The notes under the pieces: generated by a model
Database searches by the model: none
Seen by the model: only the letters and a program-made list of their open reading frames with translations
What the model was told of the DNA's origin: nothing
From: a virus
Taxonomy: Duplodnaviria > Heunggongvirae > Uroviricota > Caudoviricetes
DNA: 9,444 nucleotides
IMG/VR virus record: IMGVR_UViG_2695420714_000010
Reading direction: 5' to 3' (one strand)
Made by a program: the position numbers and the translations under genes
Shown: piece after piece, positions 1-9,444 of the stretch
How positions within the stretch are numbered: position 1 is the stretch's first letter
How the letters are laid out: each line of letters starts with the position of its first letter

Positions 1-65
1 CTGATAGTGACACCAATTTCAAAACAACCTTCAGACGTATTAACGTTTGGTAATAACGTTTCCAT
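1..65 (-). CDS. 5' end of a leftward gene running off the left edge of the window (N-terminus METLLPNVNTSEGCFEIGVTI...); product unknown
   Basis: ATG on the minus strand at 65-63, preceded by GAGGA about 8 nt upstream; frame stays open to position 1. Found by manual reverse-complement translation; it is not in the ORF track because the gene is cut by the window edge. Confidence 0.25.
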   Translation of the reverse strand, partial: METLLPNVNTSEGCFEIGVTI

Positions 66-633
66 TATCGCGTCCTCAACAATGAATTTTGTGATGCGAT
101 GCCTGGTGCCTCCAGGTGACGTTAACCAGTTAACAATTAACGCCGGATACAGAGAATCCACCCATAACACTGTTTTTGGTTTTAACTGTTCCGCGTGCGC
201 TCAGCCGCATTCACCACATCACAAAATTCACTTTAAAAAGGGCGGCAGAGCAGTCACGGAGTAAAACTGATACCGCCAAACGTCACCAGAAAATTGATAA
301 CAGAGGGCGTTGCAGCGGGGTTGTCACTTAAGCGTATGGTCAACCTGACAACCCGGTGTCCTCAACGGGGGAAGGAATAACCCCGCCATACTTACCGCCG
401 CGCCATTTCGCGGATTGCCACAACCGGAAGCGCACGGTCGACGAAAATTTAACGACAGGCTATCTATGAACCAGCTACCTCGCCGTGCGCTTTCGCGTTA
501 TGGTCTGACTTTTCAGGGAAATATCCTTTCAGTAAACTGTCAATGCCGGATGCTCACCCGTGTCCGGCGCACGCACTCCACCTCACCCGTGGAGAACTCC
601 TTAATTACTAACCTTAGCTTTGTTGATTAGCTA

Positions 634-852
634 CTAACGCGGGTATGTAATCATTCTGGCAATGCTTAATGCCGCTGCTTTTTCCAGATTGGTGATATCC
701 TGCTCCAGAGCGGACAGATTTTCAGCCTGCTTAGCTCTGGCTTCATTGGCCCATTTCAGATCCTGCGCTGCATTAATTTTCTGGTGCATCCACTCATAAA
801 GTTCATCATCGGTATAGTCTGGCGCGATGATGACGGGTTCTCGTTTCTGCAT
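634..852 (-). CDS. hypothetical small protein (72 aa, charged/helical), distal gene of the leftward early operon
   Basis: ORF-track ORF with ATG at 852 and an AGGAA Shine-Dalgarno about 7 nt upstream. Same strand as, and tightly packed behind, the two small genes at 882-1248. Sequence is protein-like (KINAAQDLKWANEARAKQAENLSALEQDITNLEKAAAL). Function not recognised. Confidence 0.5.
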   Translation of the reverse strand: MQKREPVIIAPDYTDDELYEWMHQKINAAQDLKWANEARAKQAENLSALEQDITNLEKAAALSIARMITYPR

Positions 853-881
853 ACTGATTCCTCGCGGTGCTGTTTCGCTTA

Positions 882-1010
882 TCAGCCGTTAGATTTTGCC
901 GAACTGGAAAGCGCCTGTTTAAATTCGTTGAAGCTGAGAGCTTCTTCGCCTTCGGCAAGACCTTCGAAGTATTCTTCGTAAGCCTTTTCCATGATTGTGT
1001 CGAAATCCAT
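882..1010 (-). CDS. small acidic protein (42 aa, MDFDTIMEKAYEEYFEGLAEGEEALSFNEFKQALSSSAKSNG)
   Basis: Below the ORF-track size cutoff; found by manual translation of the minus strand. ATG at 1010-1008 lies 1 nt after the stop of the upstream gene (1012-1014), stop TGA at 884-882. Clean helical, acidic composition. Size and position resemble the tiny genes next to racR in Rac-type prophages (ydaG/ydaF-like), assigned by position only. Confidence 0.4.
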   Translation of the reverse strand: MDFDTIMEKAYEEYFEGLAEGEEALSFNEFKQALSSSAKSNG

Positions 1011-1011
1011 A

Positions 1012-1248
1012 TCACTCACCTGAGTTTCTTTCCAGCCAGCGACGGGCACCATTTTCGGTTTTAAACGTTTTGCTTTTGGTATACGTCATCGCGGTGAACG
1101 TACCGTCCTGGTTGGGAAACACGCCGTACACCAGAGATTCGTTGTTGCCAAGATCGATAGTATCCATGTTGACCTCATTTCCCCTTAACGCCGGGGTAGC
1201 GGAACAAAAACCTGCTGCATAGTTATTAAAGTTGAACCCTGCCGTCAT
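1012..1248 (-). CDS. small early-left-operon protein; 78 aa from ATG 1248, or 51 aa if it starts at the internal ATG 1167 (MDTIDLGNNESLVYGVFPNQDGTFTAMTYTKSKTFKTENGARRWLERNSGE)
   Basis: ORF-track ORF. Both candidate starts have a GAGG-type Shine-Dalgarno (GAGG 8 nt upstream of 1248; GAGG 7 nt upstream of 1167). It is the first gene downstream of the leftward operator/promoter region. Possibly YdaF-like (DUF1391) from memory; not verified. Confidence 0.45.
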   Translation of the reverse strand: MTAGFNFNNYAAGFCSATPALRGNEVNMDTIDLGNNESLVYGVFPNQDGTFTAMTYTKSKTFKTENGARRWLERNSGE

Positions 1249-1349
1249 GTTCTTACGCCTCGGGCTGGCTACTTAACCCCTGACCACTGCCTGGTAACTC
1301 GAAGTATTGCCCTGCATTCTGTGGGGTGGGGTGGGTTGGTATGAAAGGA

Positions 1350-1392
1350 AGGATACCCATGGGTATCCAAAAAGTAAATACCCATGGGTAAT
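1350..1392. promoter_or_regulatory. OL-like operator pair overlapping a candidate leftward promoter
   Basis: Perfect 18-bp palindrome GGATACCCATGGGTATCC at 1351-1368 and a second site ATACCCATGGGTAAT at 1378-1392. On the minus strand: candidate -35 TTTACT (plus 1378-1373), 17-bp spacer, -10 TATCCT (plus 1355-1350). The palindrome sits across the spacer and -10, which is classic repression geometry. Confidence 0.5.
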
Positions 1393-1432
1393 TTTTTGAT
1401 GTGTCTTAACTGGTGACTGGTTGTTTGGTGAG

Positions 1433-1852
1433 TTATGATGCGTTTTGTGCTTTCTTTTTACGGATTTCTTCGTAGATCATATTGTAATACTGTTTTTTCT
1501 CTTCAAGAGTTTTTAATAAGTTATCCGCTTCACTTTCTGGCAGTTCGTCTAAGAGATCTAAAAAAATACGTTGTCGTGGCGTTAGAACCCTTGTTTCATA
1601 ATTGGAGGCTGTGTTCGTTGATGATGAAACGATACCATCCATCCATCCCCGGGGTAACCCAAAGGACTCTTCTATAATCTCCACCATATCATCAGCGATC
1701 CGTTTTTTTCCTTTTTTCCCCTCTGGGTACAACATTCTTGATACATAAGAAGGCTCGCGACCGATCTTTCTGGCCACGTTAACCGCTTTACCATCGCATT
1801 TCTCATCACGAATTTTGATGAGTTGTTGTCGTCTAAATTCATATTTGTCCAT
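1433..1852 (-). CDS. phage repressor, HTH (Xre/CI-like) DNA-binding protein without a peptidase domain (RacR-like architecture), 139 aa from ATG 1852
   Basis: ORF-track ORF 1433-1894, but the start at 1894 is TTG; the first ATG at 1852 gives MDKYEF.... HTH-like segment KAVNVARKIGREPSYVSRMLYP. Sits between two operator clusters and is divergent from a cro-like gene. No Ser/Lys S24 peptidase domain (too short). Confidence 0.7.
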   Translation of the reverse strand: MDKYEFRRQQLIKIRDEKCDGKAVNVARKIGREPSYVSRMLYPEGKKGKKRIADDMVEIIEESFGLPRGWMDGIVSSSTNTASNYETRVLTPRQRIFLDLLDELPESEADNLLKTLEEKKQYYNMIYEEIRKKKAQNAS

Positions 1853-1952
1853 AGGTAAATAATAGATGCGATTACCGCAAGGTAAACAACCCAAGGGTAT
1901 TGACTTTTGTTTACCTGTGGGTATTCTTTGCTGTGTTTACTAAGGAGTAGCT
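1853..1952. promoter_or_regulatory. OR-like divergent promoter/operator region between the repressor and the cro-like gene
   Basis: Operator-like sites ACCCAAGGGTAT (1889-1900) and ACCTGTGGGTAT (1913-1924) match the OL palindrome half-sites. Additional inverted repeats TTACC-GCAA-GGTAA (1872-1885) and GGTAAACAA / TTGTTTACC (1881-1889 / 1908-1916). Rightward promoter: -35 TTGACT (1900-1905), 16-bp spacer, -10 TATTCT (1922-1927). Leftward -10 TATTAT (plus 1864-1859) ends 6 nt before the repressor ATG. Confidence 0.5.
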
Positions 1953-2234
1953 ATGGAAGAATTAAGAATATTTCTCAATTCTCTTTCGTCAGATGAACAG
2001 CGTATGTTTGCATGTGAGTGTGGTACTAGCATCGGTTATCTAAGAAAGGCATTGAGTAAAGGTCAAATGTTAGGGGCATCGTTATGTGTCCTTATTGAGC
2101 GAGCCAGTAATGGTGAAGTTACACGTCAGCAACTAAGGCCTTTTGATTGGATGAATATTTGGCCCGAGCTGGAAGATACCAAAACGTTAACACAACCACT
2201 TACTAGGAGCTTGATTCATGAAAATCAAGCATGA
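1953..2234 (+). CDS. Cro/YdaS-like small HTH regulator (93 aa)
   Basis: ORF-track ORF with a strong Shine-Dalgarno AAGGAG 5 nt upstream of ATG 1953. Divergent from the repressor. Carries an HTH-like segment (GTSIGYLRKALSKGQ) and the NIWPEL-type C-terminal motif I associate with the YdaS/Cro family. Stop overlaps the start of the next gene. Confidence 0.65.
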   Translation: MEELRIFLNSLSSDEQRMFACECGTSIGYLRKALSKGQMLGASLCVLIERASNGEVTRQQLRPFDWMNIWPELEDTKTLTQPLTRSLIHENQA

Positions 2235-2643
2235 ACACATCCGCATGGCGATGAATGCCTGGGCGCGTCCTGATGGCGAAAAAGTTCCAGCAGCTGGAAT
2301 AACCCAGGCTTATTTTGAGTTGGGTATGACGTTTCCTGAACTGTATGACGACAGCCATCCGGAAGCCCTGGCTCGCAATACCCAGAAAATTTTCCGCTGG
2401 GTAGAGAAAGACACCCCTGATGCAGTTGAAAAAATTCAGGCGTTGTTACCAGCGATCGAAAAGGCAATGCCACCTTTGCTGGTGGCCAGAATGCGCAGCC
2501 ACAGTTCAGCTTATTTTCGGGAGTTGGTGGAGACGCGGGAGCGACTGGTGAGAGACGCTGATGATTTTGTCGCAGTGGCAATCGCCGGTTTCAATCAGAT
2601 GAACCGTGGTGGCCCGGCAGGAAATGCTGTGGCAGTACATTGA
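2218..2643 (+). CDS. YdaT-like / CII-like regulatory protein (141 aa)
   Basis: ORF-track ORF, AGGAG 9 nt upstream of ATG 2218, overlapping the cro-like stop by 17 nt (operon coupling). Its position immediately after cro and before the replication gene matches lambda cII and Rac ydaT. Family assignment rests on synteny and memory, not on a search. Confidence 0.5.
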   Translation: MKIKHEHIRMAMNAWARPDGEKVPAAGITQAYFELGMTFPELYDDSHPEALARNTQKIFRWVEKDTPDAVEKIQALLPAIEKAMPPLLVARMRSHSSAYFRELVETRERLVRDADDFVAVAIAGFNQMNRGGPAGNAVAVH

Positions 2644-2714
2644 CTGACAATAGCCATATCGAATCGCTTCCGGCAATTCGTGAGTAAAAAGATTCGGTAT
2701 CAGAAGAGGTGAGT

Positions 2715-2873
2715 ATGGCTAACGCCTGGCTCAGATTATGGCATGACATGCCAAATGACCCTAAGTGGCGAACAATTGCCAGGGTGTCAGGGCAGCCAAT
2801 TGCAACAGTGATGGCAGTGTATATCCACGCTCCTGGTGAGCGCGTCACGAAATGTCACGCGAGGTCACATTGA
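2715..2873 (+). CDS. N-terminal segment of a phage replication initiator (MANAWLRLWHDMPNDPKWRTIARVSGQPIATVMAVYIHA...), terminated prematurely inside an iteron block
   Basis: ATG 2715 with GAGGTGAG Shine-Dalgarno. The 52-codon frame ends at TGA 2871-2873 after reading through iteron sequence (RVTKCHARSH). The N-terminus has the A-W-x-R-L pattern typical of phage replisome-organiser N-domains (recognised from memory). The downstream ORF continues in the +1 frame. Confidence 0.45.
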   Translation: MANAWLRLWHDMPNDPKWRTIARVSGQPIATVMAVYIHAPGERVTKCHARSH

Positions 2874-3786
2874 TGTCACGACAGAAGATTTGGCAAGTGC
2901 GCTCGACGTGACAGAAGAGGTAATTGATTCAATTTTGCAGACGATGCAGGGGCGGGTACTTGATGGTGATTTAATCACTGGATGGGAAAAACGCCAGGTG
3001 CTTAAAGAGGACAACGGCAATATTTCGCAAACCGCAAAATCTCCGGCAGAGCGCAAGAGGGCGCAGCGTGAGAGGGAAAGAAAGCGGGAACAAAATGGCG
3101 ATTGTCACGGCGCGTCACGAAATGTCACGCACATGTCACGACGAGTCACGACAGATAAAGATACAGATAGAGATACAGATAAAGAAGATCAAAACACTAT
3201 GGTCCATGGCGTAAAAAACGCCACGAACCATGTAGGGGATGTTCAGACCGTCACTCCTGGCCAGCCCGCAGGCACGACACCGGAAGCCGATTCAGCGTAT
3301 GCGCTGAAAGCCGATTCGGGCGCTGTGCAGCAGGCGATGACCGCTGGGCCGGAGCAATCACACCAACTGCAGCAGCCTGAAGCCGATTCCGCCATTCAGC
3401 GGGAAGCCGATCGGGTAGTCCCGGAAAACACCGGGCAGCCTGTGGGACGAGTGGATTATCCGGATGTGTTCGAACAGGTCTGGCGGGAATACCCGTTACG
3501 AGCCGGGGCAAACCCGAAGAAATCCGCTTTCAGTGCCTGGAAGGCCAGATTACGCGAGGGGGTGCCACCAGAGGCCATGCTGGATGGTGTAAGGCGTTAC
3601 ACAAGATACCTGGCTGCTACCGGGAAAACGGGAACGGAATTTGTTCAGCGAGCGACGACGTTTTTTGGACCGGACCGGAATTTTGAAAACCCCTGGTTGC
3701 TCCCGGTAAGCGGCACGAACAACCAGCGTTGTGTTAATCATATTTCTGAACCGGACACCGAAATTCCGCCGGGATTCAGAGGGTAA
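2836..3786 (+). CDS. replication initiator (O-like / YdaU-like), main ORF in the +1 frame relative to 2715; contains the origin iterons
   Basis: ORF-track ORF (GTG 2836; frame open upstream back to 2812). Domain-end motif ...DGDLITGWEKRQ, followed by iteron-encoded and acidic/basic linker sequence (DKDTDRDTDKED), then a C-terminal domain (YPDVFEQVWREYPLRAGANPKKSAFSAWKARL...). Iterons inside the gene mirror the lambda O/ori arrangement. Confidence 0.6.
   Translation: MSASRNVTRGHIDVTTEDLASALDVTEEVIDSILQTMQGRVLDGDLITGWEKRQVLKEDNGNISQTAKSPAERKRAQRERERKREQNGDCHGASRNVTHMSRRVTTDKDTDRDTDKEDQNTMVHGVKNATNHVGDVQTVTPGQPAGTTPEADSAYALKADSGAVQQAMTAGPEQSHQLQQPEADSAIQREADRVVPENTGQPVGRVDYPDVFEQVWREYPLRAGANPKKSAFSAWKARLREGVPPEAMLDGVRRYTRYLAATGKTGTEFVQRATTFFGPDRNFENPWLLPVSGTNNQRCVNHISEPDTEIPPGFRG
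2844..2880. repeat. iteron block A: four GTCAC(G/A) repeats at 10-11 bp spacing; contains an exact 21-bp copy of part of block B
   Basis: GTCACG at 2844, 2854 and 2875, GTCACA at 2864. GCGCGTCACGAAATGTCACGC (2840-2860) is identical to 3100-3120. Coincides with the frame break in the initiator gene. Confidence 0.55.
3104..3186. repeat. candidate replication origin: five GTCACG iterons (3104-3150) followed by three tandem 12-bp repeats ACAGATA(A/G)AGA(T/A) (3151-3186)
   Basis: GTCACG at 3104, 3114, 3124, 3135 and 3145 (one helical turn apart), followed by an A-rich tandem repeat. Lies in the inter-domain linker of the initiator gene, as in lambda ori. Confidence 0.6.
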
Positions 3787-3823
3787 CAGATTTCAGGTCA
3801 TGGGGTAATTTTCAGGAGGGCTT

Positions 3824-4099
3824 GTGGCAAAAGTTTTTACTCCCGAACTGCGGGAAGAAGTGAAGGCGCGCATTGTGGAACTGGTACGCAGAGATGGGCG
3901 AAAAACGCGTAAACAACTGGAAAATGAAACCGGGGCGACGAGACACCTGATAGAAGTTCTGGTGAAAGAGCTGGTAGTTAGTGGCGCAGTATATGGTTCA
4001 GGACATGGAATATTTCCTTCGGAGCAGGCTCGTAAGGACTGGGGAAAAGCCCGCAAAAAAAATGTCGAGAGCGGCAGTGAAAAAGAAGAGCGACCCTGA
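3824..4099 (+). CDS. small DNA-binding protein with a predicted winged-helix/HTH and a lysine/glutamate-rich tail (91 aa); possible regulator
   Basis: ORF-track ORF. GTG start at 3824 with a strong AGGAGG Shine-Dalgarno 4-5 nt upstream. HTH-like segment TRKQLENETGATRHLIEVLVKEL. Confidence 0.5.
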   Translation: MAKVFTPELREEVKARIVELVRRDGRKTRKQLENETGATRHLIEVLVKELVVSGAVYGSGHGIFPSEQARKDWGKARKKNVESGSEKEERP

Positions 4100-4232
4100 C
4101 CTGATTTATTCATTGCTAGATGGCGAAATACGCCGTTACAACAGACGACAGAATATAATTTGTCGCGAGTGTCGTCAGAGCGAAGTTATGCAGCGCATAC
4201 TGGAATTTTATCAGGGAAATGTTCGGTATTAA
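4059..4232 (+). CDS. small hypothetical protein (about 57 aa, MSRAAVKKKSDPDLIYSLLDGEIRRYNRRQNIICRECRQSEVMQRILEFYQGNVRY)
   Basis: Part of ORF-track ORF 3981-4232. The N-terminal part of that ORF overlaps the 3824-4099 gene out of frame, so ATG 4059 is preferred. No convincing Shine-Dalgarno. Could instead be the frameshifted continuation of the upstream gene. Confidence 0.25.
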   Translation, partial: KMSRAAVKKKSDPDLIYSLLDGEIRRYNRRQNIICRECRQSEVMQRILEFYQGNVRY

Positions 4233-4376
4233 TTGAAGTGACGAAATTAAAGAGCATTAGTTCAGATATTAATTGACACTTCGATGGCACAGGCCCAGAC
4301 CTAGTCTGGTTGTCAGCTTTGAGCTAGGTGAACGTTGGTATCGTTAGTTTGTATTAATCAACGGAGAATAGGCCAA

Positions 4377-4407
4377 ATGACTTTTCTTTGCCTCTTTTAA
4401 TTATAAT
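4377..4407 (+). promoter_or_regulatory. candidate sigma70 promoter for the 932-aa gene
   Basis: Perfect -10 TATAAT at 4402-4407 in an AT-rich intergenic region, with a weak -35 (ATGACT at 4377-4382, long spacer). Lies about 70 bp upstream of ATG 4476. Confidence 0.3.
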
Positions 4408-4475
4408 TCAAGTTCAATTGATTACATTGAAGTACTAATGTGAGTCCGTCAAACAAATAGCTCAAGGAATAGGTC

Positions 4476-7274
4476 ATGTGGGGAAGTGAAAACAAACAAA
4501 ATCTGGACGTACTGGATCCTGTGCAGTTGGTGCGTATCGAAGCGGTACACCGGGGGTTCCTTTACCAGCATCTTTACGCTGTAGGCTGCTTACTTTTGGC
4601 GCAGAGGGCAGCTATGGACTCAGTAACTGTCGAGCTTGATGAGGATATTGAGCTGAAATCCAAACAGGAACGTCTCTACATTCAGGTTAAAACCCGTTCA
4701 AAACCTATTATGCCCAACGATGTGTCGGGGGCTCTGGAGCGATTTGTAAAGCTCAGAAATGAGCATACTTCGGCAAACCGCGAAGGGGTGGCTTCTTTTG
4801 TGATTATTGTAAACCAGGCGCCTGGACCGCTGCTTCAGAAGATGATTGACGATAAAAAGCTTCCTTCTGATGTTCTTATTGTCTGGCCCCAGTCGACAGC
4901 TGGACGTCACCCGGCACTTCCGCCCGCATGGAGTACTCTGGCTGATGCGGCCACATGGTGTATCGCAGAAGCAGAAAAGCTGAAATTTTCACTATTGTCC
5001 CCAGAATCCTTGATTTGGAAGTTAGCAGGATTGGTTCAGCTTGCCGCCACCGGAGGCGATACCAATGGACAACATACGTTTTTCACGGAAGAACTTACTG
5101 AACTATTTGAACAGTTGATCGTTCAGCTACAGGACTTTCCTGCACCACCAGCACTGTACCGCCCACAGAACGAAGAACCTTCTCTCACATCTGGTGAGCG
5201 GATCCGTATCCTTTGTGGACTCTCAGGTGCAGGCAAGACAGCTTGGGCCGCACAGGCCGCATTACACTCCACTGCACTTTGTGCTTATTACGACACCGGT
5301 GATCTTCCCGGTCCAGCTCTGGCCAGTACGCTGGTGCGCGAGATGGCTGCTAGATTTACAGCCCGTGACCAAGACGGTTTGCGCAGGATTTTGCTCCCCG
5401 GTGCCAGTGGTTTTGAGGCTCTTAGGAGTTTTGATACCTACCTGAAAGAGCAGGGTACCACCTTGGTGCTGGTTCTGGATAACGCCCATCGTGTACCTGC
5501 GGAAAATCTACTGGATGTTCTGAATGCAACTACACATATTCGTTTTGTGCTGTTGTGCCAGCCTCACGAAAACGTTCGCGAACTGGAGGTCATGACGGGG
5601 CTACAGCGCGAGGGCCTGCAGGGATGGAATCTCGATACGGTAGCTGTCGTTGTAAACGATATCGGAGGATTTGCCACCGCTATGGGATACGAGCAGCTAC
5701 GGGCTTACACTGGTGGTCTTCCCCTGTATGTAGAGAGCGCCGCAAAAATCGCCGTTTCTGATTATGAGCGTAATGTCGATGCTCTGTGTGCTGAACTCCA
5801 GCAACAAACCCATACTGCGGAAACCGCCCAAGAAATTATTCTGTCACGTGTATTTCAGGGATTTGAATCACTACTTCAGAGCGCGCTGGCATTGTTCAGT
5901 CTCTCTGACGTAGGGCTGAGTCGCGAAGAGATTTCTACGCTCCTAATCAATTCGCTGAACATTTCACCAAGCAGTGCTGCTTCTTTAATTAGGAAAATGC
6001 GCGCTACTGGCACTATTGAAATTTATGGAAACCAGACCCTGAAGGTACATGATGCTGTCAGGGGGCTAGGACTGCAACATCTGGAACTGATGGATCAGGG
6101 TATATCGAACAAAGCGCTACTAGCGCTGAAAGACCTTTTAGTTGAAAGTCTTCATAATACCCGCAATACAAAACGGTTATCGTTGTTGACTCAACTTTAT
6201 ATTAAGCTCAATGATGTCACGACGTTGATCGAACTCTCAGGCCAAGAAATGTTTTATGAGATGGGCGTGACGGTCGACATTCTTGCAAGCTTGGAGCGTG
6301 CTGCAACATCGGACTTATTGGGACCTGTTCATAAATTCTGGGCATTGGATGGCCTTGTTTTCGTTGAGCTTAAAGACGGAATATCCGACCACATTGCTCA
6401 GAGGTTAAACATCATGGGAGCTTTACTTGCGGAGCACAAGTTCGGCTATCAAGAAGAGATGGCCTATGCAATGAAACGAATGTTATTTTCGGCAGAAAGC
6501 AATGATGCACGAGAAGTTCAAAAGCTGGCACAGGAAGTCCGCCCCCAACTCCCAGATGAAGAACATAAACGCATCTTTGACTACAACCATGCCATTGCAC
6601 TCTGGAGATTAAAAAAACTCAAGGATGCTGAAACATTAAGCTGTAATGTTATACAAGGGTACTATTCTTTATTTGGTATCACACCTGCTGATGTCATAGG
6701 AAAAAACGCCGACGCATTATGGAAAACTATTAATCATTCCGAAAATATGCAGGAACACTTTAAACATATGGCTGATGCTCTGGAGTTGCTGGCCAGAATT
6801 CGTGATGCGCAGGGAAAACTGTCACCATTACTGCGTATTCATTCGATGAAGTTCTACAATCTGGCCATGGCCCCGGAATCCATGGTCAGGGTGGGCCAAG
6901 ATCTGGCGGATGAGTTTGTTGCCATAAAGGATTACGACGGTGCCAAGGAAGTCATGGAGCAACATGTCCTGCCGGTTGTCAATGAGGCAGGTCTAGTACA
7001 TCGACTGATTCAGGTTCGAAGCCAATACGCAGTCATATTAGCACTATCGGGTCAGCATAAAGCAGCTGATGTCGAAATGCAGCGCCTTGCTCCCTATATC
7101 GAAGGCCTCACAGGTGTACAGCGTCAAGAAATCCAAAATCAATCAAATTACATCGTACAGCTTGCCCATAAAGCAGCAAAGACTAAATTAACTGAAGTTT
7201 TTGGTGCGGTCGGCCGGAATGAACAATGCCCCTGTGGCTCGGGAATAAAGTACAAAAAATGTCACGGTGCCTGA
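4476..7274 (+). CDS. large multidomain protein (932 aa): N-terminal PD-(D/E)xK-like nuclease region, STAND-type P-loop NTPase, winged helix with VHD motif, helical-repeat C-terminal region, terminal SEC-C zinc motif; candidate antiviral STAND (Avs-like) defence protein
   Basis: Single uninterrupted ORF with AAGGA about 10 nt upstream of the ATG. Walker A ILCGLSGAGKT (nt 5217-5240), Walker B TLVLVLDNAH (nt 5463-5483), VHD motif KVHDAVRGL (nt 6042-6068), SEC-C CPCGSGIKYKKCHG (nt 7227-7268), N-terminal VELDEDIELK...YIQVK (nt 4632-4691). The gene is certain; the function is inferred from motifs only. Confidence 0.85.
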   Translation: MWGSENKQNLDVLDPVQLVRIEAVHRGFLYQHLYAVGCLLLAQRAAMDSVTVELDEDIELKSKQERLYIQVKTRSKPIMPNDVSGALERFVKLRNEHTSANREGVASFVIIVNQAPGPLLQKMIDDKKLPSDVLIVWPQSTAGRHPALPPAWSTLADAATWCIAEAEKLKFSLLSPESLIWKLAGLVQLAATGGDTNGQHTFFTEELTELFEQLIVQLQDFPAPPALYRPQNEEPSLTSGERIRILCGLSGAGKTAWAAQAALHSTALCAYYDTGDLPGPALASTLVREMAARFTARDQDGLRRILLPGASGFEALRSFDTYLKEQGTTLVLVLDNAHRVPAENLLDVLNATTHIRFVLLCQPHENVRELEVMTGLQREGLQGWNLDTVAVVVNDIGGFATAMGYEQLRAYTGGLPLYVESAAKIAVSDYERNVDALCAELQQQTHTAETAQEIILSRVFQGFESLLQSALALFSLSDVGLSREEISTLLINSLNISPSSAASLIRKMRATGTIEIYGNQTLKVHDAVRGLGLQHLELMDQGISNKALLALKDLLVESLHNTRNTKRLSLLTQLYIKLNDVTTLIELSGQEMFYEMGVTVDILASLERAATSDLLGPVHKFWALDGLVFVELKDGISDHIAQRLNIMGALLAEHKFGYQEEMAYAMKRMLFSAESNDAREVQKLAQEVRPQLPDEEHKRIFDYNHAIALWRLKKLKDAETLSCNVIQGYYSLFGITPADVIGKNADALWKTINHSENMQEHFKHMADALELLARIRDAQGKLSPLLRIHSMKFYNLAMAPESMVRVGQDLADEFVAIKDYDGAKEVMEQHVLPVVNEAGLVHRLIQVRSQYAVILALSGQHKAADVEMQRLAPYIEGLTGVQRQEIQNQSNYIVQLAHKAAKTKLTEVFGAVGRNEQCPCGSGIKYKKCHGA

Positions 7275-7551
7275 GTCTTTGTACGACCATGCGGGCCTTA
7301 TTGTCTTGCTATTGCTCTTATGGTTCGCCTTTCTGATTGATTTCATATTGGCGAGGTGACGGGAGTTAAGTAGAATGGCTGCGGGTGCTTGAGGCTATCT
7401 GTCTCAGGCATGAACACCAAAGGCAGATAGAGAAAAGCCCCAGTTAACATTACGCGTCCTGCAAGACGCTTAACATTAATCTGAGGCTCAATCTATGAAC
7501 GGCAAATCTAGGTTAGCCTCTTACGTGCCGAAAGGCAAGGAGAAGCAGGCT

Positions 7552-7707
7552 ATGAAGCAGCAAAAGGCGATGTTAATCGTCCTGATCGTCATCTGTTTAA
7601 CCGTCATAGTGACGGCACTGGTAACGAGGAAAGACCTCTGCGAGGTACGAATCCGAACCGGCCAGACGGAGGTCGCTGTCTTCACAGCTTACGAACCTGA
7701 GGAGTAA
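7552..7707 (+). CDS. hokD: Hok/Gef-family membrane toxin (51 aa), HokD/RelF-like
   Basis: MKQQKAMLIVLIVICLTVIVTALVTRKDLCEVRIRTGQTEVAVFTAYEPEE: single hydrophobic helix plus the conserved LVTRKxLCE...EVAVFxAYE signature of Hok/Gef toxins. Matches my recollection of E. coli RelF/HokD almost residue for residue. AAGGAG about 9 nt upstream of ATG 7552. The ORF track extends the frame to 7495, but the 51-aa form fits the family. Confidence 0.8.
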   Translation: MKQQKAMLIVLIVICLTVIVTALVTRKDLCEVRIRTGQTEVAVFTAYEPEE

Positions 7708-7775
7708 GAGACCAGGCGGGGGAGAAATCCCTCGCCACCTCTGATGTGTCAGGCATCCTCAATGCACCCGCACTT

Positions 7776-7802
7776 AACCCGCTTCGGCGGGTTTTGTTTT
7801 TT
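7776..7802 (+). terminator. rho-independent terminator downstream of hok
   Basis: AACCCGC-TTCG-GCGGGTT stem-loop followed by TTGTTTTTT. Confidence 0.6.
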
Positions 7803-7874
7803 CCTGGCATTCTGGTTTACAATTCGCACGCCAGCCTGAACAACTGGCACCTGCTGCGCCAGCAGAGACAACCG

Positions 7875-8153
7875 ATGGCGCACGATACCAAATTACACAA
7901 TTCTAATGATTCTGCTGTCTTTGCCAGCAGGTGCGGACGGCGTTTTCACGCATTCACATCAGACTGGTTCCAGCATCCTCCATGCACTGAAGAGCAGGCT
8001 GAATGGATAATTCAGTGTTACCGCAGGCGTGGATACGAGGTTAAGAAAGCTCTTAGTCTCGACTATCGTCACTGGATAATCTCAGTCAGACTCCCTTACT
8101 CCGAACGCCCACCGCGTCCGTCCCGCACATTCCAGCAACGCATCTGGAGGTAA
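7875..8153 (+). CDS. small prophage protein, copy 1 (92 aa; conserved core WFQHPPCTEEQAEWIIQCYRRRGYEVKKALSLDYRHWIISVRLP); possibly Rem-like by position
   Basis: In-frame ATG inside ORF-track ORF 7746-8153. The upstream part of that ORF overlaps the hok terminator and has no counterpart in the paralogue at 8575, so the start is placed at 7875. Translationally coupled to the next gene. Confidence 0.55.
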   Translation: MAHDTKLHNSNDSAVFASRCGRRFHAFTSDWFQHPPCTEEQAEWIIQCYRRRGYEVKKALSLDYRHWIISVRLPYSERPPRPSRTFQQRIWR

Positions 8154-8468
8154 CGTGCGGGTATTACTTCGACCTGTTCTGGTACCGGAACTCGGGCTGG
8201 TGATCGTTAAGCCGGGCCGTGAATCCATGCCGGTATTCCACAATACCCGGGTACTGGTGGAGCCGGAACCGAAAAGCATGCGTAATCTGCCGTCCGGGGT
8301 CGTTCCTGCCGTTCGCCAGCCGCTGGTGGAAGACAAAACATTGCTGCCGTTTTTCAGTAACGCACGGGTGATTCGTGCTGCTGGTGGTGCTGGTGCATTG
8401 TCTGACTGGCTGTTGCGCCATATTAAATCCTGCCAGTGGCCACACGGCGATTATCATCACAGCGAAAC
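7875..8468. repeat. direct repeat, copy A of the small-gene + DUF968 cassette (paired with 8575-9168, offset exactly 700 bp)
   Basis: From about 7961 to 8468 the sequence is near-identical to 8661-9168 by eye. The 5' 85 bp (7875-7960 vs 8575-8660) are homologous but diverged. Confidence 0.7.
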
Positions 8469-8508
8469 AGGAATAAAAGCAGGCTTTTCAGCTTTTGCAG
8501 AAGAATAA
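8155..8508 (+). pseudogene. 3'-truncated DUF968 (YdfU)-family / NinG(Rap)-like protein, copy 1 (117 aa, homology lost after ...HGDYHHSET)
   Basis: GTG 8155 immediately after the upstream stop, with GGAGG 5 nt upstream. Near-identical to the first 105 codons of the gene at 8855, then diverges at 8469 and stops at 8506-8508, before the CWHCDN zinc-finger-like segment present in copy 2. Confidence 0.55.
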
Positions 8509-8574
8509 ACTCATCTACAATCTTGCGCGGGGCTGAACTCCCGCTGAGTAACACCGTGCCACCGGAGAAAACCG

Positions 8575-8853
8575 ATGGCACGCAACGTAAAATATTACAA
8601 TTCTGATAATTCGCCCGTTCTTGCCTGCACGCACGAGCGGTATTCTCACGCATTCAAGTCTGAATGGTTCCAGCACCCTCCATGCACTGAAGAGCAGGCG
8701 GAATGGATAATTCAGTGTTACCGCAGGCGCGGATACGAGGTTAAGAAAGCTCTTAGTCTCGACTACCGTCACTGGATAATCTCAGTCAGATTGCCTAACT
8801 CCGAACGCCCACCGCGTCCGTCCCGTACATTCCAGCAACGCATCTGGAGGTAA
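8575..8853 (+). CDS. small prophage protein, copy 2 (92 aa), paralogue of 7875-8153
   Basis: ORF-track ORF with ATG 8575 and GGAG about 8 nt upstream. N-terminal 30 aa diverged from copy 1, the remainder near-identical. Confidence 0.65.
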   Translation: MARNVKYYNSDNSPVLACTHERYSHAFKSEWFQHPPCTEEQAEWIIQCYRRRGYEVKKALSLDYRHWIISVRLPNSERPPRPSRTFQQRIWR

Positions 8854-9168
8854 CGTGCGGGTATTACTTCGACCTGTTCTGGTACCGGAACTCGGGATGG
8901 TGGTCGTTAAGCCGGGCCGTGAATCCATGCCGGTATTCCACAATACCCGGGTACTGGTGGAGCCGGAACCGAAAAGCATGCGTAATCTGCCGTCCGGGGT
9001 CGTTCCTGCCGTTCGCCAGCCGCTGGTGGAAGACAAAACATTGCTGCCGTTTTTCAGTAACGCACGGGTAATTCGTGCTGCTGGTGGTGCTGGTGCATTG
9101 TCTGACTGGCTGTTGTGCCATATTAAATCCTGCCAGTGGCCACACGGCGATTATCATCACAGCGAAAC
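8575..9168. repeat. direct repeat, copy B of the small-gene + DUF968 cassette
   Basis: See copy A. Identity ends at 8468/9168, after which copy A has unrelated sequence and copy B continues as coding sequence. Confidence 0.7.
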
Positions 9169-9444
9169 CGTCATTCACCGTTATGGTACCGGCGCAATGG
9201 TGTTGTGCTGGCACTGCGACAACCAGCTGCGTGACCAGACATCCGAATCACTCGGGCAACTTGCTCATCAAAACCTGTCAGCATGGATGATTGACGTCAT
9301 CGGTCACGCAATAAGCGGTACGCAGGAGCGTGAATTATCTTTGGCTGAATTATCCTGGTGGGCGGTCCGCAATCAGGTGGCGGACGCGCTACCGGAAGCG
9401 GTATTACGTCGTTCGCTGGGGTTGCGTGCGGAAAAAATCCGCTC
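8855..9444 (+). CDS. DUF968 (YdfU)-family / NinG(Rap)-like protein, copy 2, apparently intact; 3' end beyond the window
   Basis: GTG 8855 coupled to the upstream gene (GGAGG-TAA-C-GTG). Frame is open to the window end (196 codons, manually translated). Contains a Cys/His cluster (CQWPHGDYHHSE ... LCWHCDNQ) reminiscent of NinG/Rap HNH-like zinc motifs. Confidence 0.65.
   Translation, partial: MRVLLRPVLVPELGMVVVKPGRESMPVFHNTRVLVEPEPKSMRNLPSGVVPAVRQPLVEDKTLLPFFSNARVIRAAGGAGALSDWLLCHIKSCQWPHGDYHHSETVIHRYGTGAMVLCWHCDNQLRDQTSESLGQLAHQNLSAWMIDVIGHAISGTQERELSLAELSWWAVRNQVADALPEAVLRRSLGLRAEKIR

Follow-up and report, generated by a model that had tools for sequence, protein, structure and literature searches.

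Why does a phage replication-initiator gene carry two arrays of the same short repeat, and why does its reading frame break beside one of them? We address both questions for a 9,444-nucleotide stretch of viral DNA (the window; IMG/VR record IMGVR_UViG_2695420714_000010). The gene lies where lambda carries gene O, after genes for a cI-like repressor, the Cro-like YdaS and YdaT. In this phage type it is followed by no P-, DnaC- or DnaB-like gene; relatives hold lambda P, IstB/DnaC-like or DnaB genes at the same place. We regard it as likely that the window, a contig of an E. coli draft genome, comes from a DicB/Qin-like lambdoid prophage in decay and carries its immunity and replication region. 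Within this prophage, a pseudogenised initiator of the replisome-organizer type probably encloses an intact two-part origin (Table 1).

Table 1 Coordinates of the initiator gene, its lesion and the elements of its candidate origin, in window positions.
Feature	Position	Strand	Remarks
Replication-initiator gene, replisome-organizer type, pseudogenised by a +1 frameshift	2715..3786	+	Intact form 1071 nt, 356 aa; PHROG 3729
Conserved N-terminal helical domain (through GWEKRQ), presumed origin-binding	2715..2997	+	38-100% identity, E. coli to Ralstonia phages
Inserted G (CCAC[G]CTCC), frame-breaking mutation	2829..2829	+	15 bp upstream of block A; outside any homopolymer
Block A, four direct iterons (GTCACG, GTCACG, GTCACA, GTCACG)	2844..2880	+	Spacing 10, 10, 11
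Single inverted iteron, CGTGAC on + strand, within codons D-V-T	2907..2912	-	
Coding region of conserved basic helix (AERKRAQRERERKRE), just upstream of block B	3042..3092	+	Helix 110-126 in AlphaFold; differs between iteron classes
Block B, five direct GTCACG iterons in disordered linker	3104..3150	+	Spacing 10, 10, 11, 10
Three 12-bp A-rich repeats (ACAGATAAAGAT) ending in GATC, encoding TDKDTDRDTDKED; presumed DNA-unwinding element	3151..3190 (repeats 3151-3186)	+	
Imperfect palindrome, 14-bp arms, just after A-rich repeats	3199..3231	.	Single-stranded DNA fold
C-terminal domain related to DnaT (primosomal protein I) C-terminal domain	3454..3783	+	pLDDT 78-94

Frame 0 of the gene, read from the ATG at 2715, ends at a stop codon at 2871-2873, while the +1 frame is open from 2812, directly after a TGA at 2809-2811, to 3786. 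When the window is aligned with three intact copies of the gene, the extra G2829 is the sole difference at the break, and a pairwise comparison with the 99.9% identical copy from E. coli Z1322HEC0003 (L001) agrees. Deleting G2829 in silico yields the 356-aa protein of that copy. From 749 to 6900, the window differs from L001 at only two places, G2829 and an extra T in a T-run at 1392. The initiator gene is evidently pseudogenised by this +1 frameshift, with its predicted product truncated after codon 38.

A search of the PHROG families gives an end-to-end match of the intact protein to PHROG 3729, "replication initiation protein" (E = 5e-253), and the NCBI name for the intact E. coli protein cluster, which has ~5,800 member sequences, is "phage replisome organizer". 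Weaker matches are found to the "replisome organizer" PHROGs 4880 and 5968 (E = 4e-6 and 4e-4) and to "DnaD-like helicase loader" PHROGs. The score against TIGR01714 (phage_rep_org_N) is sub-threshold (15.5 bits, E = 0.015, cut-off 49.8), and any relationship to TIGR01714 or to SPP1 gp38-like replisome organizers appears remote at best. Pfam assigns no domain to the initiator: Phage_rep_O, the lambda O family, is not matched even at E 0.1, there is no Rep_3 or WH1-WH2 match of the kind that marks iteron-plasmid Rep proteins, and the N-terminal domain reaches no curated family threshold.

An AlphaFold model (pLDDT 63) divides the protein into a helical N-terminal domain (residues 4-77, with helices at 4-11, 16-25, 29-48, 56-63 and 67-77), the basic helix, a disordered segment (residues 128-211) and a confident C-terminal domain. 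A Foldseek search of this mediocre full-length model against the PDB returned nothing at E < 1, only noise-level HTH proteins. The family profile, compared with the PDB, finds solved DnaT C-terminal domains: 6aep (E = 1.8e-6, over chain residues 7-96 of 102), 2ru8 (E = 2e-4) and 9zbt (E = 5e-4). The DnaT orthology model NF002770 scores 18.2 bits against a cut-off of 201 and aligns the last 24 residues only. The basic helix may contribute to DNA binding, and the C-terminal domain presumably connects the origin complex to host helicase loading.

On the + strand, GTCACR begins at 2844, 2854, 2864 and 2875 in block A and at 3104, 3114, 3124, 3135 and 3145 in block B, which lies ~260 bp further downstream. 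The gene has arrays of at least four direct repeats about one helical turn apart, as would be expected of a lambda-type intragenic iteron origin. The whole window contains 18 matches to GTCACR where 8.96 are expected, and a count of 18 is reached in only 1 of 200 shuffles. The 21-mer GCGCGTCACGAAATGTCACGC is present in exact copies at 2840 and 3110, with no third copy in the window. The translation of block A covers the end of helix 3 and a loop that varies in length (SRNVTRGHIDVT). The single inverted iteron has a counterpart, GTGAC at the equal gene position, in most homologues that use GTCACG.

The interval 3150-3189, directly beyond block B, is a local GC minimum (GC 0.30, AT skew +0.57) with a purine-rich top strand, and in composition it corresponds to the AT-rich region that adjoins the iterons of lambda-type origins. 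A (ACAGAT/GATAAA)n sequence adjoins block B on its 3′ side in homologues of every iteron class. The palindrome that follows folds as DNA at -9.5 kcal/mol (z = -3.8), a value equalled by 0 of 200 shuffles; a GGCG-loop-CGCC hairpin is found at the same place in two divergent homologues (L156 and L157) and, in weaker form, in a third (L158). In oriλ, the iterons are followed by an AT-rich region with a palindrome to its right, and the order of iterons, A-rich repeats and palindrome is the same here. A scan for DnaA boxes (TTWTNCACA, at most one mismatch) gave 17 matches against 18 expected and zero in the origin; a near-DnaA-box at the frameshift site (TATATCCAC) was considered and set aside. A promoter scan of 1800-4000 found nothing beyond chance.

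This anatomy agrees in most respects with an earlier note on the same DNA, made from the letters alone. The note had described a replication-initiator gene, and the PHROG 3729 match supports that identification. Its two clusters of GTCAC(G/A) at 10-11-bp spacing are borne out by the + strand positions, as are the exact 21-bp copy of block B within block A, the three 12-bp A-rich repeats after block B and the broken frame, with frame 0 stopping at 2871 and the +1 frame running over 2812-3786. Its likening of the iteron-like repeats and A-rich stretch in the linker of the gene to the lambda ori in gene O is likewise supported.

We then asked how widely the two-array arrangement is kept. Homologous genes were gathered from GTDB genomes, GenBank phages and IMG/VR, and a second IMG/VR scan, seeded with a Ralstonia phage protein, supplied extra iteron classes. 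A locus was scored as sharing its repeat when the same hexamer occurred at least twice in each of two segments, the equivalent of block A and the 230 nt that follow the GWxxRQ motif (block B); this test was used because automatically choosing the top hexamer in block B proved noisy. A shared hexamer is found in both blocks, with ~0 copies elsewhere in the gene, at 34 of 39 loci, and 20 of 25 further phage or IMG/VR loci show the same pattern, although many of the loci are closely related and both counts overstate the number of independent events. In shuffled controls, any hexamer repeated at least twice in both blocks arose in 0-5 of 300 trials.

The hexamers fall into five classes (GTCACG, GTAACG, GCAACG, GTGACG and (C)GAACGC) of the general form GNNACG, and the class is always equal between block A and block B of the same gene. 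Ralstonia phage Firinga, with an N-terminal domain 38% identical, carries GCAACG at gene nt 130, 140, 151, 161 and 182 and again at 401-431; in the E. coli gene, the equivalent hexamers are at nt 129-160 and 389-430, and block A starts at ~129-130 in both. Across homologues the blocks are 250-350 bp apart, a distance that does not in every case amount to whole turns of the helix. Part of the match between the blocks could be due to gene conversion. Judged by this distribution, block A is native to the gene and ancient, not an insertion.

The two repeat clusters together probably form the phage replication origin. In the model that we favour, the initiator is predicted to bind both same-strand arrays, in which there is about one iteron per helical turn, with the N-terminal domain, possibly together with the basic helix, as the presumed binder of both. 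Bound initiators would oligomerise, and the intervening DNA may loop. The A-rich repeats would then melt, and the DnaT-like domain would hand the open DNA to the host DnaB/DnaC machinery.

Block A could instead be a control element that lies outside the firing origin, both arrays still being sites for the initiator. It could act by titration or handcuffing, as P1 incA and F incC do, or as an intragenic roadblock that throttles initiator transcription. Iteron plasmids offer the precedent: in P1 (incC/incA) and F (incB/incC), two arrays of the same orientation flank rep, one of them beside the unwinding element, and the layout has a role in control. Here, too, the A-rich element adjoins block B only. 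Some family members (L029, L037, L052, L053 and L152) have no block A although block B, the A-rich element and the gene are in place; the family can thus do without block A, which points to an accessory and perhaps regulatory role. Two considerations weigh on the other side, namely that block A, where present, is as strongly conserved as block B, and that lytic phage replication has a less obvious need for copy control. On balance we think a purely controlling block A unlikely, if by no means far-fetched, and retain the two-part origin as the preferred reading.

A further role can be imagined for block A in such a two-part origin, in that the N-terminal loop it encodes might itself help to set iteron specificity. 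Between the five iteron classes, the domain otherwise hardly varies, and the residues that discriminate the classes are mainly those translated from the iterons and those of the adjacent basic helix. We regard this idea as doubtful. If it were true, a single stretch of DNA would serve as a binding site and also encode the part of the protein that reads it, any change of iteron would alter both, and the gene would have an inherent means of evolving new origin specificities incompatible with one another.

The coding sequence of block A bears a second layer of constraint. At conserved codons, third-position entropy is 0.31 bits in block A, compared with 1.37 bits for the remainder of the domain (Mann-Whitney p = 4.5e-5), in a comparison of 22 GTCACG-class genes in which synonymous sites are saturated, flanking codons serve as the internal control and phylogeny is ignored. 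The codons GTC for Val47 and ACG for Thr48 are fixed in 22/22 genes while the spacer codon for Arg49 is free, and the Val65 codon of the inverted copy is GTG in 19/19. These patterns indicate that block A is under DNA-level selection atop its coding constraint. The block A loop is modelled with low confidence and accepts whole-iteron insertions of 7 aa, equivalent to two more iterons (L005 and L040; E. albertii and E. coli FCI23). Since block A lies in this insertion-tolerant loop and block B in a disordered linker, the iterons appear to sit where the protein tolerates them.

It might be argued that the repeats exist for the sake of the protein, as a repeated peptide motif SRNVT, and not as DNA sites. 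The two blocks do share a reading frame and encode similar peptides (ASRNVTRGH and ASRNVTHMS). Yet the hexamers occupy all three codon phases at their 10-11-bp spacing and are therefore a DNA repeat, not a peptide repeat; synonymous positions are fixed beside a free spacer codon; and the linker that block B encodes is disordered and otherwise unconserved. A peptide origin for the repeats is accordingly very unlikely, and we continue to treat both arrays as candidate initiator-binding DNA.

The second question, the broken frame, is answered by comparison with other copies of the gene. Of 5,426 complete E. coli genomes, ~1,650 give a Megablast match to it at ≥80% coverage, as do several phages. 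The 60 best matches of those ~1,650 are all unbroken at the break site with block A in frame, and they span 1069-1071 nt, bar two at 1105 nt in two pieces. Block A is also in frame in the intact homologues of E. coli Z1322HEC0003 and of phages 640R1 and Tritos. In IMG/VR, 80/80 copies are unbroken at the site and carry block A in frame; these came from a scan with the family alignment and all match the query exactly in residues 1-100, and they thus speak to intactness, not to diversity. In the intact copies that we fetched, the annotation shows a single 1071-nt ORF for a 356-aa protein. The expectation in the earlier note of intact homologues that are single ORFs without block A thus holds for the single ORF and fails for block A.

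Sixteen recorded contigs carry a 316-aa ORF that is exclusive to the frameshift allele. We read ten of them (L041-L050), and all ten carry the G and the extra T, with 0 mismatches over 2700-3790. Seven are from isolate assemblies at NCBI and three from metagenome assemblies (gut or other) at ENA, together covering at least 10 samples and several projects; one is the window itself (CYAC01000057.1, GCA_001284205.1). A lookup of the 52-aa and 54-aa N-terminal fragments specific to the allele found none on record. Recurring as it does in ten contigs from different samples, the G marks an inherited allele, not an error of sequencing. The +G allele is real, inherited, rare and lineage-specific.

A sequencing or assembly error in the window contig, one of the alternatives raised in the earlier note, would at first sight suit the comparison with L001, where two single-base insertions over 749-6900, one of them in a T-run, make a typical indel-error pattern. 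The recurrence of both insertions in 10/10 contigs read, with 16 on record, and the position of G2829 away from any homopolymer leave this explanation highly improbable.

No more probable is the note's other alternative, a genuine two-ORF arrangement or programmed +1 frameshift that yields a functional product from the broken gene. Gene finders do call the 316-aa ORF, from a GTG at 2836. That start, however, has no Shine-Dalgarno sequence upstream, and the product would lack helices 1-3 of the conserved domain. A programmed frameshift should be kept among homologues as a two-frame arrangement, and all those examined are a single ORF at the site: the best 60 of the ~1,650 genome copies, the three annotated copies and the 80 IMG/VR copies are unbroken there. 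Given the rarity of the allele, and with a single ORF in every other copy examined, we reject this alternative. The downstream neighbour, a DUF977 (Ren-like) gene, is also frameshifted in the window lineage, which fits a decaying prophage. The initiator frameshift is ordinary prophage decay.

The earlier note's own explanation, in which origin iterons were ectopically inserted or duplicated into the N-terminal domain as block A and so inactivated the initiator, has next to no probability: the exact 21-mer common to both blocks and the frame that is arithmetically restored by removing the 40 bp at 2841-2880 speak for it, but any 3n+1 deletion there would do the same, this one would drop LLVSASRNVTRGHIDVT with the family-invariant residues L40, V41, A43, S44, T48, V54 and T55, the synonymous sites of block A appear to be under selection, intact homologues from E. 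coli to Ralstonia phages carry it in frame at the equal gene position, and the real lesion is the +G at 2829.

In the G2829 lineage, then, no functional initiator would be made, and every candidate cis element of the origin is kept. With the initiator truncated after codon 38, the predicted origin is so left orphaned but intact. A defective prophage with nine or ten intact iterons and no initiator could, speculatively, titrate the initiator of a related superinfecting phage. More broadly, it appears that proteobacterial phage initiators of a large family have a two-part origin within their own coding sequence. The family offers a natural example of overlapping codes for protein and DNA site, and its five co-varying specificities are candidate orthogonal initiator/iteron pairs. 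For many prophages of E. coli and Shigella in which the replication module is annotated only as "hypothetical protein" or "replisome organizer", the arrays also point to a candidate origin.

Several known systems share parts of this design. In the O genes of lambda and the Stx phages (933W and P27, with six-iteron origins), direct iterons lie in the part that encodes the initiator linker and are also translated, the Stx phages having additional translated iterons in O (PMC7466680). The linker-coding direct iterons here are alike. So is the predicted protein plan, an origin-binding N-terminal domain with an exchangeable helicase-loading C-terminal module, and in this family, too, the N-terminal-plus-origin and C-terminal modules recombine. 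The differences lie in the sites, which are GNNACG hexamers ~10 bp apart here and 19-bp sites of inverted symmetry in lambda; in the second array within the region coding for the folded domain; in the lack of a Phage_rep_O match; and in the absence of a following P-like loader gene, in place of which the initiator has its DnaT-like C-terminal domain. Compared with E. coli DnaT itself, that domain gives a profile match and is fused to a presumed origin-binding domain, and the protein is not a DnaT orthologue.

The SPP1 replisome organizer gp38 binds direct repeats in its own gene (oriL), beside an AT-rich unwinding element (PMC6316719). The placing of origin repeats, here candidate ones, within the organizer's own gene is common to both phages. 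SPP1 differs in that its second site, oriR, is ~13 kb away, whereas both arrays here are in one gene, and in that helicase and loader genes follow there and not here. The iteron plasmids P1 and F resemble the present gene in having two same-orientation iteron arrays for one initiator; here, in contrast, both arrays are inside the initiator coding sequence, and the element is a phage. Our literature searches for this origin, including its second array, found no description, which is weak evidence of absence given an incomplete searchable literature. Set against these systems, the second array within the domain-coding region is the distinctive feature of the gene, which we see as a modestly novel variation on a known design.

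The initiator encoded by the frame-broken gene is modular. Its N-terminal domain, together with the iterons that accompany it, is joined to at least two distinct C-terminal modules (proteins P0045, P0048, P0057, P0090 and P0114), one YPxxFE/DnaT-like and the other a PF17948 DnaT-like ssDNA-binding module, and one C-terminal module is also attached to unrelated N-terminal domains. The modules meet at the acidic A-rich repeats and an 'NTMVHG' motif (window ~3170–3200), so that the putative unwinding element also serves as a recombination joint. When the N-terminal domains associated with five different iteron hexamers are aligned, the domain is near-invariant between classes, and the variation that does separate them falls in the residues translated from block A, the four-iteron cluster, and in the segment or basic helix that follows GWxxRQ.

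Another architecture is built on the same N-terminal domain in Serratia and Pantoea genomes, where two genes (L035:1501-2691 and L038:1501-2805) fuse this domain to a different downstream region. This region codes for a repeated YVYYV...GISRNPWAR motif and carries ACTACGTA-type repeats in place of the GNNACG iterons. Block A is absent from both of these genes.

The inserted G that breaks the initiator frame converts TCCACCT to TCCACGC (window 2824–2830) and thereby creates an iteron-like CACGC core. The new core precedes the first iteron of block A by exactly 20 bp, or two repeat periods, which is probably a coincidence. A second single-base change is found at window 1392, where a T-run (AATTTTTTGA) is one T longer than in Z1322HEC0003, the 99.9% identical E. 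coli copy. The extra T falls within the spacer that precedes the cI-like repressor gene and is common to all ten frameshift-allele contigs that were read.

Features of the window outside the initiator gene
Feature	Window position	Strand	Details
DicF sRNA	240–291	−	76.7 bits
DUF977 (Ren-like / 'LygF') gene	3824–4232		3′ of the initiator gene; broken into two ORFs (91 and 83 aa) that overlap
932-aa ORF	4476–7274		between the replication region and the nin-like region
hok/sok module	7383–7707	+	sok 7383–7557 at 110 bits; Hok ORF 7495–7707
Direct repeat	7858–8157 and 8558–8857		700-bp period, 86% identity

The split DUF977 gene is a further mark of prophage decay. Its counterparts in phages 640R1 and Tritos are 140 aa long, and the gene is annotated as 'frameshifted' in Z1322HEC0003, which retains an intact initiator; the DUF977 frameshift predates the +G allele. 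The 932-aa ORF is a possible anti-phage defence moron, with a SEC-C motif at its C terminus and weak matches to Cap4 nuclease, AAA_22 and LmuA-like proteins at its N terminus, and it is absent from the corresponding position in 640R1 and Tritos.

Toward the end of the window, the direct repeat takes in a small ORF together with the first part of a DUF968-like gene. At this repeat, related contigs that carry the +G allele diverge or terminate (L043–L045 versus L041 and L042), and the region may therefore have been collapsed or mis-assembled in draft genomes. Finally, the presence of both the DicF sRNA and the hok/sok module identifies the element as a DicB/Qin-like lambdoid prophage.

Follow-up and report, generated by a model that had tools for sequence, protein, structure and literature searches.

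What occupies the interval between the replication module and the hok gene of this lambda-like E. coli prophage, and does it belong to the class of phage-borne defence cargo? An earlier note on the window (the whole stretch of DNA analysed, 9,444 nt, IMG/VR record IMGVR_UViG_2695420714_000010) had proposed an accessory insertion at 3787–7551, carrying a STAND-like gene with its own promoter in the place where the K-12 prophage Qin carries relBE. Our comparisons confine the swapped segment to 4325–7297, which we regard as probably being a horizontally acquired single-gene cassette whose gene product is an Avs-like sensor for abortive infection, lodged in a defence hotspot of the prophage. The features of the region, all on the plus strand, are as follows.

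3824–4232, plus strand: DUF977 gene (ydaW-like), left anchor, with Pfam PF06163 on both of its pieces; homology to other prophages runs on to 4324.
4233–4324, plus strand: conserved left flank, whose last part is the left palindrome's outer arm plus spacer.
4325–7297, plus strand: accessory cassette, consisting of an AT-rich leader and one gene, without homology to six prophages that carry other cargo.
4325–4475, plus strand: cassette leader with a probable promoter (TATAAT at 4402–4407) and ribosome-binding site (AAGGAA, 8–13 nt before the ATG).
4476–7274, plus strand: gene for a 932-aa protein (2,799-nt ORF) with predicted Cap4-like nuclease, STAND NTPase, TPR array and SEC-C motif.
4518–5120 (about residues 15–215), plus strand: putative N-terminal PD-(D/E)xK nuclease, Cap4/LmuA-like, with invariant E53, D55, D57, E59, Q70 and K72.
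5178–6095 (about residues 235–540), plus strand: STAND NTPase module with nucleotide-binding, helical and winged-helix parts.
6096–7199 (about residues 541–908), plus strand: TPR-like helical repeats, the presumed sensor, about 370 aa.
7215–7268 (residues 918–930), plus strand: C-terminal SEC-C zinc motif (CPCGSGIKYKKCH; Pfam PF02810, E 8e-10).
7298–7551, plus strand: right anchor, with the promoter and leader of hok and the sok region, where homology to other prophages restarts.
7552–7707, plus strand: hokD coding sequence (Pfam HOK_GEF, E 1e-22), annotated hokD in an identical locus.
7875–8153, plus strand: 92-aa ORF, taken from the annotation of the identical locus L001.
8155–8508, plus strand: 5' part of a DUF968/ydfU-type gene, shortened by a non-homologous junction at 8469.

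The homology breakpoints against the six prophages with other cargo lie at 4324 and 7298, and both are shared across the comparisons; the left one was placed against L002, L003, L006, L007, L008 and L015. The limits first proposed were therefore too wide, since both the DUF977 gene and the hok promoter and leader fall outside these breakpoints and are conserved backbone rather than cargo. The DUF977 gene, which is the end of the replication module, is split into two ORFs (3824–4099 and 3981–4232) and is annotated in L001 as 'DUF977 family protein, frameshifted'. The right anchor is an intact hok/sok type I toxin–antitoxin locus in which the Hok peptide, the upstream hok mRNA leader and the sok element are all present: sok RF01794 matches 7383–7557 (Rfam; 110 bits, gathering cut-off 59), the promoter scan gave a promoter-like site at 7348–7376, and a terminator-like hairpin follows hokD at 7776–7793. 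The large ORF lies directly upstream of this locus and is the only gene in the cassette. As the integrase gene is frameshifted as well as DUF977, the host prophage is in decay and expression of the large gene is not assured.

Qin has the order relB-relE-hokD-rem-ydfU, and a matching order had been read from the window. The hok gene, a small gene and the DUF968/ydfU-type gene are indeed present; the small gene, however, is not rem but matches an unannotated K-12 stretch between rem and ydfU. A Qin-type prophage of E. coli ECA64 reads DUF977, methyltransferase fragment, IS3, ydfV fragment, relB, relE, hokD, rem, ydfU, so that relBE is flanked by the very anchors that flank the large gene. This agrees with the proposal that the two share a slot, the large gene adjoining the hok/sok locus in place of relBE. 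Although the slot is shared, the junctions are not. The K-12 relBE segment meets hokD at the equivalent of window position 7538; it has replaced the hok promoter/sok stretch, which K-12 Qin lacks, and so ends on the right 240 nt beyond the right junction of the STAND cassette. This fits the position of hokD (relF) as the third gene of the K-12 relBEF operon.

The slot, from DUF977 to hok/sok, is a hypervariable cargo site of Rac/Qin-type lambdoid prophages, of which we found no description in the literature searched. Among 66 sampled IMG/VR loci with the same anchors there were 24 cargo types, nine of which (about a third) match PADLOC models for known or candidate defence; they include a CBASS cyclase, Tmn, AbiH, AbiU, NsnABC, PDC-M68B and a Lit-like protein with a RES-domain protein. 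Other prophages carry further, unrelated cargo here, namely DUF5677, FRG/PDC-S15, DUF4209/PDC-S39, QueH and a two-gene set; of these, DUF5677 and PDC-S39 were found, as was relBE, in complete genomes. QueH and a BCCT transporter with DUF2254 are non-defence cargo. Cargo proteins with lengths of 834, 463, 329 and 269 aa, the first of them with a P-loop, have no match. The large gene itself is rare, being present in 16 of 5,426 complete E. coli genomes, one copy of which (H15) is interrupted by an IS3-family element, and missing from all 66 IMG/VR loci with a readable slot; 4,976 of the same genomes matched the query somewhere, for the most part in the hokD flank. With conserved anchors, diverse cargo rich in defence systems and a rare occupant, the suggestion of a defence hotspot was well founded.

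Cargo in related prophages is bracketed by two 11-6-11 palindromes, related but non-identical, the left being TTGTCCGCTTT-GTGCCA-AAAGCGGACAT and the right ATGTCCGCTTT-TCGCTC-AAAGCGGACTA. The left palindrome of the window has its outer arm and spacer (TTGTCAGCTTTGAGC, about 4308–4324) and a degenerate inner arm; no hairpin is predicted for it, whereas intact versions elsewhere have z scores of -4.6 and -4.2. The left junction of the STAND cassette falls in the spacer of this palindrome, and the cassette has removed the right palindrome together with 254 nt common to six other cargo variants. A homologous palindromic site lies upstream of a 92%-identical copy of the gene in an integrase island (L018). 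Outer arms and spacers remain with the prophage and inner arms move with each cargo, as would be expected if cassettes were exchanged by an enzyme that recognises hairpins or by a site-specific recombinase. In Alphaproteobacteria this palindrome recurs between genes as a repeated element, often in pairs, which suggests a widespread recognition system, so far undescribed for defence cargo. That the cargo of this slot is exchanged by a dedicated mechanism acting on the two palindromic sites is, in our estimate, quite improbable; if the palindromes were recombination sites, the turnover of such slots could be explained.

Base composition had been invoked as a sign of horizontal acquisition. The upstream intergenic region (4233–4475, 37.0% GC; leader alone, 33.8%) and the 3' half of the large gene (45.3%, against 50.7% for the 5' half) do fall below the replication module (51.2%) and the right flank (53.0%), but the signal is modest, as the whole cassette has 47.4% GC and the repressor and cro genes of the prophage itself are lower still (39–40%); composition is thus a weak argument. 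The leader, 93% conserved with the L018 copy, moves together with the gene and contains a perfect -10 hexamer. Because the consensus scan reported no promoter there under its spacing rule, the promoter of its own attributed to the large gene is only plausible. A moron in the sense of Juhala and Hendrix is an insertion in which the gene brings both a promoter and a terminator; here a -10 hexamer lies in the co-mobile leader (34% GC), and the scan gave neither a promoter in that leader nor a terminator between 7275 and 7297.

The description of the large gene as STAND-like was borne out by both fold and motifs. Pfam profiles Cap4_nuclease, AAA_22 and SEC-C each score above cut-off in the 932-aa protein (AAA_22, 32.6 bits against 27; AAA_16, at 21.4 bits, lies below its own). 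The NTPase module carries Walker A (GLSGAGKT, 248–255), Walker B (LVLDN, 331–336), GxP (GGLPLY, 413–418) and VHD (524–526) motifs; GxP and a conserved winged-helix histidine (MHD-like) are characteristic of NB-ARC/STAND proteins. Across 29 homologues G248, G251, G253, K254, T255 and D335 are invariant, as are K523, H525 and D526 within 'KVHD', and GGLPLY is invariant or nearly so; these motifs and the E53/D55/D57...Q70xK72 set are (nearly) invariant in homologues down to 49% identity. A structure model (pLDDT 79.8) gave as its top Foldseek match the STAND-TPR crystal structure of PH0952 (6mfv; E 1e-13, target-normalised TM 0.61), followed by plant NLR resistosomes, while the nearest matches of the N-terminal domain were LmuA and HamA. 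Walker motifs, GxP, winged-helix histidine and similarity to solved STAND folds place the protein in the STAND NTPase superfamily, and a profile match with a PD-(D/E)xK-type catalytic set places its N-terminus with Cap4/DUF4297 (PF14130). Walker B reads D-N instead of D-D/E, so NTP hydrolysis may be slow or absent. The SEC-C motif matches the SecA C-terminal peptide and YchJ among PDB sequences, and is absent from some family members, which stop near residue 900. No DNA-binding output domain was found in the protein. The architecture looks like one of a known kind, an NLR-type sensor fused to a DNA-cutting domain, in a family for which we found no name.

This family comprises 386 clusters (50% identity, E <= 1e-30) of conserved length across Gammaproteobacteria, and no functional test of it was found in the sources and literature searched. 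No Avs, PD-lambda or NLR model of PADLOC-DB v2.0.0 was matched (including Avs1–5/AVAST types 1–5, Avs8/PD-lambda-4 and bNACHT); the only matches were LmuA at the N-terminus, which is weak (E 5e-7), and, at the C-terminus, models that contain SEC-C. Solved Avs sequences likewise gave no match, either by phmmer or by profile. Homologues stand alone in other genomes and lie repeatedly near known defence genes, in four unrelated settings. The L018 copy, 91.8% identical in DNA over window 4295–7298, adjoins genes for type I R-M, a DUF4365 protein and a P4-type integrase; a Yersinia homologue adjoins an OLD-TOPRIM ATPase and UvrD-helicase pair, which we read as Gabija-like; in Vibrio cholerae such a pair is accompanied by AbiH and a PIN gene; and a Pseudomonas homologue adjoins AbiH on an island.

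Most likely the lysogen expresses the STAND gene from the AT-rich leader of the cassette. The protein would rest in an autoinhibited, nucleotide-bound state until its C-terminal TPR array bound a protein or other product of an infecting phage; binding would open the STAND module and allow oligomerisation, which would gather the N-terminal Cap4-like nuclease domains, and these might then cut DNA indiscriminately and so abort the infection. SEC-C-type peptides of the kind matched here bind SecB and ribosomes, and the tail could possibly tether the sensor to either, much as Avs7 makes use of EF-Tu. A precedent for the proposed mechanism is that Avs proteins built from a Cap4 nuclease, a STAND module and TPRs are activated by phage proteins and tetramerise (Lee et al., 2026, PMC13581612).

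Other readings of the locus were weighed against this one. It is unlikely that the protein is a defence protein of another sort, which monitors DNA ends, replication intermediates or host-takeover damage, as do the nuclease-NTPase systems Lamassu, Hachiman and Gabija; its ATPase would then gate the Cap4-like nuclease, with the TPR and SEC-C parts as scaffold or host-factor tether. The closeness of the N-terminal domain to LmuA and HamA, Gabija-like neighbour genes in three genomes, a TPR part that is short for an Avs sensor and a SEC-C motif resembling SecB- and ribosome-binding peptides are all consistent with such a role. The NTPase, however, is of STAND type (GxP, VHD, a MalT/PH0952-like fold) and not an SMC, helicase or ABC ATPase, the cassette contains no partner gene, and tested STAND proteins that combine an effector with TPR repeats sense proteins (PMC13581612).

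An Avs-like sensor also accounts for the locus better, in our judgement, than a function outside immunity, either as a MalT-like STAND regulator or as a selfish nuclease-ATPase hitch-hiking in variable regions. We hold such a non-immune function to be very unlikely: MalT is among the structural matches, the sources searched attach no functional name and some of the slot's cargo is metabolic, but the protein has no DNA-binding output domain and carries an N-terminal nuclease with conserved catalytic residues, homologues keep company with known defence genes in four unrelated settings and the slot is rich in defence systems. Hardly credible at all is the idea that the gene is ancestral to this prophage lineage and was lost or replaced elsewhere, so that no insertion took place. 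Two-way comparisons alone give no direction, and the left flank beside the cassette is only 75–78% identical to other prophages; yet the gene's rarity, the presence in an unrelated integrase island of the gene together with its leader (92% identical DNA) and the loss of the right palindrome with its 254 nt of shared sequence all argue against it.

The preferred reading, an acquired Avs-like sensor, offers a compact and testable candidate immune sensor: a single gene for a 932-aa product, with its own leader and a SEC-C tail that is unusual in a STAND protein. The cargo slot is mapped to the base in very common E. coli prophages, and is a cheap source of further candidates, since about a third of its cargo types are defence-like and several have no match at all.

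Some Avs proteins, SeAvs3 and SeAvs7 among them, have a Cap4-type nuclease at the N-terminus, as reportedly described by Gao and colleagues in 2022. Both are also given with this architecture in a study covering Avs7 and Avs10–24, with 589 STAND clades and 90 sensor clusters (Lee et al., 2026, PMC13581612). The broad Avs class shares with the present protein the joining of effector, STAND NTPase and repeat sensor in one chain, and linkage to defence genes and mobile elements. The 932-aa protein differs in having no sequence match to Avs1–5 models or any solved Avs, in its much smaller size (SeAvs3 chain, 2,028 aa), in a TPR part of about 370 aa where Lee et al. (2026, PMC13581612) defined Avs families on sensors of at least 400 aa, in a D-N Walker B and in a C-terminal SEC-C motif, which we did not find reported for Avs. 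PH0952 of Pyrococcus horikoshii is the best whole-chain structural match (737 aligned columns, NTPase and TPR), but it is a 641-residue chain with 15% sequence identity, and as it aligns only with these parts it has no counterpart of the nuclease or SEC-C tail. LmuA, HamA and CBASS Cap4 share the nuclease fold and D...QxK-type active site; they work with separate partners (the SMC protein LmuB, the helicase HamB and a cyclic-nucleotide SAVED sensor, respectively), whereas here the nuclease is fused to STAND-TPR. Lamassu itself was ruled out, as no SMC-family LmuB adjoins, the cassette is one gene and its homologues stand alone.

At the level of the slot, defence hotspots are known from phages and satellites such as P2 and P4 (Rousset et al., 2022, PMC9122126), and these likewise have conserved anchors around a short variable segment rich in known and candidate defence; the present slot differs in lying in a Rac/Qin-type lambdoid prophage, with DUF977 and hok/sok as anchors and cargo bracketed by 11-6-11 palindromes. 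The relBE pair of the K-12 relBE-hokD locus (relBEF), a type II toxin–antitoxin instead of a STAND gene, fills the same interval in a Qin-type prophage that has kept DUF977 in front of hokD, and the classic K-12 locus is thus one occupant of the slot.

The accessory gene lies in a Rac/Qin-type lambdoid prophage of E. coli, the layout of which is as follows (window coordinates).

240–291, minus strand: DicF small RNA (Rfam, 76.7 bits)
beside DicF, minus strand: ydfC/B/A homologues (annotation)
1433–1894, minus strand: repressor
right of the repressor: YdaS-type cro-like gene, then YdaT gene
ending at 3786: replisome-organiser gene
3824–4232: DUF977 (ydaW-like) gene, frameshifted, two overlapping ORFs
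between DUF977 and the 932-aa ORF: AT-rich gap of 243 nt
4476–7274: 932-aa ORF (the large gene), with Cap4_nuclease, AAA_22 and SEC-C by Pfam
right of the 932-aa ORF: intact hok/sok locus, sok at 7383–7557 by Rfam
right of hok/sok: 92-aa ORF, then DUF968/ydfU-type gene

DicF adjoins the ydfC/B/A homologues just as in K-12 Qin; unlike this part, the immunity and replication region of the window (approximately 1206–4324) gave no BLAST match to that prophage. The integrase is frameshifted in an identical prophage, as DUF977 is in the window. It is probably a defective prophage, albeit with an intact defence gene.

BLAST comparison of the window with six prophages carrying other DNA between DUF977 and hok gave identical breakpoints, 4324 and 7298, in every case, and the accessory segment (the cassette) is therefore 4325–7297 (2,973 nt). 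An insertion spanning 3787–7551, as proposed in an earlier note, is too wide, since DUF977 and the hok promoter and leader are backbone. The match between K-12 and the window was confined to 1–1205 and 7538 onward: the K-12 prophage is missing the hok promoter, leader and sok region (window 7298–7537) and relE abuts hokD, with the end of relE 71 nt before hokD (K-12, 9276–9346) and window homology beginning 14 nt upstream of the hokD start codon. The K-12 Qin order is relB-relE-hokD-rem-ydfU, as given in the earlier note, and is followed by ydfT. The small gene after hok does lie between hokD and DUF968 as described, but it is not rem, being equivalent to the unannotated rem-ydfU stretch. That relBE can take the same slot, the interval between DUF977 and hok, was borne out by the Qin-type prophage of strain ECA64, which retains replication genes and has the order DUF977 - methyltransferase fragment - IS3 - ydfV fragment - relB - relE - hokD - rem - ydfU; relBE thus occupies the interval between the same anchors as the large gene, though the junctions differ.

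Of 5,426 complete E. coli genomes, 16 carried the large gene, and 4,976 had a match to some stretch of the query, usually its hokD flank. In one of the 16 (NZ_OZ546984.1, 360990–366328) an IS3-family element, ISEc52, interrupts the gene, leaving a 'dsDNA nuclease domain' piece and a 'SEC-C' piece. Between the anchors, a spread of sampled genomes carried other cargo: DUF5677; an FRG-domain gene; a DUF4209 gene; QueH with a methyltransferase fragment; a two-gene set; and DUF7167 with small ORFs. The FRG protein matched PADLOC candidate PDC-S15 (E 1e-99) and the DUF4209 protein matched PDC-S39 (E 1e-103). From IMG/VR, 80 loci were retrieved via the DUF977 protein and the slot was readable (hok within 6 kb) in 66, which held 24 cargo types of 0.5–5.3 kb, 18 of them with a GC content of 34–44%. 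The STAND gene was absent from all 66. Nine of the 24 types had a PADLOC match, type 11 included.

Cargo types from the readable IMG/VR loci with defence matches (PADLOC unless stated)
Type 4: CBASS oligonucleotide cyclase, adjoining a 212-aa protein
Type 7: PDC-M68B
Type 8: AbiH
Type 11: FRG-domain protein, like the PDC-S15 match, judged by identical length and N-terminus
Type 13: Tmn
Type 15: NsnA, NsnB and NsnC
Type 16: Lit-like protein, with a RES-domain protein (Pfam)
Type 17: AbiU-like
Type 22: Hp2 and Hp3

Non-defensive cargo also exists, for example a BCCT transporter with DUF2254, and QueH. Together with relBE in ECA64, this survey backs the proposal of a defence or moron hotspot in which a toxin–antitoxin pair alternates with a defence gene. 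Phage defence hotspots are an established concept (PMC9122126); no description of the DUF977–hok slot was found in the literature searched, in which DUF977 is mentioned by a single, unrelated paper and hokD by none on prophage defence hotspots, and neither the slot nor the protein architecture is mentioned in the DefensePredictor and Vassallo 2022 papers. For several cargo proteins no PADLOC model matched and Pfam gave little or nothing (834 aa in L058, 463 aa in L041, 329 aa in L049, 269 aa in L027, and 340 and 333 aa in L054, all slot loci); the 834-aa protein has a P-loop, GTVGAGKT, and in one two-gene cargo set an N-terminal domain weakly matches HEPN/RES. The unmatched proteins are candidate undescribed defence genes.

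Two similar 11-6-11 palindromes, both strong predicted hairpins (z-scores -4.6 and -4.2), flank the variable DNA in prophages with other cargo (L002, L003, L006–L008, L015; IMG/VR loci L023–L098). The left one is TTGTCCGCTTT-GTGCCA-AAAGCGGACAT and the right one ATGTCCGCTTT-TCGCTC-AAAGCGGACTA, the latter approximately 335 nt upstream of the hok RNA; in prophage L002 the two lie at 4604–4644 and 5590–5620. Across cargo types there is no change in outer arms and spacers, whereas inner arms vary with the cargo, both inner arms sharing the same deviation in types 11, 14 and 16. Of the two sites, the window retains just the left outer arm and its spacer (4308–4324); its right cassette junction falls 254 nt past the right-site position, and both the right site and the 254 nt that follow it are missing. 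A homologous palindrome site lies upstream of the gene in the integrase-island copy on contig L018.

The palindromes were rejected as intrinsic terminators because no T-run follows either of them on either strand, and no Rfam family matched. Nor were they seen to mark cassette arrays in multi-gene cargo, where there is only one site per end. Away from DUF977 and hok, other viral contigs also carry the palindrome, its spacer varying (L100, L102, L109, L127), and two of the palindrome-bearing viral contigs had no match in the phage collection. In the form (A)TGTCCGCTTT-N6-AAAGCGGACA(T) it recurs as a repeated element in genomes of Alphaproteobacteria (Pseudolabrys, Xanthobacteraceae, Rhizobium, Sphingomonas) and of a few other lineages, e.g. 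Lysobacter (contigs L143–L222, e.g. L183 669–7676); a genome scan yielded at least 120 loci. Among the matches listed, pairs 44–45 nt apart were frequent and sites lay between predicted ORFs where inspected. The genes between palindromes on one alphaproteobacterial contig offered nothing diagnostic, just FMN_bind_2 and GYD domains. The palindromes may serve as sites for recombination or for protein binding, or be REP-like hairpins that do no more than provoke recombination.

The GC content of the cassette is 47.4%, with 33.8% in its leader (4325–4475), 50.7% in the 5' half of the large gene and 45.3% in the 3' half, against 51.2% in the replication module and 53.0% in the right flank. The 3' half and upstream gap are therefore AT-richer, as the earlier note had judged by eye; as a sign of horizontal transfer this is weak and was not relied on, because GC is even lower (39–40%) in the repressor and cro genes native to the prophage. 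The copy on L018 (Logan SRR29289004 contig, 1999–5003) has 92% DNA identity to window 4295–7298, that is, the cassette with its leader and approximately 30 nt of prophage-type left flank. This range defines the mobile unit as the gene plus approximately 180 nt upstream, which fits a promoter inside the cassette. The suggestion that the gene has its own promoter region is plausible: the leader travels with the gene and contains a perfect TATAAT (4402–4407), but a consensus promoter scan reported none in the leader. The same scan gave no terminator 3' of the large gene.

Pfam domains in the 932-aa protein, all above cut-offs, were Cap4_nuclease (amino acids 25–77), AAA_22 (239–364) and SEC-C (914–931). 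An AlphaFold model built on 29 homologues had a mean pLDDT of 79.8, and its best Foldseek match in the PDB was 6mfv, a STAND NTPase with a TPR sensor (E 1e-13, TM 0.61 by target, 737 columns), followed by plant NLR resistosomes and Cdc6/ORC; the N-terminal part matched HamA and Cap4. Structural comparison gave values of 15–20 for TPR proteins, 13.4 for LmuA, 13.3 for SeAvs3, 12.5 for Cap4 and 12.3 for MalT (362 residues). In the homologue alignment the nuclease residues E53, D55, D57, E59, Q70 and K72 are invariant or nearly so, as are GLSGAGKT (248–255) and LVLDN (331–336) of the P-loop core, the GxP motif GGLPLY of the STAND helical domain (413–418) and the MHD-like motif KVHD of the winged-helix domain (523–526). 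Fold and motifs (P-loop, GxP and MHD-like) justify the initial label of 'STAND-like'. Walker B motifs usually end in an acidic pair; here, in LVLDN (window 5466–5483), N336 is invariant across the family, and to judge from this D-N sequence the NTPase may bind nucleotide yet hydrolyse it slowly. The C-terminal end carries a CxC...CH zinc motif resembling those of SecA and YchJ, and some relatives stop near residue 900, without it.

The family is coherent in length (approximately 930–960 aa) and comprises 386 clusters at 50% identity (E ≤ 1e-30); its members come from Enterobacterales, Vibrio, Shewanella, Aeromonas, Pseudomonas and some Betaproteobacteria. Relatives in sequenced phages were limited to two metagenomic 'Bacteriophage sp.' records (39% and 34% identity). 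Database names are generic, e.g. 'SEC-C metal-binding domain-containing protein' or 'AAA family ATPase', and no paper was found mentioning the protein's accession, WP_000264572. The Yersinia enterocolitica homologue neighbours an OLD-TOPRIM ATPase and UvrD helicase (Gabija-like); that of Vibrio cholerae neighbours an OLD-TOPRIM ATPase/UvrD-type pair, AbiH and a PIN-domain gene; and a Pseudomonas homologue lies next to AbiH on a metal-resistance island. The L018 copy follows directly on a P4-type integrase and has DUF4365 and type I R-M genes as neighbours.

In three-part Avs proteins, phage proteins bind the TPR sensor, tetramers form and the Cap4 nuclease becomes active (PMC13581612). Our observations concern architecture, conserved residues and genomic associations; on the model of similarly built Avs proteins, the large protein would rest as an autoinhibited monomer until its TPR array bound a phage product, whereupon the STAND module would oligomerise in a nucleotide-dependent manner, clustering and so activating the nuclease domains, with destruction of DNA and abortive infection as the expected outcome. 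Alternatively, the protein could monitor DNA, like nuclease–NTPase systems. The LmuA/HamA-like effector and the short sensor speak for this, and we nevertheless consider it unlikely.

The protein could not be assigned to a named PADLOC or NCBIfam system, with merely marginal matches at the N-terminus (LmuA, DUF4297) and C-terminus (SEC-C), and PDB sequence searches, by single sequence and by profile, returned nothing beyond SEC-C peptides. Upx, a single-gene nuclease sensor, was rejected as it has no STAND NTPase and its nuclease is C-terminal. Lee et al. (2026) recognise 589 clades and Avs7–24 (PMC13581612), and prophage-encoded STANDs are attributed to Brenes and Laub (2025) as cited there. 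In every testable respect the large protein has the properties of a STAND NTPase and of the broad Avs (antiviral STAND) class, while its sequence failed to match the Avs1–5, PD-lambda-4 and bNACHT models of PADLOC or any solved structure in the PDB. We rate it as an addition to the known STAND/Avs kind, the separation by sequence applying to the Avs1–5, PD-lambda-4 and bNACHT models and to solved structures.

Follow-up and report, generated by a model that had tools for sequence, protein, structure and literature searches.

A candidate Avs-type antiviral STAND receptor with a SecA-like C-terminal tail encoded in a Qin-like lambdoid prophage

RESULTS

Organization of the locus

The window analyzed here is a 9,444-nt stretch of viral DNA (IMG/VR record IMGVR_UViG_2695420714_000010). 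It contains a gene for a 932-aa protein, and this gene was found to be a self-contained 3.1-kb insert in a region of a Qin-like lambdoid prophage that varies (Table 1). The open reading frame was present just as a first-pass annotation of the sequence had described it. Its start is conserved, as M1 is almost invariant in alignments of homologs, and a Shine–Dalgarno-like AAGGAA precedes the ATG at 4464–4469. In E. coli prophages the gene occupies the variable interval between DUF977 and hokD, and the sok/hokD locus starts directly downstream at position 7383. The first-pass annotation had placed the gene in a prophage accessory position behind its own AT-rich promoter region. The accessory position was borne out, since the gene is a self-contained insert that is missing from most related prophages. 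The AT-richness of the leader was also evident, with a GC content of 36% for positions 4201–4500. However, a scan of the + strand between 4233 and 4475 against the sigma-70 consensus identified no promoter-like site, so the proposed promoter was not confirmed. Similarly, no terminator-like site was found in the 3' flank. The leader does not accompany the gene between genera, and the block of nucleotide sequence conserved across genera is the open reading frame alone (4465–7298).

Table 1. Features of the locus (nucleotide positions in the window)
Feature	Residues	Position	Strand	Remarks
5' cassette flank, AT-rich leader		4220..4475	+	Homology to gene-less prophages stops at ~4204–4220
932-aa open reading frame	1–932	4476..7274	+	ATG start
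Cap4/LmuA/HamA-type PD-(D/E)xK nuclease domain, N-terminal	~15–220	4518..5135	+	
Predicted catalytic core: E53, D55, D57, E59 ... Q70-x-K72	53–72	4632..4691	+	Strands beta-2 and beta-3
STAND nucleotide-binding oligomerization module (NBD, helical domain, winged helix)	~236–540	5181..6095	+	
Walker A, GLSGAGKT	G248–T255	5217..5240	+	G251, G253 and K254 invariant
Walker B, LVLVLDN	330–336	5463..5483	+	D335 invariant; N336 kept in at least 90%
GLPL-like motif, GGLPL, helical domain	413–417	5712..5726	+	P416 invariant; G414 and L417 nearly so
MHD-like motif, K523-V-H525-D526, winged-helix domain	523–526	6042..6053	+	H525 invariant; D526 in at least 90%
TPR-like alpha-solenoid, presumed sensor	541–908	6096..7199	+	
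SecA-like metal-binding domain, SEC-C motif: RNEQCPCGSGIKYKKCHG	914–931	7215..7268	+	Follows a variable linker
3' cassette flank	 	7275..7362	+	Homology to gene-less prophages restarts at 7363

Domain architecture of the 932-aa protein

The protein consists of a Cap4/LmuA-type PD-(D/E)xK nuclease, a STAND NTPase, a TPR-like solenoid and a SecA-like metal-binding tail, in that order; all four domains had been proposed in the first-pass annotation, and each assignment held when it was tested. In an alignment of 51 relatives with 29–47% identity, eight positions of the nuclease domain (H25, G27, Q31, H32, D57, E59, Q70 and K72) and six of the NTPase module (G251, G253, K254, D335, P416 and H525) were invariant. 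As these residues are invariant at such low overall identity, the motifs are not chance matches. Strong purifying selection thus acts on the predicted catalytic and nucleotide-binding residues throughout a deep family. Nearly all of 240 family representatives (clustered at 50% identity, E <= 1e-30) are 880–960 aa long and their NTPase match begins at about residue 220, indicating that the single-gene architecture is fixed. Effector swapping was sought among the representatives and little was seen; the N-terminal segment of ~220 residues is kept. The PADLOC, NCBIfam and PHROGs HMM libraries returned matches at the domain level (LmuA, HamA, DUF4297 and SEC-C) and no system-level name.

The nuclease domain adopts a PD-(D/E)xK fold in which acidic residues and a (D/E/Q)xK motif are conserved, and the structure model places strands at residues 58–61 and 65–72 of the core. 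The acidic residues followed by QxK were present as originally proposed, but the position given was off by one, as VELDEDIELKSKQERLYIQVK corresponds to residues 52–72 rather than 53–72. E53 and D55 are kept in at least 90% of the sequences among relatives with 28–47% identity. The match of the protein itself to Pfam Cap4_nuclease was a narrow pass (27.1 bits versus a cut-off of 26.2, a margin of 0.9 bit), and 37 of the 51 relatives matched Cap4_nuclease/DUF4297 (PF14130), with a best E-value of 1.3e-9. Taken with the invariance of D57, E59, Q70 and K72, these results uphold the earlier assignment of a Cap4/DUF4297-type core.

The central region contains Walker A and B motifs, a GxP/GLPL motif in the helical domain and a conserved winged-helix histidine, and it matched Pfam AAA_22 with 32.6 bits (cut-off 27). 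The annotated Walker A (ILCGLSGAGKT, residues 245–255), Walker B (TLVLVLDN, 329–336) and MHD-type histidine motif (KVHDAVRGL, 523–531) were each located by script at those residues. In the model the MHD-like motif comes after a beta-hairpin formed by residues 514–524. The solenoid is all-helical in the model, with pLDDT values mostly between 75 and 95, and its fold matches were TPR proteins (LGN, APC subunits and the PH0952 TPR protein); Pfam TPR matches were also obtained for a few relatives. Thus, the helical, TPR-like character suggested for this region is well founded. Mean identity in the solenoid was 57% compared to 69% in the NBD. The overall pTM of the model was 0.49, and the arrangement of the domains, and hence autoinhibition, is therefore not established by it.

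A SecA-like tail at the C-terminus

The CPCGSG...CHGA tail at residues 918–932 was located by script, and the Pfam SEC-C (PF02810) score of 38.8 bits lay well above the cut-off (20.4), which bears out the C-terminal SEC-C motif of the first annotation. [quoted passage not shown] It retains the CxCx8CH ligands as well as the conserved Ser and Tyr of the SecA MBD, and CPCGSGIKYKKCH aligns with SecA and YchJ peptides. When solved structures were searched with the family profile, the only matches were tail peptides of SecA and YchJ, and Avs proteins were not among them. With 74% mean identity, the tail is conserved better than any other segment of the protein, and it is disordered in the model (pLDDT 40–58).

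The SEC-C tail was present in ~63 of 96 distant full-length relatives, or about two thirds. As it is absent from the remaining third of the family, we consider it an accessory element, and since it was lost at least ~21 times in a crude tree it is not essential for the core function. SEC-C tails also occur on unrelated defense proteins, nucleases among them, including DS-23, PDC-S12 and E2-type PADLOC models, the last of which we take to be CBASS Cap2-like E2s.

The tail resembles the C-terminal MBD of SecA and the MBDs of YecA (AscA) and YchJ in its ligands and in the conserved Ser and Tyr, and, like the MBD of SecA, it follows a poorly conserved linker at the extreme C-terminus. However, those MBDs ride on a translocase or a chaperone, whereas here the domain is carried by an immune-type nuclease–NTPase. 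No report of a SecA-like tail on this STAND family was found in the literature searched; a SEC-C motif is unmentioned by Kaur et al. (2020), and Lee et al. (2026) refer to neither a SEC-C nor a zinc motif in the available text, legends, methods or discussion.

Distribution of the gene

The identical protein is encoded on 383 contigs. The gene was found in 16 of 5426 E. coli genomes and is missing from most related prophages. Members of the family are carried by 54 plasmids, 21 of them conjugative, with one plasmid copy adjoining an Eleos-like LeoA pair, and by nine IMG/VR contigs, two of which have different flanks. In V. cholerae the neighbors include a Gabija-like pair, AbiH, a PIN protein and an integrase; a Gabija-like pair is also nearby in Yersinia, and the Serratia gene is a lone insert. 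The setting was defense-associated or mobile in all genera examined. The relatives reside in prophages, conjugative plasmids and defense islands and not mainly at non-mobile loci, which agrees with the defense reading proposed at the outset. The gene moves on its own among these three settings. The database name of the protein points to a SecA-related secretion accessory.

DISCUSSION

A model for the 932-aa protein and its alternatives

The most likely explanation for these results is that the gene encodes a single-polypeptide, Avs-type antiviral STAND receptor that is carried as cargo of the prophage, and we regard this reading as probable. Antiviral activity is inferred here from architecture, and the mechanism by analogy with Avs3, Avs4 and Avs7. 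In the uninfected cell the protein would be a closed, autoinhibited monomer. Binding of a conserved phage protein by the TPR solenoid would open the NTPase module, which would then oligomerize in the ATP-bound state and gather the nuclease domains into an active assembly. Indiscriminate cleavage of double-stranded DNA by this assembly would abort the infection, and the prophage would benefit because its host is shielded from other phages.

The role of the tail is more speculative. Its most likely function would be to anchor the receptor on SecB and/or ribosomes, or else to adjust autoinhibition. Binding to SecB and ribosomes is known for the MBDs of SecA and YecA/AscA, and the similarity on which this idea rests spans ~20 residues. 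A broader proposal, which we put forward tentatively and consider rather doubtful, is that the tail serves as a portable 'docking tag' by which immune nucleases are brought to SecB and/or ribosomes. A receptor docked in this way could sample newly made phage proteins; alternatively, an abundant host factor would become its co-receptor or the target that it guards. Precedents for host factors exist, as Avs7 incorporates EF-Tu and bNACHT25 senses perturbation of DnaJ.

These precedents would also suit a guard, in which the SecA-like tail monitors a host process (for example SecB, ribosomes or the Sec pathway), no phage protein is recognized by the TPR region, and the nuclease fires when a phage disturbs the monitored process. 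The strong conservation of the tail with the hallmarks of the SecA MBD, and its recurrence on unrelated defense proteins including the validated DS-23, are consistent with such a sensor. However, the one third of full-length relatives that have no tail retain an intact nuclease, NTPase and solenoid, and the solenoid, with its 370 residues, shows the conservation and good folding expected of a ligand-binding sensor. We therefore consider a guard unlikely, and direct recognition of a phage protein by the solenoid the better reading.

Whether the protein acts alone can be judged from its neighbors. Several Pseudomonas contigs have AbiH 60 nt downstream of the gene, V. cholerae has it within 5 kb, and in E. 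coli hokD/sok is the next locus downstream, such that a multi-gene system requiring one of these partners could be envisioned. But the neighbors differ in every genus, AbiH is missing at the Serratia, Yersinia, E. coli and two examined plasmid loci, related prophages without the gene also carry hokD, and conservation across genera does not extend beyond the open reading frame. As the neighbors vary, we reject an obligatory partnership with AbiH or hok/sok, and a multi-gene system of any kind is highly improbable.

An equally improbable reading is that of a non-immune STAND protein, such as a MalT-like regulator, a factor for replication or recombination of the prophage, or a secretion accessory related to SecA. 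In place of a DNA-binding output domain there is a nuclease with invariant catalytic residues, the resemblance to SecA is confined to the short tail, and the gene has defense-island neighbors in other genera. A core phage function is also excluded by its absence from most related prophages. Finally, a selfish addiction module, in which killing by the nuclease would stabilize the mobile element in the absence of phage sensing, is the least probable of all: the gene invariably resides in mobile or variable DNA and adjoins hok/sok, itself an addiction module, but it has no conserved antitoxin partner, its large sensor and NTPase switch lack an obvious role in simple addiction, and some genomes retain the mobile element although an IS element interrupts the gene.

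If the receptor reading is correct, the protein adds another compact, single-gene member to the NLR-like receptors of bacteria, from a family that ranges from enterobacteria to rhizobia. As the gene travels on prophages and conjugative plasmids in species of clinical importance (E. coli, Klebsiella, Salmonella, P. aeruginosa and Vibrio), it would then have consequences for the host range of phages and for phage therapy. Since at least 90 defense-associated STAND families have already been cataloged, the receptor by itself would be an incremental addition. The antiviral STAND class is well known, and the unusual feature of the 932-aa protein is its SecA-like tail. The more useful lead is that immune receptors may dock on SecB or ribosomes by means of a SecA-type tail, extending the examples of host factors provided by EF-Tu and DnaJ. 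If the tail, which some two thirds of the family and several unrelated defense proteins carry, is such a docking tag, its spread would make it a general and so far unrecognized module of bacterial immunity.

Comparison with known systems

The order of an N-terminal effector, a central STAND NTPase and a C-terminal repeat sensor, together with the association with defense islands or mobile elements, almost certainly places the protein in the Avs class by architecture, which supports the compact Avs-like organization proposed initially. HMMs for Avs1–5 (AVAST types I–V), bNACHT and PD-Lambda-4 in PADLOC-DB v2.0.0, a release that presumably contains models for all of these systems, gave no match to the protein at E <= 10 or to the 51 relatives at E <= 0.01. 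No solved SeAvs7 chain was among the fold or sequence matches. As neither the PADLOC models nor the profile search of solved structures linked the protein to an Avs, its relationship to these receptors is one of architecture and fold only.

The suggestion in the first-pass annotation that the family might be undescribed was weakened by comparison with a recent search for defense STANDs. The Escherichia protein WP_021564393.1 is essentially the same protein, with two differences over residues 227–435, and its NTPase domain is seed #193 in Table S1 of that search (Lee et al. 2026, bioRxiv 10.64898/2026.01.04.697583); hence, the family has been cataloged. The same preprint describes 589 STAND clades, lists the cloned STANDs in Table S6 (119 rows), and reports that the Cap4 nucleases of SeAvs7 and SeAvs3 tetramerize upon target binding and that inactivation of the effector abolishes toxicity. 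No phage-protection or toxicity data on the 932-aa protein were found in the literature, which was also searched with the family accessions.

SeAvs3 (PDB 8DGC) and SeAvs7, both Avs receptors with Cap4-type nuclease effectors, are among the closest systems. The 932-aa protein is about half the size or less (the SeAvs3 chain has 2028 aa), and its sequence similarity to solved Avs proteins is undetectable even with the family profile. A further difference is that many Avs families swap their N-terminal effectors, whereas this family does so little. A SecA-like metal-binding tail is unmentioned in the Avs literature that was searched.

The tail is shared with DS-23 (WP_020231147.1), a validated defense protein for which the accessible part of the report describes a C-terminal SEC-C zinc finger at residues 693–716 (DefensePredictor, Science 2026, PMC13092281). 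According to the same source, DS-23 has 719 aa, is Upx/Mrr-related with the Mrr-type restriction endonuclease UpxA (Gao_Upx) as its nearest known defense protein, and has no reported STAND module. It was rejected as a homolog because its first 399 residues gave no significant BLASTP match.

The nuclease domain is of the same type as those of Lamassu LmuA, Cap4 of CBASS and Hachiman HamA. No gene for LmuB, a CD-NTase or HamB adjoins the gene at the E. coli, Serratia, Vibrio, Yersinia and Pseudomonas loci. An adjacent SMC gene, the expected Lamassu partner, was not found in E. coli, Serratia, Vibrio or Yersinia, and in Pseudomonas the opposite strand encodes an SMC_N protein at a distance of ~7 kb, past a transposase. 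LmuA, Cap4 and HamA are controlled by the SMC-like LmuB, a SAVED/cyclic-nucleotide sensor and a helicase, respectively, whereas the nuclease of the 932-aa protein would be controlled by the STAND NTPase to which it is fused.

The 932-aa gene product and its family

The single long ORF to which the first-pass annotation had assigned a nuclease, a STAND NTPase, a helical repeat and a SEC-C motif was present in the window (see table). A script located the Walker A (residues 245-255), Walker B (329-336) and KVHDAVRGL (523-531) motifs exactly where they had been reported, whereas the acidic/QxK string, reported at residues 53-72, was present but spans 52-72. The predicted C-terminal SEC-C motif, CPCGSG...CHGA, occupies residues 918-932. 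Pfam models exceeded their curated cut-offs for SEC-C (38.8 versus 20.4 bits) and AAA_22 (32.6 versus 27 bits), and marginally for Cap4_nuclease (27.1 versus 26.2 bits). The gene had also been placed behind an AT-rich region containing its own promoter. The leader is AT-rich (36% GC), but a sigma-70 consensus scan of its + strand found zero promoter-like sites. As nucleotide conservation between Serratia and the window is limited to 4465-7298, we conclude that no promoter travels with the gene.

Features of the window and of the 932-aa protein
Feature	Position	Strand	Basis or remark
DicF antisense sRNA	240-291	-	Rfam RF00039, 76.7 bits
AAGGAA, putative ribosome-binding site	6 nt 5' of ATG	+	sequence inspection
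STAND-protein ORF	4476..7274	+	932 aa, ATG start
sok	7383-7557	+	Rfam, 110 bits
hokD CDS	7552-7707		within hok/sok locus
Alpha/beta N-terminal domain	residues ~15-220		AlphaFold2 model
P-loop NTPase, then helical domain and winged helix	residues ~236-540		AlphaFold2 model
Solenoid, all-helical	residues 541-908		AlphaFold2 model
C-terminal tail, disordered	after solenoid		AlphaFold2 model

A word-indexed search returned 933 relatives, the best 120 of which came from Enterobacterales, Vibrio, Shewanella, Aeromonas, Pseudomonas, Alteromonas and beyond; almost all of these 120 were 927-944 aa long. The exact protein was found on 383 contigs; Salmonella, Klebsiella and P. aeruginosa are among its close clusters. 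Searching exhaustively with residues 225-932 gave 549 representatives at 50% identity, of which 240 had E <= 1e-30. The full-length representatives were nearly all 880-960 aa long and their match started near residue 220, indicating that the N-terminal effector is fixed rather than swapped. When relatives of just 28-47% identity were aligned, D57, E59, Q70, K72, G251, G253, K254, D335 and P416 were invariant, and H525 invariant or nearly so. In many STAND/NB-ARC proteins a sensor-I arginine follows the fourth NTPase strand; at this position (residues 359-364, VLLCQPH) the family has a conserved Q362-P363, and R339 is invariant among close relatives only.

Predicted structure and relation to Avs proteins

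The AlphaFold2 model, for which 40 homologues were used, had a mean pLDDT of 79.9 and a pTM of 0.49, the latter leaving the relative placement of the predicted domains uncertain. Fold matches to this model, with the two values recorded for each, were MalT (14.1, 373), LmuA (13.2, 200), SeAvs3 (13.1, 242), Apaf-1 (12.3, 356), Cap4 (12.3, 188), HamA (11.9, 210), PH0952 (11.8, 483), NRC1 NB-ARC (11.1, 228) and AVAST5 (10.2, 260). Thus, the nuclease, STAND NTPase and helical-repeat assignments hold at the fold level.

Among 51 diverse members, AAA_22 matched 49 and Cap4_nuclease 37, while the PADLOC models LmuA and HamA matched 39 and 23, respectively. None of the 51 matched the PADLOC AVAST or bNACHT models, which were run without a positive control, and a family profile searched against solved structures matched no Avs protein by sequence. 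From these results we conclude that the family is a distinct STAND lineage, which on profile evidence stands outside the older Avs sequence families; the likeness to a compact Avs protein proposed initially is one of architecture and fold.

The family had been considered possibly undescribed. However, in Lee et al. 2026 (bioRxiv 10.64898/2026.01.04.697583), a survey of defence STAND NTPases, seed #193 is WP_021564393.1 (Escherichia, NTPase 227-435), whose sequence departs from that of the window protein at two of those 209 residues. The seeds of that survey comprised defence STANDs, known or predicted, and BLAST matches with effectors such as Cap4 and Mrr. The family had thus been recognised as a candidate defence STAND beforehand, and may already carry an Avs number in that survey; of its features, only the SEC-C tail appears to be unreported.

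A single-gene insert in an E. coli prophage, and contexts elsewhere

In E. coli the gene sits in a Qin-like lambdoid prophage with dicB, ydfABC, a repressor/YdaS/YdaT switch, replication genes, DUF977, the STAND gene, hokD/sok, DUF968, RusA and Q. DicF in the window is consistent with the Qin-like prophage, given dicB and ydfABC in annotated genomes. The gene was present in just 16 of 5426 complete E. coli genomes, and in related prophages the interval is occupied by different cargo: a DUF551 gene, strings of small ORFs, or ParDE. Homology with related gene-less prophages stops at ~4204-4220 and restarts at 7363, which defines a 3.1-kb insert with one gene; on two IMG/VR contigs the gene has different flanks. 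The hok/sok type I toxin-antitoxin locus directly 3' of the insert (7383-7707) also occurs in related prophages lacking the 932-aa gene and is therefore independent of it.

Just 5' of the insert, the DUF977 gene (3824-4232) is split into overlapping ORFs 3824-4099 and 3981-4232; genome NZ_CP148579.1, which is 100% identical, carries it with the annotation 'frameshifted', but in strain AR_0089 it is intact (417 nt). Collinearity between the window and every reference locus ends at 8468. A 300-nt direct repeat (86% identity; 7858-8157 and 8558-8857, extending to 9444) has a spacing of 700 nt, the first DUF968 copy is truncated (ORF 8155-8508), and 8558-9444 maps again onto the 'hypothetical + DUF968' region at 85-95% identity. 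Two readings apply to this region: a diverged tandem duplication, or a mosaic/chimeric junction of two prophage copies. ISEc52 (IS3-family) splits the STAND gene in at least one complete genome (NZ_OZ546984.1, annotated as two fragments), and an IMG/VR locus (L021, 8001-12049) has a break at window ~5587-5590 (match span 4049 nt versus 2796).

The mobile, accessory position originally proposed withstood the refuting test set for it: the settings inspected in E. coli and elsewhere were not mainly conserved, non-mobile contexts. The V. cholerae neighbourhood contained a Gabija-like OLD-TOPRIM/UvrD pair, AbiH, PIN and an integrase; the Pseudomonas locus lay within a metal-resistance island, Yersinia had a Gabija-like pair, and in Serratia the gene was a lone insert amid metabolic genes. 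Among 54 plasmid records (21 conjugative), one locus had integrases and an antitoxin. In another, Klebsiella plasmid NZ_CP054968.1, a 1922-aa 'ATP-binding protein' and an Eleos-like LeoA/HP0731 dynamin-like GTPase pair flanked the gene (1252-7020 and 14439-18254) with group II introns nearby; these surroundings look like a plasmid defence island. Two distant genera had an AbiH-family gene close to the STAND gene: it lay there in Pseudomonas (L003-L006, 12860-13762; same strand, 60 nt downstream) and V. cholerae (L002, 4465-5424), and was absent from the E. coli, Serratia, Yersinia and two plasmid loci. In some lineages the two genes may travel together as a pair.

Candidate mechanism

The protein combines its nuclease-NTPase-solenoid architecture with conserved catalytic and nucleotide-binding residues, and its gene is autonomous and found in defence-type contexts. 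It is a candidate antiviral protein. By analogy with Avs3 and Avs4, and with SeAvs7 as described by Lee et al. 2026, the resting protein would be a closed monomer. Binding of a conserved phage protein by the solenoid would allow the NTPase module to oligomerise in its ATP state, and the Cap4-type domains would then come together as an active nuclease, whose DNA degradation would abort the infection. Conservation of the sensor falls only moderately below that of the NTPase (57% versus 69% identity), and this moderate divergence would fit recognition of a conserved target.

The SecA-like tail

No segment of the protein is better conserved than the tail (74%), which retains the CxCx8CH ligands along with the conserved Ser and Tyr. 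The SecA metal-binding domain (MBD) matched residues 914-931 at 16 of 20 positions; for the H. influenzae SecA peptide in PDB entry 1ozb, a SecB co-crystal, the figure was 16 of 21, and the YchJ C-terminus matched too. The tail was found in ~63 of 96 distant full-length relatives, and relatives lacking it appeared already at 55-71% identity (e.g. homologues P0045-47 and P0114). On a crude neighbour-joining tree of 64 family members its state changed at least 21 times, with presence inferred at the root. This distribution indicates that the tail is dispensable for core function.

SEC-C tails also end PADLOC models PDLC00833/00865/00870-00872 (E2, E1-E2) and PDLC04917 (PDC-S12). In the DefensePredictor paper (PMC13092281), DS-23 (WP_020231147.1), a single-gene E. 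coli system ending in a SEC-C tail, bears one of the DS numbers given to validated systems, and 'SEC-C domain-containing protein' is among the product names in a supplementary table of predicted defence genes. DS-23 was rejected as a homologue of the window protein. These occurrences suggest that the SEC-C tail is a recurrent defence-linked C-terminal module across several unrelated defence-associated families. PHROGs 18195 and 24700 likewise end in this tail (window protein residues 895-931).

Our literature search found no paper treating a SEC-C motif on a STAND receptor. The SecA MBD binds SecB and ribosomes, and YecA/AscA binds both in an MBD-dependent manner. Given the host-factor precedents of Avs7/EF-Tu and bNACHT25/DnaJ, it is a reasonable hypothesis that the tail would dock to SecB or ribosomes; inference on the tail rests on ~20 residues. 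As in SecA, the tail is placed behind a variable linker.
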